A stretch of 62,219 nt of DNA, counting the filler, from Globobulimina sp. (lineage: Eukaryota), in the NCBI GenBank assembly GCA_003354225.1. It is 22 parts of 22 records of this genome, joined end to end, with 100 filler letters (N's around TTAATTAATTAA, not from the genome) between each part and the next. Parts side by side here need not be neighbours in the genome. Positions count along the whole stretch, not along the records: positions 11,341 to 14,075 come from PIVH01005153.1; 21 more parts are not named here. One strand, given 5' to 3'. Below the pieces are notes generated by a model. The model saw nothing but the letters and a program-made list of their open reading frames with translations, did no database searches and was not told the origin of the DNA. Of this stretch, positions 1-62,219 are shown piece by piece. Position 1 is the first letter of the stretch, and each line of letters opens with the position of its first letter. A program made the translations under genes and the position numbers.

Positions 1-394
1 TTTATTTTTTTCTGCGATACACATAAAGTCAAAATAATGATGAAAAAAAATCCAATGATCATTGTCAAAATAAACTCGATTTGAACAGCTAGTTCAAAAG
101 TTGATGGTACCACGCGATGTAACAAAACAAGCATACACATCAAACAGAATATTAATTAAAAAACAAGCATTGTTTGGAATATGCTACATTTTAGAAAAAT
201 TAACAATAACAATATAATTAAATGATGTTATAAACAGTTTGATCATCATTGAAATCTTGACATATTCCAAAAGATACAGTATCATCAATATCCATATTTA
301 ATAAACAATTATCAGCATCATAATTATTGCAACACATGTAATCATCTGATTTCTACAAAAAAATATTTACATCAATCAAAGTGAAAAAGGTTAA

Positions 395-562
395 GGTAGT
401 GGTAGTTGTGTAATTAGTGGAGATAACTAATAAAGAAAAACGATACATATATTTGAATCACAAACAGTGTTATACCAAAGTAAATGTATTAAAATGTAGT
501 GCATATACCTCATAATTATATTGATAATACCATTAGTTATATCCACTAATTACACAATTACC
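395..562. mobile_element. Putative non-autonomous DNA transposon (MITE) with ~30-bp TIRs and TTAA flanks, Kolobok-like
   Basis: 401-431 GGTAGTTGTGTAATTAGTGGAGATAACTAAT is the reverse complement of 532-562 with 2 mismatches. TTAA lies at 391-394 and 563-566, and the termini are GG...CC. Confidence 0.6.
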
Positions 563-1325
563 TTAAGAACCGTCACAACGTGTTACATCTGAAAAAATGT
601 TCTGACGATTTGAGTCCAAAAACGTATTCATAAATTCATGTAACGTATGGTTCATAAATTACGTACATTTATAAATAATTGTGGTTCATGAATTTATCTG
701 TTTGGCAATTAGCTGATTGGGAAAAATATTTTTGCGATAATGACATATATATCAGAGTCATAATATACAAACCGATGTTTTTGGATTATAGAAACAAAAT
801 TGCACCGATATTTGCTATGCATGTACAGTATATGTAAAAAATACCTTAATTGGGTTTTGGTGTTTGATTAAACTTTGTTGCAATGCAATTAATTTCTGTC
901 GTAAATTAAATATTTTTTGTTTATTTTGAATCATAACAGAGTTTGTGCTTTGTATTGAAGCTTTTATTGTATTTAATACTTTATTACTAATTATAACGTT
1001 TTGCCCATTATTTATACTGTTTGGCTCTGTTACCATTTAACCAGTTTTTTGATTTATTTTCATATGTTTTTAATGTCAATGCATTATTATTTTTAACCAA
1101 ACAAAGATTGAGGCCATTCCAATTAATAACCATTGATAAAATATCATTCATTTCCACATTGGTTATATTTATTGTAAACTGTTGAAATTTAAATGTATTG
1201 TTTGTGCCAATCGCAACTAGTTTACTGATTTCATAACTTGTACATTTATTTATTATAGTTTGCCATGCAGCTAACCTGAAATTTATATTCTTTGTTTCAT
1301 GCGCCTAAATAATATTAAATGAATT

Positions 1326-1420
1326 TTAATGACCAATTATCAATTAGCCATCAATTAATTGATCAATTAATTAATCAAATAATTATTAATTGATTGATTA
1401 ATTAATTAATTGGTCATTAA
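1326..1420. repeat. AT-rich imperfect palindrome/foldback
   Basis: TTAATGACCAATTA (1326-1339) pairs with TAATTGGTCATTAA (1407-1420), and there are inner AATTAATTAATCAA/TTGATTAATTAATT arms. Confidence 0.7.
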
Positions 1421-1790
1421 TATATATATATACAATCTAAATAATGTATTCAATAACTATTAGTTTTTGTTTTGTTGTTTTGACCCAATAATCCATTGCT
1501 GATTGGATACTTTGGAAGTGTGGATGGAGGAAGATTATCTATGGAAGTTTTGAAATGAAAAAAGTGAAAAAATACTTACTTCCCAAGGGTTTCAAAAACG
1601 TTTTCAAAAACGCTGTCGAAAATACGAATTTTACCCACTTGCTGTGATTATGATCATGACGAAAGTAATGAGAGTGAGATGACGAGGAGCTAGCTAGAGC
1701 TGTATTATTGTACAACATTTATTGGCTGGATAGTGACAATACTATACATAATGCAACATGTCAGACAGAATACAATTTCTTTGTTGTTGT

Positions 1791-2147
1791 TTACAATGAA
1801 ACAGCGGTTGTATTTTGATCATTAAATTGCGATACTATAATTCCGCCATTCCGGGCATTATTTGTTGTTGACGTCGGTGTTTCAGATTGTGTTGGAACGT
1901 TAACGATTGTTTTGTTATTTTGCTGTTTTGCAAAATAATTATTGATATGACTCACATCATTTGAGAAATAATAATGTATCACTCCAATGATAGTACCAAT
2001 AAATAGTGATATTACACCTTTAAATCCAGAAAAATATGGATCGTCTTGTATGCAAAATAAATCATAGATCCACGATGATATAGCAAAAATTATACCAAAT
2101 CCAGAGCTTAAACTCCAAAACAACATGAATGATGATTTAATATTCAT
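1791..2147 (-). CDS. Small membrane protein of unknown function (probably the last exon of a longer gene)
   Basis: 118-aa ORF with two hydrophobic segments and a polar tail. Confidence 0.45.
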   Translation of the reverse strand: MNIKSSFMLFWSLSSGFGIIFAISSWIYDLFCIQDDPYFSGFKGVISLFIGTIIGVIHYYFSNDVSHINNYFAKQQNNKTIVNVPTQSETPTSTTNNARNGGIIVSQFNDQNTTAVSL

Positions 2148-2489
2148 TGAATATGTATTGTGTTTATATGCTGTATAACAATAATATATTATGTGCCGTA
2201 CAACAATGCAGTAATCAATTGGTGCTATTCAATGGTACACATATAACATGATATATGTATGTTCGTTTGTCGTACCATGGTCTTTCCTGTTACTACTGAA
2301 AAAAGTGTAACCCAAATAACATACTGTGCCATGATTGTCTAAACAATATTGTTAAATTATCATCACAAAAATAGAAACGTTATAATAAATGTTGTATATT
2401 ATGGACAACATATTGGACATAAACATCATAACATCTAAATATATACACACACAAAATAAATTGCATAACTATAGCGATACATTAATTGC

Positions 2490-2735
2490 TTACGTGTACA
2501 ATTTATTCAATTTCATTGCAGTTCGAACACTTTTCGGTAAATAAAACAAATGCGCACAATGATTTACCACATGAATTATCACTCGCGTATAACCCAAAGA
2601 ATTGCCATGCAATCTTCGCAATTGTACAACATACACAATATCATCCTTTAAGTCTTTCCATTTTACTGATTTCCAAATCAACACTTCAAACACAACCGAT
2701 CGCGACTCCAAATCAGTAACATTATCGTCCCGCTT
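2490..2735 (-). CDS. C-terminal fragment with KA1-like (kinase-associated) domain
   Basis: VVFEVLIWK...VYVVQLRRLHGNSLGYTRV resembles the KA1 pattern FEhEhxK...hhxhKRLxGDxxxY. The frame is open to the contig edge. Confidence 0.5.
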   Translation of the reverse strand, partial: KRDDNVTDLESRSVVFEVLIWKSVKWKDLKDDIVYVVQLRRLHGNSLGYTRVIIHVVNHCAHLFYLPKSVRTAMKLNKLYT

Positions 2736-2835
2736 NNNNNNNNNNNNNNNNNNNNNNNNNNNNNNNNNNNNNNNNNNNNTTAATTAATTAANNNNNNNNN
2801 NNNNNNNNNNNNNNNNNNNNNNNNNNNNNNNNNNN
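2736..2835. other. Artificial contig-joining spacer (N44-TTAATTAATTAA-N44), first of 21
   Basis: The same 100-bp spacer recurs every ~2.83 kb and the linker has stops in all frames. Contigs shrink from 2735 to 2730 bp, which indicates a length-sorted concatenation. Confidence 0.99.
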
Positions 2836-3068
2836 AAGAAAAAGCAAAATAAAATGCCAAGCCATCAAAAACAAGAATTGTAAAACATGTTTTTGGATAT
2901 TTTTTCATCAAATTATACTTTTTAACATTTTTAGGTTTTCGGTTGTTGTGTGCAAGGATAAATGAACAATAATTATATTATTAAAATACTTTACATTTCA
3001 TCCATTGATCAATATTCTTATATTTAATATTGAATGGAGTATAAATATGTTTTTGTATTTCAATTGTT

Positions 3069-4028
3069 TTATATTTCTAACTCTGCAAAAATTGCCCGAT
3101 GATCTGATAAGAAATGAAATGGAGTGTCCATAGATACCGCTTCATCAAATATTCCAAATGAAATAAATTTAAAAGCGTCTGCAATAAATATTTTATCATA
3201 TCGCGTTGTCCCTAATTTTCCGATTTGAAAGAAATTTCGATAAAAGGTGGCCATAAAAGTTTCTTGTTTTAAATGTTGTTTATTTATCAGTTCCCAACAC
3301 GATGTAATACCTTTTTGTTTATATTCATTTAAAATATGCGCTTCATCATAGTCTCTCATATTGGTATCACCCATTAACACAAAATTTTTGTGCATATTTA
3401 ATTTTTTACTCAATTTATACAATCTGTCAAATGCTTGTTTTCTTGCAATTGATCCATGATTCCCATAATTTAAATGTACAGCAAATAATATTACTTTTTT
3501 ATTGTCATCATATTTGGATTCATGTTCATTTATAATATTTAATTGTTTTTCAACTATTTTTTTTCGCAATATAACCGCTGGAAAAATGCCTTTTGGATCG
3601 ATATTAGAATCATAATTAATGTCATATCCATATTTTTCTTCAATTCGTTTGTTAATTAATATTAAAGTATGGCCACAATGTGACGCGGTCGAATTAGTAA
3701 TATACCAATTTTTTGAATCAATATATTTTTTAATTAATGGATGAAAGTCGTGATATTCATCACTTTGATTAATTCCATAAAAAGGTATTGATATTTCTTG
3801 AAATGAAATAATATCAGCATCTTGTTTCTCAACTTGACTATAAACCAAATCCCATTTATTATTATTTTCATGCCATTCATTTGGAGCGTACGCAGATATT
3901 GCTTGCATGTTCACGTTCCATGACACTAATTTTAAATAATCATACTTTTCATTGTTTTGAACATAATTTGTGATACGTACAGATATTGGAGTGCCATATT
4001 CGATATTTGATTGAATGGATTTAGCCAT
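3069..4028 (-). CDS. Endonuclease/exonuclease/phosphatase family protein, TDP2-like
   Basis: Motifs VSWNV, DIISFQE, VHL, GDTNMR, RYDKI and FLSDH. Confidence 0.8.
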   Translation of the reverse strand: MAKSIQSNIEYGTPISVRITNYVQNNEKYDYLKLVSWNVNMQAISAYAPNEWHENNNKWDLVYSQVEKQDADIISFQEISIPFYGINQSDEYHDFHPLIKKYIDSKNWYITNSTASHCGHTLILINKRIEEKYGYDINYDSNIDPKGIFPAVILRKKIVEKQLNIINEHESKYDDNKKVILFAVHLNYGNHGSIARKQAFDRLYKLSKKLNMHKNFVLMGDTNMRDYDEAHILNEYKQKGITSCWELINKQHLKQETFMATFYRNFFQIGKLGTTRYDKIFIADAFKFISFGIFDEAVSMDTPFHFLSDHRAIFAELEI

Positions 4029-4149
4029 ATTGAATGTAAATGTTAGTTAACAAAAACTCAACAAAACATTCAAAACATCTTTTAATTCTTTTGCATCTAT
4101 CCGTTAACTCAGTGGATTTAAAGGACATTTCTCATCGGACAATCAAAAA

Positions 4150-4623
4150 ATGTCAGGAATCGCATTAATTCGTTTATCAGAAGAGCGTAAAGCATGGCGT
4201 AAATGTCATCCGCATGGTTTCTTTGCGCGACCAAGTAAAAATCCAGACGGATCAACAAATTTACTATGTTGGAAATGTGGAATCCCCGGCAAAAAAGGTG
4301 GTTGTTGGGAAGGTGGTGTGTATCGATTAAATATGTTTTTTACAGAGGATTATCCAAATAAGCCACCAAAATGCCAGTTTGATGCACCATTGTTCCATCC
4401 AAATATTTATCCGTCGGGGACTGTGTGTTTGTCGATATTGAATGAAGAGAAAGGTTGGAAACCTTGCATCACCATAAAAACAATATTGCTCGGTGTACAG
4501 AAATTGTTGGACGAACCAAATAATGAGGATCCAGCCCAAAAAAAACCATATGAACTATTTCGAAAAAATCAAGAGGAGTTCTGGAAAAAAGTTAGAATCG
4601 AAGCGAGAAAATATCAAATTTGA
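4150..4623 (+). CDS. UBC9: SUMO-conjugating enzyme Ubc9
   Basis: [18 protein letters not shown], HPxGFx[24 protein letters not shown]; 157 aa and intronless. Confidence 0.97.
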
Positions 4624-5091
4624 TGCATGATTTTTTTTATTTTATTGTCCGATCATGTTTTTGCAGTCTCATGCATAATAATTTATATTTGATTACTTTG
4701 CTAATTATCAGAAATGCAATGTTATATTGCAGATTAATGCAAAAGGCAAACCATGAAGTATGATTTGTTGCTGTTCACATCACATCACATCACCCGCAAC
4801 GAGGCAAGGCGTAGCTGTTTGAGCTTGTTCGTATTTTACAGTTTTAGGAAAAACTTTTTCTCTCAGAGCCTGCAATCGGACTCATACACGTTCTGTTCAA
4901 TTTCGTTATCCTTGCGTCAAGATTCACATCTTTCAAATAATTCTTACAATTTACTCTTATCAATAAAAGACCCTCACACCAAAAAAATATCCAATAAATA
5001 ATTTTACAAAAATAAAACAAAAAGAGCACTTAAAAAAAATATCATTTTAAATATCAGACTGTCTTTTTTTATAAAAAAACCTCTATCCATA

Positions 5092-5570
5092 TCACTTTTG
5101 ACATTCCTTCGAATGTCTGGCCCAATCACTGACTTGGTGCTCCCTGGAACAATAAAACGCAGCTTTACATTGTGAGCATCTCATAACGTTTCCAGTCTTG
5201 CCACACACAAAACATTTCGCAGCCGATGCATCATTCTGCGCAGTGTTACTAGTCTCACTTTTTTGTTCCACCGGCTGTGGCTGCTGGGCCTGTTTGGCCT
5301 GAACAGGTGGCTGCATTTGCTGTTGATACATTTTATTCCTTTCATACTGCTCATTATAACTTGTGTGGTCTCGCTGTGCGGGCAAACTGTAGCCACCGCC
5401 ATATTTCTGCGTAAACTCCTTGACATGAGCCAACTGCCCAAATCCATTGAACACCAAATGATCCCGAATCTTATCAATGGCTTTCACCAATTGCTTCAAG
5501 TGCGTCTTGGTAGTGATACAACAGATACTTGACAACGTCGACGGTGTCATATTCAACAATATCGGCCCAG
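5092..5570 (-). CDS. MYND zinc-finger protein (5' truncated)
   Basis: C-terminal CFVC...CSQC...YCSREHQVSDWARHSKEC. Confidence 0.85.
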
Positions 5571-5670
5571 NNNNNNNNNNNNNNNNNNNNNNNNNNNNNN
5601 NNNNNNNNNNNNNNTTAATTAATTAANNNNNNNNNNNNNNNNNNNNNNNNNNNNNNNNNNNNNNNNNNNN

Positions 5671-5969
5671 ATATCTGATTGGCCGAAATATTGTTTTTTC
5701 AAATCTGATAAGCCACGGCCATGGATACGCAATAATTGTTTGAAAAACGTCGACTTGCCACTGTTGCCTGGGCCTAATAACAATAATTTTTTGATTTTTT
5801 TGTCCTTTTCTGCGTCCCGTTTGAGCGTTGCCGTCCATCGACTGTCGGTTTTGCTCAATGCGCTGCGATTTCCTCTGCTATCGCGCGAGTGCTCTTTTTT
5901 CTCCTCATCTTTTAATAGTGGTTGGGTTACAGACTGTGATCCATATTGTCTTTCGCAACAACAGCCCAT
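5671..5969 (-). CDS. Heterotrimeric G-protein alpha subunit, N-terminal part
   Basis: MGCCC acylation signal and KLLLLGPGNSGKSTFFKQL (G1 box), followed by IHGxG. Confidence 0.9.
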
Positions 5970-6002
5970 GATTGAAATTGTGACGTGAATACTATAAAAA
6001 AC

Positions 6003-6788
6003 TTAAAGAAAATTAAGGTATACACTCCAAGCAACCCCACCTACCAAATGAGGATATTTCATTTCAACACATAATTTATACCATGATTGTTGTCTGTTAA
6101 ACAATGATACGAACGGAAATAAGGACGAATTATCCTCAATTTCTTGCGTCATTTGGCCACTTTTCCTGTAGCGATAATCCTGATGCAATGATCCAATCAA
6201 TGCAAAAATACCAGGAAATATAAACATAATCACCGACGTATAATGAACACTTTTCAATGCACATCCAAACCATAAAAATGCATTGGACCAAAATATAGGA
6301 TATCTGCAAACTCTTTTTATGCCATAAATACTGTTTACATCTTTGATGGGTTCATGTTCGATGGGACAGACCACATCCAAATAATACTTTTGATTCTCTT
6401 TTAACAAATCATAATTGCCTTCAATTGATAAATCCGTTGCTGTTTTGACCTGAAATGGACTTTTGAACTCTTGCGACAATCCAATTAAACCGAGTGTTTG
6501 CAGAAAACATGCACTGTATTTGAATGGGATGCTGTTTATCTTCCAAAATCTATTCAGTATCGTTGGTCCGGAGTGTCTTCCATATCTCATATATCCGTAA
6601 ATGGTGTATGCGCAGGCCACCAACGACAGGCCTGTATAACCATAATGATAGATATCATCGCCAAATGTTGATACAATCCATTCTTTATTATGAGATAATA
6701 TCAAGTTCTCCGCAATGAACGCATTCCAGCCTAGAAAAATCCAACGAACCCCTTTGTGACTTGCAAGCTGACCCAGCAAATTTGCCAT
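6003..6788 (-). CDS. NnrU/Z-ISO family integral membrane protein
   Basis: Multiple TM segments. GIKRVCRYPIFWS matches NnrU GIxRITRHP..W, and ALIGSLHQDYR is followed by SLFPF. Confidence 0.65.
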   Translation of the reverse strand: MANLLGQLASHKGVRWIFLGWNAFIAENLILSHNKEWIVSTFGDDIYHYGYTGLSLVACAYTIYGYMRYGRHSGPTILNRFWKINSIPFKYSACFLQTLGLIGLSQEFKSPFQVKTATDLSIEGNYDLLKENQKYYLDVVCPIEHEPIKDVNSIYGIKRVCRYPIFWSNAFLWFGCALKSVHYTSVIMFIFPGIFALIGSLHQDYRYRKSGQMTQEIEDNSSLFPFVSLFNRQQSWYKLCVEMKYPHLVGGVAWSVYLNFL

Positions 6789-6829
6789 TTTTTTCAACTT
6801 AACAATCCTCTGAACATTTTGCTACATTA

Positions 6830-8157
6830 ATGGCCAATTATTTTCACGACGAACAGGTAACATGGCAGAAAATGCATCAACAATGGAAATCTCAACAAAA
6901 TAAAATGCGATCAAAGTATGTGTACAAATAACTACATAAATATTTATAACCTTTTTTGCATTGACATACCCAAAAACAAAAAGGGTGAAAGTCGAGAATA
7001 TGTTTGATTGGGAAGTACCAAAACAAGTTAGCATTAAATATGAGAAAAATAAGAATTTTGGATTGATCAAAGTACACAGAAACCAGTCATTACGACGGTT
7101 AAATAAATGGAGAGCCAAAAACAAAATAACGGATAAAAACGCTTCCAACGTAGTTCCATTGCGTTATATTGGCGGTGTGGATATATCAGCCACGAAACCC
7201 GGTGCTTTTGAATACGACAAAGCATGCGCTGCCTTAACGATTTATGAATATCCATCCATGCAACTGATACACGAAGAGACAGAGATAGTAACCCTTAAAC
7301 ATCCGTACATTGCGGGATTCCTCGCATTTCGCGAAGTTTCCTATTTAATTAAATTGGTGAACAAAGTGAAAAAGCAGAGGCCAGGCATTGTGCCGCAGGT
7401 AATACTCGTTGACGGTAATGGCATTTTGCATTATCGAAGAATGGGATTAGCGACACATTTATCTCTGCGAGTGGATATTCCATGCATTGGCATTGCAAAG
7501 AAGTTACTGGCCATCGATAACTTAAATGTTGACTATTTAGTACCGCATTTGAACGAGAAATTGAAGGCAGTTGGTAGCTTTTATAGGATCCATGGCTTTA
7601 ATCGTGAATTGGTTGGATATGCAGTGAGAACACACGGAGTGGAGGATATTGTTTATGTGTCGCCGGGACATATGATTGACTATGAGACATCATTGAAAGT
7701 TGTGATGCTTTGTTTGGATTCGGATGGGAGATATAAGTTGCCGCTGCCTGTAGAAAAGGCGGATTTTGTGAGCAGAAAACAGATTTATAGATATCAACAT
7801 CAACATAGGAATGCATACTCATATAATGGTAATAATGGCCATAAACAGAGTTACAATGAGAATTATAGGAGAAATACTCGGATTATATTGAATAGCAAGA
7901 ATAATGGTGATAGGTCTAAAAATAATGTGCGAAAATATCAATCTAAACGTATGAAAAACGATGATGAGAAAAAGGAGCAGCTGATATCCCAAAAAAATTT
8001 GGCAAAGCCCAAACCAAACAATCAAAAAACTTGGGAAGCAAGAAATAAAAGCAAGGTGAATGATGCTGATGCTCCAACAAATTTTACACTTAGTAAGTAT
8101 GCTAAACGTAGAAACAGAAAGAAACAGTGGAAAAAAGTTCAATTGAATGATTTGTAA
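6830..8157 (+). CDS. ENDOV: Endonuclease V (inosine-specific nuclease), one intron at 6916-6983
   Basis: YIGGVDIS, PYIAGFLAFRE, ILVDGNGILH, CIGIAK, YVSPGH. Splicing 6916-6983 joins an ATG exon (6830; QWKSQQ) in frame. Confidence 0.93.
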
Positions 8158-8505
8158 GATTCATAACAAATGGGCTTAGAAAAACCGATACTTAAAGCTT
8201 AGAAAAACACATTTACTAAATATGCGATAACATTTAGAGTGTGCAAGGATAAGTTAATCAACATTTAGTTTATCTCAACCATTGGTCCCTTGCCTTTGTA
8301 TAAGCTTCGTACAATGTTTCTTGAGCCATTGGCGTTATTTCTTTCATCAAAACACGTGAAGCAATATCATCACCCTCAGTTTCAAATATTATGCCCTCTT
8401 CACATNNNNNNNNNNNNNNNNNNNNNNNNNNNNNNNNNNNNNNNNNNNNTTAATTAATTAANNNNNNNNNNNNNNNNNNNNNNNNNNNNNNNNNNNNNNN
8501 NNNNN

Positions 8506-9241
8506 CTTTTTTGGCGCTGTCAGTGTCAATAACTTGGCCATAGTCAATCGTAACAAATGTTGTTGTTTTAAAGTCTGTTATATTTCCAGCAATCAAATAA
8601 TTTAATAGTTTCGCTTCACGATAAATCCACTCTGATTGCCAGACTTTTTGTAACACGAAAGATGCGTCCAATAAGAATTTAAATACATAATGGTCGCGAT
8701 TCAAGGCAAATAAATGATGTTTTGGGTGGTTTTTTATTAATTCTAAATCTCCGTTTTCATGATATTCCAGTAGCAGCGCAACATAATAAATGTTTGACAA
8801 CAGAATATGTTCAGATGCATAACACCGAATGGATGGATATGTTATATGCAATGAATCAGTGTAATCAGTACCATTTCGTAAAAAGTCCATGCTTTGAATA
8901 TATTCATTTGTTGCTGTCAATGCATACATGAATTTGGTCATGGCTGATTCTTCCAATATGTTAACATTCGCCAAATGAGACAAGTCGTTAACACTTATTT
9001 TTAATGCGAATATCGAACCGTCAGCAAATAGCGAACCGTCTGCTAATTGTGCTTGAACTTTATAAATCGAGCCATAAGTGCCTTTTCTGAATGCTTGATC
9101 ATCGACAGGAAATAAAGTATAATGTCCTACAATACATGGCGGGTACAAGACGTCTGTTGGACAGCGTTGAACTATTTGTGTATCACCGGCATTGCAAATA
9201 ACAACCAACGCTCCAAAAAATATTGTTTGAATTGAACCCAT
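8506..9241 (-). CDS. Protein kinase-like protein with N-terminal signal peptide (probable pseudokinase), 3' truncated
   Basis: KGTYGSIYK, FALK, LEYHENGDL, YREAKLLN (HRD-like), IDYG; hydrophobic N-terminus. Confidence 0.75.
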
Positions 9242-9312
9242 TTGTCCGGACTGCAGAGTGTTTTTAATATTAGAACCTGACTGAATTGTGCCCTACTGCT
9301 ACTTTAGTAAAC

Positions 9313-11240
9313 ATGAGGTCGTTAAAGAAGTATCTGGTATGGAATGCAGGTGGGCCATTCTCGAGACAACTGGGCTATAATAGATATTACATGCATCGCA
9401 TTGCATTGATTCAGCAAAGCAATCAAAATAATCACGATGCATGTTCTCAATTGTTCCAAAATATAATCGAATGGAATGAGAATGGTTCGTTATTTACAAA
9501 CCTCCAATACAATCATTTACAAACCTTATTTGACACTGACAATGGCTCTAAATTCTTTAATCTATTTATAAATGATTTTAATTATAATGCATCCAAATTA
9601 TTATCCTATGCAAAGTATGCACCACAGACTCATGACGGCAATCAATTATTAATTCAATTAATGCATCAATTTGCAAACATCGGCGATTACGAATCATGCT
9701 CAATTATATTTAAATGGATATGTGAAGATTTCGAAAATAAAACCATATCAATTGATTATTACAATATTTTATTAAAAGCAATTTATAGCACAGCTATTAA
9801 TGCTAATAACAACAATGAAATAATACTAAAATCATTTGATATTTGGTGTGATATAAAAGAATCGCCAATTTCTTTCAACTCTGATACCATATTTTATTTA
9901 TTAAACATATTAAAATCAAATAAAAACCATTTAAAACACTTTGTGGATGATATATTTAATAATTATAATGCTGTCATATCAATGGATGTAAATATAATTA
10001 TCCATCTTTTACCATTTATTAATGACATAAACACCGCATTTACAATTTATAAAAACAATCTTCATCTGGAAACAAATACAAATACAAATAAATTGTCATT
10101 ATCAATGCTTGAAAATATCATAAATAATATCGATTCATTCAAAAACGATAATAATTTGATTAATTCGTACATTATGGAGATAATAAATAATTATTCACCA
10201 AATGTGAACAATCACAAATCCATTGCAAATATTGTGCGTCGTATTTGTTTGTTGCCAATGGATAAAAAAACTAAATACAAATTCGATGACAATAAGAATA
10301 TACTCAATATATTTGAAGGTAAATACAACAATCATTATTTTAATTATTTATTGGATAACGCATTTAATATGAACGAGATTGAGCTGTTATGCAATGAATA
10401 TGGCGATTTATTCAATGCCCATAACTTATATAATATGGTACATCAAGTCATTAATGTTCTGAAATTACACTCGAAAAACAATGAATTAAACCATAAGTTC
10501 ATATCCTTTGTGATGAACAACACAAAGGAATTAATACCAAATATGACCTTCAATGATTCGCGAATTGCCTTGAAATTGCTATCCATTTTGGACAAACACA
10601 TTATAAATAACAACAAATTACAATTCGTTTCCATGATTGAATCAATACAAAAACACATGATTTCATTATTTACGTCGCATCAAAATGAGATATCAGCAAA
10701 GAACAATCCTTACGGTCATCGCGTGATCGTGTACAACATCGATGAGATTATTGGGATAATATCCGCATTCACTAAAAATAGAGCCTACAATGAACCGTTA
10801 TTAAATTATTTATGTGAGCAGATTGTAATAAATATACAAATAAATAATCCGCAGTACAGCTCCAATATAACGTATTTCGACGCCGCTACAAAGCATAGAA
10901 AGGCAAATAAAAATATCGCCATATTATTGCCAGTGTATACGAGCATATTACGGCATTTGCGATATTTGAATTTCTATCAAAAGAAGTTATATTCGTTAAT
11001 TGCATCGAGTTTACAAAAGAGACCCGATATTATTAAAATAAATGAACTGCGAGAATGGTGTCTTGCGTTTGGTGCTATGAACCATAACAATAATTCGATT
11101 TGGTTGTCCATACAATCCATCATTTTAAATTATTATCCAAATACGAGCACCCATACGGATACCAACATGGATATGGATTTATTGATTGATTTTATTTGGT
11201 CGATGGCGGTCAACGATTTAATACCAAATCATTGGTTGAT
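9313..11240 (+). CDS. Helical-repeat organellar RNA-binding protein (PPR-like plus FASTK/OPR-like repeats), 3' truncated
   Basis: Basic N-terminal presequence, YYNILLKA PPR-like motif, and AFTKNRAYNEPLL / LRYLNFYQKKLY / FIWSMAV repeats. Confidence 0.6.
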
Positions 11241-11341
11241 NNNNNNNNNNNNNNNNNNNNNNNNNNNNNNNNNNNNNNNNNNNNTTAATTAATTAANNNN
11301 NNNNNNNNNNNNNNNNNNNNNNNNNNNNNNNNNNNNNNNNT

Positions 11342-11461
11342 CTGTCGCATACACCGTGGTTATGTCCCAAATGTAAATCTCAAGAAATCATCAAATGCTC
11401 CGGAAATAATAACTGGAGAACATGTGATAATTGCGCTTGTATGATTTCTATTGTGCCATAA
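11342..11461 (+). CDS. 3' end of a zinc-ribbon protein
   Basis: The frame from the contig edge reads WLCPKCKSQEIIKCSGNNNWRTCDNCACMISIVP*. Confidence 0.45.
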   Translation: MSHTPWLCPKCKSQEIIKCSGNNNWRTCDNCACMISIVP

Positions 11462-11626
11462 AAATAAACGTTTCTTCAAAGTATTTCAGTCCAATTGTAC
11501 CTTTTAAACTCGTTAATCGTTTCCTAGTCATATCGGCAGAGCCCGGTTTAAACAAACCAGAGATGTTGGTTCGACTTTTAAGTTACGAAGATGACTGTGT
11601 CTAATTGTCTAATTAAGCGGCGAAGC

Positions 11627-11720
11627 GATTATGCAAATCGTCAGCTTGATTATGAAAAACGTCAGCTTGATTATGAAAAACGTCAGCCTGATTATGAAAA
11701 TCGTCAGCCTGATTATGAAA
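11627..11720 (+). repeat. 21-bp tandem array (4.5 copies, GATTATGAAAAACGTCAGCYT)
   Basis: Units start at 11627, 11648, 11669, 11690 and 11711. The array is flanked by AAGCGGCGAWGC direct repeats. Confidence 0.95.
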
Positions 11721-11816
11721 GCGGCGATGCTAAAATTAGAAGTGTAAAACCTTAAGTGTCACTCTTTCTTAACTTGAAACATTGCTCAACCAATTAAGTG
11801 GCATAGAATCCTCACA

Positions 11817-14075
11817 ATGTCTGATCCTGCGAAAGTTTTAATGAGCAAATGGAATCAAAGTCTGACAACACATAAAATATCTGATTTTGAAGCATATGAA
11901 TATTATGACAATCATACAGTAAATTCTGACGTGATTCCATTACCAGCAAAACCAAACGAAACGTTAATTTATCAAATTATAGAGACGAGAGAAACGGAGA
12001 TACGTAGCAAATTATTGCCATCCACACAGTCCAATTCAGTCGTTGTAAGTTCATCAGATAATCATTGCTCAATTAAATCATCATCAGTTTCATCAGTTTC
12101 ATCTATGGAATGGCGCCCACACAAAAAATTAAAATTAAATGATAATCGAATTGCAAAAATCGAATTTAATCATGCATACAACAAAGCGGGCGGAAATAAA
12201 TCAAATAACAATAATGATGAGAGTGATGATGATGATAACATAATGGATGATATGCAGCAAACAGAAATGAATTATTTATCAATGTTGGAGACACAAGATT
12301 TAGATGACGAAGCACATTGGTTATCAGAAACTGGTCAAGAAGCGGCAGAGACCCTTAAAACATTTTGTGTGTCATTAAAACCTGTCACTGAGGCATCGGA
12401 TGTACAGCATACATATACAGTATCCGAGGTAGAGCATATTTCGAATTGTCATTTACGTTTAGTGTGGGAATTGGTGAAAGATGGTGAGACACTTGGCGCG
12501 TTAGGTATTGTTCGTTACATTGATCATTGTCAAAAATGTGTTACTGTCTTGTGTCCCTTTCCACCAATTCAAGAATTTGTGGCTACACCACAAAAAGTTA
12601 TATATACATTTTTTTTATATCTGTACATGTTAACATCTGTACATCTTTTTATTTAGATTGTAAGCAAATTATCAGCAGCATTAACAGCTAGATTTGGTTT
12701 AAAAGCATCATTCACACCGCTTGTTACAAATAAAAAGAAGAATTTAGGAAATATTTATATCAACAGATTTATATTAACTTCTTATGCTAAAACATACGGC
12801 AGATTGCAAGCAATTTATCATTGGGGTTTAGTTCGCGGTGAACAGAATCATAGATTTTTCGCATTTACTCATAAATTGATAGATTTAGAGACACAAACTG
12901 TGGTCGAGCCATTAGAAAATGGTATTTTTATTGATGAATTTCAGCGGAGGAAAGATCTGACAACTGAGAATATTGAAAAAAATTATCCACAGTTAGCAGA
13001 CAATCAAGTATGTGACCCATTACCTGCCAAAGATTGTGAGTTTTTGCGAGAGAAAATCGGAAAGTTAAGTTATTTGAATATTATTTTGCAAATTATTTTG
13101 CATATACTATTTATTATTGCATAGTGAAAATCTTACATTATTACTGCATACTCAATCATTGCAAAGTTTATCAGCAGGCAAAATTAAAATATTTAAAAAT
13201 TATGGTGGTGTTAAACCCAATGTAATTGTTTATAGTGAACCAAAAAGTGGCAAATCTACAATTGCGAGTTTATCGCAAGCTACATATGGTATAAATGAGT
13301 TTGATGACGCAACGTCTGCAGCCAAATTAGGTGATTTTACTGTTCCTGGGCTGCATCGTCATTGGCAAGTATTGAATGGTTTATTGGGCTATGTTGAAGA
13401 TCTCGATCGATCAGGAAATAGACAGTTAGCGGGTGGTTTGTATAACTTAGTTTGGTTAACATGTGAATTTGCAGATTCAATTACATTGGGTCGTGGAACC
13501 ACGCAATCGTCAGAAGGTGCGATGTGGAGCAGTATCAATGTACCACCGAAATTTATAGAAGATAAGGATGAAGGCACAATGTCAAGGTCTCTCTTATGGT
13601 TATTTAGGGCTGTCTATAATATAAAAACGTTTTTTTTATACGGCATAAAATATATATGTACATATAGAAAGTTGCTGTGATGCACGGATTGTCAGAAATT
13701 GTTACCCGTATAAAGCAGAGAGCATTGTTCATTTTATGTTCGTTACCGGATGAAAAACGTTTAAAAAAGGCGGCGTTTATTATAGATCAATTTAAAGCAG
13801 CTATCAATGCTGACCATCCATCAATATCTAGATACGTAGATGCGCGATGTCTTGCGATGAGAATTCCTTTGTTGGCATCTGCCACAATAAAGGCAAAAAT
13901 ATTTAGAATTCCATCAAAAGTTATCATTGAAGAGACATATCAATGGGTTTTACGCAATGCAATTTGGTTGGAGACAACACACACATGCACACGCGCACAC
14001 ACACATGCACACGCGCACAAACACACACACACAAACACCTACAAACACAAACACACACACACACAAAACACATGA
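11817..14075 (+). CDS. Spliced gene for a P-loop AAA+ NTPase/helicase of mobile-element type (DUF927/Cch- or SF3/D5-like)
   Basis: Four ORFs join in frame via GT-AG introns 12597-12656, 13064-13124 and 13612-13667. Walker A YSEPKSGKST, Walker B YVEDLD, sensor SSINVPP, Arg-finger TMSRS. Confidence 0.65.
13974..14072. repeat. (CA)n-type microsatellite at contig end
   Basis: Degenerate ACAC/GCAC run. Confidence 0.95.
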
Positions 14076-14175
14076 NNNNNNNNNNNNNNNNNNNNNNNNN
14101 NNNNNNNNNNNNNNNNNNNTTAATTAATTAANNNNNNNNNNNNNNNNNNNNNNNNNNNNNNNNNNNNNNNNNNNN

Positions 14176-14809
14176 ATAACAATAAAAGATGTTTATAATC
14201 ATCAGCTTTTTCCAAACCTTTCTGCATAATTAATTTTGTAATAACCCTTAATTGCGTTGTTATAAATGGTGCGGAAGGCGTTGTTTCTGCATAATCGACA
14301 ACAGATTTTAATTTTGTTTTTGCTGCTTCTTTGTTAGCAAAAGTACCACTCCATAACGCCCACATTGATAAATCCTCGGTGGTTACAGAAATTGTATCGA
14401 ATATCTCCATTAATTTTAGACCACTATGATCGTCACTTACTGTTATTTTTTCTGATAACTCGGATATTGCAATTTTAACATGTTGATAATCCACTGCATA
14501 GAGCGATGATTCTGGAGCTGAATATTTTGACTCATTTTCATCATAATTTTCTTCTTTTTTATCGTCATAATCGTCGGAATCTAAGTCTTGTGATGCTACG
14601 CTTTCTGGAACGGATATACGTTCATCGTCGCTGTTAATGAGGCTGAGACTCTCTGAGGGTGCAGTTTGTTTTTGTTGCACTTCGGCTTCTACTTCTTTTG
14701 GTTGTTGCTGCGCGTTGTCATGATTTCCGACACTTTTTTCTGACAATTTTGGAATTGCATCATCTAACACCTCTAATGATTCTAATGATTTTGAATTACA
14801 TGAGCCCAT
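14176..14809 (-). CDS. Putatively myristoylated acidic protein, 3' truncated
   Basis: MGSCNSK N-terminus; the ORF runs to the contig edge. Confidence 0.6.
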
Positions 14810-15022
14810 GTTTAGTCCGCATACGCCAAGACGATGAAAATGCAGTAATTGAGCAGTTTTTGAAAATCGTTTTAGTTTTATTTAAATGAAGCAAAACCAG
14901 ATGTTGTTTATTAAGAGAAAAAAAGAATAAAATTAAAATATTAAAAAATACTACAATATTAAATCAAGAATAATTCATAACACGCACCAAACAAATATAT
15001 TTACTTACACAATACTTTATTC

Positions 15023-16503
15023 CTAAACATTATTAATTGGCGTTTGATTGCCAGGCTCATAATATTCGTCATCTTCACCAATGATAAATTCATCATCTTT
15101 TAGATTTGGATTCAAATCAGGATCTTCCCCAACATCTGTACCTATTACATCATCAAAGGAAAGATTAATATCAATGTCACTCATTCCACTGTTAACTGTA
15201 CACATACTCGTTATTGCACTCTGTGTCCGGGGACTTATTATATTGCTTCCACTCCATACATCTGTCAACAACCAAATACAAAAAAACAATAAGTAACTGA
15301 TCGGAAACATATATATTAATTTCTAAAAACAAACATACGCAAATTATCCATATATAGGTTCATTGGCATTGCATGTTTAGCATTCTCTGCATGATTCGAT
15401 TCATTTTGTGTCTGTGTAACTACATTTTCTGTTTTATTGTTACTGTCTTCACCATTCCTCAGCATCCATAACGTACAAAATAGCATACAGCCCATCAACA
15501 AAAAGAAACACAGCGCGGATAAAATAACAATTTCAATGTTGAAGCCATACACGCGGCCACGCCATGAGGCCGATGCTTCTTCGGTGTCTTCAAATATTTC
15601 ACCATATTTTGTGCTGGTTATCTCAATTTGTCCTTCGTTTATTATCTCAACGGTTGGCTGCTTTGTTGAGTACAAACTCAATTCATTCTGTTTTATTGTT
15701 GGAGCTGTTGTTGGATTTGAAGATAAAATCAAATCACAACCACTGCCATCTTCAGTCACTGCGCAGACATATTCTGCGCCAATGTTGCTGTAAAATACGT
15801 TTGTATCAATCTGTTTGTTTATTGTTTATGTGATAAAATGTAGTAAATATTTATAGAAACACATACAACAGATATGGAATAACGCAATTCCAAGTCGTCA
15901 AAGCCATGCTTTGTATAAATATTTGTTGTTTCTATAATATTCCCTTCAATGATACATATTGGATTTGTATTGTTACCGTTTTTATTTTGAGGACAATTTA
16001 TATCCATATTTGTACAGTAAACATCATCCGAACGGTTGTTGCAATGTGTAATTAGTAAAGAACTCGCATTTTCAGCATGGACTGTTACGTTTTTACAACC
16101 TTGAGAACAGTCAATGGAGCACTGCTTATCGAACGGACAATGTATTGTTGATCCACAGCATCCATCACTTTCTTTGCATGCATTGATTGGTAACAGATTT
16201 CTTGCTTTGTTTGGTGTGAATTTTTGTATTTTCTGTTTTAATCGTCTTCTATTTCCAAATCCGTGGCAATGAATACGACAATCTAACATGGCCTCGCAAG
16301 ATAACACTTGATTGATACACGTTTGTTCTTGCTTACAATCAATGTTGCATCGTATTTGAGTGTTTGATGTGCATGACACTGATGGTGATGCTCTTATTTC
16401 TGTAAATATTTACATTTGAATTAACAGTATGTATTATAGGCTGAGACAAGAATTAACGGTGCGTACTTGCAATGATAAGCAATAAGAAAATAAGCGAAGC
16501 CAT
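15023..16503 (-). CDS. Cys-rich type I membrane/surface protein (spliced)
   Basis: Signal exon MASLIFLLLIIA at 16503, Cys-rich ectodomain (15819-16379), NPTTAPT linker, TM helix, acidic tail. Exon boundaries are approximate. Confidence 0.65.
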
Positions 16504-17010
16504 TCAGTTGTATCTTACATTAATATTAATTAGTTTTAGAGTTAAAGAGTGTTGGCTCAACAAAAAAAACAAGAACATAAAAAAAAATAACACGCAAGAA
16601 AAACAAAGAATACATTTAATATTTATAGTCTCTGAATGGATAATGAATTATCACATGGTTTGTTACCAGATTTAATCATACTTTTCCATGATTGTTTACT
16701 CAAATTCCATCCATATTTATTTACTTTATTATTATTTTCATTTATAAACTCTAAAATATCTGATGATGGATTTGCAATATTTATGGAACGTAATGATGAG
16801 GATGTCTTCATTGATGATATTAATCTCAATATTTCCGTTGTAAATGATGCATTTAATGGTATCGATGCTTTCCATTGACCCAAATACTGATATTCCACAT
16901 CAATCCTTTCNNNNNNNNNNNNNNNNNNNNNNNNNNNNNNNNNNNNNNNNNNNNTTAATTAATTAANNNNNNNNNNNNNNNNNNNNNNNNNNNNNNNNNN
17001 NNNNNNNNNN

Positions 17011-18578
17011 CAAATTTTCAAAACATAATATTTATGAAATTATTGTGTCGTATCAATATAATTTATATAAATGGACATTAATGTATTCGGTAAAACATAT
17101 GGAATATATTTTATCTTCAACTTTAAAATTTGCCTATCCCGCAAATCGCACATTTAATCGCACGCTCACTCACTTAATAAATGATAATAATGGCACCGTT
17201 GCTGCGACTACACATATCGGAGAAATCTATTTATTTAATTGTAAACATAATGTATACACTCATTCATTTCAGGTTTGTTCACGAGGTGCAAATGTTGCAT
17301 GTTTCCTAAATAAATATAACATTATAATTGGTGGTGGCGATGGCAGCATAAAGCAATTTTATTTTGATGCTAATAAAACAAAACAATGGACGTTATTAAA
17401 AGCGATAAAATTAGATTCTTCCGTAAATACTTTACAATTAATAAATGAAAATGGTAGAAAAATATTGTTTGCCACTACAATACAATCAAATGTGTATAAA
17501 ATTAATATTTCAGACACAAATATTCAACAAACATTGTCATATAAAATATTATTTCAATCACCATTTTGTCCAATTTCTAAAGTTGTATTTGGTAAAAAAT
17601 ACAATCATATTTTTGCAACGTTAACCAGTTTGAACGGTATTTTAACAATTTGGGATTTATCGAGTTATTTAAATTTAGGACAAATTAGTACTTCTCATCA
17701 AAGTAACGGAACTGCATTAAGTTATGTGCTCTTTTTGTTGTTTGTTTTTCCGATATAAATATTTTTTATATAATCCAGCTTTTTATGATGAGAAGAATAT
17801 TTTAACCGGTTTTGCAAACGGCACGATTGCCTGTAATAATATTGACTTTTCGCATAACGGTCGAGATACAAAAGTAATTTGGGAAATAACGAGCGCACAT
17901 CGCGGGAAAGTAAATTGTATTGAAATGATCAATAAAAATAATAAAAATGCAGCAAAGAATCAAAATATTTTATTGTTAAGCGGTGGAGACGATGGTTTAT
18001 TAAATATTTGGAACTATAAAACAAAACAATTAATTTCGCAGTTTCATATTATGATTGAGTGCATACTCGATGTGTTTCAAGACGCAAAGTATAAAGAATT
18101 GGTACATTTATTAGGCAGTAATGCACAAATTACAACTTTTAGTTTAAAGAGAGAGGGAATTATTATCCGAAGGATGGTTAAAGATGTTCATAATAATAAA
18201 AATTTTGGTAAATTAACGTGTTTAATACAGAATAAAAGTTCCGAATATGAATTAATAACACCGACATCAAATGGTTTTATTTTAATATGGGATCATGAAT
18301 TAACGGAATTAATTGAATGCATTGATTGTAAGAAGAGGATAAAAAATCAACCAAATTTACATATTGTATCCTGTGCATTGTCAAATAATGCAAAATATTT
18401 ATGTATTGCAAATAGTACTGGTCAAATATTTGTGCTTTCAATGCAAACAAAAAAAGTCATTGCAAGTAATGATATTCATAGTAAAGGAATTTCGTCAGTT
18501 GCCTGGACTCCTGATGATAAACAAATTATTACTTCAAGTGCTGATTCATCAATTGCGGTCTCCAATTTTTATACATGA
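17011..18578 (+). CDS. WD40-repeat protein (CFAP52-like), 5' truncated, intron 17721-17778
   Basis: Multiple WD repeats (SGGDDGLLNIWN; HSKGISSVAWTPDDKQIITSSAD); the intron restores the frame. Confidence 0.85.
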
Positions 18579-18676
18579 TCAAACTTTAATGTGTGTGTGT
18601 GTTTTGTGTTTTATTTAAGCAATATTTCTTTTAAACTCAAGGGTTACATACTGATATTTCAAAAACGTAAATTCAT

Positions 18677-19744
18677 TCAAACACCAAACAAATAATCACC
18701 ATCATCATCATCATCACCCTTATAACTTTTTGTTTGTTCACTTGAAATATATAATAGATCAGCCTTTTTTTGAATTGCGATCAGTGGAGTAGGCAATGAT
18801 GATAATATTGAATTTATATCATTTTGATTAACGGCATCAAATCTTCTCTTAACACTGTCGTCCATAATCAATATATTCAATCCTAGATCTCGAAACACAT
18901 CCAGTTCAGTGTCAAATATATATTCCAGAATTACTTTTGCAACGGAATAATTGTGTCCATATAAATCCACTGTAGGAACCTGAAATTGTCCAACATCTCC
19001 CCAATATTGCAAATTATATTTATTGCGACATTCCTCAAATGTCACAGATCCAAATGAGTGATATGTGCTTACATATGCGTCTAACATTCTATTTGCGTGT
19101 CTAGCACTTTCCAAAGTTTTCTGACCTCCAGTTTCCTTAAAATAATCCACTACATTCGATTCAATGTATTTTAATATTTGCTTTCGTTCCATAAAATCAT
19201 CGGTCATCTTAATCAAACCAATATTAGCTTCAAATAAATGTTTGACAGTTATTACATCCCACTTATTCATTAACATTGCTTCTTTCACCACATTTATTGC
19301 TTCTTGCCATTGTTCTACCTCTTTATGAGCATCAGCCATTGTATTATAAATTCGAACATCAATTTCAATTTGTTCCTCTTCCATATATTTTCTTAGCTCC
19401 AAAACTTTATCCACATTTGAAACATTTTTGTAAACAGACATCATTCGATAACAAACATCAACATTATTTTTATACGGACATTCTCCATAACATTCCTCTG
19501 CTAATTCCACATCTTTTGCTGACGCACATACGGCAAGAAATGCGGACCAAGAGTGTGCATCCGTAACTTGTTCAAAATCAGTCACAATTAACTTCCAATA
19601 ATCCAATGCATATTTTATGTCTCCTTTTTTGCGACATCCGCCTAATAATATATTCAAAGTAATTCCATTTGGAGTAATTTTATCATTAATCATTTGGTCC
19701 AATTTGCTTTGACATTTACCATCAAAGCGAATGACATTACATGC
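18677..19744 (-). CDS. PPR protein with C-terminal SMR-like domain, 5' truncated
   Basis: PNGITLNILLGGC, DVRIYNTMADA PPR motifs; VDLYGHNYSVAK resembles SMR LDLHG. Confidence 0.75.
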   Translation of the reverse strand, partial: ACNVIRFDGKCQSKLDQMINDKITPNGITLNILLGGCRKKGDIKYALDYWKLIVTDFEQVTDAHSWSAFLAVCASAKDVELAEECYGECPYKNNVDVCYRMMSVYKNVSNVDKVLELRKYMEEEQIEIDVRIYNTMADAHKEVEQWQEAINVVKEAMLMNKWDVITVKHLFEANIGLIKMTDDFMERKQILKYIESNVVDYFKETGGQKTLESARHANRMLDAYVSTYHSFGSVTFEECRNKYNLQYWGDVGQFQVPTVDLYGHNYSVAKVILEYIFDTELDVFRDLGLNILIMDDSVKRRFDAVNQNDINSILSSLPTPLIAIQKKADLLYISSEQTKSYKGDDDDDGDYLFGV

Positions 19745-19844
19745 NNNNNNNNNNNNNNNNNNNNNNNNNNNNNNNNNNNNNNNNNNNNTTAATTAATTAA
19801 NNNNNNNNNNNNNNNNNNNNNNNNNNNNNNNNNNNNNNNNNNNN

Positions 19845-20189
19845 CTTTGCCCCCCAGGTTTCTGAAATGCAGGCGGTCATCGCGTATTGATTTATATCGG
19901 CATTGTCGTCAATGTCTAGTCTCAATTTGTCAATTTCTTTAAGAATTTGTTTTCTATGACCAAGTGATTTTATTCCCAAATCATTTTTTAATTCTTGACA
20001 TGTTAACAATAACAACGTTTGTCCATTAATATGGTTTGATACAAATGAGTTATCATATTCTGTAATCCCAATATGATGTAAAAAATTAACTACATCATCG
20101 ACTGACCAATTTAATGTGGATTGCATCCAACAATGATATGGAAAGTGGAAACAGTTGAGTTGACCTACTGCGACATGACTTGATACCAA
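19845..20189 (-). CDS. SAM-domain protein, N-terminal part
   Basis: WSVDDVVNFL...FVSNHINGQTLLLL...DLGIKSLGHRKQILKEI. Confidence 0.9.
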
Positions 20190-20254
20190 AGAAAGTTTTC
20201 AAAACATATAATTAAGTTCGAGTTGTGTTGTTTAACAAGCAAAGAAAGCAAACG

Positions 20255-22578
20255 ATGACAGACTCCCAACAGCAGCAACAACAACAAGAAGAACAACCAC
20301 AACCACCACTGTATTATACTTCTCATCAACAGCAACAAATTACGATGAACGATTATTATAATAATTGTAATATTTCTTCAGCCAGACGTAAACCAAAAAT
20401 ATTACGAAAACCAAACCCATCACAACGTTATATATACAATAAACCAACGCCAAAACAAATTGAATCTGCTTTGATAACATCACCGCATTTGGCACAAAAG
20501 CGATCGTATTCGTATTCTCATTCTTGTTCAAATTCTAATTCAAATTTTAATATTGATAGTCAATCAATATCAATGTCCTATAAATCATCTTTTAACCATT
20601 ATGCAGATTATGCGAATTTGCGTACAGCAACACCGTCACAATCAAGTATAATCAGTTCGCGGTCCATATCATTATCATTATCATCCAATTATTTGCATCC
20701 AAATATAGTTGTCAATGATCACAATGATCACAATAATCATCTGAACGATAACCAGAATCCGAACCATATCATAAATAACGACAATAATAAAAGTAAAAAA
20801 AAAAATAAGTTTTCATCGCAAAGACATTGGGTTGGACTAAAATATGCAGTCAAAGCACCAAACTATCACAAAATCAAAGATTCAGTCAAATATAAATATA
20901 AAAAGGGTGTACATAAAATAGCAAAACAATTACCATCAATGCCGTCAATGCCATCCCTGCCATCCATACCTTCCATACCTTCCATGCCCTCCATGCAATC
21001 ATTATTTATGGATAAATGTGACAAATCTGACAAATCGGATAAATCTGACAGTGAAAAAACACCAACAAAAAAATACCAAACAATGAAAAATCTACCAAAA
21101 AAAACAAAACAAGCAATTGATAGAATCAGAATGAAAAAGAAAACAAAATCTTGCACAAACACAAGTGATTCGGGCCATGGCCAATCGGGAGGAGGATGTG
21201 ATGAATTCGATGTTTTGAGTGATGATGAAAATGAAAATGAAAATGAGGATGAGCCTTCGTCTGTGATTATGAATAAAAATAAAAATAATCCATGGTTCAA
21301 TGAAGATATTGCTTCCATTGTTAAATTATGCAGAAAATATCGAAGAAAACATCACAAATCAAAAACTAAAAAAAATGAATTAAAACAAATTTGTAAAGAA
21401 CTAGAAAAAAAAAAGAGGAAATTAATCAGAGCTGCAAAGCAAAAATGGAATGAAACCCAAAAATTTGTTCGACTTAATAATAATAACAATAATCAACCTA
21501 AAAATAATAATAATAATAATATTAATGAAGCCGCCATGGCCATAAACACAAATATTATGGTTTCTGGTATTGATAGTATTGATCCTCCAACACCGCCACT
21601 ATTAACCCCTGAGCCACAAAATCAAAATATCACTGACCCTGTCTGTCATGAAATATATACTATGATTCGTGACAACACAATGTATAATTAATTAATTATA
21701 ATTAGCTAATTCGATATTATATATATCATTATTTTTTGTGTTTTTGTGTTTTTGTTGTTTGTAACTTTAAACATAGCATTAGTTTCGATCTCTTTCTCTG
21801 CTTTATTTTTAATGATGTATTTATTGTATTATTGTATGTGATTGTTCCAAGACTGACTAACTGATATTTTTAGGTGTGCAGTGTACTTGATATGATATAT
21901 ATTATTAATTAATACAACGCACTTTTAAAACTTTTGAGTGAGGTCACTAGCTCAGGTCAGCGAGGTTGCTAATGTACACCAACACAGGTTGCAAGAGATT
22001 AGTAGATTATTATTTTGTGGTATCATGTTCAGATCATGGTAAAGAACAAACAAAACGGCGTTTATGCCGCCAATCATTAGCACCACCACATGAGAAAGAA
22101 GCGCGTCATGCGTTATTTGCATTAAAACCAAAAATTGTGGATAGATATCCATCGCGCAATTATAGTGACACACCGTTATTGCCGTGGGTCGCAAGGGCAT
22201 CCATGCCACGCGGAGTCAGAGCGAGAACCATACCGCCGGCACCGAGATATTTTACATTTACTGGATGGAATATTGATGGCTCAAAACTATATGGTGCGTG
22301 TTTAGAAGTGTTTGAAAAAATGGACATTAAAAAACAACGACAACCGGTTTATATACCAAAAACATTGGGATTTATATCCCATTATCCATATTTTTATGCA
22401 TTTGATGTATTCTTACGATGTCTCTGGCATGTTATACCCAAAAAATTAATACGTTTGGAAGACTTATTAATGCATTATTTCTATGACATTCCTGCCCCAC
22501 TGCCACGAAAAAAAATTGCTTATGATTTAGGTTAATTTTGCGAATATGCGATTTATATTAAATATACAGATAATAATA
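20255..22578 (+). CDS. DENN-domain Rab GEF with long low-complexity N-terminus (probable intron 21682-21955), 3' truncated
   Basis: uDENN/cDENN motifs LVDYYFVV, PKIVDRYP, FTFTG...KLYGACL, YIPKTLGFISHYPYF. A phase-2 GT-AG intron links it to ORF 20255-21681. Confidence 0.75.
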
Positions 22579-22678
22579 NNNNNNNNNNNNNNNNNNNNNN
22601 NNNNNNNNNNNNNNNNNNNNNNTTAATTAATTAANNNNNNNNNNNNNNNNNNNNNNNNNNNNNNNNNNNNNNNNNNNN

Positions 22679-22926
22679 CGCGACCATGGCGCAGTTTGTG
22701 CTTTTTGGGAATTACCACAATTTCCCAATATTCGTAATGTCGCTGGTGCAGACTGCCGACGAACCGTCATATTATTCTGCTGTGGCGAAGGCGACGGCGA
22801 TGGCCGCGATGCATTGGGCACAGGACTATGTGATGCAGACTGTGCTTTTTTGGATTTACCTGATGGTGGTAAATATGACTGAGATGGAGGTGGTGCACTA
22901 TTCATTGGTCGCGTAGAAGACGACAT
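22679..22926 (-). CDS. Ser/Pro-rich N-terminus of unknown protein
   Basis: ATG-initiated ORF running to the contig edge, divergent from the repeat array. Confidence 0.45.
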
Positions 22927-23012
22927 TGTTTAAACAGTTTTTAAGTTTCTTATTAAATAACATTCTGCGATGGGGACATTCTGCGTCATGGGGACATTCT
23001 GGAATAACAAAA

Positions 23013-23314
23013 ACTCATTTCTTTGTTCGCTGATCTTGATTTGAATGAAATATATATATATTTTCCAAATCAGACCAGCGAACAAATGAGAATGGTGATG
23101 AACCGGATAAACCCAGCAGTCCCTGCATGGTGACTCATTTCTTTGTTCGCTGATCTTGATTTGAATGAAATATATATATATTTTCCAAATCAGATCAGCG
23201 AACAAATGAGAATGGTGATGAACCGGATAAACCCAGCAGTCCTTGCATGGTGAGTCATTTCTTTGTTCGCTGATCTTGATTTGAATGAAATATATATATA
23301 TTTTCCAAATCAGA
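23013..23314. repeat. 120-bp tandem repeat (2.5 copies), each unit containing a 77-nt inverted repeat
   Basis: Units start at 23013, 23133 and 23253. The arms CTCATTTCTTTGTTCGCTGATCTTGATTTG and CAAATCAGATCAGCGAACAAATGAG surround a (TA)n palindrome. Confidence 0.95.
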
Positions 23315-23339
23315 AAACTTAATTACATACAACACCAAC

Positions 23340-23834
23340 ATGGGACAAACTAAAAGCCAACAAAAACAATTAACCATCAAAGTTTTTAATCAATTGTATT
23401 CTGGACCGAACCAGCAGTTCATAGATGAAAATGGCACATTTTTTATTAACGACAGAGAGCGAAGATACGATGCTGATATTTTAGTACCGCAGATATATTC
23501 TCAGATTGTGTCTAACTCAACAGGAAAATATGAAAAAATCACAATAAAATTCCGCTCAGCGTTCAAAAGAAAAATCAAAGTGGCAACAGGTACATCATTA
23601 TCATATGGCTGTATCTCGGAAAAATCTTATGGAACACATGAACTTTTCAAAAAAGCCGTGATTGGAGCATTATTTAAATACACTAAAGACGCTTTGACCA
23701 CGCTATATTTGGGTTATTATTTTGTCCGACTAGATATCAGTGATGCGCAGCCAGTCGTTAAACTTAATGATTTTCTTCGTGTGCGGAATGAAGAGGACTT
23801 AGAGGACTTTTGGTGGCTAAAACGTTTTCCGTGA
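23340..23834 (+). CDS. Hypothetical protein (MG start, possible myristoylation)
   Basis: 164-aa intronless ATG ORF; no recognisable motif. Confidence 0.55.
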   Translation: MGQTKSQQKQLTIKVFNQLYSGPNQQFIDENGTFFINDRERRYDADILVPQIYSQIVSNSTGKYEKITIKFRSAFKRKIKVATGTSLSYGCISEKSYGTHELFKKAVIGALFKYTKDALTTLYLGYYFVRLDISDAQPVVKLNDFLRVRNEEDLEDFWWLKRFP

Positions 23835-23882
23835 ACGGAAAAAGACGGTGGCAGTTATTTAAATATATCATCGAAAACAAAA

Positions 23883-24365
23883 TCATATCAAATCATTGTC
23901 ATTGGCTAATTCTTTTTTTTCTTTTCTTTTTCTTTTTGCCTTTGCGTTTATTCTGTCCCTTTTGCTCTTTGCATCACCTTTTACCATTCCAGATTGTTTA
24001 TTTTTTTCCGTATAATGTCCGATAAGACTTAAACATTTCTTTTGTTTGTCATATTTAAATTGTACCTCTTCCATTCCATAAATACACGTACCATCATCTT
24101 TTGCAATTTTTGCTGATCCAAATATTAATGCCATACCAGATTGGGATATTTTTAATATGTTTGACTTTTTATTATTTTTCCAGCCACACATTTTGAATAT
24201 CATTTTAAAATTCTTTTTGTAAATTGTTCTAAATTCCCTTTGTTCGATTCCATGGACGGTAACGCACCGTCTATAACCCGTATTTTTCGCTTGTAATAAT
24301 TTATTTGTTTCCAATCCAAAATATCTCATTTTCGCCCGAAATGTGCTTTTATTTAATCGCTGCAT
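23883..24365 (-). CDS. Hypothetical basic protein
   Basis: 160-aa ORF with Lys/Arg-rich tail; may be linked by splicing to ORF 24388-25164. Confidence 0.5.
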   Translation of the reverse strand: MQRLNKSTFRAKMRYFGLETNKLLQAKNTGYRRCVTVHGIEQREFRTIYKKNFKMIFKMCGWKNNKKSNILKISQSGMALIFGSAKIAKDDGTCIYGMEEVQFKYDKQKKCLSLIGHYTEKNKQSGMVKGDAKSKRDRINAKAKRKRKEKKELANDNDLI

Positions 24366-24387
24366 ATTCTACAAAATCATATTATAA

Positions 24388-25164
24388 TCATTCAAAAGCA
24401 GAAAATATATACAAACATACCGTATATTTATCACTTTGCAAACAGTACAAATGTTTGTACAATCTTGCAGATACTGTTAATTTTGCAATCTTTTTCGTCA
24501 TTGTTGCCGCTTCGACGCGACTCATTATTAATGTCAATAGATCGTTACTCACCGCCCCGTCATAAATCTCAAATTCATCGTTTTTATCATTGCATAGCTT
24601 CAATGTTTCAATATTTTGATTTATATGCGATACTATATTAACCGCATGGGATTTTGATTGTGCTGCAAATAATTTCTTTTTATTATCCAATTTTTTTATA
24701 ATAACTAATTTGTTCTCATACGCCGATGCCGGATATGCGCAATAATCGCCTTCTTCAAACTCAGATACCGGATAATCTTTCATTGCCTCAAATGCTTGCT
24801 TTAATTCTTGGTAATACACAATTGATAAATCTTCGTGGTAATAATTAAAATAACCAACCACTTCTTCAATACGTGATTGCGATGTCAATAATGTCTCCGT
24901 TTCCCGTTGGAAGAATAATTTATCGTCTTCTTTGGCATTGAAGTTATTATAAAGTTTCTTTGTTTCTCGATCCACGATGAAAAACGACATTTCATTCGAT
25001 GTCAATGTTGCTAAATCTTCATCACGTTCACAAATTTCGCTCCATGATATACGTTTTGGTCGTATATCAGCAAAGAATGAAATCCCAAGGTATTCACGTT
25101 GTTCTGGTGGAGGGACTCGTGATCGTAGATAGTACGGTCGCTTTCTTAAAAGGTACTGCGACAT
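24388..25164 (-). CDS. Hypothetical protein
   Basis: Long ORF from ATG (MSQYLLRKRPY); no recognisable family. Confidence 0.55.
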   Translation of the reverse strand: MSQYLLRKRPYYLRSRVPPPEQREYLGISFFADIRPKRISWSEICERDEDLATLTSNEMSFFIVDRETKKLYNNFNAKEDDKLFFQRETETLLTSQSRIEEVVGYFNYYHEDLSIVYYQELKQAFEAMKDYPVSEFEEGDYCAYPASAYENKLVIIKKLDNKKKLFAAQSKSHAVNIVSHINQNIETLKLCNDKNDEFEIYDGAVSNDLLTLIMSRVEAATMTKKIAKLTVSARLYKHLYCLQSDKYTVCLYIFSAFE

Positions 25165-25512
25165 GGTACTGCGACTAAAAAAAAAGTTTTTGAAAATCCA
25201 TACAAAATCCATACAAAATCCATACAAAGTTTTTGGTCATAACTCAAGAAATAAAGGTTCGGAGAAGCTAAAACGTTGGGAGAGCACTAGTTTGAACAGA
25301 ATAAGTTATTTCACCTACTTTTTTTTTTGAAATGATGATTTTGAAAATTTGGTCATTTATTGTTTGCTGTACGGATTCTAAGAGCAAAAATCAAGATTTT
25401 CATGCCAAAGTGNNNNNNNNNNNNNNNNNNNNNNNNNNNNNNNNNNNNNNNNNNNNTTAATTAATTAANNNNNNNNNNNNNNNNNNNNNNNNNNNNNNNN
25501 NNNNNNNNNNNN

Positions 25513-27011
25513 ATATCGAATATTATGGGTATCCTGGAAATCTCGTGCAATCAAATACTATTTCATGTGGATATTCAACGTCAAATCCAACAGCAGCTCC
25601 AACCACTGATCCTCCAACAAAATATCCAACGTATGACCCAACCACTCGTCCAACTGCATTGCCATCAAAAACACCAACAACTTCGCCAACATATCAACCA
25701 TTAATATTGACAAATTGCATTGGGAGAATACGTTCAAGTTTAACGAGCTTACAAGTTGAATTTACAGAGCCTATGTTTGATGATAATGATGCTTTGAAAC
25801 GATATCCTCAATCCAGAGATATTAGGTATTTAATAAAAGTTAGCTCATTAATTGGTACCTATAGTAAAACGCAATTTGCATCCCATCCAAATCAAAGCTG
25901 TGTAGTTTTATTTACATTGGATGAAGGATATTTTGATATTGATACGACAATAATTACTGTCGAGATTGAAAGATATGAAAACGATGGAATATTGCCAATA
26001 ACATGTGATTTGATAACCAATTCTCCAACAAACGCACCAATAACTCCATCACCAACAAAGTTTCCAACGCAAATCAATCCATATGTTTATTTTGATATTA
26101 TTGAAAAAAATTGGGGGTTTGATGGAGAGTGTATTTTGGCTGATGATGATTGTGTGTGGTGTCCACCAATTTGCCCAATTAAACCAAATGGCGATGCAAA
26201 ATATATTCGTATTGTTCGTTATCCCGCAAACTTTAATTATTACATTGAAATTGACATTTCATTGCAATATTTGGCTGCTGACACAGGGCGTATTATGAGC
26301 AGAAGAAAATGGAGAGATTTATTTGAATCAAAAAGTGATGGAGACAATGATAAATATATTAAGGTGTATATTGCTGGTGGTGCTGATAATGAATTAGTAA
26401 TTGAATATTATTTAAAAAAACCATACTCCGATAATTCTTTTGAAGTACGAATTCATAATTGTCGAGTGGATGAATCAGATGGTGTGCCTCAAGAATTTGT
26501 AGTACCTCAAGCATTGCGTGGTCGATATAGTTGTTCATTGGGTAGTGAATATCCAGCAATTAGGGTTCAAGTCGATGAGTTAGAAGATGGTGCATTTGTG
26601 TCCAGGAAAAAAGGTGATATGCCAATGTGGATATGGTATCCAATTGTTTTTGTTGCTTTTGTGCTTCCATTTGCAGCATATTTAATTTTGAGATTTTATA
26701 ATGGTAAAAAAAGAGCAGAAGCAATGGAAATGATCAGAAAGTTTGAATTAAGTCAAGCAGAAATGCAAGATGATGTTGGTGAATTTGGTGTGATTGGTGA
26801 TCATATTGAAGCGAATCCGATGGCAAATGGTGGTGCATTTGAAGTGAGCAAAGAAGCTGTTATAATTAATACAAGGATGCAATTTGAAAAAATGAATTTT
26901 GAATTTGCGACGGTTGAAACTGAACATAATATTTTTAAACAAGATTTTGGTCCTGTTCAAGCTCAGAAAAATAATTTAGATATAAAATCAGGTTCAGAAG
27001 AAGCTAAATAA
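25513..27011 (+). CDS. Type I membrane protein with PT repeats, 5' truncated
   Basis: PTxxPT repeats, single TM helix (WIWYPIVFVAFVLPFAAYLIL) and cytoplasmic NPM motif. Confidence 0.75.
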
Positions 27012-27641
27012 ATTTTATTTTTTGTTTTCTCTGAACTTTCGTTTTAAATTATAATTTTATATACTATATTCTGGATAACTCGATTCAGATCGATTGCAAA
27101 CTACCTTCCTTGTAAGATTATAAATTTGTTCTGACTTTGTTCTGGATTTGCAAACCCAAGACAAAACCGTTTTTGGATTTGCAAAGCGTTTCTCAGATAA
27201 TTGAATTAAATGTATACAACTTATCGACCAGTGGGGGTTATCTTTTGGTATATCGTTAAAGTAACTAGAAACAAACACCTAAACTTTTTAATTTTAGGCA
27301 TTTCAATCATCACAGAAGCATGCCTGGCTCTTTAGGTAGAAGTAGATCATCATAGTGTATGGAGGTAATTCGTGTAAATCGCGGAATATTAATAGATGGA
27401 TACATACGTCACTTACAAGAAACTGATATGAAACATACCATAATACCCTTAGATATTAACACAATTTGTTATAAATATTATCATGTTCCTGGTCGATGTT
27501 TATTTCTCTTTGAACTGGCACCTAGAATCTCAAAGCCTGATCCATTTCATTATGACTTTTGTTCAGAAACTCCATCAGATCAGAAACCAATATAGAAACA
27601 GAAACAATTAACACTGGAGACAGAAACAGAAACATAAATCA

Positions 27642-28202
27642 TTGGCATCTCATAATGGATTAAGCGAAATCATTACTATCAGAGATGTAGTAAGAATTGA
27701 AAGCCTCGGAATTGAAGGCGTTGTAAAGTTTATTGGACAGATTGATAATGAAATTGGTATTTATTATGGGATTGAATTAAATAAATCCTATCCAAATATT
27801 GATGCCACAAATGATGGATGTATAGAGAATAAATATTATTTGCCTAAAACAGAAAAGAATAAAGCAATATTTGTGCAGAAACAAGCAATTGTTAATATTT
27901 ATAGTTGTGATGTTCGAATCGCAGTGGGTGATATCGTCAGAGTGGATAAGTATGCGTGTAACGGAGTTATTCGGTTTATTGGATATACGCAGTTTAAGGA
28001 AGACACAATTTGGTATGGTGTGCAGTTAGAAAAGGCAAAAGGTAAAAATAATGGAAGTGTAGCAGGACATAAATATTTTGAATGTGCAATCAAAAGCTGT
28101 TCAATTGATGGAATCAAGCAAGTACATTTTGAGATATTCTTAAATTATTTGTTTTTTTTGTGTTTTCCATTGAATATGGAAGTTTTTTTTTTTTTTGGTT
28201 AA
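27642..28202 (+). CDS. Tandem CAP-Gly domain protein
   Basis: GVVKFIG...YYGIEL...NDG and GVIRFIG...WYGVQL...GKNNGSV..HKYFEC. Confidence 0.85.
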   Translation: MASHNGLSEIITIRDVVRIESLGIEGVVKFIGQIDNEIGIYYGIELNKSYPNIDATNDGCIENKYYLPKTEKNKAIFVQKQAIVNIYSCDVRIAVGDIVRVDKYACNGVIRFIGYTQFKEDTIWYGVQLEKAKGKNNGSVAGHKYFECAIKSCSIDGIKQVHFEIFLNYLFFLCFPLNMEVFFFFG

Positions 28203-28400
28203 TATTAATGTACATATTTGGAAACAAATTCTTTATTGAAAACCCNNNNNNNNNNNNNNNNNNNNNNNNNNNNNNNNNNNNNNNNNNNNTTAATTAATTA
28301 ANNNNNNNNNNNNNNNNNNNNNNNNNNNNNNNNNNNNNNNNNNNNGTTGGAATCGAATGAACCACAGTTTTTAGTTAAAATAAAATTACAATGGTAGGTC

Positions 28401-28522
28401 TCCATTGCAGTCACAACAGATCGGATTTCAACTTTTGAGCAATTAACTCCAAAAGTTGAAGTCCGATCACCACAATGAAAATTAGCTCAATAGTTGTGTC
28501 TGCAGTGTGTGACTGCAGTGGA
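28401..28522 (+). other. Nested inverted repeats (candidate structured ncRNA or MITE)
   Basis: 15-bp outer stem 28401-28415/28508-28522 and 19-bp inner stem 28419-28437/28450-28468. Confidence 0.6.
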
Positions 28523-28772
28523 ATGGGAACAGAGAAAACAAACAATTGTGCGTCCAAGGTTTCAGCACTGAACGTGAACGTAACATTTGTTTTCTAGATT
28601 TATTTATTCATATGGCTTTCTGGATGGAGGGAATGATTTATGGGAAAAACATGAAAAGAGCGTCTGAAAAAGATATATGATATCTAAACTAAGATGTATC
28701 CAGATACTCATAACGATGGGAAAAACAATAAAAAACAAAAACATTGAAAACGAGATTTTCTTTTAATTACAC

Positions 28773-29981
28773 CTATTTCAACCCGGTGCTGGATGACAGT
28801 GAATATCGCTTACGCGTTTCAGATTTTCTATTTACACCGCCCATTAACTGATCAATGACAGTTTGATTATTTTGATAAAACTTCTGTCGATTAAACGACA
28901 TTACACTGACTGCGTTTACTTCCTCCTCCTCCTCATCATCATTATTTTTCATTTTTGTGACTGCCCAACTTGTCCCTATTTTGGAGGATTCATGACAATA
29001 AATTATATATCCATAAATCATCCAAATTATATGTGTGACCACAAAAAAGGCAGCATATATCCTCACAAAATACCAATCGATTTCATTCCAATATTGGCTG
29101 TAATCATCTTCAGTCTCTTCCCATCCAACAATAACAACCTCCAATGCCGCACATAACAAAAAAGCAAAGATATACAAATTATACTTATCAACCAATGTTA
29201 GATAGGGAACAGTCGGAATAATCGCATTTATTACAAATTGAAAAGCGACCACAGCTAAAACCATAGTAACTGCATACCCAATCGATCAGCAGTTGAATAG
29301 AATGGAATTGAAAACATAAATAATGATAATATTCCTAGCAAACACATCCATACAATCACGCGGATAATAATAGGTTTTGCTCTGTATATATAGCGTTGTT
29401 GTAGATTTATTCTATAATTTATACAGAAATATACTCAAAACCTTCGCTGAACCTGTAATCTAAAACACATTCGTGGCCTTTTTCCAATCAACCATTTGTA
29501 CATAGCAATCCAAGTAAGATAAGAACCACTCCGCTTTAATCGACAAATATGTAGTTTCGATTCGAAAGAAATTATCAAACAAATGACTGGGCACAAACAC
29601 TAAGTCCTGAACATCAAAGGGGAAGTTTTTGACTGCAAATTCCTGTGTCCATACACAAAAATATTCAATTCGACGAAAATTATAATATTTGCCTGACTTT
29701 TCATCAAAATGTAATTTGATCTCATTACCATTCGCCCATTTTTTATAATTTACTTCTTTTTCAATCACATTTCGAGGATCTATTCGAGGAATACGTTGTG
29801 GAGCATATGTATCTGGTGAGCGGTTACCGTTTTTTATATCTTGCTCTGATGCTTCCCAATCCATATCCAGTGTAGCACGGACTTTATAGACTTGATTAAC
29901 TGTGTCAATCACATCGATTTGGTCAATGCGAAATCGTAGGCCTACTTCAACTCGCTCCAACAGTAATGATTTCACCTCCAT
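28773..29981 (-). pseudogene. Cys-less (Pro-loop) pentameric ligand-gated ion channel subunit with two apparent frameshifts
   Basis: IDVIDTVNQ...LDMDW, NFPFDVQDL, ADRLG, IPTVPYLTLVDKY. Frameshifts near 29460 and 29280, and an intron at ~29383-29441. Confidence 0.75.
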
Positions 29982-30039
29982 AAATATATATAGAGCCTAA
30001 AAACATTTTAACTTCAAGTGTGACACTGGTTTTTTTTGC

Positions 30040-31078
30040 ATGGCTTCTGAAGAAACAGACTCTCAATCAGCAACAGACGATGATTTTAAAACTAATTTGA
30101 AATTAGAAAGGCCACCAGGTTTACCTCGAATTGTGTCGCAAGATGATTTATCCATAAAATCAGTGCAGAAAAAAACTAAAAAAAAACTGTATCCATTGAC
30201 TCCAAATCCAACATCAAATACAAAAAAAAAGCGAAATAAAAAAACAGTCCAAAACAACAAGAACAAAGACCAAAAAATATTAGAATTGGAGGCAAAAATT
30301 AAATCCCTGACCAGAGATAATCGAGTCATTCAACGCAAATTAGAAAAAATCGAAGTAAGCACAGGGAAAAAGCAAAAAAAAATGGACACTGAGCGTGAAA
30401 TGAGGTTGGCAGCAAACAAAGAACGGTTTACATTACAAACCAAATTATCCAAATTACAGAAAAATATCTCAGTTCGCTTGAAATTATTAGGCGTTGATTT
30501 CAGTCAAATTGATGATATCACCACGGCATTGGATTTAGCTTTCAATGTCATACAAAAATTAGCCAAACAACTACAGGAAAAAGAGGAAGAATTAAATTCT
30601 GTAAAAACGAAATTAATTTGCTATAACAACATGAAACCACAAATCAATGAATTGAGGCAAACCAATAATAATTTGAATGAAAATCAACAACAATTAACTG
30701 CACAAATTAATGCATTGACAGAAGCAAATCATGATTTTATTCAAAATGAAGAGAAATCAACGCAACAAATCAATGAATTACAAGAAAATGCGACATTGTT
30801 TAACAATGATTTGGAAGCATTAAAACAGGAAAATATGAAATTAGTTCAACAAAACGAAGCTTTGTTAAGCAGTAAAACTGAGATTGACATGGATTTGAAT
30901 CGCTTAAAAGGGACAGAAACGATATTACAAAATGATTTGAATGAAGTTAATGTAAAATATAAAACATTGGAAAATAAATTGAAAGCAATGGATGACGAAA
31001 AAGAAAAAGAGAGAAAATATATGGATCGGATTAGTGTGTTACAGGAAGAAATTGAAGGGAGGGATAAATTGATTGCAT
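30040..31078 (+). CDS. Long coiled-coil protein, 3' truncated
   Basis: Heptad-rich E/K/Q/L composition over more than 250 aa. Confidence 0.7.
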
Positions 31079-31799
31079 NNNNNNNNNNNNNNNNNNNNNN
31101 NNNNNNNNNNNNNNNNNNNNNNTTAATTAATTAANNNNNNNNNNNNNNNNNNNNNNNNNNNNNNNNNNNNNNNNNNNNGGAACTCAGGCAGTGCGCGGGA
31201 AATAGGAGCTACTCCGAGGCAGCCAGCTTGTTTGACGCCATGGCGGACGCTGACTGCTCGCGCAAAGACCGGCAATTCGAGGCACTTATCCACAGAGAGG
31301 CGGCGTGCAGATTGATGCGGTCGTAGAGATGCTGCGACGTGCCCACGTTTGGGCGCGCGGTGGGAAGATCGAAAAGAGGGGAAAAGCGGGGAACCACGAA
31401 CCCATTTCTGTCATCTCGACCGGGGTGGATGTACGCCCTCCTGAACCGAAAAAATTACATCCACAGTTAATAAAAAACATCCTGTGATAATTTTGAACAT
31501 CACTCTTCAACAAGAGCGGAATTAATTATTCCCTTTGTTTGTCTTAGATTTGGTATACACTTTGTTTTCGGTTATTTTTGCATAATGCCAGATTTGTATG
31601 TTTATTTTAGCATATTCCAGATATATACTTTGGTAATTTGAGCACATGAAACTGAGCACATGATTTAACATATTATAACTTGTTTTCCTATCTTCACACT
31701 TAACTCAGCTACTTGCTTAGAAGCAACCAGAGATACTTTCTTTTTTTCAGGAATTCCGTATTCCAACGTCTAACATATAATATTCTAATTATTTCTACA

Positions 31800-33910
31800 A
31801 TGGCAACAGCAATAACCGCATTCAATTCAGTGGAAGGTTTATTGGGTCATTTAGATGATGAAGATAACCAAGTAATTGAATCCTCATTGCAATCCTTAGT
31901 AGATTTAATCCCTTACCATTGGGCAGAAATTGCCGACGAACTCACCAAAATTGAAGCCTTATCCGAAGACGACGACTTTCCATTTAGTAAATTAGCCTCG
32001 TTATTAGCGTCCAAAATATTTTTCCATATCCAATCCTATGAAGATTCACTTAACCACGCTTTATGTGCTGGGGACTTATTTAATGTCACTGAATCCTCTG
32101 ATTATGTCAAGAAATTAACAGGTTTTTACATATACACACACTTCCATCCTTGCACTCGTTTCCATACACAAACACACTGAAACATCCACAGAGCAATGCA
32201 TTGATTGTTATAGAACGTACAAGCAAACAGAATACAAAAACAAACAAGAAAGGCAGCAATTCTCCAAAGACAATGACGAGGACAGCGATTCAGACGACGA
32301 TGACGACGAAGGCAGCGATGCAAATATGGAAAATAATGAATTAAAAACCATGGACACTGAGTCGGAGGAGATCGATCCGCGTAAAATCAAAATTGTAGAA
32401 CAAGTGTTTGAATTTTGTTACGAAACCGGCGATTTTAAGCACGCCATTGGCATTGCCATTGAATGTCGAAGACTTGACAGAGTACAACAAGCCATTCAAT
32501 TGTCTGGTATGTAGCGCCTACATTACACTGCGAATTTGCGTGCACTGTGCACAGCAAACGACCGCCAATCCCCTGCAATACACAGCTGGCAAAGCGGAAA
32601 TGTTAATGCATTGTTTCAATTTATGTGAAACTGTCATCAATTCTCGCACCTTTCGAGACGAGATCTTGCGATTAATAGTGTCCTTATTCAGCAGTGGCAG
32701 TCAAGGCAATTACAACACGATTTGCCGCTGTTACTTTTATTTGGATGATACCAAGCCAATCAGTGACATATTATGGACTTTAATCAATAGCCAATCGGAC
32801 AACGACAAGACTGACACCAATCAATTGACTGCCTACCAAATCGCCTTTGATTTGACTGAATATCAAAATGACGCCTTTCTACGTGGCATTTTCAACAACA
32901 TCCCACGTCCTCCATACTCGCAATTATACCCCGAACAGAAAAAGAAAGCGCTCCCACCGCCGCCACAAGCACAGGCATTGCCAATCCCGCTCCCAGAACA
33001 AGCAGAGGACCAAGCCGCCGATATCGGCGCCACCTCTCTCAACGACGATGAGCACGACGAGCACGACACAGATATGAAGGAAACAGAGGATAAGAGCCAA
33101 TATTGGGAGGACGCCTTACTTACCAAATGGCAGCAATTGAAATCCATCCTATTGGGCGAGATCATCATCCCCAAATACTTGGATTTCTTATTCCGCAATT
33201 CGCGCAGCGACCTGTTGATCTTGAAAAAGATCAAAGACGGCATCTCCGAACGAAACAGCGTGTTGAATAACAGCCTGATTTGCTGCAACGGCATCATGCA
33301 TTGCGGCACCACCATCGACCAGTTCTTGCGCGACAATTTGGAGTGGATGGGGCGCGCTGCCCATTGGAGCAAATTCACCGCCACGGCCTCGGTGGGCATG
33401 ATCCATAACAAGCATTTGAGCGAAAGCATGAACATATTACAGCGCTACTTGCCGGGCAGCGGCGGCGGCCCTTACCAGGAAGGCGGCGCCTTATATGCGT
33501 TGGGCTTGATCCATGTGGGCGACAACAGCGATTTGACCTGTTTGAGTATCCGTTCCTATCTGTTGAAACACTTAAAATCGGCGTCCAATGAGATCTTGCA
33601 GCACGGCTCCTGTTTAGGTTTAGGATTAGCGGCCTTTGGCTACGGTACTCAGAGCGGTGCGGGCGGCGTATTGACCGCTGACGACGACGACGATGATGAG
33701 GACAGCGACGAAGACGAAGACGCCGAGAATGAGCCACAAGCGCTGCCTCCGCAGATCACCGACACACAGGCTCAGCCGTCGGAGGACAGTGTGGGGCCCT
33801 CCGCCTCCGAGATCTTGACTGAAATTCGCAACGTCTTGTTCCAAGACCGGGCGGTGCCGGGCGAGGCTGCCGGGTTGGCACTGGGGTTGATTTTATGCGG
33901 CAGTGGGAAT
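31800..33910 (+). CDS. RPN2: 26S proteasome regulatory subunit RPN2/PSMD1 (introns 32122-32191, 32507-32585), 3' truncated
   Basis: HWAEIAD, LASKIFFH, GIAIECRRLD, AYQIAFDL, GTTIDQFLRDNLEW...WSKFTATASVG, YQEGGALYALGLIH. Confidence 0.97.
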
Positions 33911-34010
33911 NNNNNNNNNNNNNNNNNNNNNNNNNNNNNNNNNNNNNNNNNNNNTTAATTAATTAANNNNNNNNNNNNNNNNNNNNNNNNNNNNNNNNNN
34001 NNNNNNNNNN

Positions 34011-34520
34011 AATTTGATCCGGCACAAGTTGTTGAGATAACACTTTTATAGCTTTTATTTTTAATGGCGATTGGCCTAAATCAATAACACCGAATTGCAA
34101 TTTGGATAAAAATGCCGGTTTCACCGCATCCAATATAGGATTGGCGTGCATCCGCAATGTTTTCTCAATGCATTCAGCCAATGAGGACCATAATATTTCG
34201 ATTGCATTATTTAAAAAGCGACATTTTTCCCATTCTCCGAATTTTACCCACTTTGGTATCTCACCGATTAAATGGTGGATCAAATCCGGATCTTTGTCGT
34301 AATGGATATATTTTGCTGTGAGTCGAGATTTTATGTCTTCGATTTGGTTCCAATGTGAATATAAAAGTAAGTAACCGACCACTGCTGTTATATAATGATT
34401 GCATTGGAAATATCCAAGATAATATATAAAAAATACTAACGTAAAAATACGAATATACTGAGATTCGCACCATAAATATGTGACATGTCGGATGACGGTT
34501 GAAATATTAACATTTGACAT
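34011..34520 (-). CDS. Extended synaptotagmin/tricalbin-like SMP-domain protein, N-terminal part
   Basis: TM hairpin followed by IPKWVKF.EWEKCRFLNNAIEILW and IDLGQSPLKI. Confidence 0.85.
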
Positions 34521-34587
34521 TGCTTTTTTTTGAATTAATTAATTATGAGATTAATTATGTTGCAATTGATCCGATATACAGCTAAAT

Positions 34588-35652
34588 GTGAAAGAGAATG
34601 AGATTTATTTGCCAGATTTTTTTGAAAACAAATTAGAAAATCAGATCACTAGAAGTTTGGAAGCCAAATGGAAAGCAATCCAACGCCGAACAGATCGACA
34701 GATTCAAGAGTTGAAATCGCAGAGATTGGAGGAAGAGGGAAACAAAGAGAGAGCAGAAGAGAATTTGAAGCAATATAAGGCCAAAGCAAAGGTGATATTA
34801 CAAAAACAAAAAGATGAGCTCAACGCAGCCAATGTGGCGGTGAAAGAGTTGGAAGCATATCGCGAGGAAGCAAGCGCATTAAAACAGCAATTATCCAAGT
34901 TATCGTCGGCAAAATATAAGGAAATCGACAAGAATTTATCCAAACAAAAAAGCGATTTACAAGATAAGAAATTGGAATTGGCTGAAATACGAAGCAAATT
35001 ATTATTAAAAGAACGCCAATTAACGATAATTCAACAAGAATTTGAGAAAGAAAAAGATGAAATTGGATTGGAATTTGAGTCTCAAAAAATGAGTTCAAAG
35101 AAGAACTATGCTAAAAAATTAGAGGATTATCGGATTCGCGCAAGAGAAATGTTGCAGGAAAAGGACAAACAATTAGCCATCGCAAGGGCGCGATTACAAA
35201 GTAATGCCAATGCTGCTGTATATGCGCTGGATAAAGAGACGCAAACTGAGCATGAGAATAATTACACAAACATATTGACATCGGATATTACACAAATGGG
35301 TCGAATGCAAGCATCAAGGGATCAAAAAGTGCGCGAAATTGAAGATAGATTGCGAAGATTGCAAGAATTATTAAATACATCCGAGGAAGAACAGAAACGT
35401 AAAGATTCGGAATTAAATTATTTAAAATCGAAATTTGAACAAATGGAACAAGCAAAAGATGTTAAGAAAAGTGCAGACAATTCGCAATATTTAAAAAATG
35501 CATTGTTACAATATTTTGATGGCATAATCGATATAAATCAATTGGTTTCTGTCGTTGCTGTTGGTTTAAGATTTAATCCCGATGAACATAAAAAAGCACA
35601 AAATAGTAAATTAATTGTTGGATATGTTAAATCATGGCCATGGTGGGGATAA
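34588..35652 (+). CDS. GRIP-domain golgin (start unresolved)
   Basis: Coiled coil ending in QYLKNALLQYF...LRFNPDE...SWPWWG. Confidence 0.8.
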   Translation: MKENEIYLPDFFENKLENQITRSLEAKWKAIQRRTDRQIQELKSQRLEEEGNKERAEENLKQYKAKAKVILQKQKDELNAANVAVKELEAYREEASALKQQLSKLSSAKYKEIDKNLSKQKSDLQDKKLELAEIRSKLLLKERQLTIIQQEFEKEKDEIGLEFESQKMSSKKNYAKKLEDYRIRAREMLQEKDKQLAIARARLQSNANAAVYALDKETQTEHENNYTNILTSDITQMGRMQASRDQKVREIEDRLRRLQELLNTSEEEQKRKDSELNYLKSKFEQMEQAKDVKKSADNSQYLKNALLQYFDGIIDINQLVSVVAVGLRFNPDEHKKAQNSKLIVGYVKSWPWWG

Positions 35653-35857
35653 TAAGCCTATATAAGGAATATTTCTTTTGTGACTTTCGTGATTGATGTT
35701 TTAATAAATTTTAAACAGCTTTTTTTATAAACTGCACGAATGTGCAGAGGATAGTAACTCTCAAAGTACTTTTTTTTTCCGTCTTTCTTCAATTTGGCAC
35801 AGACTCAGAAAAAAAACGATTGCCAAATTAATTTGAGTAAAAACATCGGTTTTGTTT

Positions 35858-36742
35858 TCAAGTGCTATGTTTCTTTGGAAGAATGCATTTCCATGCCGGA
35901 CATAACCAATCCTCGCATTTATTTGTAAAGTATTCCTGATTAACATTTTCCCATTGAAATAAATCCTCACATCCAAACACTGTAATACCATGAATAAATA
36001 TTGCAATTAAGCATGCTTGCGCCACATACGATGCTTTGTCTGATGATCTGCAGATCACTGACATCACCAATGCATAATAATGATGATGAATATGAATACG
36101 TATATATTTTGAGGCAAATATTATCATAATCCATTGGATAAGGCCTAAAACAATAATTCCACCAAAATATAATCCGCGCGTCAAAACAGAACGATTATAC
36201 GCGACATGACAATTGCGGACCAAAATGTAGCTCACTAAAATAAAAAACGGGACACACAATACCAGCGATAATATATTGGTTATCCCTTTGCCGCCAATCT
36301 CAATGCTTGGACAACTTTGGTAAGTCACAGTATATGTTATTAAAAAGTAAATTACATAGCAAATAAAACTTTTCTTTGTTTCACGATCTCCAAACCGATT
36401 AGCAATATTCCCCAGAATGTAAATTAAAAAAGAACGTATGCATAATTCCATTATGTCCTGGCAATCACTGGCGGTGTATTTGAAGGCGCGTTTCCAATCA
36501 AGATAGTTGACAGAGGAACGAACGAGCATATAACTGACAATCATCAGGCCAAACCATTACAAAATGTTTGATAGTTTCAATACTTTCTCTATTGGTTCCA
36601 TTTTTAATTCATGCAATTGTTCAGTCTCATCCTCAAACAATTGCAATGTTTTATGCACTTTAATTCTAAAACAACTTTGCCGAACACGGTTAAGATCGAC
36701 CATTACCCAATAAAATGATGGAAATACAAGAAGCAAATATCC
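35858..36742 (-). CDS. Multi-pass membrane protein with HIHHHY motif, 5' truncated
   Basis: Several TM helices and the His-rich motif IHIHHHYY. Confidence 0.6.
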
Positions 36743-36929
36743 NNNNNNNNNNNNNNNNNNNNNNNNNNNNNNNNNNNNNNNNNNNNTTAATTAATTAANN
36801 NNNNNNNNNNNNNNNNNNNNNNNNNNNNNNNNNNNNNNNNNNCAAGTTTTACGAATATTACAAAACAATATATAAGACATTGTTCAACAAAACACACTAT
36901 ACCCAATATTGTTTTGATATGATATAGAA

Positions 36930-36993
36930 TTCGAATACTAGGTCAACTTTGAATACTAGGATTCGAATACTAGGTCAACTTCGAATACTAGGT
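36930..36993. repeat. Short tandem repeat (TTCGAATACTAGG core x4)
   Basis: Four copies of GAATACTAGG with TCAAC or A spacers. Confidence 0.85.
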
Positions 36994-37346
36994 TGAAAAC
37001 CACTCTAGCTAACCCAAAAACCTTGCCAATCACAAAAGAAGTGTTTAGAAGTGTAAGCCTAAAAAGTCAATTGAATTGAACCACGCAAAAAGAAACGGAC
37101 ACAAATGAAAAAAAGTTAAGAAGCTATACAACTACTTTCCCTATAGATTGGTTGCGGGGGATTTATTTTCAGATAGTTAAGATTGGTGATAATGGAACCA
37201 CCATCTTCCAGCAGTGCAACGATGCTCCGAAACCAAATCTACATGGGAAGTAATCATGTGGTTTCTTAACTTTCTTTCATACATACAACAATCTGAGACA
37301 TCTAAAAATTAACAAAACCATCTAAAAAAACATGAGATTGATAACT

Positions 37347-38756
37347 TTACATATATATCTCAGTTAACTTTAATCGAGAATGAGAGTGACTTATTAATTT
37401 TACTAATTCGTGAATAACTTTACTGTATAAATCAAATAATTCTACCGGTGTAATATTAACATTATTCATAAAATAATTAAAATTGGACATTACTGAAACT
37501 AATTCATTCTTTTGTCCATATGATATATTTATTTGCAAGTCGTTGTTTTGAATATATTTTAAATATAAAATAACGGAACGAATTTTGAACTGATTCATTT
37601 TGTCTTTTTCATCAAATTGCACAGATACACTGCAATTATATTCATTTAAAATATCATTAATGTTGTCATGGTAAACAATAAATGATTTAACCAATTCATC
37701 ATTGCTTAATAATGATTTCTGTAGCTGAGTTAACAGCATTTTTTCACCATATTCATCCATGTATTGCTGCTTAATGGCATGTTGAAGCTGAGTGAGTTCA
37801 ATGTAGCATAAAAGTGTCTCCATACTCCATTCTTTGGATAAGTGTTTCATAAAAAGTTCAAATGTGTTGGGGTTTGATAATGTATTTTTTAGATTTCCGT
37901 CTGTTGCGCTTATTGATTCGTCTTTGTTTCCAATTGATATTTGCCGCAATATGAAACCGGTTTGAATGTAAGAAAATAGAAATTCACAAATGGTGGTAAA
38001 TATATAATCAAATACAACCAGCACCAATTTACCGTAGAAGTATGGCAATACACTGGAAACTGCGACATATAAAAGCAAAACCATCAAAATAACGATAAAT
38101 AACATCTTTAACTCTTTGATAATGTAAAACGTATCATTGAATTTGCGAATATTCCAAAACAGCGGAATTATACCTAACACGCCGATATTTGCAATGATCA
38201 CCGTTAGAATAACAAAGCAATGCAAAAGTGGTACACCAGTTAAAACGGTCGCAGCTATCACAAGGAGCACATACAAAGTGCATACTCGCAGTAAACACCA
38301 TTTCTCATTTCCAAATGTCGATTTATGTGCGATAAACCAGTCTTTTTTTGTATTTGTAGGATTTATATGAATTTCCCATTGTTTATTCAAGGACGAGCGG
38401 GCCCAGTTTACGTCATAATAAATCATCCAATATCTTAATAATATGATCCAATTCGGGCCTACGAGGAGTAACAAATATGCTGCAAAGCCCACGTAAAATA
38501 AAGCAACGACTGATTTGTTTGGATGATAAGGACCTGCAGTCTCTGAAACTGCGTATGTTAAAATGTAAAGCCAATGGGTAGCGAAATGAAGTATGTTTAA
38601 TGTTGAATATACTAAAGTTAATGTCGGATATCGTTTTTGTATGATAATATTCTGTCGATTTATGTAAAAGTTGTATGCCCACCAACAACAAATTGGAATA
38701 ATTGTCAGCCAAACTATTCCTCCCAATGTTATAGTGACAACAAATTTTGAATCCAT
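37347..38756 (-). CDS. 7TM-RGS protein
   Basis: Seven hydrophobic segments (IQKRYP, DTFYIIKEL) followed by an RGS box: FELFMKHLSKEWSMETLL...YLKYI...LQINISY. Confidence 0.85.
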   Translation of the reverse strand: MDSKFVVTITLGGIVWLTIIPICCWWAYNFYINRQNIIIQKRYPTLTLVYSTLNILHFATHWLYILTYAVSETAGPYHPNKSVVALFYVGFAAYLLLLVGPNWIILLRYWMIYYDVNWARSSLNKQWEIHINPTNTKKDWFIAHKSTFGNEKWCLLRVCTLYVLLVIAATVLTGVPLLHCFVILTVIIANIGVLGIIPLFWNIRKFNDTFYIIKELKMLFIVILMVLLLYVAVSSVLPYFYGKLVLVVFDYIFTTICEFLFSYIQTGFILRQISIGNKDESISATDGNLKNTLSNPNTFELFMKHLSKEWSMETLLCYIELTQLQHAIKQQYMDEYGEKMLLTQLQKSLLSNDELVKSFIVYHDNINDILNEYNCSVSVQFDEKDKMNQFKIRSVILYLKYIQNNDLQINISYGQKNELVSVMSNFNYFMNNVNITPVELFDLYSKVIHELVKLISHSHSRLKLTEIYM

Positions 38757-38808
38757 CAATAACAAATTTTTGCAAAAACTACGAACTGAAATTAATTACC
38801 GCTACACA

Positions 38809-39574
38809 ATGACATCATCACACAATCCTGAAAAAAAACTACTAACAACGCGCAGGCTATTGGCTGTATTCTTTGTTCAACTGAATGAAGCATATCAAAT
38901 ATCTGTCCTACTACCTATTGTCGTGTATGTTATACAGTATAATAAATACAGTCTATTACGAATAAATCGGAAAAATTCTCCATACATTATATCTCCATAC
39001 ATTTAGAGCCGCAACGCAACAAATACAAAATTAACCATATAACAGCTTTATGTGTCGAGATTTTGGTATATCACCCCAATGGCTTGGAGTCTACACATCA
39101 GTGTTAAACGCATCCTTTGGTTTCTGTCAGTTTTTAGTGTCATATTTATGGGGTTATATGAGTGATATCCATGGTAGACGTCTGATATTAATGTTTGGTT
39201 TGATGGGTACATTTGCATCAATGACAGTTTTCGGTTTTTCAACTTCCTATATAATGGCTATGATATCCAGATGTTTGACTGGCTTTTTCAATGGTAATTT
39301 GGGCGTAGTTAAAGCTTATTTGGCTGACATCACTGATTCATCCAACCGTGGCTATGCATTCAGTATTATAGGCGTGTCCTTTGGAGCTGGCATCATTTTG
39401 GGTTCTATGTTAGGCGGTTTATTGGTGGTGACCAACGAGGTCGATGTGCCTAATGATGAATATATAAAAACAACATCGATATTACAATGGTGGATCTTTG
39501 AAAAGCAGTTTCCGTTTTTGTTACCAACTGCCATTTGTGGCGGCGTAATATCACTAAATGCATTTTTATGGACG
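38809..39574 (+). CDS. MFS transporter (DHA1/ZIFL-like), intron 38925-39045, 3' truncated
   Basis: Motif A WGYMSDIHGRR; RCLTGFFNGNLGVVKAYLADITD. Confidence 0.9.
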
Positions 39575-39850
39575 NNNNNNNNNNNNNNNNNNNNNNNNNN
39601 NNNNNNNNNNNNNNNNNNTTAATTAATTAANNNNNNNNNNNNNNNNNNNNNNNNNNNNNNNNNNNNNNNNNNNNATTTTAGTTAATTAAGATGGCATACA
39701 TGCTTCATTGCTTTCTTTATTTCCCATCCTTTTCTATGTTTGAAGTACACCAATACAAAAATAACCTAGTTATTATCATACATTAAATAAGCATCACAGT
39801 CACAGGCAAGACAAATATTATTTCAGTTTCTAGGGTATATAATATGAGTG

Positions 39851-41146
39851 ATGAAACATTCTAAAGTGTTTATTCCGTCGCTTTTGATGTTTATCCTTAT
39901 CACAATTATTTACATTTTCATTACATTATTTAATGCCCGCAGTATATCATCATCGCTAACTGATCATGAACAGTCCCTATATGTAACAATGAATGATGAT
40001 AACAATAAAAACATCAATTATTCTGAGTGTCCGCACAATTTTGTTATACCAGATTGCTCCGTTGATATGTTCAAATATTTCACAGATCTGGGACTTCCAA
40101 ACAATTGTAATCCTGCAAATTGTAGCAACTGTCTTCCACCAAACACAATTCACAAACAACTGAATCACATTCATACATCGTGGCGTAATGCGTATGAAAG
40201 TACAAAATCTCAACGACAGTCAGATTTATTAGCATTGCTGCAATCACATAATCTCAATCCAAATACAAATAACAATCCAATTGTTTTCATCGTATTGAAT
40301 TATGGATTTGTTTACATTTTTTATAATTGGGTTTGTAGTTTGGATTACAATCAACTCCGTTTTATCAGAAACAAAACCATTATAATTCCGTCTGATGATA
40401 AAGCCAAAGAATTTGTGCAAAAGGCTGGATTTAATATTATTTTCGACATAAATTGGATGCCAAATGAACTGCGAAAAACTGAAATTCGCGAGAATTCAAA
40501 CATTTATTTTGGAGCTGGCTTTTATTCCATGTTAATGCTGCAAATGATAACCTTGTCAGATTTAATCGAGTTGGGATATGATGTGTTAATGTCAGATTGT
40601 GATATTATTTGGAAACGAGATGTTTTATCATATTTTACCGACATCGCACATCCATTGATTGACATTTGGACCATGTTTGCGCCGCGTTGGGATGTCAAAG
40701 GGTTTGGAAATACAGGAACCATATTTATGAAAAGCAATTGCAAAACAGTCACTTTTATGACTACAATGATGCAATACATTTCATTTATTTTTAAAAGAGG
40801 GGACCAAGGAGCTTTTAATTTTTTTATTAATTGGAAACCTTTTCGACAAATTATTTTCAAAATATTGGATCAAAAATTGTTTATTGGCGGATTGGATATA
40901 ACCGTGGATAGAACCGCAAGTACTGACTTTTATATGATCCATGCTTTTGGTGTTGCTGACCATTTTGACAAAATTTATAAATTCCATATCGTGGATCAGT
41001 GGTATTTCAATGAGGAAAGATGTCCGCATCTATTTGACCGCTCGTTATTGCCTCATATTGATGACAGAGATCAAAGCTATAGAAATAGGAAGACCTCTGA
41101 TTATTTGATCATTCATGAGTTGGTCAGATTTAATGAAACATTATGA
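39851..41146 (+). CDS. Nucleotide-diphospho-sugar transferase (GT77-like), type II membrane
   Basis: N-terminal TM, FYNW, GYDVLMSDCDIIW (DxD), NTG, DQ and terminal HA motif. Confidence 0.85.
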   Translation: MKHSKVFIPSLLMFILITIIYIFITLFNARSISSSLTDHEQSLYVTMNDDNNKNINYSECPHNFVIPDCSVDMFKYFTDLGLPNNCNPANCSNCLPPNTIHKQLNHIHTSWRNAYESTKSQRQSDLLALLQSHNLNPNTNNNPIVFIVLNYGFVYIFYNWVCSLDYNQLRFIRNKTIIIPSDDKAKEFVQKAGFNIIFDINWMPNELRKTEIRENSNIYFGAGFYSMLMLQMITLSDLIELGYDVLMSDCDIIWKRDVLSYFTDIAHPLIDIWTMFAPRWDVKGFGNTGTIFMKSNCKTVTFMTTMMQYISFIFKRGDQGAFNFFINWKPFRQIIFKILDQKLFIGGLDITVDRTASTDFYMIHAFGVADHFDKIYKFHIVDQWYFNEERCPHLFDRSLLPHIDDRDQSYRNRKTSDYLIIHELVRFNETL

Positions 41147-41214
41147 TTTATATAGTTTTTGTCAGTTCGGAAAATAAACTTTTCTTCTCTAGTCACTGCA
41201 GTATTGATCATGTC

Positions 41215-42406
41215 ATGAATCGAGAGGCGGTGGTCCATTCCGTTGGATATTCAGCAAACACGGGACCAGCACATGCACCATACGACCATACAAAGCTGAA
41301 AGGTCCTAAGAATCTTAAACACCAACCTTCAAAACCTCTTATCAATAATCATCAGCATCGTAATCATTACAGCAAGAATAACACAAAAAATTTAACATTA
41401 AACGCAGAAATAATTAGTAACAGCAATGGCCACACTGCACACAGTCAGCACCCTCAATTAATGCGAACAACCACATCATCGCCGCACACGGCAATGCGTG
41501 ATGAGCCCGATGCATTATCCGTGTCCTCACTGTCATTGACACCCTCTCCATCGCCGCAGGCATATCACACAAATTACCATAACATATACAAGCGGCATAC
41601 CTATAAATACGATAATAAATACAATAAAAAAGGACTGATTCCACTATACTTAATCTACGGTTTTATTCGTGGAATCTACGCAAACAACGATACAATATTT
41701 TATTACCAACCTATAACTCAACTAATTCTGTTGTATTTTGATGATAATAAATTTGACGAATCCGTCTCTTTTGGGGGCAAACAGCACGGCTCATTCGTAT
41801 GGAAATTAGCCACCTTACACTTAATCACTGCGACGCAAATCGATAGCATTCCCTTCCAAATCGGCTCATTCTTATGGCATTTATCCATATTTCCGTACGG
41901 CATCGACGAGGAACACATTAATTTTACTAATTTATACATAAATCTCTCTGCCAATATCTTCTTCTCCATTTACGAATTAGTTATAAATGCGCGTTTATAT
42001 TGCATAGAAACCAAATCTTGTTGGTCTTCCATCAAAACCTTCAAAACAGCGCATGATTATCATGGATGGCAAAAAGGGGCACTCAAAATCACGGAAGTGA
42101 CGCGATTTAAGTATTTGACATTCATTGTCTATATAAATATTCTTAAAATACGCTCTCGGAAAGCATTATTATACCAATATCCATTATGCATCTCTTCCGT
42201 GAATAAGTTCACAATCAAATGGAAGATCGACAAGTTATTGATGATGGATTTGAAGCGCGCCAATGAGATGAAGCGATTTGAGAGCGACATCGTGCACAAT
42301 ATGTGGGTGTTGGGCTGCGTTCCAAATGGGATCAAAAAAGATAACGAATCGTGTGTATTTAAAATATATTTGAAATTATGTGCCTTACCACCAAATATCA
42401 CCAAAA
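41215..42406 (+). CDS. MATH/TRAF-domain protein, 3' truncated
   Basis: FVWKL...SIPFQIGSFLWHLSIFPYG...YHGW and a second repeat IKWKI...WVLGCVPNG. Confidence 0.8.
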
Positions 42407-42506
42407 NNNNNNNNNNNNNNNNNNNNNNNNNNNNNNNNNNNNNNNNNNNNTTAATTAATTAANNNNNNNNNNNNNNNNNNNNNNNNNNNNNNNNNNNNNN
42501 NNNNNN

Positions 42507-42888
42507 TTAATTAACCATCTTTAGACTTGATGTTAATCCTGAAAACGGGAAGGCATTGGATGGCAAACTTGAGATAAAAAGGAACATTTTGAGGATATTA
42601 TTGATTTAGCTAAGTTGCGGCATTGCAATGATAGTGCCAGATTTTGAAAAATTAACTGCTTTGACCGGTGCGTTTGGCAACAATGCATTGGGATTGATAT
42701 TGCCGCCAATTATGTATTTTAAATTGGTAAAATTAAAAAATAAGACTCCGAGTACGCGTAATCGTGTACAAGGTGCAAAAGCTATAGAAATTAAATTATT
42801 GGATAGGATTATTGGTTATTTTACTACGGGATTTGGAATAGTAATGATGCTATTATGCACTTATACATTTGTCGAATCATTTTTGTAA
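42507..42888 (+). CDS. Amino-acid transporter (Aa_trans, SLC36/38-like) C-terminus with an in-frame TAG at 42607
   Basis: RNILRILLI*LSCGIAMIVPDF...GAFGNNALGLILPPIMY. Confidence 0.75.
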
Positions 42889-42955
42889 ACAACATTGACA
42901 CGAATTTGAATACACACTAATTAATTATGTACAGTAATATATTTGTCGTCGTAAC

Positions 42956-43017
42956 AACGCTATATTTAGGCTCTAAACGCTATGTTTAGGCTCTATCAAC
43001 GCTATATTTAGGCTCTA
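42956..43017. repeat. 20-bp tandem repeat x3 (AACGCTATATTTAGGCTCTA)
   Basis: Copies at 42956, 42976 and 42998. Confidence 0.9.
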
Positions 43018-43166
43018 GCAACGTTCATTGAAGTGAGGATCTAAATGACTTCAAAGTCAATTTTGCATTTTGTAGAAGTTGATGTTTGTGTCACATTTGA
43101 GGACAGGAAAGATTTTGGACTTTTATTAAGAAGGAACACATTGCATTATTTTCGTCAAATCCAAGA

Positions 43167-44321
43167 GTGTTTTTAAATTCATTATTATGTGTTTACCCAA
43201 TATCAGTAATCAAAAAAATTATAAAAATTACAACTTGTCAATATATTGACAATGATTCAGATGCGATTGTATGGTTATTACAAAAACGAGGAAGAATATA
43301 TTTTAATTCGAGTAAAAATCGTGATCGAGATACAAAAATGTGGGCAAAATGGAAAAATCAGTTAATTAAATCATTACAACAGCATAAAATAATAAATGAT
43401 TCTTTACACCACCATCATTCTCGTAAACTAATAATAAAACACGGTCAATGTTACTGTGGTAAAACAACTGAAAGTTGCAATAGCATTTTTTTTCAATTTA
43501 AATCATGGAAGTTGCCATCACGAAATTTAACATATATTGATCTTAAACATGCGCAGCATTTTCTATATGATAAAAATGAGCGTGCTCCACAAAAAGCTGT
43601 TGAATTATATACAAAAACAGTACAAAATGCATTGTGTGGTAAAATTCCGATTACAATTGAATGGATTTATAATTTAATTCATTTTGTACTGAATGGATAT
43701 TGGCGAGTTATTTTAGTATTGATATTAACTAAAAATAAAGAAAAAACGAGTCCTAAATATTGGGAACAAGGTGGATATGGATATGGATCAACATTTAAAC
43801 AATGGCTTTATTGGTTGGCTTTTGATGAATTTCTGAGACTTGGAATCTATCAAAAAGCTCGTAAATATGGAAAAATAGTAAAACGTTTTGCAAAAAACAA
43901 AGTGAATAATTATCCGGAATCTGCCGTTGAATATAAACAGTTTCTTGATTCTTATTCAAAAATGAAGAATAAATTAAAACAAATTAAATGTTCATATTGC
44001 AATGAACTGTATACGAATAAAAATAGAAAACAAATGTGTTTAGGATGTGGTGAAGCGTATTATTGCAATAAATTCTGTCAAAAAAAGCATTGGAATACAA
44101 AACATCGAACGGAATGTATGACCAGTTTATGTTTTGAAAAACAAGATGTACCACATTTATTACATAAAGTGTTTTATGCGGATGTAAAATATATTGAAAA
44201 TAATGACATCTTTGATAAAAATGGTAATATCAATGAGAGAACAAAATCATTGGTTTTTGACATTATGAAATGGTCCATACCATATCTTCGACAATCATTT
44301 GCAATTTTTAATAATTCATAA
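43167..44321 (+). CDS. MYND zinc-finger protein
   Basis: CSYC...CLGC...YYCNKFCQKKHWNTKHRTEC. Confidence 0.8.
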   Translation: MFLNSLLCVYPISVIKKIIKITTCQYIDNDSDAIVWLLQKRGRIYFNSSKNRDRDTKMWAKWKNQLIKSLQQHKIINDSLHHHHSRKLIIKHGQCYCGKTTESCNSIFFQFKSWKLPSRNLTYIDLKHAQHFLYDKNERAPQKAVELYTKTVQNALCGKIPITIEWIYNLIHFVLNGYWRVILVLILTKNKEKTSPKYWEQGGYGYGSTFKQWLYWLAFDEFLRLGIYQKARKYGKIVKRFAKNKVNNYPESAVEYKQFLDSYSKMKNKLKQIKCSYCNELYTNKNRKQMCLGCGEAYYCNKFCQKKHWNTKHRTECMTSLCFEKQDVPHLLHKVFYADVKYIENNDIFDKNGNINERTKSLVFDIMKWSIPYLRQSFAIFNNS

Positions 44322-44380
44322 TTACAAAACTGTGTTCTATTTCTAGTAACTTTGACATGTACAACCAGCAAGGCGTAGAA

Positions 44381-45237
44381 TTAAACGTTTCTATTTGCAG
44401 TGGGATAACACCAAACGTTTCTATCCGCAAACTTAATTTGATATTTTTGTTTCATTGCAAATATTACTTCACCACACATTTCTGCATCGACTGCCGCATT
44501 GTGCGCATTTTTAGATTTCCCAGTACCGCATAAAAAATCATGCAACGCACTCAATCGAGGACCCCATTTCCTATTTTCATAATATTTTAATTGTCTTTTA
44601 ATTTGTTCATTTGCGCTTCGTACATCTTGAATAAAATTGGCATTTTGTTGTAATCTCTCTAATAAATCAAGACTAAACGTATCAATTACATTGATTTCTT
44701 TTAATATTTTATCTAAACAATTATAAACTGTTTCGGGTGATATTCTTTTGACTTCTGCTAAAATTAAGGTTGAATCAAACACGTATTTGTGGACACCAAT
44801 TGCTCCATCATTTTGATGGATACATTTTAAATCGTCAATAAATTCATTGAGCACCGGCTGAATTAAAACACCTTTTTCTTCTAATAATTGTTGAGTAATG
44901 CCATATTCTCTCATTTGAGATTCATTTACCACCCATTTGATTGGTTTAATGTATTCAGATTTTGTCTGAATTAATTTTCCGTTTTTGGTAAATAAACTCC
45001 ACGCAATTTGCGAAATTCTTGATTGTGGATCAACAGTCATTATCTTCACACCGTTCTCGTCATACTGTCTCCAGCCATTCACTTCCGTATCAAATGTAAT
45101 AAGATATGGTTCTTCTTTTTCATCTATTTGTTGGTTGGCTGGAATTATTTCTTTGCTTTCAGTTTCAGATGGTTCTATTCTTTGTTTTTTAGCAGATGGT
45201 TGATTTATGTTCTCTTCTTTCTCGTGTTTTAAAAAAT
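44381..45237 (-). CDS. DEDDh (DnaQ-like) 3'-5' exonuclease, 5' truncated
   Basis: ExoI YLITFDTEVNG (upstream of the listed ORF start), ExoII HKYVFD, IDT, ExoII/III AHNAAVD. Confidence 0.85.
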
Positions 45238-45645
45238 NNNNNNNNNNNNNNNNNNNNNNNNNNNNNNNNNNNNNNNNNNNNTTAATTAATTAANNNNNNN
45301 NNNNNNNNNNNNNNNNNNNNNNNNNNNNNNNNNNNNNGCTTCCGCGCAAGCTTCATTGCCGGTTAAGAGGTACTTTTTGTTCTTATCAGTTAACGTCATA
45401 AGCTGGTTGTCCCCTCCAGTTTAGTTTTTCTCTTAAAACATCATAGTGAATTTAAGAAATATCCGGTATTTAATGCAATGGATGGATTGATTGCGATGGG
45501 CTGTGCTAAAAAATTTGAATTTAAAGATGATGGATTGCCAAATATGGAGGACATACCATGGCCAACAGAACAGGCCAACAATGGCGCGTATGGCCATCCT
45601 GAGTTGTGATTAATACACAATAAATAATTAAATATAAATAACAAC

Positions 45646-46704
45646 TCACATTATGCAGCAACGTGTGCTTTGTTTTTCAACTATTTCTGTAGCATCGACA
45701 TAAACGCCATCTGATAACAAATGGTTATATTCGGCTTTATTATGAACAATTTGTTCATTTATCTCAATCCAATCACCAATTTCATCACTCTCACTTTTTT
45801 CGCTCTCTTTTTCATCACTAATTTCTTCATTTAATATTATTTGCGTTTGCGACTTTGCTGGTTCTTGCAATTGATAAATGTTGCAAATATCCTTATTATT
45901 ATTGGATTGCAATTGCCACCATTTTGTGATTTGTTTGAATATAACAATCATATGTTGGTCAATTAGGCCCTTTTCCACCGCCCACTGAGGTATCCATCCG
46001 CCATTATTCACTTGCAAAATATAGGTAATCTGCATCAATTTTATGTTTCCATTGTTTTCCGTTTCAATCTGAACTGGTTTGCCACTCCAATATAAATTTA
46101 AAGTTTTCGATTTCACATTTTTCATTTCTTGTGCTGTAATGGATAATTTCTTTTGTAATTGTTTCAGCATCGCTTCTTTCATAAATGTGCCAAAGCAACA
46201 ATATTCATCCATTTTATCGCTATATTTGGAACAAGCGATGTTTACACTCAATCGCGAAGATATCAATCCATTCAGTTTTGGATTAGTAACTGCTACATTT
46301 ATATCATAATCATAATCATCTTCATACTCCATTTCGAATTCAAGCAGAAATTGTTGTAACTTTTGCATTGTATTTAAATCATCATAATCGAAGTGGTACT
46401 TTGGCAGTGTATAACATTTGATTGCGGCTTCGGCTGTCATTGCTGGTATATATGCGACAGCCTTCCATACCTTGAATTTCTTCTTCTTGGCGTCCTCCAA
46501 ACAATGAATTGTTATATCTCGAATATGCCGGTTTCTATCATCATTCACAAGCAATTGTTGGTTGACAACAGTTTTGTGATGTTTCCAATTCTTTTTATAG
46601 TGCGAGCTATGCGTCCATTCGTAAATGCGAGATTCGACAGCATTCAGTGATTCCTTTATCTCTGTTTCATGCTTTTTGCAAAGTTTCAAAGTAAGGTGTG
46701 CCAT
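45646..46704 (-). CDS. START lipid-binding domain protein with C-terminal CaaX
   Basis: NPKLNGLISSR, ITYILQVNNGGWIPQWAV; ends in CCIM. Confidence 0.8.
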   Translation of the reverse strand: MAHLTLKLCKKHETEIKESLNAVESRIYEWTHSSHYKKNWKHHKTVVNQQLLVNDDRNRHIRDITIHCLEDAKKKKFKVWKAVAYIPAMTAEAAIKCYTLPKYHFDYDDLNTMQKLQQFLLEFEMEYEDDYDYDINVAVTNPKLNGLISSRLSVNIACSKYSDKMDEYCCFGTFMKEAMLKQLQKKLSITAQEMKNVKSKTLNLYWSGKPVQIETENNGNIKLMQITYILQVNNGGWIPQWAVEKGLIDQHMIVIFKQITKWWQLQSNNNKDICNIYQLQEPAKSQTQIILNEEISDEKESEKSESDEIGDWIEINEQIVHNKAEYNHLLSDGVYVDATEIVEKQSTRCCIM

Positions 46705-46733
46705 TTTGAGAGAGTACAGTTTTCAATAAGTTT

Positions 46734-48068
46734 TTAAGAATACCTTACAGTGTTGTCATCAACAAACCAATCAAATGGTTGCTCATTGCAATTGATTATA
46801 ACAGACTTGCTTTGCGTATATTCTCTAAATCCATCTAAACCGTTTTCTCTCCCTATTCCACTCATTTTTGTGCCTCCCCACGGCGATGACGGATCATTCC
46901 GATGGTGGTCGTTAATCCAAATAATGCCCACATCCAACTCGTTTGCAATTGTATGTGCTTTTGCAATCGAACTGGTCCATATACTCGCAGCTAAGCCATA
47001 CTTACAATTATTGGCAATCTCAATTGCATCCCTATCGTCTTTAAACTTTACTAAAACAATAACCGGACCAAATATCTCTTCCTGCACCACTCGCATATTT
47101 ACATTGCAATCACCAATTATTGTCGGCTCATAATAAAAGCCATCATTTAATTCCTTATTATCTGCAGATGCTGGTATTTTGCCACCACACAAAATGACCC
47201 CTTCTCCCGATTCGCGCACATCTTCGACGAATCCAATCACTTTGTTCCTCTGTTTCTCATTGATCAGTGGCCCAAATTGTGTGTCCATATTTTGTGGCAG
47301 GCCGCATTTAATTTTCTTTACTTTCTCCACCAACCTATCCACCACCACATCGTAGATACTTTCTTGTATTAATATGCGTGCGCCCATGATACAGGTTTGT
47401 CCGCTCGCGATAAATGAAGAAAATGCGATGCCATTCACACATTGCGTCAACATATTATTATGCACAATATCTGCAAATACAATGACTGGCGTTTTCCCGC
47501 CTAACTCCGCTGTGTAATATGCTAAATTTGCACCAGCCATCGCACCGATCACTTTGCCCGCTTCTGTCCCGGCGGTCACATCAACTTTCTTTATTAAATT
47601 CGATTCGCATAAGGTTTGCGCGCTGCGGTTACCAACACTCGTTATTACGTTAAAGACACCATTTGGGAGACCCGCAGTGCTTAATATCTGTGCGAATTCT
47701 AAAACAGAGCATGGTGCGAATTCGGATGGTTTACAAACAATGCAATTGCCCGTAGCCAGAGCGGGGGCTATTTTTTTAATGGCAATAAGCATTGGATGAT
47801 TAAACGGTGTTATTTGGGCCACAACGCCCAACGGAATACGTTGCACATAGTTGATATAATTGCCTTCGAAGGGCGGCACTGTGCCTTCGAATGTGCGTAT
47901 TAATGAGGCATAATATTCCAACCAATGTGGTAAGCGTTGTAACTGTGCGTTCATCTCACGGATTGGCCTCCCGGTTTGCAGTGATTCCATGTATGCAATA
48001 TCATACACATATTCTTTCAATAAACTAGCTGCCGCATATAATATGTACGATCGTTGACGAATATCCAT
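46734..48068 (-). CDS. Aldehyde dehydrogenase (betaine-aldehyde-DH-like), 5' truncated
   Basis: ITPFNHP, KPSE, AELGGK, ASGQTC, EEIFGPV, PWGGTKMSGIGRE. Confidence 0.95.
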   Translation of the reverse strand: MDIRQRSYILYAAASLLKEYVYDIAYMESLQTGRPIREMNAQLQRLPHWLEYYASLIRTFEGTVPPFEGNYINYVQRIPLGVVAQITPFNHPMLIAIKKIAPALATGNCIVCKPSEFAPCSVLEFAQILSTAGLPNGVFNVITSVGNRSAQTLCESNLIKKVDVTAGTEAGKVIGAMAGANLAYYTAELGGKTPVIVFADIVHNNMLTQCVNGIAFSSFIASGQTCIMGARILIQESIYDVVVDRLVEKVKKIKCGLPQNMDTQFGPLINEKQRNKVIGFVEDVRESGEGVILCGGKIPASADNKELNDGFYYEPTIIGDCNVNMRVVQEEIFGPVIVLVKFKDDRDAIEIANNCKYGLAASIWTSSIAKAHTIANELDVGIIWINDHHRNDPSSPWGGTKMSGIGRENGLDGFREYTQSKSVIINCNEQPFDWFVDDNTVRYS

Positions 48069-48168
48069 NNNNNNNNNNNNNNNNNNNNNNNNNNNNNNNN
48101 NNNNNNNNNNNNTTAATTAATTAANNNNNNNNNNNNNNNNNNNNNNNNNNNNNNNNNNNNNNNNNNNN

Positions 48169-49701
48169 AGATTTAAGTTTTATTAACAATAATATTGAAT
48201 ATATCTGGCTGTACAATAATTTATTTAATTCAACCAATATTGATATGAATAAGTTTAATTCCACATCATTAAAACAATTAATTTTAAGTAACAATCGGTT
48301 TATAAATCGGATAAATTTACAATTCATTGATACATATTTACCCAATTTACAGCAGTTATATTTGGAGAACAATTTATTTGAAAATACGGATGATTTGGAT
48401 TTTAGCGATATTTCCGCGGATTTAAACTTGAAATTAGATGAATACCTATCATGTGATGAGTCGCTATATTGCGATAATACATATTATAATTGTTCCATAT
48501 CCAGAAAGAACAATACCTGTCGAGGTGCATTGCAATGTGCAGATAGCTGCGAGTGTCAGTTCAGTGCCAATTGTTCGCTGTATATTGATGATCAGCAGGA
48601 GCCAGAAACGTATTTTGATGGCAATTATAGCGTAAATTATCACGATATTATGCGTGATATCGATATGAAATATGGTGATGGTAATATGGATGCTGCCGAT
48701 ATGTGGTTGCTACAAACCATTAACATCGATGCTATTATACCCATGATAGCAATAATAAATACAACGAGTACAATGTTCGAGATATCAACATCTATACTTG
48801 TAACATCTACAGATGGGGCGGATAAAAATGCATTGGCGGAGGTATTTGGATCTGAAGCCGTTGCGTGGATTGTGTTTGTAATATGCTTTATAGCCATTGT
48901 ATTGAGTATTTGTTTGGTTGTCAAGTGTATGAAAGGAAGACATGGAAAGCATGCGGATATTGTTCACAATGTAGATATTGAAGAGGCAGATCAGATGAAA
49001 GACAATGGCAATAAAGCTGCGTCGCATGGCTTAGCAACCAAATATGTGACATTAGAACCAATATTAAAAGCTGAGGACGTGAAAGCAGATGAATTCGTTT
49101 CTGCAGTCTCAGTGAGTGATGGTTCTGATATCGGACATGGTGATTTTGGAGATGGTGATGTTGCGGTGGTGAGCAATGCAGCCGAACAGCAACAACTTAT
49201 GATGCAAATGATGATGGTTAATAATATGATGATGGCTCAAATGCAACAAAATATGGACCCGCAACACATGGATAATATGATGATGGCAAATAATATGGAT
49301 CCACAACAACTGTCCATGACAAATACGCTCAATATGCAACAATTAGCAATGGCACAAATGGGAGCACAGCAAGCCAATATCATACCAGGTATAGGTTTTA
49401 TTTACGTATTTTCGATCCGGATTTATACAGAAAATATATGACATGTACAGCTGCGCAAGTTCAGAGCATGGATTCAATGCAGAATATGCCGATTGTTCCA
49501 TTTCAAGTGGAAGAAGTTGCGGATGATAAAACCAAGCAAGAAGCTGCAACATCTGATGATCGGCAAGGAACAAGAAACGAATTGCCAACATTACCAGATG
49601 AAAATGCGGAGAGTGTCGATGAAACAACAGAAGCTTCACCACAACAAGTACAAGGACAAAGTGTTGAAATGCAACAATTTTCAATGGCTCCATTTGATTG
49701 A
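48169..49701 (+). CDS. LRR-containing type I membrane protein with Met/Gln-rich cytoplasmic region
   Basis: LKQLILSNN and LQQLYLENN LRRs, Cys cluster, TM helix, MMMQMMM tract; probable intron near 49390-49450. Confidence 0.75.
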
Positions 49702-50063
49702 AATGTAAAGAAAATACTATTTTTACATGTACATATTTAGACTATTTATAACATTTGTAACTGTGTAGTTTTTTTGGTTCGAATGAGAAAATATCGTTTT
49801 ACATAATATCGCATCGCATCGCATGGTCTGGATTGATGGGTGGATTCCTTTGTCGGGAAATCAGTTCCGAATACAGAGGTCACCGTTTTCATGAAAAAAG
49901 CTTCAGGATTTAATATAACAGAGTGTTTAAATTCAGTTAATTACACTTATATAATTATACTTTACTTGAAAGGTTTTCACAGAAGTTGTTTGTCGAATTT
50001 CGACGCACTTATTTTATATCCTGGCACTGTTTTTGTTCTAAATTATTAAGTAGTTGAAAAATA

Positions 50064-50090
50064 CCTTAGTCACAGATTCAAGGAATACCA
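50064..50090. repeat. Dispersed 27-bp repeat (second copy at 51028-51054 on a different contig)
   Basis: CCTTAGTCACAGATTCAAGGAATACCA is identical in both places. Confidence 0.9.
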
Positions 50091-51602
50091 TACCTACCAG
50101 ATGGCATATAGGCTTATGTCAGTCCAAACACCGGAATATCATCGTCTAAATGCATCATTGGCCAAATCGTTGTCGTTACCTATCAGTGCTATCACAAAAA
50201 CTGATACTTTAACATTACAATTGATGTGGAATGATAAAAAAGCAGAGAAAGACATGAAAAAATATAGTCTTTACGCTGTATTTTCATGTTGCTTAATCTT
50301 AATGGTTGGAACATTTTTATTAACTTACAAAATAATTATCCATCCAACAATAACAAGACACGAATCGTCTTCAAATGTATATCCAATGCGAAATAGCACC
50401 TTATTGGTTGAAAAAAAATATTTAAACAATAAATAATATACATTCTCGTATCATCAAAATGACAAACCACATCCACCAAATGCAGACATTTATGGAATTT
50501 TGGCATTTATCCATTATGGCAACAACACCCCAAGAAATGTAGAAATTGAATATAGTTTGATACATACGAACAATTCGTATGCGTTGGATACATGTTTTGA
50601 GCAAAGTAAATTTGGAAAACATGTTCCTTATCTCGTTGCAATGTGTGACACACAAAATATATTATCACAGTATGCATTATTCCAACTCAATATTGATATT
50701 CCTGACGCTGCTTATTATCAATTACAAATATATTATTTATTATTATCGACCATTAGCATTCATTATCATTATGAAATCTCGACATTCATTGAATATAATA
50801 ATCATTTATATCCCGCATCGCGTTCTTATTATTTTGGAATGCCGCCCAAACAAATAACGGATGGTACTTATGAATTGGACTTTGTTTTTAACACAAATTN
50901 NNNNNNNNNNNNNNNNNNNNNNNNNNNNNNNNNNNNNNNNNNNTTAATTAATTAANNNNNNNNNNNNNNNNNNNNNNNNNNNNNNNNNNNNNNNNNNNNC
51001 TAATTTAGCTAAGCTACTTACTTCATCCCTTAGTCACAGATTCAAGGAATACCACATGATATACTTTAAAATTAGAGTTTGAATTCAAAATATTTCGTTT
51101 TTGAAACACTGAACACTGCCTGTTTATATTACCATTTTCGAACGCATCTATCCCTTTTTTTTTTATTGAAAACAAAAACATTCAAAGACAAAAAAATCCC
51201 TCCGATTTTGTCCTCCGGCAAACCCCAATAAATGTGTGTAGAACCATTCGAGAAACAAAATACGTTTCTCTGTGGGGATTAAAACTGCGTTGTGCACCCG
51301 ATAGGATTTTATATTTATCATTGTTGAGAAAATTGTTATCCTCAAAGTGAAGGTGGTCAAAATGCAAATGATGATGTTGTTAAGTTTCTATTTTAAAATA
51401 GCTGGTGTTGCAAAAATGATTGCCGGAATCATCGAAAAATTAAAAGAAAATTCAGTATACAATTTTGTTGGTCAATTTATATGTATTCATATTAATATTA
51501 AATTAAATTAAATCAACTTAAAACGCATAATCTAAGAACGTACGTTGTTAAATTAAATCCATTCATGATATTAAGGAAGAGTTTATTAAGGAACTAAATA
51601 TG

Positions 51603-52705
51603 TCAATTTGGTTTATAATTTGCAACATTATCCAAATAATCACTCCATTGCGTAAAACAAAAAGGAAGTTCATCGAGATTTTTTACATTTTTTAGTAATG
51701 TTCTTTTGTTTTCATGAAAGTACTTTAATAATCTCGGATATATTTTGTTCACATCGTGATCGTCATCGTTTTCCTCAAATAAATTAAATGCACCCATTAA
51801 ATGTGCAGATGTCACAAAATCATTTCCCTCAAATAAATTAAAAACTGCCACAAAATCATTCTCATTTACATTATTTACCATTTTCTCCAAACAAGCGCGC
51901 AGTAAAAACCTGAGTTGGTAAGAATGTGCAAGTTTGATCAGCTCAAACACATTTGCATCAACTCTCAAATATCCAGTAATGATAAAATGTACCATTTCAT
52001 CAATAATGTCGACTGATTTACATGGAATTTTAATACATTCTTCAGATTTTAAAATATTTGCAAATATCGGATATGAATTTATCAACATTAATCTAGACAT
52101 TTGGACACAATCACCATCCTCATTTTTATCCTCATCTTCGTCTCTCGGAATTCGAACCAATGCAATATCGCCATGCTCTGTTACGAGTTCGTATAAAGAT
52201 TCTAATTTATTTATATTGTGTTCTCTTAATGCATGTCTTAGACTATATTCTTCGTCTAAATTAATGGAGACACTAATTTTTTTATAACGTTTAATATGTT
52301 GAACAGTAAATAATTTCTTTCTACCCCACGACGGTGTATATAAAGTGATTGGTTTGGGATGAATCATTATTCTTTCATCACCACATTGCATTTCTAAGGT
52401 TATGAATCTATTATCTTTGACAAATGCTTTGCCGGAGAGATCTGTGATTGCAATGTAGCCGGATGCATATGTACTATCAGCTTCATCGTCCGCTTCATCG
52501 ACACCTACATATTTCATATACTCGTTATATTCGAATAGAACATTAAATACATCAAAATTTACAATTTACCTTTAGGATAATAACTAAATTTTGCTTTCAC
52601 ATTTTGTAATTTCCACGGAATATCAAATATTTTAGTACACTCTACATCGGAAACATCAAATGTAACTTGTACACTCTTGTTACGATTGGTTAATGAAGTT
52701 GGCAT
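51603..52705 (-). CDS. BTB/POZ-domain protein
   Basis: GDIALV...RLMLINSYPIFANIL...MVHFIITG...LAHSYQLRFLLRAC. A probable first exon starts at ATG 52705. Confidence 0.75.
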
Positions 52706-52750
52706 GTTAAAGTCAAAAGTATAGGTATTTAGGAGTTGCTTGATTTAAAG

Positions 52751-53656
52751 ATGTTTGACATTGCCAAAGTAAAAAAAAAACTTCAAAAAAACATGGCAAG
52801 TAATGATGAAAAAAGTGGAAGTAAAATGCGCGAAATTAGCGAAAGCAGTCCAATTCATTTATCTGCAACCCAGAATCCACAATGTTTTGAAGGTATTGAA
52901 ATCACAGAAAACGTTTATCATTTAAAAACGAAAAGGAAATATCGAACAACTCCATTTTTTATTAAAATCCATCCAATTAAACATTATGAATTATCATGGA
53001 AGTATAAAATCACACAACATTCATTATTTTATTTTACAATTTTTTGTTATGATAAACATTATCGGTTAATTCAATCATTTGATATTCTTCGGAAAGGTAA
53101 ACCAGTGATAATTGTCGAAATATTGAATGATAAAAAAACTATTAAATGTAATGGTGATTTAAATGGATGGAATAAAATTAAAACACAATGTTGTAAAAGA
53201 ATTATTGCACTTAATTATAATCCAAATGATATTGATGATGTTAATAAAGTATTTGCAGATTGTTATATTCAATATGTTGGTAATTGGAAAAGTATAAATG
53301 CAGAAAATGGTGGTTATTGTAATATTAATATTCATAATAAAACAATTAAATTATCAAAAGAAATACCACCACATATAAAAAATAAAATTATTCCAAATAT
53401 GACAGTAATTAGAAATCATTATGCAGGCAGTACAAATTTATATCCATTTTATCATTGTACAAATAATTTGTTTTTAAACAATGAATGGAATGAAGCAAAG
53501 CATAAAATAGAAGGCGTTTCTTCAATATTTCAAAATGAACCAGAACCAGTCAATAAATTTAGAAAAGGAACAAAATATATAAAATTAGCTGTTGTTTGTA
53601 ACAAAGGTGAAGTTTATTTTAATAATGTATTATTAAAAACAGTTCCGATTCAATAA
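52751..53656 (+). CDS. Hypothetical protein resembling bacterial/phage jelly-roll (carbohydrate-binding-like) domain
   Basis: PIKHYELS...FYFTIFCYDKHYRLI and VIRNHYAGSTNLY...W...IEG...KFRKGTKYIKL pattern (recalled similarity). Confidence 0.5.
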   Translation: MFDIAKVKKKLQKNMASNDEKSGSKMREISESSPIHLSATQNPQCFEGIEITENVYHLKTKRKYRTTPFFIKIHPIKHYELSWKYKITQHSLFYFTIFCYDKHYRLIQSFDILRKGKPVIIVEILNDKKTIKCNGDLNGWNKIKTQCCKRIIALNYNPNDIDDVNKVFADCYIQYVGNWKSINAENGGYCNINIHNKTIKLSKEIPPHIKNKIIPNMTVIRNHYAGSTNLYPFYHCTNNLFLNNEWNEAKHKIEGVSSIFQNEPEPVNKFRKGTKYIKLAVVCNKGEVYFNNVLLKTVPIQ

Positions 53657-54030
53657 AACATGTACACCATTCGTTTCTGTGTTTTTTTAGTCAGCTCTAG
53701 TCTATTTTTAATGGGCAACCTTAGATTAANNNNNNNNNNNNNNNNNNNNNNNNNNNNNNNNNNNNNNNNNNNNTTAATTAATTAANNNNNNNNNNNNNNN
53801 NNNNNNNNNNNNNNNNNNNNNNNNNNNNNCAATGATAACAACAATGATAACGGTAATGATGTTGTTGCTGTTGAAATGGCTGAAGGTGGCCGTCAAGTTT
53901 ATGATTGAAAATTCATGACATTAATCCAACTTGTTTTGTGATCGTGTTTGGTGTCGCGTTTGTAGCGTTTAATTTTAATTTTTGTTGTTTTTGAAGAAGT
54001 TGAGGAAAACTATCGAAAAACCGTTTGACA

Positions 54031-54957
54031 ATGGATTATTTGCCTGTTGTTTCCTGGACAATCATCTGTATCACTTTTATTTGTCATATTCTTGATTTAA
54101 AATATAAATTACCATCAAAATATATTAACTTTTCAGGAGAAAGTGTTTTGTCACACAAGTATTATGTACTATTTACATTCGGATTATTCCACGGTAATTC
54201 ATCTCATTTAATTCAACAATTAACGTTGTTGATGCCTTTATCAGTTGCGGTAGAATATAAAATGGGTTCTTTGTATTTATTATCCTCATATTTTATTTGT
54301 GGAATATTTGGAACTTTAATAGCATGGCGCATTGATCGTGGCTATTTTTCTAGATTATACCCAGAAACTGGTCGGTTCCTCGCGGATTGTATATGGAGCA
54401 GAGGCTCATCAGGCCATGTTTATGGTATTTGTGGCTTGTCATCAATATTATGTCCAAATGAATATTTGTTTCAACGGTGTGATTATGGCATTGCACGTCT
54501 TGGAACAATTTGGATGCTAATAACTAATTTGTTATTTCATTTATTTCATTCAAAATCATATTTTATGCATTACCCAAAACAGTCGTATCCAATTTTAATT
54601 ATGTTTTGCATTATTTTGTTATATTTTGGACACAATAAAGTGACAATTGAACAGTATTTATGCGTTTATTTTATTCATTTAGGTATTTGGAGATTGTTTC
54701 CACGAACATTCAATGTGACAGAAGACAGTTTTATTGCTTCAGATTATAAAAGTCATTTAATTGGAGCTACATTTGGAGTTTTGTTTGGTGTTTTTGGCTC
54801 AACCAATGCTGATTGGAAAGCCATTCAAAATACTTGTGTTTTTTTACCATATTTTTGTATTGTGCTATCTGATGGGTTGTGTGGGCAGTATATGGTTCAC
54901 AGGAGAATTCAATTAAACTTTGCAAAAATGAAAGCTCGAAAAGCATATCCGACCTAA
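54031..54957 (+). CDS. Rhomboid-family intramembrane serine protease
   Basis: LFTFGLFHGNSSHL, catalytic GSSG and HLIGATFG. Confidence 0.8.
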   Translation: MDYLPVVSWTIICITFICHILDLKYKLPSKYINFSGESVLSHKYYVLFTFGLFHGNSSHLIQQLTLLMPLSVAVEYKMGSLYLLSSYFICGIFGTLIAWRIDRGYFSRLYPETGRFLADCIWSRGSSGHVYGICGLSSILCPNEYLFQRCDYGIARLGTIWMLITNLLFHLFHSKSYFMHYPKQSYPILIMFCIILLYFGHNKVTIEQYLCVYFIHLGIWRLFPRTFNVTEDSFIASDYKSHLIGATFGVLFGVFGSTNADWKAIQNTCVFLPYFCIVLSDGLCGQYMVHRRIQLNFAKMKARKAYPT

Positions 54958-55075
54958 TGAAAGCTCAAAAAGCATTTAACGGCTTTGCCTTTTTTTGATT
55001 AGCGTCAGAAACTGAAACGATAGTTTCCGGCAAATATTTTCGAATTAAGAATTTTGGCGAACTTCTCTTCTTGTC

Positions 55076-55720
55076 ATGGGTGGCATTTGTCAGCGCATTA
55101 GTGAGCTATTTTGTAGAGCATGCCTGAAAACGTGCACATGCAGAGGCAGGTATCATGGACATAATATTTGTTCCCCATGGATTTGGAAAAGTAGCGATGA
55201 GGATAATATTGAGAAATTCTCCACAATTCGTAGAAATACAATATGTAACAGTACATGTCGGGATGGATATATATGGGTTTCAATTTCTATCATGACGTTT
55301 GGTTTTGGGTTTTTATTCTCTGGATTTAAGATTTCACCAATTATAATCATCCCGGCAACGTTTGCATTTTTTGGGTTAATTACATGGAATTATAATTTAA
55401 CCAGTTATAATCAACAGTATTTCTGCATTGATCTTAATGATAACACTGTCTATGTCATTGATCAATTACTTATCAAAAAATGGCATCATATTAAAAATGA
55501 GCTTGGCACTATCGAGTCTTTTCACAATGCAAACAAAAATGGGGTGCATGAATGGAAGACATCCACTAAAGGTAGGAAAGGATGGAAGTATAAATATCAC
55601 GTATCAGTCCAATCAAGGATGAAAAGGTTCGTATATTCGGGGGATAAAAGCAGAGCAGCGAGCTTTGTAAAATGGCTGCAAAAATATCTAAAAAAGGAGG
55701 ATACTCAGACACTTTTATAA
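55076..55720 (+). CDS. Two-TM membrane protein of unknown function
   Basis: 214-aa ATG ORF with a Cys-rich N-terminus and two TM helices. Confidence 0.55.
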   Translation: MGGICQRISELFCRACLKTCTCRGRYHGHNICSPWIWKSSDEDNIEKFSTIRRNTICNSTCRDGYIWVSISIMTFGFGFLFSGFKISPIIIIPATFAFFGLITWNYNLTSYNQQYFCIDLNDNTVYVIDQLLIKKWHHIKNELGTIESFHNANKNGVHEWKTSTKGRKGWKYKYHVSVQSRMKRFVYSGDKSRAASFVKWLQKYLKKEDTQTLL

Positions 55721-56080
55721 TGTTAATTTAATAATTTAATTGTACAGTAAATGTTATCTGCAATATAAAATCACGAGAATGCGTATATGATATTCGCAGC
55801 ATAATTCATAATCTCAGAAACCACCCAAAATGGGCTGAATACTGAAAGACTACATCACCCAAAGTGGACTACATCATCTTAATTACCTCCTGAAGTTTCA
55901 AATCTTGCTGGCTTTTGAACCATGTCACCGCTCCTCTTACTTTTATTATAATTATGTCTATAGCTACCTCACCAACACAGTCAACACTCAGCTATTTGAC
56001 AGCGAAAGGACAATTCCAGCACTTTAAACATAGAGAAATCATCGATATCACAACAAAATATTAAGCCCTGCCTTGCACCG

Positions 56081-56559
56081 ATGTCTTTTACCTTTGATTT
56101 GTTGAAACAAAATGAAATATTAACAATGCACGATCGTCAACAACAACCAATAAATAAACTAACATCATTGGAACAATTTTATACGAATGTTTCAATGGTT
56201 TATGATAAACAACAACAAGAAGAGGAAAAGGAAAAGGAAAAAGAAGACGAAGATGAGGACGAAGACGACGAAGAAGAAGAAGAGGAAAAGGAAAAAGAAA
56301 AGGAGATATTTGTAACAATAATTGATAATTTAGATAAGGCGCGGTATCAATTGGATGAAATGTGCGCTGTCATTGATATGTTGAGCAAGAATACAAATAA
56401 TAATAACAATGAGTTATTGTATAAACTAAGTCGCCCATTGACTTATGAAATAATGCACAGACAGCATTTCTGCGCCATTTCCCGGCAAAAAACAGATCAA
56501 TTTAGTAAATCTTTGGACATTTTTCAAAATGGAATGGTATCTATCAATAAATCCATAGA
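56081..56559 (+). CDS. Acidic-tract protein, N-terminal part (weakly MED17-like)
   Basis: E/D/K tract followed by helical LDKARYQLDEMCAVIDML. Confidence 0.4.
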
Positions 56560-56659
56560 NNNNNNNNNNNNNNNNNNNNNNNNNNNNNNNNNNNNNNNNN
56601 NNNTTAATTAATTAANNNNNNNNNNNNNNNNNNNNNNNNNNNNNNNNNNNNNNNNNNNN

Positions 56660-59182
56660 TACAAACCTGAAGTAACTGACTCTGAAAACAAAAACTCTGA
56701 GTCTGAAAATGCAGAGAAACCCAACCTGAAAGTTGCGGTGAAGTGTTATAACAAATCATGCACAAATTATATACAAACTAATTATAATAATAATCAGATA
56801 AAATACTGCAAAGTGACGTGCAGCACATGCAATATTGATACAAATGGAGACGTTTTAAACAAAATTAAATATGAATGGATTTGCCCACGCACGGATTGTA
56901 CGGGCGGTCCTTGGCTTACATTGACTGGTTTTATTAAACATTTTGAGAGAATGAGGAAGAATTATAATTGTGAGCAGCATCAAAATTATAACGATATCTA
57001 TGGTACATTCCATATTAAGCCGTGCAACGAAAATACGTGCAATAATTATACAAAAACGGTTAAAAATTTAGTTTTTAAATATAAAAGAATTAACAACGAC
57101 GTTGACGGATATTGTGCGGGCTGTTCGTTATTGAATCGCTCGAATAACATAAAAAACGGCACCGGCGAACTACAGAAATATAATTGTATTGATTCTATCA
57201 ATTTATTGCGTACAAATGTCGCCGATAAGATCCCCAGTCAGATATTGGATGACTATACTAATTTATTAGCAAACTGTTATAAAATGATAGTTACGTCGAA
57301 TGACCATCGATTAATTGAATTATATGAGAAAATATTAAGTCTGGCACCAAAAATAATTTTAAATGAAAATAATCGCGGCAGCGGCAATAATGATGAAAAT
57401 AAAAAACAAAGTATACAATTTATGCAAAATAAGATTAGAGCGTTCCGAGAATTAGATTTTGAACAAATTATTAAAGCCGTGGCCTATACGGAATGCGAGA
57501 TGGAAAAAATAAAAATATCTTCAGAGAAATCAAAAAATAAAAACAAGGCGTTGAGTGGCGAAGAATTGGAGATTAAAATAAATAAAATGCGGCAAAAACG
57601 TATCACAAAATATGCGAAATTAAACGATTTAAGTAAATCATACAAACAAACTGAATATAAGCCCGCGATGGATATCACACAACAAAAGAAAGAAAAATGG
57701 CAAAGTAAGTTTATAAAAATGAAAGAGTACACAAAGAAGATTGATTATATTAATGGCAGCTATAAATATATTAAAGTTGACGAAGACATTGCAATTAAAT
57801 TAATAAATAAGATGAAAAAAGGTAGTACGGGTGGACCAGACCAACAATCTGCGTTTCATCATCAACAACTTATCAATGCAAACAACGAAGAATATAATAA
57901 ATGGTTTTTGAAGTACATTGAGAAAATATGCAATAATGATTTGACGGATTTTCAAGTAATTAATATTATGACATCGAATGGCATACCAATTCCAAAGAAA
58001 GACCCGTTGGATTTAAGGCCGTTGATATTAAATAAAATTAGTATTAGAATTGCAAATTCATATTCAGTGTATTCGGAGATTGAGAGTTTAGCCACAGTCC
58101 AACTTAAAAATCAATATGGAATGAATAAAAAGAATGCGTTGAGTATAATCGTCCACTCAATGGATAAATTTATCGAGTATGCAACGTATAAAAATAATAA
58201 ATATTTCAATCAAAAAGAAGATTATTTAAACAGTAATAGAAAGTGGCAACCAATCAACTGTGAAAAAAAGCAAATTAGAAAAATATTAGAAAATAATAAG
58301 TACACATTCGGCGACGATGAACATATTAATGATGAGATTATAAACACGTTATTTTGGGATAATTCGGACTTGGATAATATTAATATTTTGATGAAAGATG
58401 ATATGGCAAATTTCTTTAATCGGATTTTACGCAAACCATCACTCAGAAATTTAAAAAATAGAGCACCTAATCTGTACAATATTGCCTATGTAAATTATAG
58501 TGCGCCGACGAAGGTAATTTTTAATGGTGAAATACAAGAAATGTCCGACGGCCTTCATCAAGGCAACACAGTGACGAATATTATCGTTATTGTTAATGAG
58601 AGAGATATAATGGATTTAGTACATGAGATGGCAGCGGAAGCAAATTATTTGAATGAATTATTAATTGAATTAAATTATATCGATGATACAAATAAAGGGG
58701 ACTCAATACGTAAATGCATAATAAATCACTTATTAAAAAAGAAAATTGGTATAAAATATGGCAATAAATTTAATAATAAAAAAACAGAAATTATTTTGAC
58801 GCATAACAGAGATAAATTAAATAAATCAACCAATCAATATTTTATTAATTATAAATTTAAGATTTTGGAAAATTCTGAGTTCGAAATGCTTGGTATTCAG
58901 CGTGGAAAAGGCAAATATAATAAAATGATGAATAAAAAATTGGATAAAATGAATAATAAAATCGATATTATTAACTCCATTGAGAGTAATTGGTACAAAT
59001 ACAAACTATTAAATTCATGCGAGAAATTTGAAAATCTAAATTATTTTTTACAATGCAATGACAATATACCGAGTATTGACGAAGAAGGCAAATATGAGAT
59101 TGATGATAATAATGAGTGGATAAACAAAGCAGAGCAAATTCATGAAAGAATACTTAAGTCCGCTAAATGGAAAGAATACTAA
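56660..59182 (+). mobile_element. Non-LTR retrotransposon ORF with reverse transcriptase, CRE/SLACS-like clade, truncated
   Basis: N-terminal Cys/His fingers. RT motifs GSTGGPDQ, IPIPKK..LRPL, NQYG, DMANFFN, GLHQG, YIDD, FNNKKT, MLG. No endonuclease domain is visible before the stop. Confidence 0.85.
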
Positions 59183-59489
59183 CAATGCGTTCAATGGCAA
59201 AAATAAAGGAAATATTATACTACAGATTTGTTTAACATAAGTATTAGAATAATTTTATCATACTTTCGCGCTACTTGACAAGGTCAATAATTATTTATTA
59301 CTGATATGTATACATCTGACAATACTTTCCGTTTCCTATTTGCAAATACAAATATTTGTTCGCATTTGGATTAATATTTTCTTTTCTGCNNNNNNNNNNN
59401 NNNNNNNNNNNNNNNNNNNNNNNNNNNNNNNNNTTAATTAATTAANNNNNNNNNNNNNNNNNNNNNNNNNNNNNNNNNNNNNNNNNNNN

Positions 59490-59951
59490 TTCAGCTTCAT
59501 CGGTGGTGTCTATACAAATGGTATTGTTTCCGCCCAACAAAGCTGGTTTCAGCCGTTCAAAATCGCTGAAATAGTATCCAATGTCACGGAACACGCGCAG
59601 AGGATTTTTATTTTTATGTTTCCATTCAAGTATGTTGACCAATGTGGCATCATTTATTGATGAGTTGTAATCTCCGGTGTTTGTTCCGTTATACACAAAA
59701 CCTGATGAATCAAATATTGCTTTGATATTATATCGCTGGTTAAATAGTTTTGTGTGCAACTCTCTGTTTTCGAGAATTCTTTGTACTGTGCGCGAACCCA
59801 TAGAACCACAGCCAAACAACACAATATTTAACTGGGAAACGTTCTGTCTCGCCAGAAAATCAGTCATTCCACTCTGACCTTTAAGCACTCTACTTTTTGT
59901 TTTATATTTTGGTGGTTTGAATCGTGGGGCATAAGAAGCATAAGTCGACAT
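59490..59951 (-). CDS. Homoserine dehydrogenase NAD-binding domain, 3' truncated
   Basis: NIVLFGCGSMG, AIFDSSG and CIDTT. Confidence 0.75.
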
Positions 59952-60124
59952 GATTGAGAACACTGCGTAGAAAATTCTTTTAATTTCCAGCGTACTTAAA
60001 AAAAACTTTATTTTACAAAAACAACACCAAAAAGCCAACATGTCGTGCAAGTTCAGTAGTTTGTTAGCATATGGTTGCATATGGATAATTTTATACATTC
60101 ATACTTTTCAGTGCAAGGAACAAA

Positions 60125-61150
60125 GTGTGTACGGTGGCGGACATCGTATTATGTGAAAGTTCAGAATTCTGTTGCATTTGCTTGGAATCAATATCTTTTT
60201 CTGATCGTTCTTCTCTCGATCAATGTGAACATATATACCACAAATCGTGTATATTATCATGGTCTGGTATAGAAAATGCGTGTCCTCTTTGCAAAAAAGT
60301 TAAGTTGTATATCAAACACAGTGTCAACTTTACATGTTATCCAATCAAAAAGAGATTTAATGTCATTCATGATACCGCTACAAATAAAAAAATAAATATT
60401 GATTTCAAAGTTCAACCAGCAAATAATTACATTGATTTTGATATGATTTGGGTTGATTGCGTTTGTGACCACTGTGGTTGTGGTGATAATGAACAGTTAT
60501 TACTGTTTTGCAATGGATGCAATTGTATCTCTCACACTTACTGTGTTGGATTAGGTGATGCCACACCATCTGAATATTACTGCGATGACTGTTGTTCAAA
60601 GAAAGTAATACAACGATTGCAACAGCAAAAACTATTAAAGAAATGGCAAAAAGAGGTCGGAATAATAGATAACTGCGACAAATTGAAAATAAAAACATAT
60701 GCGCGGAAAAACAGAAGAAAGTATCAACCAAAACGATTAAAATTTAATTCATCAAAATTAAAATCACTGGAAAATTATAAAAACGACGATATTAAACCAA
60801 ATGAAATGGGAAAAGCAAAACACAGCACATCGTCATTGAATCGATTACCAACACCATTACTATCAAATATTTTGATAATCTGCGGTGTTGGGAATAAAAA
60901 ACGAGTGTTAAGGTTTAGGGGAAATGTAAATGGTAAACATTGTGGAAGCAGCTTAGCGAATTTATTTACATATTCAGAGAAATGTAAATCTGAAAACCTT
61001 AAAAGTAAAATTATTGATTATCATTCTGCTTCAAAGCGAAAGCGAAATCGTAAAAGAAAGTACAATCAAATTGACAGTGATTCAAAGTGTATCGTGAAAA
61101 AAATAAGGTATAATCATTCTGCTCCACGCTCTGCATTGACTTATTTGTGA
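60125..61150 (+). CDS. RING + PHD finger protein (PHRF1-like)
   Basis: CCICL...CEHIYHKSCI..W...CPLCK, then CDHC..DNEQLLLFCNGC...HTYC...YYCDDC. Confidence 0.85.
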   Translation: MCTVADIVLCESSEFCCICLESISFSDRSSLDQCEHIYHKSCILSWSGIENACPLCKKVKLYIKHSVNFTCYPIKKRFNVIHDTATNKKINIDFKVQPANNYIDFDMIWVDCVCDHCGCGDNEQLLLFCNGCNCISHTYCVGLGDATPSEYYCDDCCSKKVIQRLQQQKLLKKWQKEVGIIDNCDKLKIKTYARKNRRKYQPKRLKFNSSKLKSLENYKNDDIKPNEMGKAKHSTSSLNRLPTPLLSNILIICGVGNKKRVLRFRGNVNGKHCGSSLANLFTYSEKCKSENLKSKIIDYHSASKRKRNRKRKYNQIDSDSKCIVKKIRYNHSAPRSALTYL

Positions 61151-61442
61151 ACCACAACGACTTTATCCCTTTATAATGACTAAATAATTTGCATTAATTT
61201 ATTCGATCGCGAGGGTTATTTAAATTTAACGTAATTATAATGAGTGAGAACATGTTGTTATAAAATCTGAAAATGTAATAATTAAAAAACACAGTGAAAC
61301 ATGTGTACGCGGATTTTTCTTGAGTTTATACAAGATCATAATCATCAAATATGAGTATATGGTTCGCTTAAAAGGTACTCCTGACTACTCCATATCCTTA
61401 TTAGGCGATAAACCTCACTAAGTTTTTTTGCTTTTGACAATA

Positions 61443-62219
61443 ATGCCTTTTACTAGATATTTTCAAAATTGTCCTAACAGGAACTGTAAATTGGTCTGTA
61501 TTGGTAAATGTGATGGACATCCAGATTGTGACCGTGGACAGCAATGTAGTTTTCTCAAAAGACGAAAATGTAATTATTATCACAATCCATCCCATTTTAA
61601 AACATTAAAGACAAGATCCAACCATCGTAAAATTCGTAAGTCATCATTCCCCCAAAACCAACACAATGGTTCACGACCACATCGCAGTCGCAGTCGCAGT
61701 CAGTCGCACAGACACCGTTCTGCCGACAGTGTACAATCACCGGTCCCCGCCATAAAGTATATGCACACATCAGATAAGAAAGCATGGACAGAGGCAGAAG
61801 AAAAGGCTCTCATTTCATTCACACAAAATTATGGAAACGGTGCTGTAATACCTATGCACAAAATGGATGAAATCAAAACAACATTAAACAAAGATCTCAT
61901 GGCTATTAAAACATGTTTAATCCGATTAAAAAGCGAAGGAAAACTCAATAATAGCCATGATAGCATAGCACAATCACAACAGTATCAGTATAAAGAGCAT
62001 GATTCTAAGCCGTGGCAAGAATGGGAAGAAACGTTTTTGATATCATTTGTGCAGAAACATAATATTTGTGAATATTTTAGCAAAGAACAGGCGAAACAGA
62101 TTAAAACTGCGCTTGATCGGGGTCTCGGTGACATAAATGTATGTTTATTGAGGTTGAAAAATGAAGGAAGAGTTAATTATAATAATGACAATAATTTATG
62201 TGAGGTTGCGATTGGATGT
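61443..62219 (+). CDS. CCCH zinc-finger plus two Myb/SANT-like repeats (absent from ORF track; runs off window)
   Basis: Open frame from ATG 61443: CDRGQQCSFLKRRKCNYYH, KAWTEAEEKALISF, KPWQEWEETFLISF. Confidence 0.7.
   Translation, partial: MPFTRYFQNCPNRNCKLVCIGKCDGHPDCDRGQQCSFLKRRKCNYYHNPSHFKTLKTRSNHRKIRKSSFPQNQHNGSRPHRSRSRSQSHRHRSADSVQSPVPAIKYMHTSDKKAWTEAEEKALISFTQNYGNGAVIPMHKMDEIKTTLNKDLMAIKTCLIRLKSEGKLNNSHDSIAQSQQYQYKEHDSKPWQEWEETFLISFVQKHNICEYFSKEQAKQIKTALDRGLGDINVCLLRLKNEGRVNYNNDNNLCEVAIGC

Follow-up and report, generated by a model that had tools for sequence, protein, structure and literature searches.

The question raised by this locus is whether an intron-containing gene of Globobulimina sp. 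serves an endogenous virus or self-replicating element as its replication helicase, as the original prediction proposed, or belongs to the foraminiferal host. Foraminiferal genomes are barely annotated. The window, meaning the whole stretch of 62,219 nucleotides that was analysed, consists of 22 unplaced contigs of ~2.73 kb each, chained via N/TTAATTAATTAA linkers, and the gene sits on a single isolated contig of 2,735 bp (11341-14075). Because these small contigs are unrelated, those adjacent to the gene's contig are not syntenic with it and supply no wider context; the lesson for method is that gene neighbourhood is meaningless in a window concatenated in this manner. The zinc-ribbon gene earlier described upstream proved to be the Cys-rich final 39 codons of a gene that the contig start interrupts, and its Pfam matches were all sub-threshold (E 0.013, 15.5 bits where the cut-off is 29). 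Beyond the contig start at 11341, a further 1217 nt of upstream sequence is present in a contig of run X1.

When segments 11817-12596, 12657-13063, 13125-13611 and 13668-14075 were joined, a single frame of 693 codons was obtained, the first stop of which is formed by the final three bases of the contig. The three introns originally proposed are all GT..AG, 56-61 nt in length and have a GC content of 0.18-0.20. Exons 1 to 4 are colinear with P0001, a Bolivina protein (residues 7-318 at E 8e-52, 319-451 at 2e-42, 453-618 at 2e-61 and 631-724 at 1e-27). An alternative genetic code (TGA or other) in place of the introns was considered and is unneeded, as translation by the standard code after splicing already agrees with the homologue. 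The predicted product of more than 650 aa includes ~32 codons that are read-through of a CA microsatellite; the apparent stop at 14073-14075 lies within this repeat, so that the gene is truncated by the assembly. The contig holds the first ~660 codons of a nuclear, intron-bearing foraminiferal gene, with the following features:

11241-11340, no strand: assembly linker (44 N + TTAATTAATTAA + 44 N), separating the gene's contig from an unrelated one
11341-11461, plus strand: 3' end of an upstream gene, 39 codons and a stop, Cys-rich at its tail (CxxC...CxxC) and interrupted by the contig start
11763-11816, plus strand: minimal 5' UTR, starting at the first base under an exon-only contig of run X2 (record 9)
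11817-12596, plus strand: exon 1, comprising the conserved N-terminal segment, a cluster of basic residues resembling an NLS, an acidic stretch of low complexity and the beginning of the N-domain
12597-12656, plus strand: intron 1, 60 nt, GT..AG, confirmed (X2 record 11)
12657-13063, plus strand: exon 2, the remainder of the family-specific N-domain, 44% identical to P0001 residues 319-451
13064-13124, plus strand: intron 2, 61 nt, GT..AG, placed by homology only (gapless alignment with P0001 over the junction)
13125-13611, plus strand: exon 3, the P-loop ATPase core, ending at 13586 in the observed transcripts
13587-13667, plus strand: intron 3 as observed, 81 nt, GT..AG (bridged by X2 record 13, with which a loose end of X3 record 18 agrees)
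13668-13976, plus strand: exon 4, a helical region that follows the ATPase and is conserved in P0001 (residues 631-724), its frame open where the repeat starts
13977-14075, no strand: CA-rich microsatellite at the contig end, containing the apparent stop

The introns were compared with RNA-like contigs. For intron 1, an exon-only X2 contig (record 11) stops at 12596, and the 17 loose letters that it carries are identical to positions 12657-12673. Intron 2 has no cover by RNA-like contigs, and the parts uncovered in runs X2-X4 are uninformative. At intron 3 the observed donor lies 25 nt upstream of the 13612 donor first drawn, and contigs from two studies concur in this; donor 13612, which would preserve the frame, was seen in no RNA-like contig, and the observed junction, 13586|13668, shifts the frame to a premature stop at codon 553. 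Exon sequence was also found at 100% identity in a second study. Under the refutation test attached to the original prediction, the transcripts uphold intron 1 but not intron 3 in the form first drawn. The existence of spliceosomal introns in this gene was thus borne out, with intron 1 as drawn and intron 3 displaced from 13612-13667 to 13587-13667, and the exon-only, spliced contigs indicate that the gene is transcribed.

The motifs from which a helicase had been predicted were located in exon 3, in the predicted order:

13234-13260, plus strand: Walker A
13390-13407, plus strand: Walker B
13531-13548, plus strand: SINVPP segment, with a sensor-like Asn at 13537-13539
13579-13587, plus strand: M-S-R, with an Arg-finger-like Arg at 13585-13587

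The Lys-Ser, Glu-Asp, Asn and Ser-Arg residues are invariant in all five family sequences, at spacings of 48, 46 and 16 residues. The core displays the features of a P-loop NTPase of the ASCE division, namely a Walker A of the form GxxxxGK[ST], the acidic pair of Walker B, a polar sensor and the Arg, and the best ten named protein-atlas matches all come from one clan. The 'HWG' motif ascribed to the preceding domain did not survive alignment, the Gly alone being common to the family. As seen in the contig, the protein comprises a short conserved N-terminus with the basic cluster, an N-domain of ~230 aa, the P-loop core and the helical region; the Bolivina homologues continue for a further ~400 aa to a terminal bromodomain, and the contig ends before that position. 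AlphaFold models were too poor for a fold to be read (pLDDT of 34.7 for P0001 and 32.6 for exon 3), and a predicted complex of three copies of exon 3 scored 0.01, the fold of the partner itself being uncertain.

Relatives at E <= 0.001 numbered 4 of 1,835,955,588 representatives, all of them Bolivina argentea proteins (EukProt), each the sole member of its cluster. The closest relative, P0001, is a bromodomain-terminated protein of 1,133 aa, in which the bromodomain (PF00439) occupies residues 1010-1090 (E 2.6e-15); P0003 showed a weak match (E 0.033). The exons are 34-57% identical to the closest Bolivina relative, as against 82% for a housekeeping aldehyde dehydrogenase (ALDH) encoded on the window contig at 45338-48068 (82% to B. 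argentea, 74% to Nonionella stella). The family is small, fast-evolving and known so far only from foraminifera, and its only relatives, four divergent transcribed Bolivina paralogues of which one carries a clear bromodomain and another a weak match to it, look more like a host gene family.

The origin of the ATPase core was approached through profile comparisons. Searches of Pfam, PHROGs, NCBIfam and PDB sequences with exons and family profiles gave nothing significant: no family member reaches any Pfam or NCBIfam cut-off, and PDB-sequence profile searches returned nothing below E 0.06 and nothing passing the 0.001 default. The Pfam model of DUF927 (PF06048, gathering cut-off 22.6 bits) matched one of the five members, a P0001 segment, below that cut-off (E 0.0068, 16.5 bits, profile positions 194-265 of 284), and matched none of the full-length proteins. 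In hhalign comparisons, DUF927 alignments of 13 and of 30 sequences gave 87% over 118 columns and 66-68% over 65-152 columns, respectively, in register from Walker A through the Arg; a poorly aligned set of 24 DUF927 sequences gave 22.6%. An unrelated AAA+ family, IstB, however, scored 89.6% over just 35 columns around Walker A, which means that these probabilities discriminate little. MCM yielded 37% over 20 columns and DnaB_C 12%; membership of the MCM, AAA+ (IstB) or DnaB type was rejected, similarity beyond the Walker A region having failed to appear. After removal of the Walker A segment, no family clearly exceeded the column-shuffle null (best 20.8 against a null maximum of ~20). Across 141 family ORFs the family HMM did not exceed 5.4 bits, and the DUF927 HMM scored P0001 at 7.9 bits and the window protein at 0.4. 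The N-domain has no profile similarity to DUF927 (1.3% by hhalign). As leads from a language model, 12 of 30 atlas matches of the ATPase part and 15 of 30 of the N-domain, which contains no P-loop, fall in the DUF927-bearing set; the top matches of the ATPase part are AAA_14 (0.95) and nSTAND3 (0.94). The predicted likeness to DUF927 and SF3 helicases is therefore retained in the form of sub-threshold Pfam, hhalign and atlas resemblances and is lost without the Walker A segment; it is the best available lead, and as kinship it is unproven.

DUF927 has been placed among the putative SF3 replicative helicases of mobile elements in two publications (PMC4889955, PMC5862659). Its bacterial and archaeal representatives, such as the staphylococcal island helicase cited in PMC5862659, resemble the gene in having an N-terminal domain followed by a P-loop core, and the two cores have in common, in the same order, Walker A, an S-x-aromatic-G turn, Walker B, a Thr-rich strand and a Gly..Arg finger. 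DUF927 is the best resemblance by profile and by Pfam, yet the foraminiferal match stays under the Pfam cut-off; the third motif is T-x-N in the foraminiferal family and T-G-E in DUF927, and the foraminiferal N-domain cannot be aligned to the DUF927 N-half. The eukaryotic host, the introns, the lack of a detected primase domain and the C-terminal bromodomain of Bolivina also set the gene apart from DUF927 systems. With the D5-like or P4-alpha-like SF3 proteins (PF19263, DUF5906) and VapE-like proteins (PF05272), the gene has in common the order A, B, C and Arg finger. At low stringency only, hhalign aligns its N-x-x-P ... D-x-G-x-x-(S/R)-R block (N..P....D.G..SR) with N.lP....d...RR in DUF5906 and with the TTN block in VapE; the scores were 65% for DUF5906 (30 columns, default stringency), 43% for VapE and 0.6% for the P4 alpha protein alone. 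The family has no D5 or VapE matches in Pfam, and no D5_N or primase domain was found in it.

ATPases of the ATAD2/Yta7 type, which belong to the AAA+ class, join an ATPase and a bromodomain within one chromatin-directed protein. The Bolivina homologues show the same combination, the comparison having been made by Pfam only; unlike ATAD2/Yta7, no foraminiferal member is matched by the AAA model (PF00004), and the foraminiferal bromodomain lies at the extreme C-terminus, behind a single divergent P-loop core.

We slightly favour the view that the locus is a transcribed nuclear gene of a foraminiferal family, encoding a putative chromatin-tethered ATPase or helicase with a core that may derive from an exapted SF3/DUF927-type helicase. 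In such a protein, the Lys-Ser of Walker A and the Glu-Asp of Walker B would bind and hydrolyse NTP, the invariant Asn would sense the gamma-phosphate, and the invariant Arg, 16 residues past it, would act in trans between the subunits of a ring. The bromodomain may hold this motor on acetylated chromatin, giving a putative chromatin-tethered, DNA-dependent ATPase or helicase, the core of which is suggested to originate most likely from a mobile-element helicase of SF3 or DUF927 type exapted by the host. The product is probably a lineage-specific, chromatin-linked foraminiferal ATPase, and possibly one exapted from a mobile-element helicase.

The claim that an iteron-like array precedes the gene was examined at the following feature:

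11627-11720, no strand: tandem array of 21 bp x 4.5 copies, 94% matches, bracketed by GCGGCGA motifs

The array is real (4 unit matches observed against 0.01 expected by chance) and ends 97 bp upstream of the ATG. In run X1, its depth is 33 as compared to 6-7 for the gene, a ~5-fold excess, and three of its loose ends lead into other flanks, which makes it a dispersed repeat tied neither to the gene nor to the locus. An iteron-type origin was rejected accordingly, the array having no replicon specificity.

This bears on the first alternative, in which the gene would encode the helicase that replicates an endogenous virus or self-replicating element, with the 21-bp array as origin and the bromodomain as a possible tether of the element to host chromatin. 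We consider it improbable. Its attraction is that the closest resemblances, weak as they are, point to helicase families nearly confined, according to PMC4889955 and PMC5862659, to phages, plasmids and integrative elements, that the family is patchy, with several paralogues and the fast evolution noted above, and that a direct-repeat array does stand upstream of the ATG. The array, however, is not linked to the gene, and no element is visible: the contig spans only 2.7 kb, adjacency within the window is an assembly artefact, the contig brings no gene for a capsid, polymerase or integrase within reach, and the other 21 window contigs contain no copy of the gene. The single-member Bolivina clusters give no sign of a high-copy family. 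Relatives were also sought outside the foraminifera. With family profile A3, none of 107 candidates from viral contigs, 122 from metagenome contigs and 81 from prokaryote contigs was confirmed, nor was any of 594 metagenome candidates found with exon 3 alone; phages and plasmids yielded no tblastn match to P0001, and a word-index profile search with A1 recovered only its own first sequence among 7998 candidates, low-complexity words having swamped the search. The proposed origin-plus-helicase module did not withstand these results, and the replicon or virus reading is unsupported, although this very copy may have a mobile origin.

Two further alternatives concern the core and the particular copy. 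The core might be a P-loop NTPase that is not specifically related to the SF3 or DUF927 helicases, either novel or STAND/AAA_14-like, since the motif order is common to the whole ASCE class. AAA_14 and nSTAND3 head the atlas matches of the ATPase part, profile similarity disappears together with the Walker A segment and no family threshold was reached; we nevertheless think this unlikely, because hhalign against AAA_14 gave just 17%, long alignments in register to the Arg were obtained with DUF927, DUF5906 and VapE only, and the P-loop-free N-domain independently points to DUF927 atlas clusters. Somewhat less unlikely, if still doubtful, is that the window copy is decaying, or regulated and unproductive, with a donor inside the Arg codon and a frame shift that would leave only the N-domain and ATPase core to be made. 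The junction, observed in a bridging X2 contig and an X3 loose end from two studies, and the premature stop just past the Arg codon mean that this copy may yield a truncated product or be decaying, and the in-frame donor is absent from all contigs. Against this, minor isoforms are dropped from contigs, and an in-frame form may therefore exist; exon 4 retains an open frame with 44% identity to P0001; and no catalytic residue has been lost, an argument for ongoing selection. A host ATPase, probably chromatin-linked and possibly exapted, is the reading that we keep.

Should the kinship be true, a replicative helicase of prokaryote or virus type would have been captured by a eukaryote and wired to a reader of histone acetylation. 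In the literature searched, no description was found of a bromodomain combined with a superfamily 3 helicase, and nothing relevant on foraminifera and bromodomains. The bolder proposal is that mobile-element replicative helicases of the DUF927/SF3 type have their first eukaryotic descendants in foraminifera, where they are joined to a bromodomain. The protein would then be a domesticated helicase tethered to chromatin, or else the initiator-helicase of a hitherto undescribed foraminiferal episome or endogenous virus that rides acetylated host chromatin via its own bromodomain; we regard this proposal as a long shot worth stating. The family also marks a lineage-specific piece of foraminiferal chromatin or replication biology.

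An Rfam scan of the window found no RNA. Further window contigs encode RPN2 (the contig at 31179-33910), endonuclease V and a glycosyltransferase, and together with the dehydrogenase these favour a foraminiferal host. In favour of the host-gene reading, too, the GC3 of the gene's exons (0.24-0.30) falls within the range of the other window ORFs (0.19-0.63).

The contig at 11341-14075 carries a gene for a lineage-restricted foraminiferal ATPase. When joined and translated with the standard code, its four exons form a single frame of 693 codons, starting at an ATG (11817) that is preceded by an in-frame stop; the three introns originally predicted between them are 56-61 nt in length, bounded by GT..AG, with a GC of 0.18-0.20. 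An exhaustive phmmer search with exon 3 as the query (1,835,955,588 representatives, E <= 0.001) returned four proteins, all from the Bolivina argentea EukProt proteome. The closest relative of the gene, P0001 (1,133 aa), is colinear with all four exons.

Exons of the gene and their alignment to P0001
11817-12596, exon 1: P0001 residues 7-318, 34% identity
12657-13063, exon 2: P0001 residues 319-451, 44% identity
13125-13611 (original prediction), exon 3: P0001 residues 453-618, 55% identity
13668-14075 (including the end repeat), exon 4: P0001 residues 631-724, 44% identity

Exon junctions 1 and 2 are gapless against P0001; at junction 3 the window is 12 residues shorter. P0001 extends ~400 residues beyond the aligned part and bears a C-terminal bromodomain (PF00439, residues 1010-1090, E 2.6e-15), a domain that a second Bolivina relative, P0003 (1,072 aa), matches weakly (E 0.033). 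The gene frame enters a CA microsatellite (13977-14065), within which the apparent stop at 14073-14075 sits, and the contig then ends, indicating that the gene is truncated by the assembly. The full-length protein is probably linked to chromatin through the bromodomain, and the new combination of an ATPase with this domain makes the gene of moderate interest. Its GC3 (0.24-0.30) falls within the 0.19-0.63 of the other ORFs in the window. Exon identity to the closest Bolivina protein is 34-57%, far below the 82% of an aldehyde dehydrogenase from the same window; the low identity to P0001 would mean either that the family is fast-evolving or that P0001 is a paralogue. An acidic GAT/GAC-rich stretch in exon 1 (12203-12236) draws contigs of other genes in sequencing run X3 (depth 16, 2-3 mismatches, foreign flanks); these are a low-complexity cross-match and not a second gene copy.

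Transcript evidence came from contigs of four runs belonging to two studies. Run X1 covered 87% of the sampled words, with contigs continuing through introns and intergenic DNA, while run X2, from the other study, contained exon sequence only, at 100% identity. From the spliced contigs we infer that the gene is expressed, no run being recorded as RNA. Intron 1 (12597-12656) was confirmed as drawn by a contig of X2 (record 11), which stops at 12596 and whose next 17 letters are 12657-12673. Intron 2 (13064-13124) is backed by the gapless P0001 alignment, and no exon-only contig spans it. At the third site an intron is present and its acceptor side (13667) agrees with the prediction, but the donor was placed at 13612 and the contigs show an intron of 81 nt at 13587-13667 (GT..AG), with the donor 25 nt upstream: record 13 of X2 links 13586 directly with 13668 (227 and 304 nt bridged), and record 18 of X3 ends at 13586 with 14 loose letters identical to 13668-13681. 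Record 19 of X3 is unspliced across the site. Apart from this donor and the 3' end, the predicted gene, motifs and introns were largely right.

The observed junction (13586|13668) keeps the Arg codon (AG|A) and shifts the frame, so that a TGA three codons on (13678-13680) limits the product to 553 codons. The family conserves the eight codons that the observed donor removes, and the predicted frame of exon 4 is conserved too, which indicates that the in-frame splice form is the ancestral one and opposes a simple pseudogene. The premature TGA shares one base with an ATG (13680-13682, TGATG) in the conserved exon 4 frame; this may be chance, or may allow a separate C-terminal part to be made by re-initiation.

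In an alignment of five core sequences, the invariant positions are G-G ahead of strand 1, Pro and Lys-Ser in Walker A, Tyr-Gly behind the P-loop helix, Glu-Asp in Walker B with R-x-G-N and G-G after it, Asn within a strand end of the form T-x-N-x-x-P, and D-x-G-x-x-S-R. The HWG of the original prediction is not conserved in the family. The spacings are 48 residues from the Lys to the Glu-Asp, 46 from there to the Asn and 16 from the Asn to the Arg, similar to those presumably found in SV40 LTag, papillomavirus E1 and AAV Rep. The motif layout is that of AAA+/SF3 ring ATPases, and assignment to the P-loop ring ATPases can be considered safe.

The best lead for the core is a putative kinship with helicases of the DUF927 (PF06048), D5 or VapE type, with chances we put slightly above even. 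The Pfam DUF927 profile matched the P0001 core, one of five members, at E 0.0068 (16.5 bits, under the cut-off of 22.6). In the protein atlas, 12 of 30 matches to the ATPase part fell in a DUF927-bearing set, the best matches to this part being AAA_14 (0.95) and nSTAND3 (0.94); for the N-domain, which lacks the P-loop, 15 of 30 fell in a DUF927 set, at a score of 0.92 with only 141-145 shared features. Alignments for profile comparison were built from prokaryote genome loci with Pfam matches; DUF927 loci occurred in 18 of 401 genomes in a Staphylococcus genome's phylum and 10 of 301 in an archaeal phylum. Against DUF927, hhalign gave 87.2% over 118 columns (13/20 loci, those with a canonical Walker A), and 66-68% over 65-152 columns (30/32 ORFs), with the register kept from Walker A through the Arg.

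hhalign comparisons of the core with other families
DUF5906 (D5-like): 64.8%, 30 columns
VapE: 42.6%, 95 columns
MCM: 36.7%, 20 columns
AAA_14: 17.3%, 72 columns
DnaB_C: 12.4%, 30 columns
Reversed targets (control): 0.1-0.5%

In low-stringency runs, the N..P....D.G..SR block faced its counterpart in DUF5906 and VapE. Other results count against the kinship. IstB scored 89.6% from Walker A columns alone (35), and a poorly aligned DUF927 set of 24 sequences gave 22.6%. Once Walker A was removed, no family stood clearly above the column-shuffle null (best 20.8; null maximum ~20 in 60 shuffles). Profile comparison of the N-domain with DUF927 gave 1.3%, HMM-to-sequence scores were at most 8 bits, and PDB sequence profiles yielded nothing below E 0.06 or passing the 0.001 default; both AlphaFold predictions failed. 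In the relevant passages of the literature, DUF927 is classed among putative replicative SF3 helicases (PMC4889955) and described as an ATPase fused to mobile-element primases, one staphylococcal member having been shown to be a helicase (PMC5862659); these accounts support a functional analogy of the core with DUF927 helicases.

The gene had been proposed to belong to a replicon or endogenous virus, together with an iteron-like array and a zinc-ribbon gene upstream. The array (11627-11720, 21 bp x 4.5 copies, 94% matches) is real, and its unit matches four times against 0.01 expected. In run X1 the bin covering it has depth 33, compared to 6.05-6.8 for gene-carrying contigs, and three loose ends continue from it into different sequence bearing a similar GCGGCGA flank. 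Its abundance is several-fold that of the gene and, given this depth and these flanks, the array is a dispersed repeat rather than a feature tied to the gene; it does not recur in the window's remaining 21 contigs. The supposed zinc-ribbon gene is a Cys-rich C-terminus of 39 codons, truncated where the contig begins, with sub-threshold Pfam matches only.

A replicon or endogenous virus appears unlikely. Nothing speaks for an element beyond the apparent ancestry of the core and the fast evolution and patchy range of the family, whereas the spliceosomal introns, the native base composition, the fusion to a chromatin reader and the uniform depth of the gene with the upstream gene fragment all speak for a host gene, as do four deeply divergent transcribed Bolivina paralogues (24-29% identity to one another, each in a single-member cluster). 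What stands of the proposal is a foraminiferal ATPase gene whose core was possibly exapted from a mobile-element helicase.

The setting visible for this question is 2.7 kb, as the finding corresponds to exactly one contig. Splitting the window at its N runs gave 22 contigs of 2,730-2,735 bp, longest first, with 100 bases between successive contigs; the linker examined consists of 44 N, TTAATTAATTAA and 44 N. The TTAATTAATTAA motif occurs 22 times in the window (0.05 expected), 21 of the matches lying at linkers and one at 1398, inside the first contig. Taken together, these features identify a pseudo-scaffold of unplaced small contigs; contigs side by side are not genome neighbours, and any gene-neighbourhood finding across the linkers is an artefact.

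Other contigs carry RPN2, endonuclease V, a glycosyltransferase and the aldehyde dehydrogenase.

46737-48068, minus strand: nearly complete aldehyde dehydrogenase ORF (contig 45338-48068), Pfam E 1e-136

The latter is 82% identical to its Bolivina argentea counterpart and 74% to that of Nonionella stella, indicating that the source of the window is a foraminifer fairly closely related to these two. The strongest repeat of the window (23013-23314; 120 bp, 2.5 copies, 98% matches, score 583) is unrelated to the gene. The fragment of RPN2, a 26S proteasome subunit (31179-33910), has a GC3 of 0.63 and a GC of 0.51, compared to a GC3 of 0.19-0.43 in other ORFs; this may reflect the strong codon bias of a highly expressed gene, or a contig from another organism.
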